From a virus (taxonomy: Duplodnaviria; Caudoviricetes), in IMG/VR virus record IMGVR_UViG_3300030330_003470, positions 1 through 51,651 of that record: 51,651 bases of DNA; one strand, given 5' to 3'. The notes under the pieces were generated by a model. That model ran no database searches and was not told the origin of the DNA. It saw nothing but the letters and a program-made list of their open reading frames with translations. The position numbers and the translations under genes were made by a program. This document shows, piece by piece, positions 1-51,651 of this stretch; within the stretch, counting starts at the first letter, position 1; each line of letters opens with the position of its first letter.

Positions 1-1403
1 TCTGGAATATACTCAGCTCTCATTAAATGAGATGATACTGAACCATCAGGATTCTTTCTAACTCCTCTTCTTTGTTTTACTTTAGGTCCACCTTTTTTTG
101 CCATTTGCATGTCATCTCCTTCTACTTGAGGAGCTTCATTCTTAGATATGTTGTTTAACATCCACATTAGGTCTTCGTCACTATATACTTGTCTAAGCTG
201 TCCAAAAGATTTAAAATTTTCTTTTAGTAGTGATTTATAAATTTCCGAATTTACTTTTTCTGTAAAAGGATCATAAATATTTCTATCTTGAGATTTTTTT
301 CTAATATCCATTAATCTTGCTCTAGTTTCAGTAGGTTCTGCAACATACTTGTTAAACCTATTTACACTTTCTATAATATCACGATTATCTTTTGCATACC
401 ATTCCAATTTTTGTGCAGGAGTCTTTACATGAGAAGGAAACAAGCTTTCCCGTTCTGCAAGTGTTTTCCAAAAAGGAGTTTTACTAAATTCAGTAATTGC
501 ATTTTTATTTATATATTCTACATCAGAATCAGGAATTAAATTTTTTAGATCTTTTTCCCAATTTCGGGGATTACTATATCCAGGTGCTCTATCTGTAGAA
601 TGACTGAGTTCATGTATATTAGCATGTCCAGATGGCTCCACTGATAGTTTATAAGGGTGGTGATTAATTCTTCCAGATTCAGGCATAGAGTAAGCAAGAT
701 ACCTGTTATCTGGATGGGTAGTCTCAACATTATTATCAACATACATAGGAGGCGGTGTAGTGGTTAGATTAAGGTTTCTTGCATTATACATAGTTTTAAA
801 AGCTTTGTCAGCCAAAGGGTTAGTTGCATTAGGATTCCATGAAGGACTAGGGTAACTAGATTCCATTGATTCCTTAAGCATTTGTTTATACCTAGGAGAA
901 TTCACATAATCTTTAAACCATTGTACATCTTTAGGATAACTTTCATTAGCTTCTACAATAGCTTTATTAATTTCTTCTCCTCTTGGATATTTTTTAAAAT
1001 AAACTTCATAACTAATACACTCATCATCTTCATGATCATAAATCTTACCTTTTGGACATGGTCCAACTCTATTTCTATCTTTCCCAAATAACCCCACAGC
1101 TTCACCAGCTTTTATAACATTATTATGACCCCAAGTAGTCCAGTGAGGATTAATAGTAGAGATCGCACCCATTTGAGCTTTAGGAAGTTGCCCACCTTCT
1201 TTAGCTAAAGGTATTTCATAAACAGAGTTTCCTGGAAATTGATAATCGTAACCAGGCATCATTATCATACTATTGCCTTCATCATCAATACCTAATACAG
1301 GACCTCCTACACCTTGCATAGTTATCTTTCCATCTACATTTGGAATTAATGTATTTTCTCCTGGGTAAGCCCACTGTCCGTATTTACTCTGTTTAAACTT
1401 CAT
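1..1403 (-). CDS. Virion cargo-like protein with zincin (HExxH) metalloprotease motif; runs off the window edge, C-terminus missing
   Basis: Not in the ORF track. ATG at 1403 overlaps the upstream stop (TAATG). Hand translation is open to base 1: MKFKQSKYGQWAYPGENTLIP...LAKEGGQLPKAQMG...NIHELSHSTDR...YVAEPTETRARL...MQMAKKGG. HELSH lies at 600-614 with a downstream Glu candidate. It follows the stabilization gene, as cargo genes do in crAss-like phages. Confidence 0.8.
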   Translation of the reverse strand, partial: MKFKQSKYGQWAYPGENTLIPNVDGKITMQGVGGPVLGIDDEGNSMIMMPGYDYQFPGNSVYEIPLAKEGGQLPKAQMGAISTINPHWTTWGHNNVIKAGEAVGLFGKDRNRVGPCPKGKIYDHEDDECISYEVYFKKYPRGEEINKAIVEANESYPKDVQWFKDYVNSPRYKQMLKESMESSYPSPSWNPNATNPLADKAFKTMYNARNLNLTTTPPPMYVDNNVETTHPDNRYLAYSMPESGRINHHPYKLSVEPSGHANIHELSHSTDRAPGYSNPRNWEKDLKNLIPDSDVEYINKNAITEFSKTPFWKTLAERESLFPSHVKTPAQKLEWYAKDNRDIIESVNRFNKYVAEPTETRARLMDIRKKSQDRNIYDPFTEKVNSEIYKSLLKENFKSFGQLRQVYSDEDLMWMLNNISKNEAPQVEGDDMQMAKKGGPKVKQRRGVRKNPDGSVSSHLMRAEYIP

Positions 1404-4400
1404 TACCTAGGTGAGTTTTGATTTTTGACATTAGCGATTTTAAGAACCATGTTAGCATCTTGAGGATTCTTTTTAATTAACCTTACAAAGTTATTATAAT
1501 GTCTGAACTTTTTTCTTTGGAGTTGAGGTTTATTATAATTAAGGTTTACAGGATTTAACTCTTGTATATAACCGTTTGCCTTAGTATTCCAAATTTGATT
1601 TTCAGTATAGTTACCTAGTAATCTTGTAGTACCAGGTACTAATGGTCCTGTAGGAGGATAACCAGCACCATCTGGAAACTCTCCTCTGTTATCTGTAATA
1701 TCCCAGAATTGATTAAATCTATACTTCTGCTCCTCTTTAGATACTAATATGTCTACAGTATCTATATTTATTTTTGGATATGTTTGTGCTAAAGCAATAT
1801 TATTTTTTGGAAATATATTTAAATTAAGATATCCTGAAACCTGTTCTGAATTTGAAATTATAGCTTGATCAAAATTATAGTCTAAAACATGATATTGATC
1901 TACACAGAAATTAGAATCTCTTTTAAAACATTCTAGATAATATTCAATGCTTCTTACAGTTACAACATTTTGTCCTGTAGGTACAGGTATACCAACTTCA
2001 AATGGAAACTGAGTTCCATAGAAATTACAGTAATCATTACAGCCTGCATTGTGTTCCCATATACCACCTAGTTTAGTAGTATAATGTTTATTTCTTCCTG
2101 ATAAATATAAATTAGGATGCCAATCATGAAATGATATCCATTGTTTATTTTTAGGGTCAAAACTTATTGTCCATGAAGCATCTTCAAAAATTCTAGGATC
2201 TCCTAATTTAACACTAATTTGATTGTTTTTAGTTTTATCTGAAGCTAGTGTTACCGCAAATTTATCTTCTCTAATATATTCTACTTGACCTTTATATTCA
2301 GGTTTAAGCATATAATCTTTTTTAGAAAAATAAATAACACTGTTACTGTTATCATAGCCTATTGAACATCCAATACCAGCTACAGGATTATCTACATGAG
2401 GAAAGTTAGGAAAGTCTTCTATAAGCTTATAAGGTAAGAATTCTTCAAACCACCATTTCATATTTATAGAAGATATGTCTTGAAGAGTATCTCCATATGT
2501 AAATATTTTACCTTGTTGCTGACTTATAAAGTATAAGCCTGCAGGTGAAGATAACACTCCTAATCTATCCTGTGAGGATCCAAATTCATATTTAGATTCT
2601 GCAGCTGTTACATTCCTAGGAGTTGCAGAAAATAAAAGACCATCTCCAACTGTAGCAGAAACACCTATGTAATCTTCTCTTTGATCAACACCTTGATACA
2701 TTAAAGGACTAGCATCTTCAAATGTGATAAACATTCCTGTCTTTGCAAAACTTTTTACTGAGTTTACATGATTCTTAAATACTACCCTATTAAGTGGTAA
2801 AAAGGTTCTCCAAGATTCAACAATACTTTCTTGAGTTTCAGGTAAAGAATAATTTATAACATTTGGAGAAGATGTAAAACATAATTCAGCTACAGTAGGA
2901 TCATAACTTCTTCCTTGTAGTGCACCTAGATTAAATGTTTGATTTACAAAAAATTCAGATACACTTAAAGAATATTCATAGTCATAAAAATTACCTGCTT
3001 TTAATATATCAGGATTAATATCAAATAAAGAAACTAAATCTGTATATCTATATTTATCATAATGATATTGTCTTTGTAAATCTCCTCTTGTTCTAAAATC
3101 TACTATAACATCACTTTCAACAAAGAAGTCTCTAATACCACATGCAGCTAAATAAAAGTATGAATCTTTAGGAGTTAATAAACCAGGATAACCTAATATT
3201 CCATTTTTATTAGTTTCAGCATCATAACGTTTATTATCAAGTCTATAGTAACTACTTGGAAATAAACCTGAGCCTGCAGAAGCACCAACAATATAGTCTT
3301 GAAAGTTACTTAAGTTAATTTCTGAAATATCCCAAGGTTGACTGTTAGCCCAGAACTTTGGAAATGGTACAGAAGGATATAAGAAATAATTAAATTCTTC
3401 GCCTCTTGCAGTATTGTATAACCAAAACTGAAAGAAAGGCATTATATTCTTTTCAGTAAATCTATTTACATATGTATCACCTCCAAAAAATATTTTAGTT
3501 TCTTGTATTTTATTAAGAACTAAAGGAACTGGACAGTTTGGTACAGTTGTGGTTGTTTGTCCTAATGTGTCAAAATCAATTTTTTGTTCACAAGGTGTTG
3601 CAATTATTTGTCTAATTGTATCTAGTTGACCATATTGATTTTTAATTCTAAACTTTAACCCAGCATAATAGCTAGCAATATTATTAGTAAAAGGTTTTTC
3701 TTTACCTTCATTTGAATATTTTACAGCAGCATGTGTTGCCTCAGCATAATCTAAAGTCATTAAAGACTGATCTATACTATTACTACCTGGCCCTCCTTGA
3801 AGAATATATTCAGGACCTTCTTGATCTCCATTAGGTTTAGCTACTCTTAAAACAGGTTTGTTAGGTCTATTAAGATTATTTATTCTATAGCTAACTGATG
3901 TACCTGTTGCTGTATTTAAATACTCAGGAAAATCTTGAACTTCTCCAAAAACATAAATGCCATCTTCAATAGAGTATCTATATACACTTAAACCTGAATT
4001 TACAAATTCATTATAATCCCCATGGCCTATTTGCTCTAGAGAATACTGTCTATATCTAGCAATAGCTTTTAATAAATCTACAGTAATTTGAATACCTTCC
4101 AATGTATGAAAAAGTAATAAACCTAAATCAGAACCAACTAAGTTTGTAATTAATGGAGGCAATACATCCTCGTGAGTATAGTTTCTTTCTACAGTAGGTG
4201 TAGTATGATATTTTCCTTTATCAGCAAAATCTTCTTCAATGTCTACTAGTATTTCATCTAATGATTGACCTGTGGGACTATTTGGAAAAAATACAGCTTG
4301 GAATGCATTATAATTATCAATTCTTGTTTTAATTTCACTAGGTGAAAGTTGAGCATTATTTACATTCGTTTCATCATCTTCATTAGCTAAATAATTTTGA

Positions 4401-6832
4401 TCTGTTTCTATTGCAGAAATGTTGACACTGCCATTAGTACCTGATTGACCAGCAACAGAATACGGAACTGTAATAAGATTACCTGCTTGTAATGTATTAG
4501 TATCATTAGCTTTAGTTATTTCAGGAATATACTGTGGTTCCCAAGTTCCTGCAGGATAGTTAATACGTAAATTACCTGTAGCTCTAAATATAGCATTAAC
4601 AATACCACCTAGTATTCCTACTGCAACTACAGTATCTGATAGTAATTGAAACTCAGGATGTCCAAGTGGTTCTATAAATCTTTGTTCAGCTTGACCCTTT
4701 AAGTATCCATATATCTTCATCTCAGACATCTGTAAATACGGAGTCTTAAAAGATGTATCAGGAGAATGAAAACTTAACATATCAGTAGGAATAGACTGAT
4801 TTACAAAACCTGGATCAGCATCACCTGAAAATACAGGCTCTTCACCATCTCTACTTAATATGTAAGGATCATTTAAATTAAAGTTAAAATCATTTGGATC
4901 AGATGAGTTTTGTGCTGGTCTGATACAATTAAAAGGATAGTTAGCATATAAACCAATTTTACTAGAGTTACCTCCACTAACACCTTGCAATGTATAATCT
5001 CTAAAGTTATTTACCATACCTTTAGCTACTACAGATTTATTACCTATTCTAGACCCTCTTAATATTTCATACCCAACAATACCTTCAATATCATAACCAT
5101 CATTATCTTTAGGAAGAGTAATGTTTTTAAATCTTACACCCATTAATCTAATATGATAAGTTCCATCAGGTTTTTTAACAAAATGATTTGTTTGTGGTGA
5201 AAGCCCATTATCAGGAAATTTATGATGTCTTATAGGTAATCCACAAAGATCATAGTCTGGAGATGTTTCATGCGTCCAACAATATTCACTTGAGTTCCAT
5301 ATCTCAGGTTTATCTGCAGGATATCTTTCACTAGATTGCCAATAAGCCATATTACCAGATGCTATAATTTGTCCACCGTCACCATTATCAATAGGCCCTC
5401 CTTGAGGAATTACTGTTGCAGTATTAATAGTTTCAAAAAGTTTTGTATCACCATTAAATGAATTAGCATCAGCATAATCAGCATTTTCTAAAATACCATT
5501 ATAGGCTACAGCAGCCCTACCTGGAATATGGTATGATGCAGATTTATCTCCTGTATCATAAACCCATCTAATAAAAAATGCATAGACTTCATCTCTTAAG
5601 TATCCAGCATTTTTATTTCCATCTTTATAGTATGTTTCAGGATACTCCACAGATACCCACTCAGACTTAATTAAGTTTGCTAAAGGTTGATAATTAAAAT
5701 CAAACCTGCTTTTAGGGCCAATCTTTAATAAATATCTATTAGCCTCTACTAATTGTTCTGAAGTTTCAATTACAGGATTTAATTGAAATATATTCCCAGG
5801 ACTTGTATTTTCTAAACTTTCAGATATTTGATCTAGTACTATTTTTTTAGTATTTATAGAATAGTATCCTAAAATTTTGTAATCTACAATTCCTTTAATT
5901 ATATATACAACTGATAGTTCATATTCATCAAAATGATCACTATCTAAATCTTCAATATTTATTTCTAAAGATCCTTTGCCATCTACTTCATTAAATATAG
6001 GTTGAACATATGAAAGTGAAAAGTAATTTGTTACTTTTTGATTATTAATACTGTAGGCCAATCCTACAGCATATGATCCATTTAATACTAAACCTTGTTG
6101 GCTACCTACACTTAAATCAACACAAGGAGTCTTAACTAAACTTGATAATCTTATTCTGTCACAGTTTAGTTCATTCTTAGGTGTACATATAATACATGCA
6201 CCTGTAGTACAATCCTCTTTCCATTCTACACCTGGCCATAAAAAATCATTAACTGTACCATTGCTATAATAGTTAACAGTTGTACTTCCGCCAAGTCCAC
6301 CTAACCATGAATAATCATCAGTAGGCCATAATTTAGGATCACCTATATTAAGATACCTATCAGGATTATTTCCATCTGCCCAATATACTTGCCAACTACA
6401 ATCTTGTTTTTCTCTGGATGCTCCAGATATTAAATGAAATTTACTAAACTTTAAACAAGCATCTCTTACTATAGGTCTATATCTATCTAAATCTTCTTCA
6501 AATAAACCAATTTCTGAAGTTAAAACATTATTACCTGGTCCATCATAGATTGCTGAATATATAACCCATTTACTTTCAAATAAAGAAATACCACCAATTA
6601 TAACTACTTGATGAGGAACATTAATGTCTCCACCAATAATTCCTTTTAGAGCATTTGATTCTTCATTTGACAATGTACCTAGATCACCCTCTCTTGTATT
6701 ATTGGATGCATTTCTTGCATAGTTCCACATCCCATCTTGAATAAATGACGGTTCTGTATCTCTTGTTAAACCTTTAACAAAAGATCTAGTCTGATCTAGA
6801 CTTCTACTTGGTTGTTTTCTTTGCTTTGCCAT
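1403..6832 (-). CDS. Tail stabilization / muzzle protein (P22 gp10-like, crAss-like), 1809 aa
   Basis: N-terminal SFVKGLTRDTEPSFIQDGMWNYARNA, beta-propeller-like segments (VYWADGNNPDRYLNI, WTISFDPKNKQWISFHDW), size and position after the ring proteins. Confidence 0.75.
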   Translation of the reverse strand: MAKQRKQPSRSLDQTRSFVKGLTRDTEPSFIQDGMWNYARNASNNTREGDLGTLSNEESNALKGIIGGDINVPHQVVIIGGISLFESKWVIYSAIYDGPGNNVLTSEIGLFEEDLDRYRPIVRDACLKFSKFHLISGASREKQDCSWQVYWADGNNPDRYLNIGDPKLWPTDDYSWLGGLGGSTTVNYYSNGTVNDFLWPGVEWKEDCTTGACIICTPKNELNCDRIRLSSLVKTPCVDLSVGSQQGLVLNGSYAVGLAYSINNQKVTNYFSLSYVQPIFNEVDGKGSLEINIEDLDSDHFDEYELSVVYIIKGIVDYKILGYYSINTKKIVLDQISESLENTSPGNIFQLNPVIETSEQLVEANRYLLKIGPKSRFDFNYQPLANLIKSEWVSVEYPETYYKDGNKNAGYLRDEVYAFFIRWVYDTGDKSASYHIPGRAAVAYNGILENADYADANSFNGDTKLFETINTATVIPQGGPIDNGDGGQIIASGNMAYWQSSERYPADKPEIWNSSEYCWTHETSPDYDLCGLPIRHHKFPDNGLSPQTNHFVKKPDGTYHIRLMGVRFKNITLPKDNDGYDIEGIVGYEILRGSRIGNKSVVAKGMVNNFRDYTLQGVSGGNSSKIGLYANYPFNCIRPAQNSSDPNDFNFNLNDPYILSRDGEEPVFSGDADPGFVNQSIPTDMLSFHSPDTSFKTPYLQMSEMKIYGYLKGQAEQRFIEPLGHPEFQLLSDTVVAVGILGGIVNAIFRATGNLRINYPAGTWEPQYIPEITKANDTNTLQAGNLITVPYSVAGQSGTNGSVNISAIETDQNYLANEDDETNVNNAQLSPSEIKTRIDNYNAFQAVFFPNSPTGQSLDEILVDIEEDFADKGKYHTTPTVERNYTHEDVLPPLITNLVGSDLGLLLFHTLEGIQITVDLLKAIARYRQYSLEQIGHGDYNEFVNSGLSVYRYSIEDGIYVFGEVQDFPEYLNTATGTSVSYRINNLNRPNKPVLRVAKPNGDQEGPEYILQGGPGSNSIDQSLMTLDYAEATHAAVKYSNEGKEKPFTNNIASYYAGLKFRIKNQYGQLDTIRQIIATPCEQKIDFDTLGQTTTTVPNCPVPLVLNKIQETKIFFGGDTYVNRFTEKNIMPFFQFWLYNTARGEEFNYFLYPSVPFPKFWANSQPWDISEINLSNFQDYIVGASAGSGLFPSSYYRLDNKRYDAETNKNGILGYPGLLTPKDSYFYLAACGIRDFFVESDVIVDFRTRGDLQRQYHYDKYRYTDLVSLFDINPDILKAGNFYDYEYSLSVSEFFVNQTFNLGALQGRSYDPTVAELCFTSSPNVINYSLPETQESIVESWRTFLPLNRVVFKNHVNSVKSFAKTGMFITFEDASPLMYQGVDQREDYIGVSATVGDGLLFSATPRNVTAAESKYEFGSSQDRLGVLSSPAGLYFISQQQGKIFTYGDTLQDISSINMKWWFEEFLPYKLIEDFPNFPHVDNPVAGIGCSIGYDNSNSVIYFSKKDYMLKPEYKGQVEYIREDKFAVTLASDKTKNNQISVKLGDPRIFEDASWTISFDPKNKQWISFHDWHPNLYLSGRNKHYTTKLGGIWEHNAGCNDYCNFYGTQFPFEVGIPVPTGQNVVTVRSIEYYLECFKRDSNFCVDQYHVLDYNFDQAIISNSEQVSGYLNLNIFPKNNIALAQTYPKINIDTVDILVSKEEQKYRFNQFWDITDNRGEFPDGAGYPPTGPLVPGTTRLLGNYTENQIWNTKANGYIQELNPVNLNYNKPQLQRKKFRHYNNFVRLIKKNPQDANMVLKIANVKNQNSPR

Positions 6833-7866
6833 TATTGTAACCTCGCACTTCTATTTAAATTATAACCACTTAAAGGGCCATGTGATTTAAACATATCATA
6901 ATATCTACGATACATAGCCTTTCTATTAGCAGACCATATTTGTCTTATCTCTGCAAAGTTTGGTGTATTAACCACACTCTTAGCATTGTTTCTTGCCGCT
7001 CTTAATCTTTGTTCAACAAGTTGCATTCTTTGAGAAACATCTTCTCCATTAATATATAAATTTTCAAGAATCCTTGATTTAAATGCATATTCATAATATT
7101 CATTTATAAGGTCATGATCAGGAACTAATAAGTTACCTTCATCATCTTCCATCTGACCCTGATAATTTAAATATACTTTACCTGTTTTAAATGTAGTAAA
7201 TAAAAAACCATGCTTTATCCAACCTTCATGATGTGTATTATAATATAAATTTGGACAGTCACATTCAATATTCTGACTAGGTTTCATTTTCAAAGGATGA
7301 AGCTCATTGTATATAAATGTTTCTCCTGTATTTATAGTTTGAATTAATTCATAAGACTCACCTTTACAGTTCATAAAAACTCTAGGTTTTATGCAAGCAT
7401 CACCATATGGTTGTTTTGGATCATGTACAAGACACTCTCCTTCATTTCCTTTATCATCACAACAAGGTGTTGCTTCAGATGAATCACATGGATCTGGCAC
7501 TTGTGCAGGAAAATCACTATATGTTTCAGGAATTGTGCCATCTGTAATTTTTACTTCATGCATATTTGTACCACCAGCCCATCCATCATAACCTAAAGTT
7601 TTTGCAGACTTTCTATCCCCGCATATGTAAGCAAAATTAAATGTATAAAAATCATCAGGTAATTTTACCTTACCATGATTTACTTCTAGAATGATTTCTT
7701 TTTGCTGATTAATTCTTAATCCTAAATCATAATTTAATTTCTTAGCAAGCTTGATTAGCTGCTGAGGTTCAATCATATTTTCTAGAGCAAATGTATTTAA
7801 GTCTATAGTTACATCTTCTAAAAGTTGATCAAAGGTTCTATATTTTAATGTATAATTGTAATCCAT
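6832..7866 (-). CDS. Tail ring / tubular protein, 344 aa
   Basis: GKVKLPDDF and VYLNYQGQMEDDEGNLLVPDH motifs resemble crAss-like ring proteins. Translationally coupled to the muzzle gene. Confidence 0.6.
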   Translation of the reverse strand: MDYNYTLKYRTFDQLLEDVTIDLNTFALENMIEPQQLIKLAKKLNYDLGLRINQQKEIILEVNHGKVKLPDDFYTFNFAYICGDRKSAKTLGYDGWAGGTNMHEVKITDGTIPETYSDFPAQVPDPCDSSEATPCCDDKGNEGECLVHDPKQPYGDACIKPRVFMNCKGESYELIQTINTGETFIYNELHPLKMKPSQNIECDCPNLYYNTHHEGWIKHGFLFTTFKTGKVYLNYQGQMEDDEGNLLVPDHDLINEYYEYAFKSRILENLYINGEDVSQRMQLVEQRLRAARNNAKSVVNTPNFAEIRQIWSANRKAMYRRYYDMFKSHGPLSGYNLNRSARLQ

Positions 7867-8531
7867 TATCTAAGTGTATTTTGTCCATCATCAGGTCCAT
7901 CTGTAGGAACTTGAATAGTCATGCTTAATTCTTTTACCACATACTGCTCTATTTCTGAAAATAAATAGTCAGGTATGTTCAATGATTGTTCTTGTTTTAT
8001 AAGACATTTATCTGAATCACAAGTTTCAGTATCATTTTCAAAAATAGCTTCTATCTTAACCGCATCCCATTCTAGATTTGGAAAATAAAGATAACCATCT
8101 AAATACCAAAAGTATTGACGCTTATTGTATTTAAATGTAGTTGTTTTAGTCATAGAAACAAAAGTACCAGGATCAGTTCTAAATAACTCTATAGAACCAT
8201 CAATAGAAGATACTGTCCTAAATATAGGACCTTGTATACCTGTTAAAAGATCTGGTAATCGTTCTTTTGTTCTTTTAAAATAACAACCTGAGTAAACTCC
8301 TACACATGCAGCATCTACTTTATCTACTTCAATAAGTTCAACATAAGGCATTACTTTGAAGATATTACTAATCTTCATAAGCCTTAATTGATTATCTTCT
8401 CTCTTCATAAGAGATTGACCATACTTAATTATTGAATAATAGATTGTTCTATCTGTTAAAAAGGGATCTTCTTTAACAGCCTTAAGTGTATTTCTTACTC
8501 TTGATATTGCTTCACCAACTGTTGTGCTCAT
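7866..8531 (-). CDS. Tail ring / head-tail connector protein, 221 aa
   Basis: TTVGEAISRVRNTLK, YFWYLDGYLYFPN and synteny with the ring cluster. Confidence 0.6.
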   Translation of the reverse strand: MSTTVGEAISRVRNTLKAVKEDPFLTDRTIYYSIIKYGQSLMKREDNQLRLMKISNIFKVMPYVELIEVDKVDAACVGVYSGCYFKRTKERLPDLLTGIQGPIFRTVSSIDGSIELFRTDPGTFVSMTKTTTFKYNKRQYFWYLDGYLYFPNLEWDAVKIEAIFENDTETCDSDKCLIKQEQSLNIPDYLFSEIEQYVVKELSMTIQVPTDGPDDGQNTLR

Positions 8532-9109
8532 AGGTCAAATTCATTATAGTCTTTTAAAGCGTGTTCTTGCTTCTTAAGTCTTATTTCATTAGCTACTTTT
8601 TTAGAGTATGCTAATTTTAATTTTTGCTGTGGATCAACTACTATATAGTTATTCCAATTTTCAGGATATGTTTTAGCAACTGCTCTTTTAAATTCTCTAC
8701 AACCAGTAAATCCCCAAAACTCTCTATTTTTAAACTTATGTTTTAAAGCACCATTTGTAAAAAATATTTTAGCCAACTTCCCATCACTATCCCAATTCTT
8801 ATTAGAAACCTTAACACCATACTTTCTAGATTTAGCAAAATCAATATTTTTCTTTTTACTAGCTTGACAAGTTCCAATGAATAACCAACCTAATGATTCA
8901 GGAAGTTCTACTCCATTTCTTTTATCAATTACTGTTTCATAAACTCTTTTATTAAAAGATTTTATTATTGATCTTAATTCTTTATCCTTTAAGTTTTTAT
9001 ACTTTGGATATTTCTTTCTAAATCTTTCAAAGAACTCTTTATTTAAAACTTCATATGTATCTGTTCTAAACCTTGGAGCCTGTAAGTTGGGTGTTTTAAA
9101 TGGTTCCAT
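8528..9109 (-). CDS. Basic IHF/HU-like DNA-binding protein, 193 aa
   Basis: Lys-rich; helical region followed by GVELPESLGWLFI, resembling the HU/IHF strand motif. Crass-like tail modules carry an IHF-like gene here. Confidence 0.5.
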   Translation of the reverse strand: MEPFKTPNLQAPRFRTDTYEVLNKEFFERFRKKYPKYKNLKDKELRSIIKSFNKRVYETVIDKRNGVELPESLGWLFIGTCQASKKKNIDFAKSRKYGVKVSNKNWDSDGKLAKIFFTNGALKHKFKNREFWGFTGCREFKRAVAKTYPENWNNYIVVDPQQKLKLAYSKKVANEIRLKKQEHALKDYNEFDL

Positions 9110-9164
9110 ACTACTTAAATAATATACTAAAAATTAATGAGATTAACAAGTATAACAAATATAG

Positions 9165-9200
9165 TAAAAAAAGAAAACCCCCACTAGTGTGAGGGCTCTC
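9165..9200 (-). terminator. Intrinsic terminator after the 449-aa fibre gene
   Basis: Minus strand gagagccctcac-acta-gtggggttttc followed by a T run. Confidence 0.75.
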
Positions 9201-9241
9201 CTGTTGTTAGCCACAGAAACCAACAAACTGCGACAATATTA

Positions 9242-10591
9242 TTATCCCATTACTGAGTATGTTACATCAGTAGAAAGATTTCCACCAATATCTGTAATTG
9301 TTAAGTTGTCATTATCATTAAACGTTACAGTATAATCTACACCTGCATAATATGCATTACCTCCTGCGGTAGCATCTCTTACAGTTACCATTACATTAAG
9401 TTTGCTTAAACCATGAGCTACTGCTATAGTACCTCCAGCACCTGGAGCAGGTATAGTAGCAGGTCCGTTAAATTTAGCAACATCAGCAGCTATACTTAAT
9501 TCAGTTGCAGAAGATAGCATAGTTGTTCCACTTCCTTGAACAATACTTTTAACAGCTAAAGCTGGTCCTACACCATCATTTACTAAATCATTACCACTTC
9601 CAACAGTAGCTAATGTTACATCAGTTGCTGGAGAAGTATTTGTAATTTCTAAAGTATCCGTTGCAGGATCTATTGTAGTTGTAATACCACCTGCTCCAAC
9701 AACATTTAAGTTATCAGTAGTAGTATCAGCAGTTACAGCAGTACCCGCATCATCAGTAAATCTTGTCCATACATTTTTAACATTTTTTAATGGAGCAGCT
9801 ATAGTACCATCACCATCAAGACCCGTAGTTGCATCTATTTCTATCCCTGTAAATGCAATTCTCATTGCTAATGCAGTTACATCTACATCAACATCAATTC
9901 CTTCTCCTGAAAGAACTGTAAATGTATCTAATGAAGATGTTGCAATTGCAGAACCTACAGAAGACCAAGTATATGTTCCTGGATCAGTATCTGTAATATC
10001 AAATTGAGCATAAGCATTTGCATGAACTACGGTTCCTGGTACAGCAGATGCACCTGTAACATGTCCAAATGTATCAAAAGTAAAGTTAATAGATTGGATA
10101 AATGAGTTACCAGTATTATTGCTAGATAAATCAGTTACAGAAGATGTATCTTCATGAGATACAGTTACTGTTCCTGCTACAGCATCTGGTGCTACATCAA
10201 TTCCAGGTCCAGCTAATACTTTTGCTAGAATTTGATTAGTAATGATAGGAGCAACCCATATTTCAAATGCAGCCATATCAGCAGATACAGTATAAGTTGT
10301 TACAGAAGTAACAGGATCTGTTGTAGGCACTACATCAATAAATGCACTACCTGCTACTACACTAGCGGGTGGAGCTACTTTACTACATACATAGTCTACT
10401 AATTTTGTGATAGCACTATCTAAATAATCATTTCTAGAGATTACAACATCTCCATCACAAGTTAAATCTACTCCTGTATAAACAATGCATTGCATGTTAA
10501 ATACTTCTGAGCAGGCTGGTGGACATGTTGCCGATACCGTATAAGTACCAGTACATCCACAATTTGGGGTATTACAAGTTGAACAAGCCAT
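9242..10591 (-). CDS. Tail/head fibre-like structural protein, 449 aa
   Basis: Cys-rich N-terminus (CIVYTGVDLTC); Thr/Gly/Asp-rich fibre repeats (AGPGIDV, SGEGIDV, GAGGITT); C-terminal VAHGL...VMVTV motif. Confidence 0.65.
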   Translation of the reverse strand: MACSTCNTPNCGCTGTYTVSATCPPACSEVFNMQCIVYTGVDLTCDGDVVISRNDYLDSAITKLVDYVCSKVAPPASVVAGSAFIDVVPTTDPVTSVTTYTVSADMAAFEIWVAPIITNQILAKVLAGPGIDVAPDAVAGTVTVSHEDTSSVTDLSSNNTGNSFIQSINFTFDTFGHVTGASAVPGTVVHANAYAQFDITDTDPGTYTWSSVGSAIATSSLDTFTVLSGEGIDVDVDVTALAMRIAFTGIEIDATTGLDGDGTIAAPLKNVKNVWTRFTDDAGTAVTADTTTDNLNVVGAGGITTTIDPATDTLEITNTSPATDVTLATVGSGNDLVNDGVGPALAVKSIVQGSGTTMLSSATELSIAADVAKFNGPATIPAPGAGGTIAVAHGLSKLNVMVTVRDATAGGNAYYAGVDYTVTFNDNDNLTITDIGGNLSTDVTYSVMG

Positions 10592-10643
10592 TTTATTTTA
10601 TTTTTATTTTATATATATATATTACAATTTTTTTAATTTTTTT

Positions 10644-12311
10644 TTAGGTTTCGTAACAGGTTGCAGTTGCTGCTGTTGAGCTACAAGATACAAAAGCAGT
10701 TAAGCCTTCTAATGATGCATAGAAACCTCCTAAATCTGTTTCTTCTCCTGCATCTAAGTCAAAAGGCCATGTATAATCTGATCCACTAAAATCAGTTTCT
10801 GCAACAAGGTTGTTGACACCAGCTGCTGGAAGATTATGAATATCTGTTGCAGGATTAATATAATTAGGAACACTTTCTCCACTTCTAATATTTGAAGTAA
10901 TATATCTTAAAGGAGATGCTCCTCTAAATATCAGACCTAAACCTGCAGGTAACTCTTGATCTTTTAATGTTGCAAAATACAAAACACCTGTAGACAAAAC
11001 TCCAAGTCTTCCTGCTGCAGATAACATTGTACCTGCACCACCACTAACTGCAATTACTCTACTTAAAACTGCTGGATACGGCATTCTATAAGCACCATCT
11101 AAAGTTTCTGTAGCTGCAAGTACAGATGTTGGAATTACTGAATTTCCTTCATTCCATTTTAATGAACCAGCTGTATCTGTTAAAACACTACCTGGTCCAC
11201 TTGTAGCAGGTGCAACTCTTGCTATTGTTTCATAATCAGCTAGATCCGATAAAGGTTCAGGGGTTGAAGTTGAACTTTGTTTTAAGGGTATAAAAGCCAA
11301 TCCTCTAAAATGAATTACATTACCAATTCTTCTACATTGAGGCATAGTACCATCACTAGCTGCAGCACCACTTACCCAAGAACTAAAACCTTCTAAATCA
11401 ATCCAACCTGTATCTTGCATTTTAGCAGTTAAAAGATTGTCTTCGGTTAATTGAAGATCTACAGTATTAGTTTCTCCCACTGTAATAACTTGAGGACTAG
11501 ATAAAAATGTATATAAGTCACAAAGTACTGACCATATATTAGTAATTGAATTTGCAACTGTAGACGGATCAGCCTCCCATGCAGGATATGCTACACCGTA
11601 AGTTATAGCTGAATTAGAAATAGTACTTGAAGTTTCTGTTATACAAGGCTCTTGTGTACCAATAGCATTTGTTAAATCAGTTGCACTTCCTGTAACTGCA
11701 TAAAATCCACACCATACATTATTAATAAATTCTTCAAGTAGTACATCTATATTTTGAGTTGTACCACTTAATAAACTTCCTATTTGACAATTAATTGTAA
11801 ATGAAGGAACTGTAAATGTAGGAACAGGCGCTTCTTCTAAAGCTGTAATTCTAATCAATATGTCAGTAATTTGACTATTAATTAAACTTATGTCCGTAAT
11901 AATACTACAAATTCTTTCTCCAATTAACTGAACATAATCTACTAGTTCCATAGTAGTTTGAGTACCTGTTACAAAACAATCTGCAACAGAAACAACACAA
12001 CTTGGACAATCTATAGTATCTATTTTAGTAGCTGGAATACCTTCAAGTTCACAAATCTTAGTAATTAAGAATTGAATTAAAGCTTGAAAGTCTTCTGGTC
12101 CACATGCCTGTAAATTAAAACATGTAAGATCATAATTAGAAACTTTAAGTGTATCTAAGATAGTACAAAGCTCTGTAGCCATTGCTGCCACAACATCTGA
12201 TATAGTATCTCCAGTGCATAAATTAAGGCAAGAAATATCGGGTCCCTGCCAAACTACACAGTTTGAAGAGATAGGACTACACGGACTATTATCTAAATTT
12301 AAAGGTTTCAT
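10644..12311 (-). CDS. Fibre-like structural protein, 555 aa
   Basis: N-terminal CVVWQGPDISC related to the neighbouring gene, a coiled coil, and C-terminal DTGWIDL...QCRRIGNVIHFRG typical of phage fibre tip domains. Confidence 0.65.
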   Translation of the reverse strand: MKPLNLDNSPCSPISSNCVVWQGPDISCLNLCTGDTISDVVAAMATELCTILDTLKVSNYDLTCFNLQACGPEDFQALIQFLITKICELEGIPATKIDTIDCPSCVVSVADCFVTGTQTTMELVDYVQLIGERICSIITDISLINSQITDILIRITALEEAPVPTFTVPSFTINCQIGSLLSGTTQNIDVLLEEFINNVWCGFYAVTGSATDLTNAIGTQEPCITETSSTISNSAITYGVAYPAWEADPSTVANSITNIWSVLCDLYTFLSSPQVITVGETNTVDLQLTEDNLLTAKMQDTGWIDLEGFSSWVSGAAASDGTMPQCRRIGNVIHFRGLAFIPLKQSSTSTPEPLSDLADYETIARVAPATSGPGSVLTDTAGSLKWNEGNSVIPTSVLAATETLDGAYRMPYPAVLSRVIAVSGGAGTMLSAAGRLGVLSTGVLYFATLKDQELPAGLGLIFRGASPLRYITSNIRSGESVPNYINPATDIHNLPAAGVNNLVAETDFSGSDYTWPFDLDAGEETDLGGFYASLEGLTAFVSCSSTAATATCYET

Positions 12312-12343
12312 ACTTTCTATTATTTATAATATACAAATTTTTA

Positions 12344-14848
12344 TTAAGAATTGCAAGAGCTAGAACCATCAGTTGTATTACAACAATCGTTTATTATATC
12401 ACATATATAATCAGGATCTGTTAAAGCCTGCAATTCAATTAATTCTTTTTTAATTAACCATTTTTCATCTTCTTCAGGACAGCAATTAGATATACCATAT
12501 CTTAATTCAAGTGCTTGTTTATAAGCTATCTCTGCAAACTTACAAGTAATCTTGTCATATTTTTCAGCAGAGCATATTGGAGTATTGTATCCTGGTTTTA
12601 CTTTTCTATCATTAGGAAAGTATTGTGTACAAAATGCACTTTTAGGTAAACCCTTTTCTTCAAATACTGTACAATCTCCATAATAGTTAAATACACCTTT
12701 TTGTTTAGGATCTATCCATCTTTGAACACAGTATCTTAAAGAAGTTTCTCCAGATCTTATTACATCAGTAACTTGAGTATCTCCATTTACATCTATATAA
12801 GAAAATGCTTGGTCTGTTACATCTGAGTTAAATACTGTAGAACATCTTGGTGTTACAGTTCCGCAAGTAATACAATCAACAAAAGAAGCTGTTACAGTAA
12901 CATTTTGAGAAGCTGCAGGTTCAGCATCTTCTGTATATAAAGATACTGTATAACAACCATCACAACCTTCTATTGTAACAGTTTGTCCAACATATGCAGA
13001 TAAGTCACTTCCTGTAATTATAGTAGGAAATGTACTTAATTCATCACAATCATCTAATTGATAATATGTTGTAAGACATGATGTACAATCTGTATAAGGT
13101 ATTATATTATTTATAACAGTTGTGCTTGGTGGTTGATAGTCAATTTGTTCAACTGTCCAGCAATCACAATCATCTTTTATAACTTTTCCTACATATGCAG
13201 ATAAATCTTGTGTAGTATAAACTACTTCATTTATCTTTTCACAATTTGTAAGCTTATATGCTATTGTGCCAATACATTCTGAACAACTTCTATAATCTTG
13301 AATAACAGTTACATCTACTGCACAATCACATTGATCCTCACATAAAGTAGTAGCAATTGATACAATAGGTTCTCCATCTGGACCTACACCTTTTATCCAT
13401 ATAGTATCATCAGCAGTTGGACATCCTACTATCCCACTAGCAATAGATCCCAACTCTGTACCACTTCCTATAGTAGCTGTAATAGCCCATCCTCCTGGAA
13501 ATGCTGTAGCCCATATATAATAAGTTAAATCTCCAAATGTAAAGCTATATACTTTTTGCCCATTATATATTGAAACAGCTTTAGCTTCATAAACATCGCC
13601 ATTTATTTCAATAAGAATGCATTGACATGTAGCTTCCTCTACTGTCCAACATCCATCATAATTACTTAATACAACTATTTCACCTGAGCTTACATATTGT
13701 GATAAACTTTGAGTAGTTGATGTAATCATAGGAGTTTGTGATGGATATTCATCTGGATCACAATTAATCAGTACAAAACACTTATCTGTACACTCTCCAT
13801 CTACACAAGGTGTGCCTGTAGTTAATGTATAAGATTGTCCAGGTAACTCTTTTATTATTGGAGGCGATTGAGCACAAAACTTAGCTGGTGGATAAGTAAC
13901 TTGACCATTACCATCACAATCAATATAGTTTATACTTCCTGCAATACCTGTTACTTCATAACAAATACATGGACAAGGATCTGTAGCTATACCTGTAACT
14001 ACTAATGTAGTATCAGGATTTGCACAAAACACTTCATTTATTTCTACTAAAAATGTGCCTGTATATCCATCTAATGTTACATATTGACCAACATATGCAG
14101 AAAAATCTAATGTTGTTTCTATAATTGTACCATCACAATCTGTAAGTACATAACATATACTGTCACATGGTTCACATAATACATCTGGATCAGGTGGTGG
14201 AGCACCAGGATCATTTTGACAAAAATCTTTATCAATAAATGCCATTTGAGAAACAAATGGTGGATAATCTAAAAGCTGCCATTCAGCTAATGTAATTTCA
14301 GAAGTAGGATCATCAACAGTATTTGCACTAAATCTATAACAATGATTTACTAATAGCTGATTACCTAAACCAGGTGGTAAAGGTGGTTGACCAGGAATTG
14401 AATAGTTTGTAAATTTCCAAACTCCTGGATATAAGTTTATACTAAATTGAGGTATAGAAGGATAATTAGGAAATCCTTGACCTTTAAAAAACACTGCAGG
14501 TCCGCCACAACATGGTTCAGCTTTTAAGTAATAATTGCTAGAATTACAATCAGGACATGTTGGAGCAGATAAACAATCATTAAAAGTACCTAATGATTCT
14601 ACAGATAAACCTGCACTATCTACAGTTGGGTATGTAGTAGAAAGTTGTGTTCCTCGAAACTTAACTATATAACATTTAGTTTGTTCAAGTATAAAAGAAA
14701 GTTGATTATTAGGTCCATATGTAAATGATGTAGTGGGTAAAGTCCATGAGTATACACCATCTGCTAAAACTCCACCTGTTATGTTTACTATAGCACTCTG
14801 ACCATTACAACAGTCCTTTATCTCATAATATGGTATTCCTACAGACAT
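12344..14848 (-). CDS. Cysteine-rich repeat structural protein, 834 aa
   Basis: Long ORF in the tail module with repeated YxLxxC...DLSAYVG...CWTV modules. Confidence 0.6.
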   Translation of the reverse strand: MSVGIPYYEIKDCCNGQSAIVNITGGVLADGVYSWTLPTTSFTYGPNNQLSFILEQTKCYIVKFRGTQLSTTYPTVDSAGLSVESLGTFNDCLSAPTCPDCNSSNYYLKAEPCCGGPAVFFKGQGFPNYPSIPQFSINLYPGVWKFTNYSIPGQPPLPPGLGNQLLVNHCYRFSANTVDDPTSEITLAEWQLLDYPPFVSQMAFIDKDFCQNDPGAPPPDPDVLCEPCDSICYVLTDCDGTIIETTLDFSAYVGQYVTLDGYTGTFLVEINEVFCANPDTTLVVTGIATDPCPCICYEVTGIAGSINYIDCDGNGQVTYPPAKFCAQSPPIIKELPGQSYTLTTGTPCVDGECTDKCFVLINCDPDEYPSQTPMITSTTQSLSQYVSSGEIVVLSNYDGCWTVEEATCQCILIEINGDVYEAKAVSIYNGQKVYSFTFGDLTYYIWATAFPGGWAITATIGSGTELGSIASGIVGCPTADDTIWIKGVGPDGEPIVSIATTLCEDQCDCAVDVTVIQDYRSCSECIGTIAYKLTNCEKINEVVYTTQDLSAYVGKVIKDDCDCWTVEQIDYQPPSTTVINNIIPYTDCTSCLTTYYQLDDCDELSTFPTIITGSDLSAYVGQTVTIEGCDGCYTVSLYTEDAEPAASQNVTVTASFVDCITCGTVTPRCSTVFNSDVTDQAFSYIDVNGDTQVTDVIRSGETSLRYCVQRWIDPKQKGVFNYYGDCTVFEEKGLPKSAFCTQYFPNDRKVKPGYNTPICSAEKYDKITCKFAEIAYKQALELRYGISNCCPEEDEKWLIKKELIELQALTDPDYICDIINDCCNTTDGSSSCNS

Positions 14849-14863
14849 GTTACTTTATAAATT

Positions 14864-15004
14864 TTATACTTTATTTTTCTTTAATTTAGCTTCATAAGCT
14901 ACGATACAACTGCTACATACTGCTTTACCATCTGATGCTGTTCTTCTTTGACATCCACATGATAATTGTCTTCCACAGTTTGGACATTTTGAGCCTGCTG
15001 CCAT
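14864..15004 (-). CDS. Small Cys-rich protein, 46 aa (possible Zn-binding)
   Basis: Below the ORF-track cutoff. Translates to MAAGSKCPNCGRQLSCGCQRRTASDGKAVCSSCIVAYEAKLKKNKV, fills the intergenic gap and has an A-rich leader. Confidence 0.75.
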   Translation of the reverse strand: MAAGSKCPNCGRQLSCGCQRRTASDGKAVCSSCIVAYEAKLKKNKV

Positions 15005-15024
15005 AATTTGTTGGTTTTATTTAT

Positions 15025-15567
15025 TTAACAATTTCTACAATCTAATTTATTTAAAAGTTTTAATGCATAATTATACAGCGTCATTCCTGCCTGAGCCTCA
15101 TGACATGTTTCTACTTTTGCTTTTGCTGCTTCTAAATACATTTTAATAAGTCTAAGGTGATTAAGTTTATCTTTTATCTTAGCAGGAGGATCACAATCTG
15201 CTACATCTATATCACATAAAATCTTTTGATACAAGCTCATTGCCTGAGTCATCCTTAAATGATTATACTCAACGTAAACCACTTTATTAGGGTCTACAAT
15301 ATATTTTACTACATATATTCCATCTGGTAAATTCACATATGATTGACCACAGTTTTTTGTTTGCAAACCTAAATCACATGCAGTTAGTGTGCAAGATGAT
15401 TCTGGTTGAAAATGTACTTCTGCAGCACTAGAATACCCTGGAACTGTAATTTGAAGTTTTGGTTCAAAAATAGCAACTTGTGCAGAATAAACACTTGTAT
15501 CAAAAATTTTTAAAACACAAGCATTTCCTACAGAAGGTATTTCCAAACTTAATACATGATTTGCCAT
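15025..15567 (-). CDS. Structural protein (tail hub/vertex-like), ~180 aa
   Basis: Start moved from 15603 to MANHVLSLE because the longer start lies inside a terminator. Contains an LPDGIYVVKY motif. Confidence 0.55.
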   Translation of the reverse strand: MANHVLSLEIPSVGNACVLKIFDTSVYSAQVAIFEPKLQITVPGYSSAAEVHFQPESSCTLTACDLGLQTKNCGQSYVNLPDGIYVVKYIVDPNKVVYVEYNHLRMTQAMSLYQKILCDIDVADCDPPAKIKDKLNHLRLIKMYLEAAKAKVETCHEAQAGMTLYNYALKLLNKLDCRNC

Positions 15568-15579
15568 ATTAGATAAAAT

Positions 15580-15618
15580 AAAAAAAGGGAGAGGAGAAAA
15601 CAACTCTCACTCTCCCTT
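15580..15618 (-). terminator. Intrinsic terminator after the 467-aa gene
   Basis: Minus strand aagggagagtgaga...tctcctctccc followed by a T run. Confidence 0.8.
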
Positions 15619-15637
15619 ATATGAGTAATTAATTATA

Positions 15638-17041
15638 TTATACTGTTACAACAATTGATGCAGCAGCACATGGAACACCTGCCTCAGCAAGTTGCTCAAT
15701 ACAGTCTGCATTACCAGCAGCAGTTAATACATCTTCGATGTCAGCTTTAAGCGCAGCAATATCAGCTTTACCAGCAACAGTTGATGGTGCAGCAATCTCA
15801 AGCAAGTATTGATCATTATCAAATGTACCTGTTGGATTGTTGTATCTTGGAATGCTATGTAAAATCATTAATCTGTCATATAATGCAGTTCTATCTACTT
15901 GACCAGCACCAGTACCTAACATATCATTTCCTTGAGTAATCTCACGGATTCTAAGATCAGTTGCAAAAGGAACTTGTCTGTAAGATTCAGATAAGATGAA
16001 GTCTCTTGCTAGAGTCTCACCAAGTCCTTGTGGTTTTCTACCTTTACACTCATGCTCAATACATATTCCTGTAAACTCACATGGATCACCATTTAAATCT
16101 ACTTCAGAAGCAAATAATCTTAATGGCTCAGTTCCATAGAAATCTGAAGGTTGGAAAGTACAATCTCCAAACTTAGTTTCTTCATAAGCACCAACTAGTG
16201 TTAAACCTGCACAATCTCCAGCAGCAAATGCTGATGTAAATGTATCCCAAGTAGCAGCAGTAACCGCACCAGCTTGACCAGTGAAAGCTTGAGCTGCAGC
16301 AGCACCAGCAGCCATAACAGCAGCAGATGTACCAGGTGGATAATAAAGTGCATCTACTTCACCAGCAGCAACTGAAGCTGCAGCAGCTACAGTAACAACA
16401 GGTATAATAAATGGAGCTGAGTTAGAGTTACCATTTGGTCCTCTACCTGTAAGGATAACACTCTCGTGAATTCCTTCTGCCCAAGCAATCATTACAATTG
16501 CTGGATCAACAGGTGTAGGAGCAACAGCTCCTGCTGGACAGCATCCTGTATAAGCACTAATTTCTTGATATGCTTGATGATTTAACATTCTTAATGCAGG
16601 AGAACCCTTTACATCTACTCTTAAGTGATAAGTTTCATCACATAAAAAAGTTGGGCAGCAGTTAGCATTACCAACAGTAAATGGTGTAGTACCAATGTGT
16701 AAGATAGACTGTTGAGCAACATTTGCTTCAGCTACCCACATTTTGGTAACAAACTTAGGATTGATTCCTTTTGATTTAATTGATTCTGTATATCCACCGT
16801 GAAAAGGTCCAACTTTGTCATCTGCATAAGGAGCACCTGATGCAATAACAAATTGACACTTTGAATTAGTAGCACCACCAGTAACATCTAGAGGAGCCCA
16901 TGATTTAGCATCATACAAAGATAATTGCCCTGAAGTTAGTGCACCACTAGCAGCAGAAGCAGGTCCTGGAACAGGTGAAACAGGAGCAACATAGTCAGAC
17001 ATTATAAACGTCTTTCTAAAAGCGTGATTAAAATAAGCCAT
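15638..17041 (-). CDS. Abundant structural protein (auxiliary capsid-like), 467 aa
   Basis: Ala/Gly-rich, has its own promoter motif and terminator, and lies downstream of the capsid gene in crAss-like order. Confidence 0.55.
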   Translation of the reverse strand: MAYFNHAFRKTFIMSDYVAPVSPVPGPASAASGALTSGQLSLYDAKSWAPLDVTGGATNSKCQFVIASGAPYADDKVGPFHGGYTESIKSKGINPKFVTKMWVAEANVAQQSILHIGTTPFTVGNANCCPTFLCDETYHLRVDVKGSPALRMLNHQAYQEISAYTGCCPAGAVAPTPVDPAIVMIAWAEGIHESVILTGRGPNGNSNSAPFIIPVVTVAAAASVAAGEVDALYYPPGTSAAVMAAGAAAAQAFTGQAGAVTAATWDTFTSAFAAGDCAGLTLVGAYEETKFGDCTFQPSDFYGTEPLRLFASEVDLNGDPCEFTGICIEHECKGRKPQGLGETLARDFILSESYRQVPFATDLRIREITQGNDMLGTGAGQVDRTALYDRLMILHSIPRYNNPTGTFDNDQYLLEIAAPSTVAGKADIAALKADIEDVLTAAGNADCIEQLAEAGVPCAAASIVVTV

Positions 17042-17117
17042 TTTTTTTTGTTTTAAATTTTATAAATAAATAATATACTATAATATAAGAAAAGTTTTTT
17101 AAAAAATCAAATTAAGA

Positions 17118-17816
17118 TTAATTATTTCTTTCAGCGGTTTGAGTACCTCTTGGGTATTGTACTGCAGATTCTATGTCTCCAGCCAATATACTAACAGCTT
17201 CATCAATAATTACTTCAATAATATCATCTTTAAATTCAGATAAAACTTCTGTAGTTGTTTCTATATTAGTATAAGGATCTACACAACCAACCATTTGAAT
17301 TCTTCTTGGTTGTCTATAATAAACTAAATCTGCTTTTGATATTTCAAATTCATCATTAGTATAAACATGTACTTGATTATTAATTAAAGTTGCAAAAGTT
17401 TCTGCCCATTCAAAACTAGGCCTTTTTGCTTTATCTCTAAGTAATTGATTTAAGTTACCTTCTTCTGCAAGATATACTGTCATTCTTCTATCTTTGCAGC
17501 AATCTTGACATGCAAAAACATCTATTCTTTTCCATTGCAAATAATCCTGTGGAACAGATCCAAAAAAATAATCTTTCTTATTTGTCATTGTTAAACCTTC
17601 ATCAGATAACAATACTTGAAGATCATCTTTTCTTCTAGTAGATTGCTCATCACCTTCCTTAACAATGTTAAGACCATGCAGCTGTCTTCTGCACCATTCT
17701 ACCTGTGCCTTATTAAAAGCTTCAATAGCTTGCCAACATTCTATATTATCATAGTCTTGACTATCAAGCTTATTGATCCTTTGTTTTAATTTTATGACTA
17801 TTGCACTATTTAACAT
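17118..17816 (-). CDS. Ring / portal-adjacent connector protein, 232 aa
   Basis: NKLDSQDYDNIECWQAIEAFNKAQ, YYRQPRRI and EFKDDIIEVIIDEAV resemble crAss-like ring proteins. Confidence 0.6.
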   Translation of the reverse strand: MLNSAIVIKLKQRINKLDSQDYDNIECWQAIEAFNKAQVEWCRRQLHGLNIVKEGDEQSTRRKDDLQVLLSDEGLTMTNKKDYFFGSVPQDYLQWKRIDVFACQDCCKDRRMTVYLAEEGNLNQLLRDKAKRPSFEWAETFATLINNQVHVYTNDEFEISKADLVYYRQPRRIQMVGCVDPYTNIETTTEVLSEFKDDIIEVIIDEAVSILAGDIESAVQYPRGTQTAERNN

Positions 17817-18072
17817 TATTTTTTTTATTGTAGTCTTTTTCTATTTCTCTTTCTTCAAGCTTTTCTATCTTTCTATATAATCTATCTGCTTTTCTCTTTC
17901 TACCTTCATCAACAGCTTTCCCATATCTAGTTTTAAGATTTTTAATACGGTCTTTTGGATCTTTTCCAAATACAATGCTGCCACCTTCAAGTTGTGAACC
18001 TACTGCTATGCCCATCTTAGCTCTGCGCATTTCACCAAGAACTTCTAAAGGATTTCTTTTTTTATTTTTCAT
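17806..18072 (-). CDS. Small basic hypothetical protein, 88 aa
   Basis: ORF track; overlaps both neighbours. Confidence 0.6.
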   Translation of the reverse strand: MKNKKRNPLEVLGEMRRAKMGIAVGSQLEGGSIVFGKDPKDRIKNLKTRYGKAVDEGRKRKADRLYRKIEKLEEREIEKDYNKKNNVK

Positions 18073-18278
18073 TTCTTTTTCTTTCTTAGTTTACCTAATG
18101 TAATTGCAAATCTAGCACGTTGAGCAGTCTTACCTTTACCCTTAGCTTTTTCTCTAAGCCAAGACTTTTTAATTCTCTTATTCTTTTTATCATAACCACC
18201 TTGTCTTTTAGCAGTTGCTGTAAGAGAACCTGGCTTTTTAATTGCCTTCTTGATATTTAACTTCTTCTTTTGCGCCAT
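18069..18278 (-). CDS. Small very basic protein, 69 aa
   Basis: IKKAIKKPGSL...KGKTAQRARFAITL, a motif I recall from small proteins of diverse phages. Confidence 0.7.
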   Translation of the reverse strand: MAQKKKLNIKKAIKKPGSLTATAKRQGGYDKKNKRIKKSWLREKAKGKGKTAQRARFAITLGKLRKKKK

Positions 18279-18280
18279 CT

Positions 18281-18346
18281 TTAATAATCCCAGTAGATAA
18301 AAATTTGATCACTTTCTTCTTCTGAGTCTTTAAAAGTTTTATTCAT
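18281..18346 (-). CDS. Possible 21-aa acidic micro-peptide
   Basis: MNKTFKDSEEESDQIFIYWDY fills the gap between the promoter motif at 18350-18357 and the next ATG. Confidence 0.35.
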   Translation of the reverse strand: MNKTFKDSEEESDQIFIYWDY

Positions 18347-18367
18347 ATAGTAATATACAAAAAATCA

Positions 18368-18637
18368 TCAGCATTTCCATCTTCTTCTTGCTTTTCTTAA
18401 ACGGCTGTTTGGATCTTTAGCAGCTTTAGGAAACTTTTTCATTTGACCAAGAGATCTTGCACAATAACTTTTCTTTCTAGCTCCACCACCTGGTTGAGGT
18501 GCTTTTAAGTTAGAGCCAGTTTTTCTATTAATCATTTTACGACCCTTAGCAGTAAGACCACCTTTTTTAGACTTACAACCATTTTTGATTGTACAGCCTT
18601 TCATAGCTCCTTTCTTCTTACTCTTTTTAGCAGGCAT
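18368..18637 (-). CDS. Small basic protein (DUF6321-like), 89 aa
   Basis: GGLTAKGRK...GSNLKAPQP...RKKSYCARSLG...DPNSRLRKARRRWKC. Confidence 0.75.
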   Translation of the reverse strand: MPAKKSKKKGAMKGCTIKNGCKSKKGGLTAKGRKMINRKTGSNLKAPQPGGGARKKSYCARSLGQMKKFPKAAKDPNSRLRKARRRWKC

Positions 18638-18903
18638 TACTTTTTCTTTTTAAGTCTACGCTTATCGTGATTATATCCTTTAGCTTTTAGTTCAAGGTGC
18701 TTTTTCATTGTACCAGCTCTAACAGCTTTACCTGATTTTGAATACATCATGTGAGCTTTAAACTTCTTTTTCTTTGCGGCACCACCTTTTTTATAAACTG
18801 ATGTAGCCATGGGTTTAGCAGCTTTACTTGAAGCGCCTCCCATCATTTTCTTTTTTTTGGGTCTACCTACTTGAGATCCATATGTTCCTTTACCTTGTGG
18901 CAT
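18637..18903 (-). CDS. Small basic protein, 88 aa
   Basis: Start moved to MPQGKGTYGSQVGRPKKKK; the 19128 start overlaps another gene. Contains KMMGG and YKKGG. Confidence 0.7.
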   Translation of the reverse strand: MPQGKGTYGSQVGRPKKKKMMGGASSKAAKPMATSVYKKGGAAKKKKFKAHMMYSKSGKAVRAGTMKKHLELKAKGYNHDKRRLKKKK

Positions 18904-18919
18904 GATTTTAAATTTTAAG

Positions 18920-19192
18920 TTATTTCTTCTTTTTAGTTGTTTTTCTTTTTCTAATAGCACTGGTTCTTCTACCCATGCCAACTCTTTTCTTTTCTGCAAC
19001 AGCTTTAGCTTTTTGAGATTTAGATAAAGATCCCCATGTTCTAGGAGTCTTTTTAGAAACTTTTTTACTAGGTCTACACTTCTTAGTTTTCTTGTTCTTA
19101 GAAGAGCCACAAGGATTTCCTTTTTCATCCTTCCACTTTTCTTTGAACCACCTTTTCAGTGCAAGACCTTTAGCTGTTTTTCTTACTGCCAT
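18920..19192 (-). CDS. Small basic protein, 90 aa (LKRWFKEKW motif)
   Basis: GLALKRWFKEKWKD...PCG...KCRPSKKVSKKTP; coupled to the upstream gene. Confidence 0.75.
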   Translation of the reverse strand: MAVRKTAKGLALKRWFKEKWKDEKGNPCGSSKNKKTKKCRPSKKVSKKTPRTWGSLSKSQKAKAVAEKKRVGMGRRTSAIRKRKTTKKKK

Positions 19193-19398
19193 TATCCTAT
19201 CTTACCTCTACGTTTTCTACATTTAGCAATATATCCACTTGCATAGGCAGATGGAAATACTCTATACTTAGCTTTAGCTTTATGATAGCAAGCATCTTTC
19301 TTAGACTTTTTAGCCTTAGACTTTTTTTTCTTAGATCCTCCTTTTCTGAAATATTCTAAAATTTCACCATCAGTATTAATTCTTCCGTAACCAGGCAT
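19192..19398 (-). CDS. Small basic protein (DUF5872-like), 68 aa
   Basis: KDACYHKAKAKYRVFPSAYASGYIAKCRK. Confidence 0.7.
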   Translation of the reverse strand: MPGYGRINTDGEILEYFRKGGSKKKKSKAKKSKKDACYHKAKAKYRVFPSAYASGYIAKCRKRRGKIG

Positions 19399-19399
19399 C

Positions 19400-19630
19400 T
19401 TATTTTCTTTTAAGGGTTCTCTTTCTAGGTAAAGTTTTCTTAGGTGCAGCAGATGATTTACCAGCTATAGTCTGTAGTTTCTTAACTTCAGCCATAGCAG
19501 CTTTTCTAACATCAGCCATAAGTTTTGCATCCTTTTGGATTTCTTGAGCTCTTTGTAAGGTGCTCATTGCTGATTGCACTTCAAACTCACGCATTTCTTT
19601 TTTATTCATCATGTTAGTAATTTTAAGCAT
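19400..19630 (-). CDS. Small basic hypothetical protein, 76 aa (or 70 aa from a later Met)
   Basis: ORF track; helical with a Lys-rich tail. Confidence 0.65.
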   Translation of the reverse strand: MLKITNMMNKKEMREFEVQSAMSTLQRAQEIQKDAKLMADVRKAAMAEVKKLQTIAGKSSAAPKKTLPRKRTLKRK

Positions 19631-19818
19631 TATCCTTTATAAGTTTTCATGGATTTAATTGCTCCACCACCTCTAAGCATTCTTCCTTGAATGGTTCTAG
19701 GGTTATTAGAATATTTAGGCATTCTTTTGCCGCAACCACAACCACCACCATATTTCATAATAGCATCTGGTCCAGTTGTTCTATTCATATCTTCTTTCAT
19801 TTTACTATAGTAAGCCAT
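19630..19818 (-). CDS. Small basic protein, 62 aa
   Basis: Contains MKYGG and MLRGG; A-rich leader. Confidence 0.65.
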   Translation of the reverse strand: MAYYSKMKEDMNRTTGPDAIMKYGGGCGCGKRMPKYSNNPRTIQGRMLRGGGAIKSMKTYKG

Positions 19819-19837
19819 ATCTTTTATTTTTTAAATG

Positions 19838-20101
19838 TTACATACATCTACCTCCACGTTTTGAGTTTCTTGTAAACTTGACACCACCTCCGTGTCCATA
19901 TTCTGGGACACCACCCATTGCCATGTAACCCATTTTATTTCTTACAGCAGTAGGTAATTTAGATAGTCCTTTATTATCTGAAGGAACTGGTTTTAATGAA
20001 CCACCTGCTTTATAACCTTTCATTTTAGCACCACCTTTTCCGTAACCTTTCATTTTGGAACCTCCTGTTCCATACATCATTTTTTTTCCGTATCCTGGCA
20101 T
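19838..20101 (-). CDS. Gly/Lys/Met-rich repeat protein, 87 aa
   Basis: Five [YM]xxGG units. Confidence 0.7.
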   Translation of the reverse strand: MPGYGKKMMYGTGGSKMKGYGKGGAKMKGYKAGGSLKPVPSDNKGLSKLPTAVRNKMGYMAMGGVPEYGHGGGVKFTRNSKRGGRCM

Positions 20102-20119
20102 AATTTTTATTTTTTAAAT

Positions 20120-21139
20120 TTAAGTTCTCCAATATGTTTCACAGGACTTAGTTAAATCATCTAAGACATCTTCATTAAGAGGATTCTTTAAGAATTCTAC
20201 CACATCAGAAACATTTCTTCCCATCATGACATTTTTCTTATTATGATAAATATGTCCATCGCTCTTAGTAATAATATACTTAAAAAAGCTGGAATCTTTA
20301 ACAATACTTCTAATTTTTAATGATTCCATATCTGAATTTACTACATCTAAGAATCCATTAACTGCTCTTTCCATATTACTTTCAGCTCCATCTCCATGAA
20401 TGTAGGTATCCATATTTTCATATAGAACATCCAGAGGAGTAGACTTTTTATACTGTGTGCTACTTGCATCTACAACTTTTGCTACATAAAATAATTTAGT
20501 ACTATTCTTGTCAAACAACTTTTGTAGTTCAGCTAGTGCTTTATTTCTAAGCTTCTTATATTCAGTTCTACTAGATACAGTTTCCGCATCTTTATCTAAA
20601 TAAAACTTAGGTGGTCTTGGTTTTGCCTTTGCATCTTCATAACTTTTTGCAATTAAAGAAAACCCTCCTGCCTCAATAGCATATAATTTAATTCTGTCAT
20701 AAGGATCGTTCATGTTAAGAAATAAAGGTTCATTTCCTACACTGATATCTATCTTATTCCAGAATTCATTATTATCTGGTTTTAATAATTTTACTTTATT
20801 CCAAAAATCTTTATCTTCTGGATCAAGTATGTTAGAAGCTAATTCTGCCTCTAAATCTGCAACAGATTCTCTAATCTGTTTTACTTTAGCTTCTCTAGCT
20901 TCTTTGGAAAGTTTTTTGACTTCTGGAGCAAACTCATTAAGACCTGTTAGATATCTATTAATACCATTAATCTCTAAACATGCTAATTGTTCTTGATGTT
21001 TTATTCCATCAAATAAACTTAATCCATAATTTTCTAATCCCATATTTTCTGATCGTGCATCAAAATAGGGTCTAATAGTAATCTTTGATTCTCTACTAGC
21101 TGATGGTGTCTCCACCATTGTAAATTTTTCTTTTGCCAT
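20120..21139 (-). CDS. Conserved capsid-module protein, 339 aa, function unknown
   Basis: Directly downstream of the capsid gene; C-terminal MMGRNVSDVVEFLKNPLN resembles the crAss-like gene at this position. Confidence 0.6.
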   Translation of the reverse strand: MAKEKFTMVETPSASRESKITIRPYFDARSENMGLENYGLSLFDGIKHQEQLACLEINGINRYLTGLNEFAPEVKKLSKEAREAKVKQIRESVADLEAELASNILDPEDKDFWNKVKLLKPDNNEFWNKIDISVGNEPLFLNMNDPYDRIKLYAIEAGGFSLIAKSYEDAKAKPRPPKFYLDKDAETVSSRTEYKKLRNKALAELQKLFDKNSTKLFYVAKVVDASSTQYKKSTPLDVLYENMDTYIHGDGAESNMERAVNGFLDVVNSDMESLKIRSIVKDSSFFKYIITKSDGHIYHNKKNVMMGRNVSDVVEFLKNPLNEDVLDDLTKSCETYWRT

Positions 21140-21179
21140 TGGTTATTATTTTTGTTGGTTATTATTTTGTTGGTTATTA
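21139..21179. repeat. Three direct copies of TTGGTTATTA (minus strand TAATAACCAA) in a leader
   Basis: Read directly: ttggttattattttt-gttggttattatttt-gttggttatta. Confidence 0.85.
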
Positions 21180-21210
21180 AAAAAAAGGGATGGGTTGCCC
21201 CACCCCTCTT
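21179..21210 (-). terminator. Intrinsic terminator after the major capsid gene
   Basis: Minus strand ggggtggg-gcaa-cccatccc followed by a T run. Confidence 0.85.
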
Positions 21211-21231
21211 ATATTTGTGTTTTTGGTTCAA

Positions 21232-22851
21232 TTAGAATGATCCACCAGTAACTGGGTTTCTCATAACAATCTTCAATACCTTAGTTGGGTCTTTTACCCA
21301 TACAGCTGGCATTGTTTGAGACATCATAACTCTGTATCCATTGAATTGACCAGAAGACTGGAATCCTTGGCTACGTCCCATGTAGTCCATTGTACCATTT
21401 TGATACCACCACTTAAGTTGATTATCCCAGGATAACTTCAATAAGAATATGTTATCATTAGTATTATCAGTGATGTCAAAGATAATGAATGAATAAGAAG
21501 ATAATGGGAATCCATCAATGATTGGGTTCTCAATATCATTAGTATTTACATTATCAAATGCTGGGTTAAGTACAAATTTAACGTTAGCAAGGAAAGGAAT
21601 CACATAGCTAGTGTAAGCAAAACCAAAGTTCAAGTCCATTCCTTGACCAGTGATTGCACCTATATCAGCAGCTTGAATTACAAGACCTGAAGCAACTGCT
21701 TCTCTCTTGATAGCTTCATTTACCATTCTCATTCCACCCATACCAGTTTGGACAATCAATTGTCTGTTTGGATCTGGACCTTGGAATTCAACTTTACCGT
21801 TAAAGAAGTTGTAAATCTCAGAACGGAATAGGTCAAGGTTAAAGTTGTTCTTGTTGTATACTCTTTTGAAAGAGTTATCAAGTTGTTGCCAAAGACCTAC
21901 AGATAATCTCAAATCATCTGGACCATCTTGTCTAACTCTACCACCTTGTCCCCACATTAGGTAAGACTCAATGTCATTTGCTACTTTAGTTAAGTGAGCA
22001 GCCTCCATACTTGTAAGGAAAGATCTAGAAAGATCACCATTATCAAATGCTCTCTTTACACCATCTTTACCCATTTTCTTAACCATATCTTCTAATGAAG
22101 CTATAGAAGTATCCATATTGTTACCTGATTGTCTCCAAATCTCAGTTACAGGAATAGTACCATCAGCATTCATTCCACCTTTGATCATAAGATCAGCTCT
22201 AGAAGAAACTGAGTAGTGAACGTGAGCTTCAGCTCCTCCTACATAGTTGTAGAATTCACGGAAACCTGTTCCTGTTGTGATGTCAGAAAATCTTTCACCA
22301 TACTCACCTCTAGCAGAACCTTTTCTAAAGTACTTAGTTCCATTTGCTAAAAATGCAGAATCAAAAGTTGCAGCATTATTATTGTTTACCATCTGAACTG
22401 TGTAGATAAACCCATCACCTGTAGGAAGAATATCCTCATCAGTAATGTAAAGTTCAGCTCCATTGTATTTGTCATAAGTGATGATATCACCATGTCCAAA
22501 TTCTCTGCAGCTCATTTTAATGCGGAAAGTAGTACCATCAGCACCTCTAGTATTACCTAGTCCTGGATCAATATCCTCAATTATATAAGGAAGATCTCTA
22601 GATACAGGTGTTTGCCACTTATACTCTCCACGAGCATTATCTACTTCAATTACATTCTTGCCACCAAAGCTAGACATTTGATAAAGAGGCATTTCAACTT
22701 TCTGGGACATTGCCCACAAGTCCACTGGACCTAGATCCATTGGTTCTGCATCCTTCAACATGTTAACTAGGTGGTAAGAGTCTACGTGTGAACTTGCGCT
22801 GTACGCTGTATCCCGTAGAAAGATACCATTGTTTAAAACTGGAGTTGCCAT
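21232..22851 (-). CDS. Major capsid protein (crAss-like), 539 aa
   Basis: Order portal-scaffold-capsid, a strong terminator, C-ending codon bias suggesting high expression, and motifs EYKWQ, ESYLMWG, GLWQQL, VQTGMGG, WVKDPTK. Confidence 0.85.
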   Translation of the reverse strand: MATPVLNNGIFLRDTAYSASSHVDSYHLVNMLKDAEPMDLGPVDLWAMSQKVEMPLYQMSSFGGKNVIEVDNARGEYKWQTPVSRDLPYIIEDIDPGLGNTRGADGTTFRIKMSCREFGHGDIITYDKYNGAELYITDEDILPTGDGFIYTVQMVNNNNAATFDSAFLANGTKYFRKGSARGEYGERFSDITTGTGFREFYNYVGGAEAHVHYSVSSRADLMIKGGMNADGTIPVTEIWRQSGNNMDTSIASLEDMVKKMGKDGVKRAFDNGDLSRSFLTSMEAAHLTKVANDIESYLMWGQGGRVRQDGPDDLRLSVGLWQQLDNSFKRVYNKNNFNLDLFRSEIYNFFNGKVEFQGPDPNRQLIVQTGMGGMRMVNEAIKREAVASGLVIQAADIGAITGQGMDLNFGFAYTSYVIPFLANVKFVLNPAFDNVNTNDIENPIIDGFPLSSYSFIIFDITDNTNDNIFLLKLSWDNQLKWWYQNGTMDYMGRSQGFQSSGQFNGYRVMMSQTMPAVWVKDPTKVLKIVMRNPVTGGSF

Positions 22852-22879
22852 TTATTATTTGTTTTTATTGTTTACTAAT

Positions 22880-24172
22880 TTAAAATCTTTTGAACATATT
22901 ATTCTTTCTTTGTACTGTTGGTTTTCTTGTTGGTTGTTTTTTTCTTCTAGTATTTGAACTTGAGTCCTGAATAGAAGAAGAACTATTCTTTTGTGACTGA
23001 GCAGTTTTTAATTGTCTTACTGTTTTTTCAACAGCAGTTCTAGATCCTTGTTCTTTTATTTTACTTTTATAACCATTTGGATCAGACAAAAGCCATAATG
23101 CTTCTGCAATTAAATCATGTCTTGGTTCTACAAACTGATATTTTTCAAGAAGGTGACCTAGTAAATTTGTAGGCTTTCCTGATATAGAAGGATAATTAGG
23201 TTGAACTAATCCAGAATATAAATGATTTTGAACTTTTCTATCTAACTTAATATCTCCTAATTTACCATGTGAAAGAGTATTGTATACATTATCCATATAT
23301 TGAGCAGCTGCTTCCTCTTGTTGAGCTTTCTTATGTTCTTGCTCTGCCAATTGTCTTGCCACTATCTGCTCTTGCATTTTATCTAACTTTGGCTTAAATT
23401 GATTAGCTTTTTTAGATAATCTTTCTGTATCAGCCCAAGTTTCTATTTCTTCTTCTATTTCTTCTGGTGTACCAAAATTAGTAGCAGTTAAATATTGTCT
23501 TGCAATTTCTGCTTGATGATTTTCATTATTTGGATCTAGTTCCATAACTTCTTCCACATGTGAAAGAGTTCTAAATAATCCTTTCAAATCTTGTCCACCA
23601 TCAGCAACATATTTAGCAGCTACTTTAAGTTCATCAGGAAGAGAATTAAAAAATTCTTTAGGAGTATCTTGTCTAATCTTAGCTTCCCTTTCTTGAAAAT
23701 TAGCTTCAAACAGTTCTCTGAAATCTTTAGTAGTATATTCTTCAATTGGTTTGTCATCATCAAAACCAAAAAGAGTACCTTCTTCAATCATCTTATTAGC
23801 TAAATCAACTAGACCACTCTTATCAGTTTTAGGTCTACCTGTTTTAGCTTCTCCTGTTTCCTCTTCAGTAATAGCATCATCTAGTTCAGCTAATGCCTCA
23901 TCAACTAACTCTTTTGTTTGTTCTTCATTAGTTACAGGCTCTTCTGTTTCTTCAGTTGTAGTCTCAGTCTTGTCAATGAACGTTGTGTCAAGCTCTTCTG
24001 GTTTAGAGAAGATATTTGACTTTTTATCTTCTACCTCTGGTTCAACTTCTTCTGCTGGGAGCATAACACTTTCAGCACCAGGCTGACCAAAGATTTCATC
24101 TAAATTTACATCTACTTCCTCTACCGTTGTAGAGTCATTTACTTGAGTTTCCTCATTTAATTCTTCTGCCAT
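22880..24172 (-). CDS. Putative scaffolding protein, 430 aa
   Basis: Very acidic N-terminus, coiled coil, basic C-terminus; lies between portal and capsid. Confidence 0.65.
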   Translation of the reverse strand: MAEELNEETQVNDSTTVEEVDVNLDEIFGQPGAESVMLPAEEVEPEVEDKKSNIFSKPEELDTTFIDKTETTTEETEEPVTNEEQTKELVDEALAELDDAITEEETGEAKTGRPKTDKSGLVDLANKMIEEGTLFGFDDDKPIEEYTTKDFRELFEANFQEREAKIRQDTPKEFFNSLPDELKVAAKYVADGGQDLKGLFRTLSHVEEVMELDPNNENHQAEIARQYLTATNFGTPEEIEEEIETWADTERLSKKANQFKPKLDKMQEQIVARQLAEQEHKKAQQEEAAAQYMDNVYNTLSHGKLGDIKLDRKVQNHLYSGLVQPNYPSISGKPTNLLGHLLEKYQFVEPRHDLIAEALWLLSDPNGYKSKIKEQGSRTAVEKTVRQLKTAQSQKNSSSSIQDSSSNTRRKKQPTRKPTVQRKNNMFKRF

Positions 24173-24269
24173 TTGTTAGTTTTTGTTGGTTATTACTTTA
24201 ATATAAGAAATAAATATTAAAAATTTAAAATTCTATAAAAATTTTTAGTTAATTTTTTGCATTATATAG

Positions 24270-24542
24270 CTATTTTAGTTTTTTAAATATTTTTTCAAGT
24301 TGTTTTATATAAAATTCTCTTTCTTCAGACCTTACTAAAGAGATCTCTCTTATAAAGTTTTCTCTCTCATTGTGGCATTGATTTAAGAAATGCTCTCTTT
24401 CTTTATGCCACTTTTCTCTTTCTTTAGAAGATCTGTCAGATAGCTCTTCAATTTTTCTAAGTAACCATCTCTCTCTAGTTATAGCATACAGTACCCATAT
24501 ACCTAATACTCCATATTGTGTTAATACTTCAAAAGTATCCAT
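24270..24542 (-). CDS. Small membrane protein (one TM + coiled coil; holin-like), 90 aa
   Basis: LTQYGVLGIWVLYAI followed by a charged helix. Confidence 0.55.
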   Translation of the reverse strand: MDTFEVLTQYGVLGIWVLYAITRERWLLRKIEELSDRSSKEREKWHKEREHFLNQCHNERENFIREISLVRSEEREFYIKQLEKIFKKLK

Positions 24543-27301
24543 TATTTCTTATCTTTTTTAGGTGATTTAACGTCATACTTATTCTTATTTTCTCTTGCAA
24601 TTTCTAACTGTGTATTAGCAATATCTCTTTGAGCCTGGATTCTTTGTTGTTCAATATCTATTTTTTGATTATGCTTTACCATATCATTAGCTTGTCTTTG
24701 TCTTTCTACTTGAGTTTGCTGTTGATATTGCTCAGTCTTACGTATGTCATCCATAGCATCCTTATAATCTGACTGCATATTCTTATTAAGATCTACCATA
24801 GATCCATAACCAGCAGCTCTAATTTCAGCAATAAGAATATCTTTTTGTCTATCTTTTTCTTTCTCCATTGCTTGTGCATCAAGTTTCATTTTTTCTTGCT
24901 CCTGCTGTGCTTGAATCTGCTGCTCTTGCATTTGTTGCTGTTGTTGCATCTGCTCTTGCTGCTGTTGTTGCTGTTTCTGTTCAGAATCTTTCATAGCTGC
25001 ATTTAACTCAGCAATAGAATCAGACTGAATAACTTTACCTAAATCATATATTGATGCACCAGTAGTATTATTCTGGAGAGCCATTTGTTTTAATTGTTCT
25101 AAAATTGATCTATGATTAGCTGTAGTAGAAGTAAATATATTAAGATCTCTCATTAACATATCTATACCATCTATTTCAAAATTAACCTTTTCATCTGCAG
25201 ATGTTATATAAGTTAATCTAGCAGATGGTTTTGTGCTATGATAATATTGAGCAAGATCTGTTCTCATCTGATGCACTCTTGGCATTAAGTAATCACAGTG
25301 CTGAATAAAGTAAGTTTCTGTTTGAGCATAAGAAGCATTAGCAGCTTGTTCTACACCAGTAGCTGTCATTTGAGATAGCTGTTGTCCCATTCTTTGAGGA
25401 TTAACACCTATTGTCTCATATGCTTGTTGTTTAAAATAATTAGCTAGATTTATTCTAGACATAAGTCTATTAGTTTGATCTAAATCTAATTTTTGAAAAT
25501 GTTGAAAGTTTAATGCATTCTCTGTATTTGTAATAGAGGTATCTAATGGTAACATTCCAAAGTCTTTCATAGCAACATAAGCTTTAGATAAATTACCTTT
25601 ACCCCAGTCTTCACCAAGTGAATGTTGTGGTAATGTATTTTGATCTAACATAATTACAGTTCCTAGTTCATCAACTAAAATATCTGCAATTTGATTATTT
25701 ACCATGTTATAACCAATTTGGAATGGTTTCATTAAATCAACTAATGCTGTAGATTTAGTATTTCTATCTGAGAATACAGCACCTTCTACAGGAAGTTTGC
25801 ATCCATATAAATTATTATCTCCTTTAAATTGGAACTTTAATTTACCTGGTGTCTTTTTATCAATACCAATATAAATAGGAGTCATTCCAGAAGGATTATT
25901 CATGCCCCAGTAACTAGGGATATTTGGGCCAATCTTAATTCCACCCCATACTTCATTAATCCATATCCATTCAATATGTTCTCCAAATATTAAATTATCT
26001 TTAGTTTTATTTTTAAACAATCTATCATCATATATAGGTTTGTCTGTGACTTTATAATCTTCAGTAATTACTTCATTTAAAACTTCTCCTTCATCTGTAA
26101 TTTTAGTCAAATGACCAAGTTTTCTTTGGGACTTCCAATAACAAGTAGTTACTCTTAATAAATATGCACTACCATCATCTTGATAATCTTCTCCTTGAGA
26201 AAGTATTCTATTTACAATATCATCTCCATCTGAAACTGTTCCATCACCCATGAAACTTGTATACTGTCTCATTGCTAAAGATGGTCTCTGAGTATTCCAT
26301 TCATGTGATTGAGATGGATCATAAAAAGTTCCATCATTTTGATAACCTCCAATACTATAACCAGCTGCTCTTATTGGATATATTGCTTCTAATGCCTTTA
26401 ATTGCTTTTCTGTCATTAAGTATCCGTACTTATCAATAACATCAGAAGGAGTTAACATGTCAGTTTTACCAACCCAGTTACAATCAGAAATATATCTTGC
26501 ATCTGGAGATTTATGATAAAAAGTTAATGCAGGATTCCAAAGCTCTACATCATAATCATCTTCCATCATTCTCATATGCCAGAATTCTCTATCTGTTATA
26601 AGCATATCTCTAAACCCTCTTTCTTCTAACTCTTCTAATCTAAATCTTTCGGTATCTACTTTATGTTGATGTGTAGCCCATTCTTCAATCATAGATCTAT
26701 AACTCTTCTTAAAGTACATTTCTATTTCAGGAAGAGTTTTTAATTTCTCTGGATTTAACTCTTGTTGTGCTTCTTCTGATTCAGGATCTAATCCTTGTTC
26801 CAAAAGTGCAGCCATAGTTTTTACTTTAGCTTGAGTTACTAAAACATTTTCTACTTGCAATCTTTTTTGCTCAAGCATTTCATTATATGAAAATTCATCT
26901 ACAGCACGATATGAAAGTTTTGTAGATCTTTTTGCAAACTCAGCTACAAGTACATTAACTACATTTGGTATGATAGGATAAAATTTTAATTCTAATGCAG
27001 ACCCTTCATCAGAATTATCAGTAAGCATACTGATTATATCTCGACTTTCATTATCTTCTTCAATTATATAATCAGATCTATCTATATGACCTTTAGCCAA
27101 TTTATAATTTTTTAAAAGTCTTCTTGAGTTTCTTCTAAGTTGTTTAAGTCCATTCCACTCCAACCAATCAAGATTCCAAGCTGCCCACTCTTCATCTTTT
27201 TTCTTAGATGGTAAAAACTGAACTGGTTGTGTTATAGTACCAATTTTATTCTGCTCAACCTTAGCGCCTTTTTTTAACTGGAGTGCATTAAATACTTGCA
27301 T
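24542..27301 (-). CDS. Portal protein, 919 aa
   Basis: Follows terminase; YPIIPNVVNVLVAE, LVDLMKPFQIGYN, IGVNPQRMGQ...TATGVEQA; Gln-rich coiled-coil C-terminus. Confidence 0.9.
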   Translation of the reverse strand: MQVFNALQLKKGAKVEQNKIGTITQPVQFLPSKKKDEEWAAWNLDWLEWNGLKQLRRNSRRLLKNYKLAKGHIDRSDYIIEEDNESRDIISMLTDNSDEGSALELKFYPIIPNVVNVLVAEFAKRSTKLSYRAVDEFSYNEMLEQKRLQVENVLVTQAKVKTMAALLEQGLDPESEEAQQELNPEKLKTLPEIEMYFKKSYRSMIEEWATHQHKVDTERFRLEELEERGFRDMLITDREFWHMRMMEDDYDVELWNPALTFYHKSPDARYISDCNWVGKTDMLTPSDVIDKYGYLMTEKQLKALEAIYPIRAAGYSIGGYQNDGTFYDPSQSHEWNTQRPSLAMRQYTSFMGDGTVSDGDDIVNRILSQGEDYQDDGSAYLLRVTTCYWKSQRKLGHLTKITDEGEVLNEVITEDYKVTDKPIYDDRLFKNKTKDNLIFGEHIEWIWINEVWGGIKIGPNIPSYWGMNNPSGMTPIYIGIDKKTPGKLKFQFKGDNNLYGCKLPVEGAVFSDRNTKSTALVDLMKPFQIGYNMVNNQIADILVDELGTVIMLDQNTLPQHSLGEDWGKGNLSKAYVAMKDFGMLPLDTSITNTENALNFQHFQKLDLDQTNRLMSRINLANYFKQQAYETIGVNPQRMGQQLSQMTATGVEQAANASYAQTETYFIQHCDYLMPRVHQMRTDLAQYYHSTKPSARLTYITSADEKVNFEIDGIDMLMRDLNIFTSTTANHRSILEQLKQMALQNNTTGASIYDLGKVIQSDSIAELNAAMKDSEQKQQQQQQEQMQQQQQMQEQQIQAQQEQEKMKLDAQAMEKEKDRQKDILIAEIRAAGYGSMVDLNKNMQSDYKDAMDDIRKTEQYQQQTQVERQRQANDMVKHNQKIDIEQQRIQAQRDIANTQLEIARENKNKYDVKSPKKDKK

Positions 27302-27306
27302 AGTTT

Positions 27307-29523
27307 TTATTTAATATTTTTAAAGGCAGATCTTTTAAAACCTCTACCTTTTGATCTTTTGTTTTTTCTACCCATATGAGTAAACGGACTACTATTTAAT
27401 TTAAACAAATTTTCTGACTTTTGCAACTTTTTAGCAGCGTCATCTCTTACTGTTTGTTTTGCATAACCTCTATTTGATTCTTGAATTCTTATAAAAGACA
27501 CAAGTGCTACAAATGATACTAATCTATCCACGTTAACTCCATCTGCATATTCTTGCATTTCTTTTATCAACATAGGATCTGGAATTCTTTCTATTCCATA
27601 AGTAGTTCTAACAACAGTTCCATCTTCTTTTGTTTCTTGATCAAGTTCCTCTCTTACAAATTCTATCCCATAACTCAGCAAGTGTGATTTAAATAAAGTC
27701 CCTGTGTTTTTCCAACCATACTCTTGAAAAACATTTCTATTTGCACCTAAATCTTTTAAAAACATAATTTGACTTTTAGGTACCAAATACTTTTGTTTTT
27801 TTCTATGAATCATATAGTTAATAAATAAAGATATGTTATTCTCTATTACAGTCCATGCATTATACCATTCTATAATTAATTCTAATCTTTGATGAGTTTG
27901 TTTGATATCATCAAATCTTCCGCACCATGCAGCTACTATTTTACTTTGTTCAATATAAGTTTCTGTTTCATCACCTCTTATTTTAGTAACCTCAACAGAA
28001 TTTTTCATTACATAAATAGAACATAAAGAGTCTGATGTAGTAGTTTTACCTTCCGCAACAGGGTCAATAGAAGCATAGTAAGTTCCAAAATCTGGTTTTT
28101 CTTTATTTGGTCTTTCCCATACTACTAAACAACCTGTCTTATCCTCAGTCTTTTTATTTACTGGAAAATCACGTATTGGCTGTTTATTACTTTTTGAAAC
28201 ACTAGGTTTACCATTAGCATCTGTTGTTATATCTAAAAATTCATAAGCATACTCTTTTTCTTCTATTCTTCTTGCCTGTGCAGAAAGAAGGTGTGTAGGA
28301 AATACAGAAACAGATCTATTATCAAATGCTTCTTTTATATTCCTAGGATGCTGAGATATTCTTAATTGATAATCTTCTGGAGCTAGCTCTCTTTTCCAAT
28401 CATCAAATTGTTGTTGTAAAGCTACAATAGCTTCTTGTACTTTGGAGTTGCCATATTGATCTATGTGCGGAGGCATTGACCATTGCTCAGGAATAAATAA
28501 ACCTGACATACCTTCAGTACCTTTATGATCAATTAAATTAGTTTCTACAGCATAAACATCTTTAGAAGTTGGATTAAGAATCATATCCTTAAGAGGATTA
28601 CATTGTGACAAATCACCCACAGATCCTGCTGCTATAAATAATCCTGTAGTAGTAAGTCCTGATCTCATTGCAGGTCTCATATACTCATATGTCTTATCCA
28701 TCTTAGGTGCAATCCCAGCCTCCTCATGAAAGAAGTATTTTACTGGACCCCCTACACCATTTGTTGGATCTTTCTCAAATGACATACCTTGTATTGTACC
28801 TTTAAGACCTACCTCAGTTTTTCTGTTACCTTTTCTAACTTCAATCTTCTGCTGCCACATCATTACCTTACTGGGATTCATTGGTCTATACCATGCAGTA
28901 TGTTCATTTAAAAATGCTGCATATTCATCTAAGAACTTCCAAGATCCTTTCTCATTAATGTAATCTTTAAGACTAGCACCTATTTTTAATGTTACTCCTG
29001 GCTCAAACCATTGCTGATTAATAAGCTTTGCCATATGATAATAAGATGACGCTATTTGACGTTTCTTTAGTATGGCAACATGTTTATAGTTTAACTCTGC
29101 TAGTATCTCATATAGGGCCATATGATATTGAGCATCTCTAATATCCGCAAAGCCAAACTTTTGTATTTCCTTGTTAAAGATTGGTAAGAAGTTTAACCAC
29201 ATGTAGTAGTCTCTGGCTATATACCAAACTTTATCTTTTGATTTAAATATTACTCCTTTTCTACACTTCTTCTTTTCCCCCTCCCAATAGTTAATAAAGT
29301 CTCTTGATTTAAATGGAGCTGCACAATAGAATCCTTGTTTGTTAAATTTGGTAGCTTCTGCATTAAACTCTGCAGAAGTTTCATCAAAGTCATATTGACC
29401 TGGTTCTTTAAATAAATCTCTTATATATGCTGCAAAGTCTTCCCTACTATCAAAGTCTGTAGTAGTCCAGGTTCCATTATCCCATGTTGGAATATCTTGA
29501 TATATTTCTGTATCATTGGTCAT
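27307..29523 (-). CDS. terL: Terminase large subunit, 738 aa
   Basis: LKKRQIASSY (Walker A-like), FFHEEAG (Walker B), YYASIDPV and NVDRLVS nuclease motifs. Confidence 0.92.
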   Translation of the reverse strand: MTNDTEIYQDIPTWDNGTWTTTDFDSREDFAAYIRDLFKEPGQYDFDETSAEFNAEATKFNKQGFYCAAPFKSRDFINYWEGEKKKCRKGVIFKSKDKVWYIARDYYMWLNFLPIFNKEIQKFGFADIRDAQYHMALYEILAELNYKHVAILKKRQIASSYYHMAKLINQQWFEPGVTLKIGASLKDYINEKGSWKFLDEYAAFLNEHTAWYRPMNPSKVMMWQQKIEVRKGNRKTEVGLKGTIQGMSFEKDPTNGVGGPVKYFFHEEAGIAPKMDKTYEYMRPAMRSGLTTTGLFIAAGSVGDLSQCNPLKDMILNPTSKDVYAVETNLIDHKGTEGMSGLFIPEQWSMPPHIDQYGNSKVQEAIVALQQQFDDWKRELAPEDYQLRISQHPRNIKEAFDNRSVSVFPTHLLSAQARRIEEKEYAYEFLDITTDANGKPSVSKSNKQPIRDFPVNKKTEDKTGCLVVWERPNKEKPDFGTYYASIDPVAEGKTTTSDSLCSIYVMKNSVEVTKIRGDETETYIEQSKIVAAWCGRFDDIKQTHQRLELIIEWYNAWTVIENNISLFINYMIHRKKQKYLVPKSQIMFLKDLGANRNVFQEYGWKNTGTLFKSHLLSYGIEFVREELDQETKEDGTVVRTTYGIERIPDPMLIKEMQEYADGVNVDRLVSFVALVSFIRIQESNRGYAKQTVRDDAAKKLQKSENLFKLNSSPFTHMGRKNKRSKGRGFKRSAFKNIK

Positions 29524-30028
29524 ATCCTAATCCTATTCCTCCCCTTACACTACTTTGTTGTTCTTCCTGAAGATCTTTATAGGCACCTTTAAATGATTCT
29601 CTAATTTGTTGGTATTTAGCAGCTGCATTTACTAAAGAGTTTATATTACCATCTCTACCATGTTCAATTGGCGTAGTTTGCATATATCTACCTAATCTAT
29701 CTAACATAGCTGCAATACCTTTATATGCTCTAGATGTAGGTGTCTCATACATTTTTTCACAAAATTTAAGTGCAGTCCATACATCATCATCTTCTGTTGA
29801 AAACTCACCATCTACTTCTTTCATTATAACTTCCTCTTTTTCATGCTCAGGAGTATGAAAGAAGGGATTCATATCTGGATTAGGACATGTCATATAAAAG
29901 AGGTACTGATAAATCTTTAAATAATCATCTGGATAATTATCCATTATATCCTTAAGTGACTTTAATGTATAACAATGTTCTGTAGGAACTACTTTGCCAT
30001 TTTGTATATCAAATAGTTTTGCAATCAT
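29513..30028 (-). CDS. Conserved protein upstream of terL (possible small terminase), 171 aa
   Basis: Overlaps the terL start; helical with C-terminal VRGG. Function inferred from position only. Confidence 0.5.
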   Translation of the reverse strand: MIAKLFDIQNGKVVPTEHCYTLKSLKDIMDNYPDDYLKIYQYLFYMTCPNPDMNPFFHTPEHEKEEVIMKEVDGEFSTEDDDVWTALKFCEKMYETPTSRAYKGIAAMLDRLGRYMQTTPIEHGRDGNINSLVNAAAKYQQIRESFKGAYKDLQEEQQSSVRGGIGLGYDQ

Positions 30029-30030
30029 AT

Positions 30031-30279
30031 TTAAGGATTTATTAAGTTATCAATTGTAGCATAAGTTTCATCAACTATTATTAATACTCCATTTTGCACC
30101 AATTGAGTATAACTGGTAGCAACTCCTTTTGGTGTAACATATGTATAATAAGCTGAAACTGTAGCTAACTCAATTGTTCCTGTACTTGAAATATATGAAT
30201 ATGGATCTGCTGGAGGAATAATTGTTGGATCCGCTGTTATTGTAATTACATTTGTATCTAATTTATTAGTATAAGCCAT
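30031..30279 (-). CDS. Hypothetical protein, 82 aa
   Basis: ORF track; tightly packed in the operon. Confidence 0.65.
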   Translation of the reverse strand: MAYTNKLDTNVITITADPTIIPPADPYSYISSTGTIELATVSAYYTYVTPKGVATSYTQLVQNGVLIIVDETYATIDNLINP

Positions 30280-30282
30280 TTT

Positions 30283-31116
30283 TTATTTTTTTAATTTTTT
30301 TCTATTATCATGTAGATAATGTATTAATGATATTACTTCATCCTTTAAATAAGGAACTGGTATTTGAACTAAATCTTTTAATACAGGATCTCCTTGTTCT
30401 GTGTATTTAGTTATAGGATAACCATGCTCATCCTTACCTTCTTCTTCAAACTGAACATGATGAATATACATCGGACCAGGTCTTAGTTTAGGATTATGCT
30501 TTATTATAATATACATATAAATACTTAGTTGTAATGCATAATGATTAAAATTACAATCATCTAAATGATTAACAGGAAATCTCATTTTTTGAGAAATACC
30601 TTCCCAATCTTTCCAAGATTGCATTTTAATTTCTTTATTTGTTTTATAATCTATTATACTTACTTTACCTTCTACAACTTCAACTAAATCTGATTGCCCG
30701 CATATACCTGCTGACTTTAAATAAACCATATGTTCTGGATATACACCTGGATCTAATTTTTGTTTTGGTGCAACCTTAATACCTTTATCTTTTAAAATTG
30801 GACTAAACACTGGTACAGTAACTCCATTTCTTTCTATTGATGCCAAAGAACATAAATCATCTTCTCTTTGATTGTGATAAAATGTTCCAAGAGACATAGC
30901 TCTCTCAGATTCCTTTTTCCAAACATCTTGAATTTTTTTAGGAGTCATTCCGTACCACTTAGAGTTTTTTCTTTTAGATACTTTTTGAGCAATTTTTTTA
31001 GCATCAAAGGGTTCTTTAAAATAAGATGTTAAAGTTGTAACGCTTATCCATTCTATTAAATCTTTCTTATCTAAAGATTTATAACTGTGATCTTTTTCTG
31101 TAAATACTATACTCAT
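30283..31116 (-). CDS. PD-(D/E)XK (RecB/Cas4-like) nuclease, 277 aa
   Basis: ISVTT, GTFYH, GICGQSDLV...IIDYKTN, HYALQLSIY. Confidence 0.85.
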   Translation of the reverse strand: MSIVFTEKDHSYKSLDKKDLIEWISVTTLTSYFKEPFDAKKIAQKVSKRKNSKWYGMTPKKIQDVWKKESERAMSLGTFYHNQREDDLCSLASIERNGVTVPVFSPILKDKGIKVAPKQKLDPGVYPEHMVYLKSAGICGQSDLVEVVEGKVSIIDYKTNKEIKMQSWKDWEGISQKMRFPVNHLDDCNFNHYALQLSIYMYIIIKHNPKLRPGPMYIHHVQFEEEGKDEHGYPITKYTEQGDPVLKDLVQIPVPYLKDEVISLIHYLHDNRKKLKK

Positions 31117-31409
31117 AATTCTCCAAGTTTATCTTCATCTGATTCAGACATAAGAGGTGACCATTCTCCTATTGGACACTCTGCTGATAATGCTCTTGTT
31201 TTAAAAGCAAGTGAGCAGCCACAGTTTCCACAACATGGTTGTGTACCAGGAACTTCACACTTAGGTCCTTTTAAATCAATTTCATCACAAGCTTCGCATA
31301 TAGCCATTCTTTTTTGAGAAACATCCTCTACAAAGTTATCTCTTATAACAGAATTTTTAATACCTTCATAAATTTGCTTTCTATTTTCCCAAATCTTTTT
31401 TAAGTCCAT
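31113..31409 (-). CDS. Cys-rich Zn-binding protein, 98 aa
   Basis: RMAICEAC...CCGNCGCSLAFKTR...CPIGEW. Confidence 0.7.
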   Translation of the reverse strand: MDLKKIWENRKQIYEGIKNSVIRDNFVEDVSQKRMAICEACDEIDLKGPKCEVPGTQPCCGNCGCSLAFKTRALSAECPIGEWSPLMSESDEDKLGEL

Positions 31410-31764
31410 TTTTATTATTTTTAAATTCTTCTTTTCTTTTCTTTTCTAATTCAATCTGTTCACTAATAGAATGTAAAAATTCTATCTTTTCTTCTAACAT
31501 TTTCTTATTATAATATGCTGAATAAGTAGAAGTGTCATGATTTTCTAAATATTTCTTAAACTTCGGAATTGCTTTTTTTATAGCTCTATCTCTAGCAATA
31601 AACAAACCTAAGCCTGTAATATTTATTCTTGGATGATATAACTCACTTAATAATGTTCTTACATTTTTATAATAAAAATCAACTAAACATTCTACAAGAT
31701 CCTTAGATATATCTTTTTCTTCTGATATTTCTTGATATAATGCGGTACCTTTTTTTGGTTTCAT
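31381..31764 (-). CDS. HU/IHF-like DNA-binding protein, 127 aa
   Basis: Helix-helix region then INITGLGLF, matching the HU/IHF beta motif. Confidence 0.55.
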   Translation of the reverse strand: MKPKKGTALYQEISEEKDISKDLVECLVDFYYKNVRTLLSELYHPRINITGLGLFIARDRAIKKAIPKFKKYLENHDTSTYSAYYNKKMLEEKIEFLHSISEQIELEKKRKEEFKNNKNGLKKDLGK

Positions 31765-32120
31765 TTAGCAAGAAAATTATAATCTAAAAAAATAGAACCT
31801 AATGTTTCTATTTTTACTTTGTTACTAATTTTAATAAGTTTTTTATTTTTAGAATCTCTTTCTATTAAATTATTTTTAATACACTTATTAATGCAATTTC
31901 TTACAGTCTGTTGAGACTTAAAAATTTTATGCTCATCTGAAGCATCATAACAAAAGTGAGTAATTTCTATAGGATCTAAAGTACTAAGTAATGTTAAACA
32001 ATCAAGATCAGAATTACTCACCGTTATTTTATTAAGATAACAGTGAGTAATCAATTGAAATTTAATAATATCTTTTCTAGACATTATTACTTTTTTCTGA
32101 ACTCGTTTTACAATTGCCAT
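31761..32120 (-). CDS. Winged-helix-like DNA-binding protein, 119 aa
   Basis: SQQTVRNCINKCIKNNLIER helix-wing pattern. Confidence 0.5.
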   Translation of the reverse strand: MAIVKRVQKKVIMSRKDIIKFQLITHCYLNKITVSNSDLDCLTLLSTLDPIEITHFCYDASDEHKIFKSQQTVRNCINKCIKNNLIERDSKNKKLIKISNKVKIETLGSIFLDYNFLAK

Positions 32121-32404
32121 TATGCAGTTTCTTTTTTAAGAGTTCTTTTTTTCTTAGCAGCTGTTTGAACAGGTTCTGGCATAGGTGCCCCTTGTTCTTG
32201 TTCAAAATCTTCAGGTGGCGCCATCATTTGTGCATATGCCATTTGAATTTGAGTTCTTTTAAGTCTCATCTCATCAATTTCTGAAAGCATTTTTTCATAT
32301 TCAAACTGAGCTTCTAAATAAGGCATTGATTCTTTGTAGAACTTAAGCATTTCTTCTTTCTTTGCTTTTAATTCTTCTGGAGATAAATTTTCTGGATTTT
32401 CCAT
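32120..32404 (-). CDS. Coiled-coil hypothetical protein, ~94 aa
   Basis: Start moved to MENPENLS because the 32437 start overlaps the TATATTTG promoter element. Confidence 0.65.
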   Translation of the reverse strand: MENPENLSPEELKAKKEEMLKFYKESMPYLEAQFEYEKMLSEIDEMRLKRTQIQMAYAQMMAPPEDFEQEQGAPMPEPVQTAAKKKRTLKKETA

Positions 32405-32465
32405 TGGTTTATTTTTTAAATTTAACCAAATATACAAATAAAGTTTAAACTATAGAAGTTTAAAT

Positions 32466-32497
32466 AAAAAAACCTAGATAATTAAACCTAGGTTCTT
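32466..32497 (-). terminator. Intrinsic terminator after the amidase gene
   Basis: Minus strand aacctagg-tttaatta-tctaggtt followed by a T run. Confidence 0.7.
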
Positions 32498-32524
32498 TAA
32501 TTTATAGATTATGAACGGAAATAT

Positions 32525-33229
32525 TTATACCTTACCTTCAGCTTCTACTTGCTGAATCATTTCAAAATGTATTTTAGCTATTCTATCCCTTCCTTCTTCA
32601 GATAAAAGATATTTATGACAGTTGTCATAATTAGTCATAAAAAAGTTTTCAGATAGTATAGCAGGCATAGAAGTGTTTACTAATACATAAAAGTTTGATT
32701 CTTTATCAGGATCACCATCAGTAGTATCCTTTCTCATGTATTCACCTTTAAACTCTCTCATAGCTTTTTCAAATAGTATTGTAGCTATGTCATCTGATTT
32801 AGTTTTACCTGGAGAAGTATATACAGACCATCCATTAGCAGACTCTTTATCAAATCCATTAGCATGTATACTTACGTATATACACTTTTTATCTGATGAT
32901 TTAGCTAGATTATTAGCTGATCTAACTCTATCTCCTAAACTTACATCCTCTTGAGTATCTACAAGATTAACATAATCAATGTTATTAGCTTCACAAAGTT
33001 TTACTAATCTATCTACTATACCTCTATTAAACTCTCCTTCATAAAGGATAGAACCATCATCCCAAACAGGAGATCTTTTACCAGCAGTTTGATAAACACC
33101 GTCTATAATACCTCCATGACCATTATCAAATAACCAAAGATACTTTGACTCTTGAGATCCAGCAGATTTAATTGATAAGTCAAATTGTGCATTACAATTT
33201 GGACATGTTATAATTTTCTCCATAACCAT
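32525..33229 (-). CDS. N-acetylmuramoyl-L-alanine amidase (Amidase_3) endolysin
   Basis: DNGHG, E, VSIHAN, FYVL...PAILSENFFM catalytic motifs. Confidence 0.92.
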   Translation of the reverse strand: MVMEKIITCPNCNAQFDLSIKSAGSQESKYLWLFDNGHGGIIDGVYQTAGKRSPVWDDGSILYEGEFNRGIVDRLVKLCEANNIDYVNLVDTQEDVSLGDRVRSANNLAKSSDKKCIYVSIHANGFDKESANGWSVYTSPGKTKSDDIATILFEKAMREFKGEYMRKDTTDGDPDKESNFYVLVNTSMPAILSENFFMTNYDNCHKYLLSEEGRDRIAKIHFEMIQQVEAEGKV

Positions 33230-33300
33230 CTAATTAATGTAGGTAGAGTATACATTAGTATAAATATAAAACATATTGCTCCTAATGATATTACCCCATT

Positions 33301-33534
33301 CTATTTTCTTTTTCTAATTTTAGTTAATTTATCAATAGAAGTTAATCCTAATGATCCAAATGCAAATAATGCTACTGCATCTACCAGATACTCAGCTGGT
33401 TTAATATCACCATGAGTAAATGTATTTGCTACCAAAGAAGTTACTAATGCTAGTACACATAGTAATCCTCCTAATCTCTTAGATGAATAATGTCCAGTTT
33501 CATCACTTAATAGTTCTTTAAAAAACGTTTTCAT
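33301..33534 (-). CDS. Holin-like membrane protein (2 TM), 77 aa
   Basis: SSKR motif, two hydrophobic segments and a basic tail; lies next to the endolysin. Confidence 0.65.
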   Translation of the reverse strand: MKTFFKELLSDETGHYSSKRLGGLLCVLALVTSLVANTFTHGDIKPAEYLVDAVALFAFGSLGLTSIDKLTKIRKRK

Positions 33535-33986
33535 ATCTTTTTTTTTATAAAGTTAAAAATTCTGTAACCTATGTAAAGTAAAGAAGCAATAACAAAAATT
33601 AATATAGACCAGTTAAGCACCCTTTTCCATGTAGGAGTTTTTTCATAATATCTTACTGGTATTTTTCTTTCTATTATTTTTTCAACTGTTACTGTGTCAC
33701 ATTTACCGCTAACAAATACTGAATCATGTATTGTATCATGATATATCTGTACAGTTAGTCTTTCTTTTTGTATAATTAAAGTATCCTTTCTGATTTCTGT
33801 AAAAAAATGATTTGAGAATATAGTGTCATGTTTTACTTCAGGAACAGTAATTGCAACTGTATCATGAACTAATACACTATCAGTAGTTAACAAATGTGGA
33901 TGTTTTTCTATTAACCTTGTAAACCTTCGTTGAGGGGTGCAGGCAAATAGACCTACTATTGCTAGTACAAAAAGGATTCTTATCAT
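33531..33986 (-). CDS. Lipoprotein with C-terminal TM (unimolecular-spanin-like), 151 aa
   Basis: Signal peptide with lipobox LFAC, beta-rich DT/DS repeats and a C-terminal TM (WSILIFVIASLLYIGY); inside the lysis cassette. Confidence 0.65.
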   Translation of the reverse strand: MIRILFVLAIVGLFACTPQRRFTRLIEKHPHLLTTDSVLVHDTVAITVPEVKHDTIFSNHFFTEIRKDTLIIQKERLTVQIYHDTIHDSVFVSGKCDTVTVEKIIERKIPVRYYEKTPTWKRVLNWSILIFVIASLLYIGYRIFNFIKKKI

Positions 33987-34276
33987 TTACTTTTAATTGC
34001 ATGAATGGCTTCAATAATTTCTATTTTCATTTTAGCCATATCATCTCTCAAATCTGTAATAGATTTTTCTTGCTTTTCTCTATTAGATTCAACCTTATCT
34101 TTAAGATCATCTACTCTCTTATGTATAACTGTTAAATCTTTTTGTAAGTTATCTAAAACCATCTGTTGTATTGCCACTTTATTTTTTAAAGTAAACCAAA
34201 CTGTTAATGCCCCCACTAAAGCTGAGAGTATTGATAACAAAGCATCAAAACCCACTTGCATGTTTGAAATTTCCAT
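33983..34276 (-). CDS. Membrane protein (one TM + coiled coil; holin/antiholin-like), ~97 aa
   Basis: Start moved to MEISNMQ, downstream of the promoter motif at 34308-34315. Confidence 0.6.
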   Translation of the reverse strand: MEISNMQVGFDALLSILSALVGALTVWFTLKNKVAIQQMVLDNLQKDLTVIHKRVDDLKDKVESNREKQEKSITDLRDDMAKMKIEIIEAIHAIKSK

Positions 34277-34361
34277 TCTCTTTTGTATAAATAATAAACA
34301 TATAACTATAATATACAAAAAATATTTAATATAGCAGAAAATATGTAGACTTAATTAAAGT

Positions 34362-35252
34362 TTATAAAGGAAATTTACAAGAATCTACTTGTCTGTCAAA
34401 CCTATCTTGTTTATTAGTTCTTACTCTTTTGTAATCTATAGTAAGCACTCTACCTCCTGTAGGTTTAATTGGAGCTCCACGTTCTACATGCCACCCTTTT
34501 GAACCTGAACCATATTCCTCTTTGTAAGTTCCTGTTAACATCATATGCAATTGTTTCTGATTATTTCTATAATTAGATCCTCCCTGCACACAAACATCTC
34601 TTACATCATTTCTAGCTGCATTTTCATGTATATGACCCATTGTAAATACATCAAAGTCTTCATACATTTCTAGAGCTCTTGTTAAGTTTAAAGCACCTTT
34701 AGTAACTACACCTCCTCCACCAGAACCATGAAAATATTTTATTTTAATAATACCAGTAGAATCAGGACTTTTTAACTTCTTTCTTACTGCTTGGTTTATT
34801 ACAAGCCATCCACCATAACCTCCTACTTGCACATTTGTATTATTTTTTAGATTAAGCATTTTAACAAATCTAGCTAGTATGTCAGTTTCTTGCCATTTAA
34901 TAATAGCAGTCTCATGATTTCCGTAACCTATAACCGTAAGAAGATGAGCATAAGGACTCCACCATTCTACGGCTGTTTCTACAATTGAATCTAAATATTT
35001 AGCATTATTATGTTCTGGTCTTATATCTGATTTGTTTCTTCTGTTATCACCTCTACCTTGCATTAAACAAAAGAAATCTCCATTAACCATAATAGGTATT
35101 GAGTTGTCCAAGCAAAAATCTAAATTATTCTTTAGTAGTTTCCTATCACATTTTGGATTGTCCCAGTGTATATCGGATAGCATAGCTATTTTTACCCTGG
35201 AACCATCTAATTTTATTTCATGAATGTTTTCACTGTGTTTAATTATTTTCAT
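34362..35252 (-). CDS. Calcineurin-like metallophosphoesterase, 296 aa
   Basis: SDIH, NGD, GNHE, FHG and GHIH motifs. Confidence 0.88.
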   Translation of the reverse strand: MKIIKHSENIHEIKLDGSRVKIAMLSDIHWDNPKCDRKLLKNNLDFCLDNSIPIMVNGDFFCLMQGRGDNRRNKSDIRPEHNNAKYLDSIVETAVEWWSPYAHLLTVIGYGNHETAIIKWQETDILARFVKMLNLKNNTNVQVGGYGGWLVINQAVRKKLKSPDSTGIIKIKYFHGSGGGGVVTKGALNLTRALEMYEDFDVFTMGHIHENAARNDVRDVCVQGGSNYRNNQKQLHMMLTGTYKEEYGSGSKGWHVERGAPIKPTGGRVLTIDYKRVRTNKQDRFDRQVDSCKFPL

Positions 35253-35257
35253 AATTT

Positions 35258-35533
35258 TTATGTTTCTTCAACTTCAGGTTCTGGTGGTGTCCATACTTCT
35301 GAAGATAAAAGTTCTATCATCTCTTGATGAGTATATAGACCATCAGGTATAACCGTACCATCTGCAATAAAATCAGGTTCAATGTCCCATTTTAATACAA
35401 ATTGAGTAGGTGGATCTAGAAGATTTTTTCTAATAGTGTCTGCAGAAGTTTCTCCTACTTGAGAAAAATCTACTTTAGATAAATCTTCTATTCTTATTGT
35501 TGCATATACTTTACTTGCTGCCCTAGAATTCAT
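35258..35533 (-). CDS. Hypothetical protein, 91 aa
   Basis: VDFSQVGETSADTIRK...YTHQEMIELLSSEVWT; lies next to the LamG gene. Confidence 0.7.
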   Translation of the reverse strand: MNSRAASKVYATIRIEDLSKVDFSQVGETSADTIRKNLLDPPTQFVLKWDIEPDFIADGTVIPDGLYTHQEMIELLSSEVWTPPEPEVEET

Positions 35534-35543
35534 ATTTTTTTAT

Positions 35544-36353
35544 TTAAGTAGGAACATCAGCTTCTCTATCAGCTTCATCCACATTATAAGTTCTAAGAGT
35601 TTTTGCTGTTCCCATTTCATCTGTTAAATCATAATGTTCATCTGCAGGATCTGCATTATCCCATACTGCATTTTCAGATCTCCACCAATGCGTGGGAACT
35701 GTAGAATGATCATTTAAATTAGTTGCTGCTCCTGAATTATATAAAATTGCTAACTCTGCTTGTGTAGCAGCATAACCCATAAAAATTGCAGGTTCATTTA
35801 TGTTACCTTCTATAGGTGCATTTTCTGCATAATTAGTTCCTAAATGTATATTTCCACTTGCGTTATAACTACCATTTTGAAAATTACTTTGATGAGGTGA
35901 AGGAACTGCCCCATTTACATAAATTTTTTGTCTTGAATATCTACCTAAAGTAGAATCATATACAACTGATATCATATACCAGTTTCCAGTAGTTACAGCA
36001 CCATTAGCACGAGACCAATTATTAGGAGTACCAGCTGTAAATGCTTGTAGTCTACCTGTTGAATTAACATAAAGATATGTTACTAATGCACCTCCAGGTT
36101 CACTTATATAGTATAAATACCTTGTACCTGGTAAAGAGTCAAATTTTACCCAAAGATTAATTGTCCATTTTGCAATTCCTGTAGTATCATCATGAGCTGT
36201 AAAAGTATCAAAAGTAACACTACTTTCTATAAACTCATCTACACCATCTAAGGCAAAGGAAGTAGTATCTTCAAATCCTGAAGAAGGAGGTGGAATGATA
36301 CTTGTGTTCGCATTTATCCCAAGAATTTTATTTGTGTTAATAGAAACAGGCAT
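35544..36353 (-). CDS. LamG / concanavalin-A-like lectin-fold protein, 269 aa
   Basis: LDGVDEFI, WTINLWVK, GNWYMISVVYD, KIYVNG, GNINEPAIF. Confidence 0.85.
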   Translation of the reverse strand: MPVSINTNKILGINANTSIIPPPSSGFEDTTSFALDGVDEFIESSVTFDTFTAHDDTTGIAKWTINLWVKFDSLPGTRYLYYISEPGGALVTYLYVNSTGRLQAFTAGTPNNWSRANGAVTTGNWYMISVVYDSTLGRYSRQKIYVNGAVPSPHQSNFQNGSYNASGNIHLGTNYAENAPIEGNINEPAIFMGYAATQAELAILYNSGAATNLNDHSTVPTHWWRSENAVWDNADPADEHYDLTDEMGTAKTLRTYNVDEADREADVPT

Positions 36354-36355
36354 AA

Positions 36356-37066
36356 TTATTCTACATAAATTATCAAAAGATCTCCTGCACCAACGCCTCC
36401 TGGATCAGCATTATAATTAAAACTACTAGTTGGAAATTTATTACCATTGCCACCTGCATCAAAGTTTACAGTCTCTCCTTGTCTAAGAATCACTCCATTA
36501 ACATTTGCATTGTTAGTAGCATCAGTGGTTGCATTATAAAAAGAAATTGATTTTATAACTTCTGTGCTCAATGTTACTAAAGCATTTGCTGTAGCTCTAA
36601 GAATTGTTGGTGTATTAGTACTATTTCTTAATGTATCTGTGTTAGTTTCAATATTAGCAGTATCAGCTAAAATACCTGAAGTATTAGTAGCTATATCCGC
36701 AGTATTTGTTTCATTTGCAGTTGCCTTAGTTAAAATATCTTGTAATGTAGCTTCTGTAGCATCACCTGATTCTAAATACGTTTTAGTACAAGCTGAATAA
36801 TCAGTAGGATCAGGATTAGTTTCTCCTGGTTCATAATACTTTATATTATCAAACTGACCTGTTGTAGCATCCCATACTCTCACTTCTAATCTAATAATTG
36901 CTGGAGTACCTGGAGGAGGACAAGCAATTGATACTAATTCTGCCTCATACTCTTTTCCATTAGTAGCAACAGATGCTGCTATCTTATCTAAACCTAACAA
37001 CATTCTATATTGCCAAGTCCAATTAGTCCCCTTTTGACCTTCTGTTTTTAAATTTCCTACTGACAT
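36356..37066 (-). CDS. Putative structural/fibre protein, 236 aa
   Basis: Contains a DATEATL motif and NT(A/S)xI heptad repeats. Confidence 0.55.
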   Translation of the reverse strand: MSVGNLKTEGQKGTNWTWQYRMLLGLDKIAASVATNGKEYEAELVSIACPPPGTPAIIRLEVRVWDATTGQFDNIKYYEPGETNPDPTDYSACTKTYLESGDATEATLQDILTKATANETNTADIATNTSGILADTANIETNTDTLRNSTNTPTILRATANALVTLSTEVIKSISFYNATTDATNNANVNGVILRQGETVNFDAGGNGNKFPTSSFNYNADPGGVGAGDLLIIYVE

Positions 37067-37076
37067 ATTTTATTTT

Positions 37077-38000
37077 TTAATAAATTTTAGCACCTACGTT
37101 AAATGCTGGTTGACCTCCAGACGTATAATTATTTACAGCTGTTATAACTAAATATTGATCTATTGTCCAGTCAATTGCAAAAGTATCAATAGAATCTAAT
37201 GTTTGAAAAGAAGAACCGTTTTCAGTTTCAGAATCTGGATCTTGACCAGATGTAAATGTAGGCTCAACATAAAAATCTCTACTTACTGTCATTCCTCTAG
37301 AGGTTGCAGCCATTTTGTGAGTAGCAATCCTTACAAATGTACCTGATAAAGTTGTTGCATCTGAAATATATATTTTTACAGAACATACTCCTCCTGGAAA
37401 AACTACACCTTTATAAAAAAATGCTTTATAACTCCAAACATCTCCTGAAGAAAATGTATTTGCAGGAATAAGTATGTAATTTAAAATAACTTGTGATGTA
37501 CTAGTACCTGTACCTGTTCTGTTAACTACAGAAGCGCTAAACCCTGATCCAGGAACTCCTTGTGGTCCTTGTAAGCCTTGTAATGCTAAGAAAGACCAGT
37601 TAGCTGTATCTACTGATGGATCAGAACCACCTGAACCAACAGCATTAGTACATACATAACTAGATCCACTAAAGAATGCTACGTCATCTTGTGCATAAGC
37701 ATTGGTTGTATCCCAGTTACCTGTAAAGTTTAATCCTGCTGCACCTACTGCACCTGGTACACCTTGAATACCTTGAGGTCCTTGTGCACCTGCAGGTCCT
37801 GTAGCACCAGGAGGTCCTTGAGGAGCATTTAAAGCAATCTGCGTTTCAAGATCTTTAAATGTAATAGCAGTATCTTGATATTCAGACTTATTAACAGCAT
37901 CTCTTGTACCAACAGGTATCATATCATTATCCTCAAGAGTGCTCTTCACCCTCCCATTTTTAATGATGTTAAAAAAGTTACTTATGTTTCTTAATGACAT
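37077..38000 (-). CDS. Collagen-like (Gly-X-Y) fibre protein, 307 aa
   Basis: GPPGATGPAGAQGPQGIQGVPG repeats interrupted by a WDTTNAYAQDDVAFFSGSSYVC module. Confidence 0.8.
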   Translation of the reverse strand: MSLRNISNFFNIIKNGRVKSTLEDNDMIPVGTRDAVNKSEYQDTAITFKDLETQIALNAPQGPPGATGPAGAQGPQGIQGVPGAVGAAGLNFTGNWDTTNAYAQDDVAFFSGSSYVCTNAVGSGGSDPSVDTANWSFLALQGLQGPQGVPGSGFSASVVNRTGTGTSTSQVILNYILIPANTFSSGDVWSYKAFFYKGVVFPGGVCSVKIYISDATTLSGTFVRIATHKMAATSRGMTVSRDFYVEPTFTSGQDPDSETENGSSFQTLDSIDTFAIDWTIDQYLVITAVNNYTSGGQPAFNVGAKIY

Positions 38001-38010
38001 TTTTTAAATA

Positions 38011-38223
38011 TTAATCATGCACAATATGCAATTCACTAGTACCAGTCTTTCTAAAAAAGTCTCCTTTTTTAAGACCAGCAGCTTTAGCAGCTGCATTATT
38101 AGCATATTCATTATTGTTCATTTGGTGTAACATATGATTAATATGTCCAAATTTAGTTTGACCCATATCATTATTCTCTTTTAAATATGGATCTGGTGAT
38201 TCTATTATAAATTTTTCTGGCAT
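38011..38223 (-). CDS. Hypothetical protein, 70 aa
   Basis: EYANNAAAKAAGLKKGDFFR, a motif I recall from phage fibre-associated proteins. Confidence 0.65.
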   Translation of the reverse strand: MPEKFIIESPDPYLKENNDMGQTKFGHINHMLHQMNNNEYANNAAAKAAGLKKGDFFRKTGTSELHIVHD

Positions 38224-38243
38224 AATTTTTATTTTTAATTACT

Positions 38244-38957
38244 TTATGATTCTACTTTATTTTGAGCACTAGTTGCAAGTGCTGTATCTATAGCTAGTCT
38301 TCTTTCTTCTTCTTGTGCTCTATCACGAGTAATTTGATTAAGCTTGATCTCTATATTGTCTGGAATATCTCCTATTAGATATGTTTCAGGTTCTTCTCCT
38401 GGTTTAGAAGTTACAGGAAGTACAAGTATTGTTTCTGTATAAAAAGGACCCTCAACATCTGCAGCAGGAGATACTACTATTTTTAATGTAGTTGCCTCAA
38501 GATTAGCAGGAGGCCAATCTCCTCCAAAAACATCTCTTGTATCAAGTACACCATTACTAATACCTTGTCCTACTATTACATCTTCGCTAGTCTCTTCTTC
38601 TTCACATGCACCTTCTAAAGGTGGTGTCATTTCTATAGCTGCAAAAAACGCTAAGGCACTATCTTCTGCTACACCTGCAGCTGCAAGAGCTGAAGCAAAC
38701 TGACATGCTGTATTAACAGAATCATTCTCTGTCCATGTTGGATATGCTGAAGTCATTGGTGCAAGTATATCATCAGCTCCTGGTGGCTCTTCTACATTCC
38801 ATATATTGTAACAAGCCATAATTGTTACTGGATCAAATTCTTGATATTCTGAAGCATCTCCTTCAGGTTTTTGGTAAAACGCAGATACCTGCATATATCC
38901 ACTAGCTAAACCTGTAAGTGGCGTATCTACTTTATTTAATATTTTTATTTTTGACAT
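38244..38957 (-). CDS. Acidic hypothetical protein, 237 aa
   Basis: ORF track; A-rich leader. Confidence 0.7.
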   Translation of the reverse strand: MSKIKILNKVDTPLTGLASGYMQVSAFYQKPEGDASEYQEFDPVTIMACYNIWNVEEPPGADDILAPMTSAYPTWTENDSVNTACQFASALAAAGVAEDSALAFFAAIEMTPPLEGACEEEETSEDVIVGQGISNGVLDTRDVFGGDWPPANLEATTLKIVVSPAADVEGPFYTETILVLPVTSKPGEEPETYLIGDIPDNIEIKLNQITRDRAQEEERRLAIDTALATSAQNKVES

Positions 38958-38981
38958 GATGTTTTATTTAAACTTTTAATT

Positions 38982-39584
38982 TTAATTTATTTCTAATTCT
39001 ACAGTTGCTCCCTTTTGTACAGCAAACTTAAAATCAAGATGTACTGTTGCTTCCCAATCAGCTGTATGTAAACCGACAACCTTTACAATATTTTCTGTAA
39101 CAGGTGCAGCATCATTATATACTGTAAGGTACATCAATGTTCCTGTATCAGTTGCTCCTGTAGCAGCAAGTGTAATCAATGTACCTGCATTAGCTAGTGG
39201 TGTACGATCTACAGTAACTCCACCATCTAAAGCAGATATTAAACTAGAATCTTCAATAAGTTTTATTGCTTGACCTTCTGAGACATTTATTGTTCCCATT
39301 CCTTGAGTAACTACATAACTTGGTCCTACTAACGCAGGATTTAAAAGTTTTTCTCCTTGATATTTCCAAACATCATGTTCAACTCCATCTACAACATATG
39401 ATTCGTTCTCACACTTTTGAATGAAGCAAGCTCCGTCAGTAGTTCCTGAAACAAGTTTTGAAGTAGTTCTTAAACCTAGATCTCTGAGGGTAAAATCAAT
39501 GCTTGTATTTAAGTATTGCCAAAGTTGCGTTCTTTTAGAAGCAAACTCTTTTAAAATTTTTGCTCTATATTCTGATAATGCCAT
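38982..39584 (-). CDS. Hypothetical (possibly structural) protein, ~200 aa
   Basis: Start moved to MALSEYRA, downstream of the promoter motif at 39612-39619. Confidence 0.65.
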   Translation of the reverse strand: MALSEYRAKILKEFASKRTQLWQYLNTSIDFTLRDLGLRTTSKLVSGTTDGACFIQKCENESYVVDGVEHDVWKYQGEKLLNPALVGPSYVVTQGMGTINVSEGQAIKLIEDSSLISALDGGVTVDRTPLANAGTLITLAATGATDTGTLMYLTVYNDAAPVTENIVKVVGLHTADWEATVHLDFKFAVQKGATVELEIN

Positions 39585-39679
39585 TTTTTTGTTTTTGATA
39601 AATATACAGTTATAATATAACAAAAATATTTAAGAAAAAAAAGTGTATGGTCTTATTTCTACTTTCATAATTTAATTTT

Positions 39680-39714
39680 AAAAAAAGACCCTTCAGTAGA
39701 TAAACTCAAGGGTC
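39680..39714 (-). terminator. Intrinsic terminator
   Basis: Minus strand gacccttgag...tgaagggtc followed by a T run. Confidence 0.7.
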
Positions 39715-39750
39715 ATAAACAATACCTTGGGAGGCGGTTAAGATATTGTT

Positions 39751-40119
39751 TTAATATAAACTCTTATAAAATAATGTAAAGCTAAATCCATAAATTACTC
39801 TTGCAACTATTACATGTAACAGCACAGGCCAAAAACTACAGTAGTTATACGCTAAGAAAAATATAGCAATAAATAAAAGTAGATTTCTTAGTAATTTAAA
39901 CAAATGCCAAGCATCAGTAATTCCTACAAAAAAGGTAGTGCTTCCCCAAAATTTTGGACCTGCGGCAGGTTCACCACCTTTATACTTATTTTTCCAAGAT
40001 ATAGCAGGATCCCAAAATTCTGAATTAAATTTACTAAATATACTTATTGAATAATGAAACTGTATTGTATCCATTACAGCTTCAGCAAGACCTGCAAGTG
40101 CTATAAATATAATATACAT
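39751..40119 (-). CDS. Membrane protein, 122 aa
   Basis: Several hydrophobic segments; SWKNKY and TDAWHLFK motifs. Confidence 0.7.
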   Translation of the reverse strand: MYIIFIALAGLAEAVMDTIQFHYSISIFSKFNSEFWDPAISWKNKYKGGEPAAGPKFWGSTTFFVGITDAWHLFKLLRNLLLFIAIFFLAYNYCSFWPVLLHVIVARVIYGFSFTLFYKSLY

Positions 40120-40325
40120 TATTTATTACTTTTTTTCCAGTGAAGTATTCCACCAATTAAAGCTCCTATAGATGCAATACCTACAACTATCTTTAAGTAC
40201 CAACTATCTAAATAATTTGTACACGTAATAAAATATACATATGCTATTGTCATACACAACGCAAAAAGTATTTGTATAATATCTAAAATTTTAAACGCTT
40301 TAGGCTTTTTGTTATTCAAACTCAT
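40119..40325 (-). CDS. Small 2-TM membrane protein, 68 aa
   Basis: Two hydrophobic segments. Confidence 0.6.
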   Translation of the reverse strand: MSLNNKKPKAFKILDIIQILFALCMTIAYVYFITCTNYLDSWYLKIVVGIASIGALIGGILHWKKSNK

Positions 40326-40337
40326 AATATTTAATTT

Positions 40338-40535
40338 TTAAAAAAGATAATTATAAAGACCGTATAAAATCAGAAAGGAACCAAAATATCCTATATAACC
40401 CATTAATCTACCCTCTTTATCTACATGACGTTCTTGAGTAACAGGATCAATAAAATCTTTTGTCAATGCCATAGACAGTATTGCTAAAATAAATGCAGCT
40501 ACAATAGCAACTGTGGTTACTAATAATTTAATCAT
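40338..40535 (-). CDS. Small 2-TM membrane protein, 65 aa
   Basis: Two hydrophobic segments. Confidence 0.6.
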   Translation of the reverse strand: MIKLLVTTVAIVAAFILAILSMALTKDFIDPVTQERHVDKEGRLMGYIGYFGSFLILYGLYNYLF

Positions 40536-40846
40536 AACTTTTCTATTCTTTTTTGTAAATATGCTAATGCTTTTTGTAATTCTTTTTTCTGTTTAGCTTT
40601 ATCCCCTTTTTTTGATTTTACTACATACTTAATTACATTACCTAAGTAGTAATCTTTGTCTAGATTCCAGGCTTCTATTACATTAGATACATCATAAGTA
40701 TTATCCTTTTCTGATCTAATATTTATATTATAGTCTGTTAATGAAGGCTTTACCTTTTCCTCAATTGGGCTTTTAGGAGTGTAATTATATGGAGTTTTAT
40801 CATGCATGTTATTATACCAGTCTTTTGTTGATTCCTTTATTCCCAT
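40532..40846 (-). CDS. DUF3310-like protein, 104 aa
   Basis: VIEAWNLDKDYYLGNVIKYV...ELQKALAYL. Confidence 0.7.
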   Translation of the reverse strand: MGIKESTKDWYNNMHDKTPYNYTPKSPIEEKVKPSLTDYNINIRSEKDNTYDVSNVIEAWNLDKDYYLGNVIKYVVKSKKGDKAKQKKELQKALAYLQKRIEKL

Positions 40847-41136
40847 ACCATTACAATATCATGAATTAACACCATCATTTTTAACTTACCGTCCATATCT
40901 ATAATCTCAGCATTATGAAGAGCACCAGTCCGAACATACACTTTATCCCCAGCCTTAAGATCATTAACTTCTGTACCTACAGCATAAACATTAAGATGAG
41001 TCCATTCTTTCATTAACTCTTTCTCTTGTTCTTTTTCCATGTCATCAGTAAGTATAAGATCTAACTTACCTTCTTCTTTCTTTTTCTCAGGCTTATCTAA
41101 CATAACCCTGTTTCCTCTCAATATAAATTTATTCAT
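40837..41136 (-). CDS. groES: GroES-like co-chaperonin, ~99 aa
   Basis: LRGNRVML...VYAVGTEVNDLKAGDKVYV...HDIVMV. Start moved to MNKFIL, downstream of the TATATTTG element. Confidence 0.75.
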   Translation of the reverse strand: MNKFILRGNRVMLDKPEKKKEEGKLDLILTDDMEKEQEKELMKEWTHLNVYAVGTEVNDLKAGDKVYVRTGALHNAEIIDMDGKLKMMVLIHDIVMVWE

Positions 41137-41168
41137 TTCTTTGTTGGTTTTGAACAAATATAGTAAAA

Positions 41169-41888
41169 TTAATTTAAAAGATTTATATGACCTATGATTT
41201 GCTTTTTATTACCCATTAGATCACTATATACTACGACATATACATATATCCCACTTAAATCATTACCTGACCAACCCTCTTCTAAACTGTATGTTTCAAA
41301 AACTACATTGTTCCACCTATCATAAATAATCCAATGAAAATCTACTATTCCATTTCCTATAGCTTTAATTACATCATTAGAGTTATCACCATTTGGTGTA
41401 AAAGCATTAGGTATGTAGAGAGACACATCACATTCTGGACCCATCTTAATATACCCACTGTAAACTTTGTAAGGTACATTACCCCCACATACACTAGATG
41501 AAAGAACAGACATGTCTAGATTTAACTCATCACAACTTTCTTTTGTGACACCTTGTACACAAAATGAACGTATACAAGATCCAGTAAAATCCCAGTCACC
41601 AGGAAAGAAACTAAAATACCACCCATTATCTAACCAGACCCAGTCACCCTCTGTATTAACAGAACAATTGGTAGGAGTATCTATAGGCATGATAGTATCC
41701 CATCCAGATCCTGGGATAACCACCATAGACTGAAGCATACACTCATGACCCCCGAACCAATCAGTTATCTCATAACACAAAGTAATAGTATCCCTAGAGT
41801 AGTAATACTCAGAATAAGGATCTGCAGAACCATTCTCTGTTTGACCAAAGCAAGTTAAAGGCACAATAAGTAGCAACAATCTTAGCAT
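41169..41888 (-). CDS. Secreted protein with type-B T9SS C-terminal sorting domain (gliding-motility-associated CTD)
   Basis: Signal peptide MLRLLLLIVPLTCFG/Q; C-terminal LYIPNAFTPNGDNSND...IYDRWNNVVFET...GWSG...GIYVYVV...GHINLLN. Confidence 0.85.
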   Translation of the reverse strand: MLRLLLLIVPLTCFGQTENGSADPYSEYYYSRDTITLCYEITDWFGGHECMLQSMVVIPGSGWDTIMPIDTPTNCSVNTEGDWVWLDNGWYFSFFPGDWDFTGSCIRSFCVQGVTKESCDELNLDMSVLSSSVCGGNVPYKVYSGYIKMGPECDVSLYIPNAFTPNGDNSNDVIKAIGNGIVDFHWIIYDRWNNVVFETYSLEEGWSGNDLSGIYVYVVVYSDLMGNKKQIIGHINLLN

Positions 41889-42055
41889 GTCTAAATATAT
41901 AAATTTACCCGTAAACAAAAAAATACTGTATTAGAGGTTTAGTAGGATCCTATATAACAAGACCCCACCCCTTGCCAGGTTTGGTGGTACCCCCCATTGA
42001 TTCTGGCTGGATGGTTGCATTTCTAGTAACAACACCCAGGGTATGTACTCAACAG

Positions 42056-42078
42056 AAACAACTTTATGCATATCTTAA
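42056..42078 (+). promoter_or_regulatory. Early-region 23-nt motif, copy 1 (putative phage promoter)
   Basis: aaacaactttatgcatatcttaa, 27 nt before the ATG at 42106. Confidence 0.65.
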
Positions 42079-42105
42079 CAAATTCTAAATTAAAATTTAA
42101 ATCTT

Positions 42106-42276
42106 ATGAAAAATGTACAAAGAGTGATGGTATTAGTATGCTTAGGTTATTCTATTCTAGTAATGTATTGTTGTATGTTCTGTGATATGCCTGATGCAAA
42201 TAGGTTAGGCTTCATTATATCTGCAGGAGTTATGGCACTTCTAGGTTGGATGATGGATAGAGAACTAAGACAGTAA
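42106..42276 (+). CDS. Small 2-TM membrane protein, 56 aa
   Basis: Below the track cutoff: MKNVQRVMVLVCLGYSILVMYCCMFCDMPDANRLGFIISAGVMALLGWMMDRELRQ, flanked by the motif and a terminator. Confidence 0.7.
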   Translation: MKNVQRVMVLVCLGYSILVMYCCMFCDMPDANRLGFIISAGVMALLGWMMDRELRQ

Positions 42277-42281
42277 AGTAT

Positions 42282-42306
42282 AGGAGGGTGCAATGCCCTC
42301 CTTTTT
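42282..42306 (+). terminator. Intrinsic terminator
   Basis: ggagggtg-caa-tgccctcc-ttttt. Confidence 0.85.
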
Positions 42307-42319
42307 ATTTACCATCACA

Positions 42320-42342
42320 AAACAACTTTGTGCATAGCTTAA
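42320..42342 (+). promoter_or_regulatory. Early-region 23-nt motif, copy 2
   Basis: aaacaactttgtgcatagcttaa, preceded by ccatcac. Confidence 0.65.
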
Positions 42343-42373
42343 ACAATTATTAATTAATTTAAATTTAAAGCTT

Positions 42374-42916
42374 ATGCATTATTATGGTTATGAATGGGAA
42401 AAGCAGGTTAGTATACTTGCTTCCCGAATTACATTACATCTTCAAACTGAAGTAGAGTTGCGCTTTTGTAACACAGCTGAAGTAAGACAACCAGGTGAAA
42501 AGAAGTCAGAGTATGTCTATGGGTTCATTTTACCAATGAAGTTTGACATTGATAAAGATGTCCTAGCTGACATGGTTAAAGATCTAAGATGTATTCATAT
42601 TAACAAAAGGTATTGGAGTTATGAAAATGCTTTTATAATATGTAGAGAACCTTGGGTATTACAAGAATGGTATGACATACACTATAAGGGTACTCTTGCT
42701 ACTGAGTATCTTAATAAAATTAGACAGATGGGAAAAGATGCTGGATATGGAGCTTGTCAATCTGGTTTAAACATGTTTGCCAGATCTCTTACAGATGAAG
42801 AGTGTATTGCTATCGAATATGAAGTAGAGCAAGATATGCTTGCTAAAGGCCATCTTGTAAAACATCTAGCAGTAGAAGATCCAGTAGAAGGGATTGACTA
42901 TATAGATTTTATTTAG
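42374..42916 (+). CDS. Hypothetical early protein, 180 aa
   Basis: ORF track; has its own motif and terminator. Confidence 0.75.
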   Translation: MHYYGYEWEKQVSILASRITLHLQTEVELRFCNTAEVRQPGEKKSEYVYGFILPMKFDIDKDVLADMVKDLRCIHINKRYWSYENAFIICREPWVLQEWYDIHYKGTLATEYLNKIRQMGKDAGYGACQSGLNMFARSLTDEECIAIEYEVEQDMLAKGHLVKHLAVEDPVEGIDYIDFI

Positions 42917-42920
42917 GTAT

Positions 42921-42944
42921 AAGGGGGAGAAATTCCCCCTTTTT
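42921..42944 (+). terminator. Intrinsic terminator
   Basis: ggggga-gaaat-tccccc-ttttt. Confidence 0.85.
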
Positions 42945-42962
42945 CCCATCACACCCAGGGGA

Positions 42963-42985
42963 AAACAGCTTTTTGCGTAGACTAA
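42963..42985 (+). promoter_or_regulatory. Early-region 23-nt motif, copy 3
   Basis: aaacagctttttgcgtagactaa, preceded by ccatcacacccaggg. Confidence 0.65.
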
Positions 42986-43022
42986 ACAATTTATTAATTA
43001 TTAATTATTTAAAACAATTATT

Positions 43023-43529
43023 ATGAACAATTTAAATTTTATGAGTGATCAACCAGTTGAACTAGTACAAGAATTCTATGAAAGCTTTGGCTATGAAGCC
43101 ACTGCTAGACAAGATGATGGTAGTACTGAAATGTTAAAGAACTGCACCTTTACCGCAAAATACTTTGCACCTGCTAAAGGATCAGGAGTTACTGAAGGTA
43201 CTGAACCAGATTGGAAAACTACTGACAATGGTAAGCAATACTGCATAGTTATGGGGTATGCTAAAGTTAAAGGTTTCCCAGAGTTGTCTGGCTTACACAA
43301 GTGTTTGTTGAATAAAGTATCATATGATAGTGGTGACTTTGAACTAGGTGTACTGTATTCAAGTATATCTAAGATTCCATTACTTGATGGTGATGGTAAC
43401 AGACACCCAGAGTTCAATGATATCTATTTCACTGTGTTTGAAAACAAAGCTACTAATAATGACATGTCAGATTTAGCTGCTGATAAGTTCAAGCAATGGA
43501 TGGCTCAAAGAAAGGCTGCTACAAAATAG
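43023..43529 (+). CDS. Hypothetical early protein, paralog A, 168 aa
   Basis: Clearly homologous to 43679..44185. Confidence 0.85.
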   Translation: MNNLNFMSDQPVELVQEFYESFGYEATARQDDGSTEMLKNCTFTAKYFAPAKGSGVTEGTEPDWKTTDNGKQYCIVMGYAKVKGFPELSGLHKCLLNKVSYDSGDFELGVLYSSISKIPLLDGDGNRHPEFNDIYFTVFENKATNNDMSDLAADKFKQWMAQRKAATK

Positions 43530-43535
43530 TAGTAC

Positions 43536-43566
43536 AATACCCTACAGAGATGTGGGGTATTTTTTT
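43536..43566 (+). terminator. Intrinsic terminator
   Basis: ataccctaca-gaga-tgtggggtat followed by a T run. Confidence 0.85.
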
Positions 43567-43634
43567 ACCATCACAAAACAGCACCTATTAGGCGGCTTGT
43601 TAAACAGCATGTAGTTTCTGCTACGGCTTTTTTT

Positions 43635-43657
43635 TAACAGCTTTTGGCATATCCTAA
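43635..43657 (+). promoter_or_regulatory. Early-region 23-nt motif, copy 4
   Basis: taacagcttttggcatatcctaa, 21 nt before the ATG at 43679. Confidence 0.6.
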
Positions 43658-43678
43658 TAATATTTAAATATTTTAATT

Positions 43679-44185
43679 ATGAATTTAAACCTTATGAATG
43701 ATGCATCTGTAGAAGATGTACAAGCGTTTTATGAATCCTTCAATTTTGAAGTTGAGTCAGGCCAAGACAAAGATGGTAATGCTACCACTGTAATGCAAAG
43801 AAATTGTTCTTTTAGAGCAACACACTTTACACCAGAGAGTGGTAATGAACCAGCTACTGAACCTTTTTGGAGAACTACTCCTAATGGTAAAGAGTATTGC
43901 CTTGTCATGGGTATTGCTAAAGTAAAGGGTTTTCCTGAAATATCAGAAGAGCCTAAAATTTGCATTCTTAACAAAACAAGTTATGATGCAGGAGACTTTG
44001 AATTAGATACCCTTTATAGTTCTATATGTAATATTCCTTTGCTTAATGCACAGGGAGAAAAGCATGAAGACTTTAATGACATTTACTTTACAGTATTTGA
44101 GAATCAAGCTACAAACAATGACATGTCTGACATGGCAGGTAGTAAGTTTGCTCAATGGATGGCAAGTAGAAAACAAGAGGCATAG
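43679..44185 (+). CDS. Hypothetical early protein, paralog B, 168 aa
   Basis: Homologous to 43023..43529. Confidence 0.85.
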   Translation: MNLNLMNDASVEDVQAFYESFNFEVESGQDKDGNATTVMQRNCSFRATHFTPESGNEPATEPFWRTTPNGKEYCLVMGIAKVKGFPEISEEPKICILNKTSYDAGDFELDTLYSSICNIPLLNAQGEKHEDFNDIYFTVFENQATNNDMSDMAGSKFAQWMASRKQEA

Positions 44186-44203
44186 TCTTATTGTAAGTAA
44201 TAT

Positions 44204-44238
44204 ACAGTGCTCTATTAATTTAGAGTACTGTTTTTTTA
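44204..44238 (+). terminator. Intrinsic terminator
   Basis: acagtgctcta-ttaatt-tagagtactgt followed by a T run. Confidence 0.8.
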
Positions 44239-44569
44239 CAATAACATTTGTTACTCGGTCTAACTAACTATAAAACTATATAATGTTTTAATCATAGTAC
44301 TATATAATATTATTTTTGACTGCAATTGATAGTAATGCAGTATAAATATCTAAACTATTAAAAGTATTTGCGGAAATACTTGTGTGTTTTAATCTTTTTA
44401 TGATAGTCATACTTACCTATATTTCATTGGTTGTATATTAGTTTCATAATTATACTATAGTATATAGTATTATAATATTTTATATAGCTAACTTTTGTCA
44501 TAATAGGTTAAGTTTTAATAGTTGTTTTTTATATATAGGATTAGTATACTCTCTATATAGAAGATTAAG

Positions 44570-45200
44570 CACAGAGTATCCCGCATTTAGCAAATAATAT
44601 CTATGTTGGGCTACACATCTCTTTGAATAGGGGTCAGTAGAATGATGGTGCTCGGAGACCAATGTAACACCAACCTGTTAGGTGATAGATATTATTAATA
44701 ACTGGGTGGAGTTTGAGTAAACCACTTGATAAATAGACTGCTCCAGATGGTACAGTGTATGTGCACAATGCACTGTACTAGTCTGTTTTAATTAGTACAT
44801 CAATTGTAAATAAGTTGTTGAGGGGTTTTGCTCACGTTGCACCCTATACACTTTACACTCAAGTAGTAATACTTGACGGGGTTATTGATGTCAAGCAAAG
44901 TTATTATCATTAAAGACATAGGAAGTTCCTTTATACTAGCTAAAAAAGAATTACTTCCCGTCTTTATTACACCAAAAAACGGTATCCTAGGGAAAGACCT
45001 GGGTTGAGGTAGCGCCTCTGGATGGTGGATTAAAACCAAAGTGTCAGTTCCTGTTTTAAACCTAAAACAGAGAAGACATGCTATTGTACAGAGTTTGAAA
45101 GTTAATCAGACAATTATACTGACCGTCTTACTGTGGTCTCTGTTGTGATAGTGTGTCGTGGGAGTTAAATGGCTGAAAATCCCGTTTTAGAGTAGGCCGA
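44570..45200 (+). ncRNA. Candidate large structured non-coding RNA (family unassigned; ends approximate)
   Basis: No credible ORF, richer in G+C than its flanks, and consecutive nested helices whose G-U pairs work only on the + strand (see findings). Confidence 0.6.
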
Positions 45201-45269
45201 GAGTAGAGAAGATATAAAGTGTTCCTTTTACACAACTAAAAGATATTACACTTCATCTTCTTTACTCTT
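45200..45269 (+). promoter_or_regulatory. Long imperfect leader hairpin upstream of the TerD-like gene
   Basis: agagtagagaagat...aagtg...tttta/taaaa...cactt..atcttctttactct, ending about 30 nt before the ATG. Confidence 0.6.
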
Positions 45270-45299
45270 ATTTTTTCACTTATTAATACTTATTGAATT

Positions 45300-47099
45300 A
45301 TGGCAAATTTTGCTGAACTTCGTTTATTTGGTCAAGCACTGAGAAAGACCAATGCTTCTGACACAGTTAACTCTGTACTTGTTAGAACTTGTGCATCTAA
45401 AGGATATGTTATGCGTATTGGATGTGATCCTGAAAGAGTAATGTCTTATATGCAGTCGTTACCAAACAATTATAATTCTACTTTCTATAAATCATTTAAT
45501 GATGTTATCAATAGAAGTGAAGAAGCATGGTGGGTAGACCAGTGTATGCATTATGCATCTACATATGGTACAGGTCATACAGGTACACCTTATGTTCCTA
45601 ATAATAATCCTAGTCTAATTAACTTTTCTGAATGTAAGGTTATTAATCCTATTACAATGGAAGAGCTTCATGATAAAATCCAAAATATGGCAGATTCAGG
45701 TATTGCTCTTAAGAATGATACTCTGAATGATATCTTCGAGTTAATTGAAGAGTTTGATATGTCATTTTGGACTGATAATATTAAGAACCGTGAGTTCTTG
45801 ATTAGATATCATATTGCAAAAGGTATACCTTTTAAGAATGTAATTGAATCATTACAAGCAATTAACTTTATCATTACTGGTAGCACTTGTATTGTTAAAA
45901 GTCATGATGCAATGAATGCATATAGTTGTTCTGGTTCTTGGGATAGGTTTTCTAATATCAAGGCATGTTTTTATTCACATTCTTTAGAAGAATGGGCAAG
46001 TATCTTCAATAGATACAAGCCATTGTTTCTTGCTTTGAGAAATAGTGAGTTGAGACCTATGATTAACAAGATATCAAAGCTGTCTAAAAAGCATCACGTT
46101 CCTACTGTTATGCCTATGAGTACAAAGTTCTTGACTCCTGAATATGTTAATGATGATAAGTTAACTTATCAGTCAAGACTTTGGTTACGTAATTATCAGG
46201 ATAGATCTTTATTTGAACTTGTAAAGTATTACAATGCTATACAAAAAAGAAGAACAGGAAAGTTTACTGACACAATTAATATCAGAAATGGTAAGAGTTG
46301 GGTTAAGAAAAGTTCTTGGGATCTTAATGAAGATAACTTGGATAAACTTAACAGTCAGGTTAGACGTTCAATATCTCATAAAATGAGAGAGAAATTACAA
46401 GGTAAAACTTTAAATCTCCCTTATGGCTTAGGTATTACTCTTCCTACATCAGAAAAGAATTTCATTGGTACATTACCTATTGGTTCTTATATTGATGTTA
46501 TGCCTCAAGATAATCTTATTGTTGGGATTTATTGGAAAGGCGAGGATGGTGCAAGAGATCTTGACTTGTCATTTACTGATATAGATGGTAAAATTGTTTC
46601 TTGGTGTAATTCATACACCGATGAAGGTAGTAACATTGTTTACTCAGGTGATATGACATCTGCTGATCCTGAAGCTTCAGAGTATTTATTGTTCCGTAAT
46701 GATATGCCTAATGGTATATTTATGTGTAACAATTATTCTGGTACATCAGAAGCAAAGTATACATTTATTGTTGCTAGACTTCCTGAAGGTAAGAGTCTTA
46801 ATACAAATCATATGGTAGATCCAGATGATATTATATTTCAGACTCCTATAGTAATGACAGGTAGGCAAATGTCTATGGCTATCCATATTGGTAGTAGATT
46901 TATTTTTACTAATAGAGCTACTGGAAATGGTAGAGTTGCTAGGGCAGGTATTACTACTACAGATCTAATTCAGAGTCAAATTGAGATGGCAGATATGTCA
47001 TTGACATTGAATGAATTTATAGATCATACCGAACTTGATGGTGAAGTAGTAGATCTAACTACTGATGACAAGTCAGCTTTAATTAGCTTATTGTCATAA
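45300..47099 (+). CDS. 599-aa protein with C-terminal TerD-like domain
   Basis: C-terminal GIYW...RDLDLS...YSGDMTSA...EY...NNYSG pattern resembles TerD-fold motifs. The N-terminal NSTFYKSF...QCMHYASTYG region is uncharacterised. Confidence 0.65.
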   Translation: MANFAELRLFGQALRKTNASDTVNSVLVRTCASKGYVMRIGCDPERVMSYMQSLPNNYNSTFYKSFNDVINRSEEAWWVDQCMHYASTYGTGHTGTPYVPNNNPSLINFSECKVINPITMEELHDKIQNMADSGIALKNDTLNDIFELIEEFDMSFWTDNIKNREFLIRYHIAKGIPFKNVIESLQAINFIITGSTCIVKSHDAMNAYSCSGSWDRFSNIKACFYSHSLEEWASIFNRYKPLFLALRNSELRPMINKISKLSKKHHVPTVMPMSTKFLTPEYVNDDKLTYQSRLWLRNYQDRSLFELVKYYNAIQKRRTGKFTDTINIRNGKSWVKKSSWDLNEDNLDKLNSQVRRSISHKMREKLQGKTLNLPYGLGITLPTSEKNFIGTLPIGSYIDVMPQDNLIVGIYWKGEDGARDLDLSFTDIDGKIVSWCNSYTDEGSNIVYSGDMTSADPEASEYLLFRNDMPNGIFMCNNYSGTSEAKYTFIVARLPEGKSLNTNHMVDPDDIIFQTPIVMTGRQMSMAIHIGSRFIFTNRATGNGRVARAGITTTDLIQSQIEMADMSLTLNEFIDHTELDGEVVDLTTDDKSALISLLS

Positions 47100-47106
47100 G
47101 ACTACT

Positions 47107-47134
47107 GAGCAGGATGTAATAGTCCTGCTCTTTT
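47107..47134 (+). terminator. Intrinsic terminator
   Basis: gagcaggat-gtaata-gtcctgctc-tttt. Confidence 0.8.
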
Positions 47135-47213
47135 AAGATAAGCGGAAGTTGGCAGTCATCTTCCCATGTAACAAAAACTGCCATTTTTTATTTATAATTT
47201 AAATTTTATTTAA

Positions 47214-47348
47214 ATGCAAGAAACAACTGTATATTACATATACATTAAAAATGGAAAGGAGTACTTTACTCCAAATCAAGATGTTGCTCATAAAAGAGCA
47301 GATGAAGGCACAGAAATTAAATTAAAAACAATTAGAAATATTATTTAA
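47214..47348 (+). CDS. Hypothetical protein, 44 aa
   Basis: Below the cutoff: MQETTVYYIYIKNGKEYFTPNQDVAHKRADEGTEIKLKTIRNII; AT-rich leader. Confidence 0.55.
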   Translation: MQETTVYYIYIKNGKEYFTPNQDVAHKRADEGTEIKLKTIRNII

Positions 47349-47360
47349 TACTAAAACGTT

Positions 47361-47561
47361 ATGATTGAAAATATGATTGAAGAAATTCAAGATTTACACT
47401 TAGCTGTACATCAAGAAGAATTACAAAAAGAGCAAATAACTGAAAGATATAACTGCAGACTTACTGTACTAAATTTAAAAGCAATTAGAAATAGATTGGT
47501 TTTATTACATCAGAGAATGATGATTCCACAGTATGGTTTTGCTAATTTTGATGAGTTATGA
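47361..47561 (+). CDS. Hypothetical protein, 66 aa
   Basis: ORF track. Confidence 0.6.
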   Translation: MIENMIEEIQDLHLAVHQEELQKEQITERYNCRLTVLNLKAIRNRLVLLHQRMMIPQYGFANFDEL

Positions 47562-47731
47562 AAAAGAGAAGTTTAAAAACAGACCTATTTGTAGTAGGAT
47601 TAGGGTTTACTTATATACTATGTGTACTAATTTTTTTATTAGTCAGTAGTTGTAAATCCGCATCATCTTGTGAAGCATATGGTCAAAATAATATGAATCA
47701 TGGGAACATATCAGAAAATAAAGCAAGCTAA
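47558..47731 (+). CDS. Small membrane protein / lipoprotein, 57 aa
   Basis: ATGA overlap with the previous gene; MKKRSLKTDLFVVGLGFTYILCVLIFLLVSSC-KSASSCEAY has a lipobox-like VSSC. Confidence 0.55.
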   Translation: MKKRSLKTDLFVVGLGFTYILCVLIFLLVSSCKSASSCEAYGQNNMNHGNISENKAS

Positions 47732-47924
47732 AGCAGATATTACAAGACTAGAAAAAGAACTTGATCAGTCCGCATATTGGGCTGATTATGCAGTAAGAAA
47801 AGATCAATTAGAAAGTGCTAGACGCAAGTATAGAACTTTAAATAATGAACTTACTGTTCAAAATATTGTAATTGTATTAGCAATAATCATTGTAGCAGGC
47901 GTTGTTATAAGCTGCCTGCTTTAA
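47700..47924 (+). CDS. Coiled coil + C-terminal TM protein, 74 aa
   Basis: ORF track. Confidence 0.6.
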   Translation: MGTYQKIKQAKADITRLEKELDQSAYWADYAVRKDQLESARRKYRTLNNELTVQNIVIVLAIIIVAGVVISCLL

Positions 47925-47996
47925 GATTTTTTTAAGTGGATAAGAGTTAAGGTTGAAGGCATTGCGTCTTCAGCCTTATACTCGCAATACAAAAAT

Positions 47997-48428
47997 ATGA
48001 ATTTAAAAAAAGTAAGTATTGACCTTACAGAGGCTGATGTAGCCATAATGGTTAAAGATATTTGTAAAAACATACAAAGTGATGATAAAACTGAAGATAT
48101 AGCAAAATTACTTACAGAACTTTTATTAAAAAGTACAGAAGGTTGTAATCAATTTGTACAAATTATACTTGGTAATGGTTTACCAAATGCTTTTTGTGAT
48201 GGTGATGTAGTCAGGTGTTATTGGGATAGACTTTCTATGGGTCTTTCAGATGCTGATAAGATACATGAAGAACTTGTTAAAAATGATTTGATAAATGACA
48301 ATTTAGTTGTTTGTAAAGTACAATCATTTAGAGGTTATGCAGATTATTTCCCTTATACTATACAGTTTAAATATGGAGAAGATCTATATGCATCTTGTAG
48401 TATGGGATTTGAAGATGTGCATCCTTAA
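47997..48428 (+). CDS. Hypothetical protein, 143 aa
   Basis: ORF track. Confidence 0.7.
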   Translation: MNLKKVSIDLTEADVAIMVKDICKNIQSDDKTEDIAKLLTELLLKSTEGCNQFVQIILGNGLPNAFCDGDVVRCYWDRLSMGLSDADKIHEELVKNDLINDNLVVCKVQSFRGYADYFPYTIQFKYGEDLYASCSMGFEDVHP

Positions 48429-48570
48429 AAATATTATATTTTAGTCGAATATATGCTGATAGCAGATAACAAGGGAGAAATTAAAAAATATTTTTCCCTT
48501 GTTAGCTATATAATGTGATTTTTTTATCATTAGATAGTTAACTTTTAAAAATTTATTACGTACTTAGTAT

Positions 48571-48807
48571 ATGAATTATCAGTTACCTAACGGAAAAGTT
48601 ATCTATATCTCTATAGAAGAGTACTTATCTTTAACTGATGAAGACATCCAACATCTTATAGCTTTAGACTATGGTGATGTAGTCCAAAATCCCTTTAGTG
48701 GATCAGCAGTAGACACTAGAAAGAAACCAGAAGAGCCCAGAGAATTTTTAGATTTGAGCGAAGATGGTGAAGAATTTCCAGACATAAATCTATCAGATTT
48801 ATCTTAA
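48571..48807 (+). CDS. Acidic hypothetical protein, 78 aa
   Basis: MNYQLPNGKVIYISIEEYLSLTDEDIQ. Confidence 0.7.
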   Translation: MNYQLPNGKVIYISIEEYLSLTDEDIQHLIALDYGDVVQNPFSGSAVDTRKKPEEPREFLDLSEDGEEFPDINLSDLS

Positions 48808-48910
48808 TGTAAAATAGACTTAATAAAGTCAACTTACCTGTATTTTGAGCAAGTACAGGTATAGTATCGTGCTCACAAAATCAATTTATTTATTTATTAA
48901 AAATTAAATT

Positions 48911-49387
48911 ATGAATTCAAAAGTAGTAGTATTAGCAAATGAGAAAACAAAAGCAGTTGTTAACGTTAATGAAAACAAACCAGATTATGGTTACATTATG
49001 GTTGCACAATCAAAAATTGTAACAGGGTCTAATGGTTGGCTTGATGTTAAAAGAATTACTGCTGTAGTACCAGGTAATATGGAAAAATTAACAGGAGCAG
49101 GTTTCTATGAAGGACAAGAGCTTCCTGGTAAGATTCGTACACAAGAATCTTTAGAGCCATTTTCAGATGTAAATATTGAAAAGCAAATGAAGAGAGCAGG
49201 TGGTGAAAATGCACCAGTATGTACTCTTATGGGTAAGCCAATTTATCAGCAAAGAACTTGGACTGTAGATGCAAGTCTAGAGGATGAGTTAATTGCACAT
49301 GATAATAAGGATGAAATCCGTGCATATAATGCAAGTAAAGCAGATGCTGTTACACAGCAGAATGAAGATTTCTCTATAGGAGGATAA
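48911..49387 (+). CDS. Hypothetical protein, 158 aa (possible ssDNA-binding)
   Basis: Beta-rich, ends in acidic/aromatic NEDFSIGG. The function is only inferred. Confidence 0.7.
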   Translation: MNSKVVVLANEKTKAVVNVNENKPDYGYIMVAQSKIVTGSNGWLDVKRITAVVPGNMEKLTGAGFYEGQELPGKIRTQESLEPFSDVNIEKQMKRAGGENAPVCTLMGKPIYQQRTWTVDASLEDELIAHDNKDEIRAYNASKADAVTQQNEDFSIGG

Positions 49388-49497
49388 TTATAGGTTATAG
49401 AAAATGAAAAGAGAGTAGTGGTTTAAGCACGCCTTCCCAAGAGGTTTGACTACGCCACCTCTCTTTTCTATTTATGAATTAGTTAAAAATGTAAAAG

Positions 49498-49992
49498 ATG
49501 ACTTCGACTAAAAAACACAAATTTGAATACTCTGGTAAACTAGAAGAGTATCAGTTGTATAAGAAAAACACTTATACAGAATATGAGACAGACAAATATT
49601 CTCAATATCAAAACTTTCTATATAAGAGAGCTTTGTATGGTCTCAGGTCTTTACCTACTGAAGAGGTAGAAAAGATGAGTAAACAAAAGAAAATCAGGAT
49701 TAGCAAGGTGCACAGAAGAGCACAACGTGTTATAAATGAAGCTAAACAAAGAAAAGTAATAAGAATTACTAATAAAATGTTTAGCAAATGGTTTCCAGAT
49801 ACAACATTTACAAACTTTATGTTGAATAATACTGAAACGGATTATAAATTTAAGAATACTTTAAATTTTAAAGATTTAAATATGGATAAAGATGAAATAA
49901 TTCGTATATTTATGGAGGAAGGAATCTTAAGTTCAAACTTTTTAAGTTTAACTAGAGATCCTAATCAATTACCAAGACTAAAAAATGTATAA
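49498..49992 (+). CDS. Basic hypothetical protein, 164 aa
   Basis: ORF track. Confidence 0.7.
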   Translation: MTSTKKHKFEYSGKLEEYQLYKKNTYTEYETDKYSQYQNFLYKRALYGLRSLPTEEVEKMSKQKKIRISKVHRRAQRVINEAKQRKVIRITNKMFSKWFPDTTFTNFMLNNTETDYKFKNTLNFKDLNMDKDEIIRIFMEEGILSSNFLSLTRDPNQLPRLKNV

Positions 49993-50185
49993 GAATCAAG
50001 AATTATCAAAAATTGACCAAGAGTTTTTTGATTTGACTAAAAACTTTGATCTAGAAGATTGGAGAACAGTTAGAACAGAAGATTATTGGTGGGTTAAAAC
50101 CCCTATAGGTACTAAAAGACCTAGAACAAAATATGAAAAGCTAGATCTTCTTACACATTATGTCAATAAAGGTGTTCCAAAATGA
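49985..50185 (+). CDS. Hypothetical protein, 66 aa
   Basis: Overlaps both neighbours. Confidence 0.6.
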   Translation: MYKNQELSKIDQEFFDLTKNFDLEDWRTVRTEDYWWVKTPIGTKRPRTKYEKLDLLTHYVNKGVPK

Positions 50186-50586
50186 AACCAAAGTTAAAAG
50201 AATGTGACAGTTGTGGTAAAATGACTGTCATATGGAAGAATCATGAGGGTAATAGATATTGTAAATATTGCTGGAGTTGCCACAAAAGCAGTACAAACAA
50301 GCCACAGAAACCAAACGTATCTATCCCTCGTGTTTCTGCCAAAAGAAAGAAGAAAGATGCTGAATATCTTAAATTAAGAGAAAGGTATCTTACTCACAAT
50401 TCCTTATGTAAGGTTAAAGTTCATGGATGTAGCCAACAAGCTACTGATATCCATCATACATATGCAGGCAGTAACCGTGATACTTATTATTTAATACAAA
50501 GTACATGGATTCCTGTCTGTAGGAATTGTCATAACTGGATACATGATCATCCAGAAGAAGCAAGAATTATGAATTATTTAAAATAA
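50182..50586 (+). CDS. Zn-binding HNH-type nuclease, 134 aa
   Basis: CxxC/CxxC N-terminus, then C...C...TDIHH...VCRNCHNWIH. Confidence 0.75.
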   Translation: MKPKLKECDSCGKMTVIWKNHEGNRYCKYCWSCHKSSTNKPQKPNVSIPRVSAKRKKKDAEYLKLRERYLTHNSLCKVKVHGCSQQATDIHHTYAGSNRDTYYLIQSTWIPVCRNCHNWIHDHPEEARIMNYLK

Positions 50587-50590
50587 TTTT

Positions 50591-50812
50591 ATGAGACAAT
50601 TTAGAGCTGATAATAGAACTACTGTTTTTTTCAATTATACTAAATTGTATAATTCAACAGCTGGTGCTCATTTTATTGAGGTTAGACCAGGTGTAAAATT
50701 TTGGATACCAAGAGCGTGGATAACTAAGTTTAATAGAAAGAAAAAAAGAATAGAGGTTAAAGGTTATTGGGCCGATGAACTAAAATTAAAATTAAAAGGT
50801 ACAGTAAAATGA
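50591..50812 (+). CDS. Hypothetical protein, 73 aa
   Basis: Contains a FWIPRAWI motif. Confidence 0.65.
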   Translation: MRQFRADNRTTVFFNYTKLYNSTAGAHFIEVRPGVKFWIPRAWITKFNRKKKRIEVKGYWADELKLKLKGTVK

Positions 50813-51069
50813 TAGATAAAAATAAAAATTTAGATGAGCCTTCTTATGTATTAGTAAGAGCAAAAGGTGATATGTTGTATGATAATCATAGAGGATATTT
50901 TAAGTATAAAGATAAAAATGATGTTCATAACATAGTTAAGTTGGGTAGTAAAGAAGCTTTATCAGCCGCTGTTACTACAGCAAAAGCTCTTGCTCATGAA
51001 ACAGCAAAGCCTTTATGGTATAGAGTTATGAATTATTTAGAAGATAAATATAGAATAAAATATGGATAG
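50809..51069 (+). CDS. Hypothetical protein, 86 aa
   Basis: ORF track. Confidence 0.6.
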   Translation: MIDKNKNLDEPSYVLVRAKGDMLYDNHRGYFKYKDKNDVHNIVKLGSKEALSAAVTTAKALAHETAKPLWYRVMNYLEDKYRIKYG

Positions 51070-51651
51070 AGATAAAGTACAAGCTGAAGCTTTGAAAGCA
51101 ACTTTAGGTAAAGATAGATGTGGTTTAGCTTTAGCTACAGGCGTTGGTAAGACACTTGTTGCATTAAATCACTTAGAGAATCATTATTCTCCTATGTTAG
51201 AAATCCTTGTAGTTGCACCAAAACTGTCAATTTTTGATAGTTGGAAAGCAGAAGCACAAAAATTTGACAAAGAAAAGTTATTAACAAAAGCAGTGTTTAC
51301 AACTTACTTAAGCTTAAATAAACATAATCCAAAAGATTTTGACATAATATATTTAGATGAATGTCATAGTCTATTAGATTCTCATAGAACATTCTTAAAT
51401 GAATATAAAGGTAAAATTTTAGGTCTTACAGGTACACCACCAAAGTATGCTAATTCTGAAAAGGGTAAGCTAGTAAGTCAATTTTGTCCTATGATATATG
51501 AATTTGTTACTGACAGTGCAGTAGAGAATAATATTCTTAATGACTATCAAATAATTGTACATGAGCTTGAATTAAGCACAAAAAATAATTATCTAGTAGA
51601 GATGAAGAATAAAAGTTTTAGAACTTCAGAGCAAAAAAATTATGCATATTG
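51062..51651 (+). CDS. Superfamily 2 (DExH) helicase, partial at the window end
   Basis: Not in the track. MDRDKVQAEAL...LATGVGKT (Walker A)...LVVAP...YLDECH...LGLTGTP; open to the edge. Confidence 0.9.
   Translation, partial: MDRDKVQAEALKATLGKDRCGLALATGVGKTLVALNHLENHYSPMLEILVVAPKLSIFDSWKAEAQKFDKEKLLTKAVFTTYLSLNKHNPKDFDIIYLDECHSLLDSHRTFLNEYKGKILGLTGTPPKYANSEKGKLVSQFCPMIYEFVTDSAVENNILNDYQIIVHELELSTKNNYLVEMKNKSFRTSEQKNYAY

Follow-up and report, generated by a model that had tools for sequence, protein, structure and literature searches.

A short RNA hairpin, which lies between the last gene of a late operon and an intrinsic-terminator-like structure, is conserved together with that terminator in a large group of crAss-like phages, far beyond the single genome in which it was noticed, and its loop is complementary to a word (the "box") that stands in the leaders of a few of the phages' own genes. 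The hairpin and the box probably constitute a functional RNA-RNA pairing system, and the reading favoured here, to which a probability of roughly 55% is assigned, is that a conserved antisense RNA at the 3' end of the operon transcript pairs with the boxes in the leaders of helper genes and damps their translation. If this is true, the phage tunes the stoichiometry of its own capsid assembly by means of an RNA seed and a dedicated leader box. The loop/box system is kept as far as phage phi4:1, whose major capsid protein is only about 26% identical, and it occurs in hundreds of marine and freshwater contigs. It bears on translation control in the Bacteroidota, which lack Shine-Dalgarno sequences and do without Shine-Dalgarno pairing.

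The window and its genes

The stretch of DNA that was analysed, called the window below, is a phage record of 51.7 kb (51,651 nucleotides) whose late genes lie on the minus strand. PHROGs matches were obtained for its major capsid, portal and terminase, and the nearest annotated relatives of its major capsid protein belong to Lbo-JY46 (28% identity), the Cellulophaga phages phi4:1 and phi17:2 (26%) and csAssE-Sib (23%). The major capsid, portal, terminase and ring genes are homologous to those of crAss-like phages and follow a conserved order, and this homology and order suggest that the window belongs with these phages, in the Epsilon/Lightbulbvirus neighbourhood; phi17:2 has been assigned to the Epsilon group of crAss-like phages (PMC7886860). 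No tRNA was found in the window.

The gene labels used in the original prediction stand in a softened form. The GroES label has no Pfam match, and it is a four-sequence profile that matches GroES structures (E 4e-4); the scaffold and fibre labels are softer than claimed, their basis being position and weak leads (an atlas lead of 0.82). The last gene of the operon (9242-10591, minus strand), which encodes 449 aa, is likely a fibre gene, being syntenic to the tail fibre gene gp046 of phi4:1; its C-terminus is freely swapped among relatives, and the hairpin element remains 3' of its stop. The 339-aa protein (20120-21139) has no relative in the genome contigs searched and no sequence match in the PDB, and its structural model gives no fold match at E<=0.001; a part of about 65 residues in the model weakly resembles the RecA C-terminal domain (Foldseek E about 0.2), and gp33 of crAss001, its positional counterpart, carries a dsDNA-binding annotation. 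A row of small Lys/Gly/Met-rich genes, variable in relatives, lies at 18069-20101, between the ring gene and the 339-aa gene; one of them matches several PHROGs of unknown function, while two tandem plus-strand genes of 168 aa each (43023-43529 and 43679-44185) have similar N-termini and no PHROG match.

Structure of the hairpin element

The minus strand from 9234 to 9210 reads GUCGCAG-UUUGUUGGUUU-CUGUGGC, exactly as predicted: sequence, fold and covariation identify a seed hairpin (9210-9234) which begins 7 nt past the stop of the 449-aa gene and in which a 7-bp stem with two G-U pairs carries the 11-nt loop UUUGUUGGUUU (9217-9227), the predicted seed, with its conserved core UUGGU. An A/C-rich linker follows (9203-9209), and then an intrinsic-terminator-like hairpin with a U tract (9163-9202), which consists of a stem of 14 pairs (9202-9171) and the U tail and has counterparts behind the seed hairpin in relatives. 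All of these features are on the minus strand, and the element, which lies within the 3' UTR, shares its intrinsic terminator with the mRNA, as is expected of a 3'-UTR-derived small RNA.

The assertion that the hairpin folds only on the transcribed strand is borne out by the folding energies, which for the 25-mer are -7.1 kcal/mol as minus-strand RNA (z -4.0) and -0.6 kcal/mol for the plus strand; the same 25-mer as DNA gives -1.1 kcal/mol. A promoter hairpin of the kind used by N4-type virion RNA polymerases, which is stable as single-stranded DNA and has a short loop, was considered and rejected in view of this DNA energy, the 11-nt loop and the G-U-rich stems.

When upstream bases are included, ViennaRNA prefers another fold in the window, in which the loop is paired to the linker behind the stem; in the window's subgroup this competing fold is predicted to be about 4 kcal/mol lower. 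The predicted probability that the window's loop core is unpaired is 0.02 with 14 upstream nt and 0.34 when the RNA starts at the stem, and the seed-exposed fold is the predicted minimum for an RNA that starts at the stem's first base. Over 115 elements the loop core is predicted to be unpaired with a median probability of about 0.9, and is predicted to be open in 80% of them, and the hidden seed in the window's subgroup may reflect either an error of prediction or a processing switch. A pseudoknot between loop and linker was rejected because the geometry leaves no connecting bases and because the L226 lineage, one of the distant lineages described below, has no linker.

The nearest candidate start of a transcript ending in the hairpin would be a promoter-like GTATATT motif before the 555-aa gene (12328-12334, minus strand), a word which ranks third among leader 7-mers in six genomes. 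Because this motif precedes the 555-aa gene, the shortest hairpin-ending transcript would hold none of the window's boxes. The motif recurs ahead of late gene blocks, at 12328-12334, at 9121-9127 and before the 467-aa gene, and TATATTTG, which we take to be a promoter of Bacteroidota type, likewise recurs before late gene blocks; both words are likely late promoters. No conserved promoter was seen before the stem in the first set of loci described next.

Conservation of the element

A first set of loci was assembled using the downstream 193-aa gene as an anchor (45 loci, plus the best 80 of 244). Loop, stem and terminator lie directly after the stop of the variable upstream gene in 97 of the 99 first-set loci, the other two of which end before reaching the site, and the element is present in 19 of 19 further loci. 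Three of these 19 have an exonuclease-like gene inserted behind the element, which keeps its place beside the fibre gene. Two distant lineages were reached via the ring protein (the best 80 of 599 and the best 80 of 285), and all 63 of their loci which span the site carry the element (62 by script, L453 by eye), as do all 16 downstream stretches that were examined.

The loop is the nearly unchanging part of the structure. Its core UUGGU, on which the detection script anchors, is kept in 121 of 121 distinct elements, and UUGUUGGUUU is the sequence in 105 of the same 121 (with the same anchoring, and with six script mis-calls dropped). A scan with the stem that left the loop free gave 60 matches, 45 of them true elements which all have a UUGUUGG loop and 15 of them chance matches, and found no lineage with a wholly different loop. 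Stems, by comparison, are wholly different between lineages with pairing retained. Among 24 distinct close sequences 94.6% of cells are paired, and the covariation score exceeds that of 500 of 500 shuffles; elements form 6.8 of 7 pairs with their own arms as against 4.9 with foreign arms (37 elements, interrupted stems left out). With the register set by Watson-Crick pairs only, 29 G-U and no A-C combinations occur in 37 elements picked across lineages, and because G-U wobble pairs are kept and A-C is absent, the hairpin is an RNA structure on the coding strand.

Bacterial genomes were scanned for the loop plus a terminator; of about 600 loci, 120 were read, and most of these proved to be chance matches, the sole clear element being L226, a phage contig binned with Sediminibacterium. 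This contig, 59 kb long and crAss-like, sits in a Chitinophagaceae assembly, which is either a hint of the host or a binning artefact, and about 930 stretches in the viral collection match its lineage. The Flavobacterium locus L218 has loop and terminator and no stem. Variations on the arrangement were seen in a few loci: a non-coding insert of about 120 nt with internal repeats stands between the fibre stop and the hairpin in L029 (9770-9880) and L015 (925-1040), and in L424 (6160-6270) the loop occurs in tandem copies before the terminator, the first of them without a clear stem.

Leader boxes and their gene specificity

The box sites reported for the window were verified, all of them on the minus strand. 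The exact loop complement AAACCAACAAA stands 2 nt before the ATG of the 46-aa Cys-rich gene (box 15007-15017, gene 14864-15004) and 3 nt before that of the 99-aa GroES-like gene (box 41140-41150, gene 40837-41136). Matches of 10/10 are found before the 430-aa likely scaffold gene (box 24182-24191, gene 22880-24172) and twice (21151-21160 and 21166-21175) before the 339-aa gene, which follows the major capsid gene and whose leader (21140-21175) holds these two full boxes and one partial box. A partial box, AAACCAA, which is weakly conserved, overlies the start of the 94-aa gene (32404-32410).

Two counts of the kind that the original prediction had proposed were made. Over the whole window nine matches with at most one mismatch were counted where 3.0 would be expected, a number reached in 0 of 100 shuffles; two of the nine fall within genes. 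The word ACCAACA stands in four of the 69 leaders, compared with 0.19 after the leaders were shuffled (0 of 300). These four leaders are also the top four of the 69 in predicted pairing with the loop, at -12.4 to -11.7 kcal/mol, with a gap of 4.7 kcal/mol to the fifth at -7.0. The same word emerges when leaders are searched de novo. In the window and five near-complete relatives, with simple first-ATG gene calls that yield 704 leaders, ranks 1, 2 and 4 among 5097 7-mers, as judged against shuffled leaders, are taken by AACCAAC, ACCAACA and CCAACAA, which are the loop's complement; ACCAACA is present in 21 of the 704 leaders against 2.5 expected and its reversed control in one, reversed controls in general not being enriched, although these counts are not independent because the genomes are related.

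Tallies of AACCAA in unique leaders across all loci with the element show which genes carry the box. It is found in the leaders of 54 of 58 scaffold genes, 60 of 70 genes of the 339-aa type and 83 of 107 Cys genes, and it is nearly absent before the major capsid (1/57), auxiliary capsid (0/108), ring (1/118) and 180-aa (0/116) genes. The regulon as first proposed holds for the scaffold, 339-aa and Cys genes and shrinks elsewhere, about half of the GroES-like leaders (10/21) and few of those of the 94-aa gene (3/11) having the word; it occurs also before the 193-aa gene (13/90) and the last-fibre genes of the L226 lineage (12/32). Each phage's own loop ranks targets of the scaffold, 339-aa and Cys types at or near the top of its leaders. 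Conserved complementary sites are thus present at the translation starts of distant genes, a further feature of 3'-UTR small RNAs, and loop and box are both kept, on the same orthologous genes, in very distant lineages; the contrary outcome that had been named as damaging to the idea, conserved leaders without a conserved loop, is not what is observed.

The distance from box to start codon ranges from 3 to 23 nt overall, the box ending 3-8 nt before the AUG in two lineages and 15-21 nt before it throughout the L226 lineage. In that lineage (L366-L445) the leaders of the scaffold and 322-aa genes share a further conserved word, AACUACAU, which abuts the AUG.

The original prediction had allowed that the motif might be just an A-rich translation enhancer, in which case the box would be a general Bacteroidota signal and the hairpin a plain 3' stabiliser before the terminator. 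Such a reading draws on the finding that A at positions -3, -6, -12 and -13 promotes initiation in Flavobacterium (PMC6847099), positions which the box covers or adjoins, and on the box pattern being somewhat commoner before ATG than its mirror in five Bacteroidota genomes (80 versus 49). An enhancer would be expected on the most highly translated genes, however, and because the box is absent from the major and auxiliary capsid leaders (and rare before the ring gene), with expression rank here inferred from capsid stoichiometry, it is no general enhancer. Nor is it common in host leaders as an enhancer should be, since AACCAAC or ACCAACA occurs in just 2 of 242 leaders from 17 Bacteroidota-labelled loci, one of which was later found to be a phage. 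A mere stabiliser, for its part, would not preserve the sequence of an 11-12 nt loop while the stem is replaced. The combination is largely refuted, and is very improbable.

The genes that do carry the box are likely to be non-virion assembly helpers, because the pair of genes flanking the capsid gene in phi4:1 and phi14:2 has no MS/MS "structural" note, which the capsid, ring and portal genes have, and because gp31 and gp33 are unnamed in the available text of the crAss001 structure paper by term search (PMC10172136).

Co-variation of loop and box

In most loops a G faces the leader base that follows ACCAA, and of the 243 sites that go with such loops 99 have C there; with A or U at the facing loop position, a C occurs at 0 of 19 sites. 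The only clean paired change against close relatives is that of G008, which combines a UUUGG loop with ACCAAA in the scaffold leader: in a tree of a quick kind, of the seven neighbours nearest to it six combine the G loop with ACCAAC, and the seventh has no box called. Predictions fixed in advance were also checked. All nine loci with ACCAAC leaders had the G loop as predicted, and of the five checkable loci for which a variant loop was predicted two were confirmed (L506, and L511 with a variant other than the one predicted), while L507, L520 and L480 were not variant.

The rule linking loop to box runs in one direction, because the tree indicates that the leader C was lost several times without a change in the loop and because L467 and L453 have changed loop bases with uncompensated leaders. 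Pairing of leaders with their own loops exceeds that with permuted loops (p=0.004, for eight loop types that were chosen after looking). When loops were swapped, four own loops ranked first, that of L467 fourth and that of G008 fifth (fifth of eight, summed over its two leaders). The co-variation is therefore suggestive, and offers good support, short of proof, for a link between loop and box.

Proposed mode of action

Under the favoured reading, the fibre-operon transcript is predicted to end in the hairpin, whose loop, complementary to the boxes in the scaffold, 339-aa, Cys-rich and GroES-like leaders, would pair with them and block ribosome entry; pairing in trans is likely. As the late RNA accumulates, the duplexes would lower the synthesis of the non-virion assembly helpers, and the major and auxiliary capsid genes, which have no box, would run on. 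The acting form could be either the intact mRNA end or a cut-off RNA of about 70 nt, and for the window's subgroup the prediction is that cleavage at the first base of the stem would favour exposure of the seed. Steric blocking fits better than a positional ribosome signal because the spacing is variable and copies occur in tandem, and damping is favoured for the same reason and because the precedents repress: pairing at initiation regions represses the targets of GibS in Bacteroides (PMC11697453) and the target of c4 RNA in P1/P7 (PMC12197685). It speaks against damping that the universal core amounts to only 6-7 bp and is A-U rich, that the seed is predicted to be mostly hidden in the window's subgroup, that three of the five checkable variant predictions failed and some loop or leader changes are uncompensated, and that in phi4:1 structural genes have the box too.

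The same pairing might have another effect, the hairpin promoting translation or stability as a stand-in for the anti-Shine-Dalgarno sequence or tethering the box-bearing mRNAs. In two lineages the distance from box end to start codon is 3-8 nt, as for a Shine-Dalgarno site, the capsid-flanking genes of crAss001 carry GGAG at the same place, and Bacteroidota ribosomes sequester their anti-Shine-Dalgarno sequence (PMC7797042). A spacing of 3 to 23 nt, with 15-21 nt in the L226 lineage, is nevertheless unlike a positional ribosome signal, the A/C-rich leaders have no evident structure to be opened, and the box is missing from the genes for the most abundant proteins, so that an effect of this kind is unlikely. 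Its most elaborate form, in which the hairpin would serve a private translation-address system and switch on the scaffold, the chaperonin and other head-assembly helpers in hosts that ignore Shine-Dalgarno sequences, with loop and box having drifted together in separate lineages, is improbable.

Complementarity would be incidental or secondary if loop and box were each maintained by a protein, for example a translational repressor of the phage that binds the box and, at the loop, a nuclease or a protein that protects the 3' end, or if a single DNA-binding protein read the same word in both orientations. The near invariance of the short core AACCAA beside loosely kept flanking pairs would fit such a protein, several loop or leader changes are uncompensated, and the 339-aa protein and crAss001 gp33 offer, respectively, the weak RecA C-terminal likeness and the DNA-binding annotation noted above. 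For this reading to hold, chance must nonetheless have made an invariant loop the exact complement of the top-ranked leader word, and the reading has to accommodate a hairpin which folds as RNA on one strand only, a box tied to start codons rather than promoters (it precedes the internal Cys gene), and the joint absence of loop and box from three other crAss-like phages together with the matching variant in phi4:1, both described below. It is judged rather unlikely.

The main target might instead be host mRNAs, the phage leaders serving as a buffer or being a by-product. The box is present at some host start regions, and the phage small RNAs PreS and VpdS act on host RNAs (PMC12197685), but among the phages the box stays with the same orthologues as far as phi4:1 and the hosts are likely diverse, which makes host targeting quite improbable as the chief role.

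Relation to known regulatory RNAs

The remark in the original prediction that nothing of this kind had been described in these phages agrees with a literature search, in which no paper on the element was found, and with Rfam, which, c4 RNA included, gives no match at the gathering score (best sub-threshold score 24 bits against 90). The loop words are absent from six supplements of a catalogue of viral structured RNAs, other supplements of which may hold the element as an unnamed candidate (PMC10690425).

As far as sequence can tell, the element works like known loop-seed antisense RNAs and resembles the class of 3'-UTR small RNAs. The RNAIII of Staphylococcus aureus is an uncut mRNA whose 3' domain pairs in trans, through C-rich hairpin loops, with several mRNA start regions; it reads the universal Shine-Dalgarno word, whereas the loop here would read a private word that precedes only 3-5 phage genes. 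Phage P22 is said, from work by Wyckoff and Casjens in 1985, to control its scaffolding protein apart from the coat protein within one late region by autoregulation, which is mediated by protein where the control proposed here is predicted to be mediated by RNA.

A close phage counterpart is the c4 antisense RNA of P1/P7, which, as is proposed here, uses loop sequences to pair around the ribosome-binding site in an mRNA of the phage and so blocks translation (PMC12197685). Those phages are temperate and their host uses Shine-Dalgarno sequences, and c4 controls an antirepressor and immunity in them, whereas the present element has a single loop fused to a late terminator, several scattered assembly-gene targets and a host group without Shine-Dalgarno sequences. 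CisR of Vibrio cholerae is similar in having a 3'-UTR seed that shares the mRNA terminator and in targeting the start region of a phage gene, but it is encoded by the host, whereas seed and dedicated box are here both phage-borne, the box lying at the phage's own genes (PMC13250501). SviR, of the PLE satellite, is a trans-acting small RNA active in lytic infection, when it lowers the translation of a phage gene that is putatively structural; it is directed by a satellite against its helper phage, in contrast to the self-regulation predicted here (bioRxiv 2022.04.08.487710). GibS and FopS of Bacteroides share with the proposed mechanism seed pairing at initiation regions in a phylum without Shine-Dalgarno sequences, and differ as host small RNAs with their own promoters and a single-stranded 5' seed (PMC11697453). 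Reviews and abstracts mostly describe phage small RNAs whose action concerns hosts, lysogeny or helper phages. The present analysis contributes counts of gene specificity across three lineages, variant loops together with predictions about them that passed or failed, and a test system in culture.

Cultured and named relatives

The cultured phages phi4:1 and phi17:2, which are 99.5% identical over the hairpin stretch, carry the element with a variant loop that matches the leader at the gp063 position. In phi4:1, on the minus strand at about 50,945-51,025 of KC821632, an 11-bp stem with a UUUUUGGUUUUU loop and a terminator follows the tail-fibre gene gp046, and the leader of gp063, at the position of the 339-aa gene, holds AAAACCAAAAA and ranks first of 188 leaders for the phage's own variant loop; gp046 itself ranks third and gp065, the scaffold-position gene, eighth. 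The box of phi4:1 is also found before structural genes, namely gp046 and, in part, the major capsid gene. Since both phages are in culture and their variant loop and box match, the question can be put to a direct test, and Bacteroidota could gain a tool in the form of an orthogonal loop/box pair.

In the late stretches that were read of crAss001, phi14:2 and csAssE-Sib, the canonical loop is missing, and the genes that have the box elsewhere lack it. In crAss001 the leaders of gp31 and gp33 (L546:27056-27103 and 29846-29893) have GGAG where the lineages studied here have AACCAA, and the leaders of the capsid and auxiliary capsid genes do not, so that GGAG possibly represents a different control of the same two capsid-flanking genes. 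A weak hairpin with a UUUGUUGUUA loop stands before a terminator in csAssE-Sib (L548:25005-25080), where one leader (39865-39905) has the complementary UAACAACAA, a single case which may be due to chance.

The syntenic region of Lbo-JY46 contains a similar loop with a terminator; in this phage the leader of the orthologue of the 339-aa gene ranks joint second of 166. This phage (PP438436; L131, L192, L193) is on record as a Leptolyngbya phage, yet it is syntenic with the crAss-like group and the leaders of the late genes that were read are A-rich, so that the host label may deserve a check.
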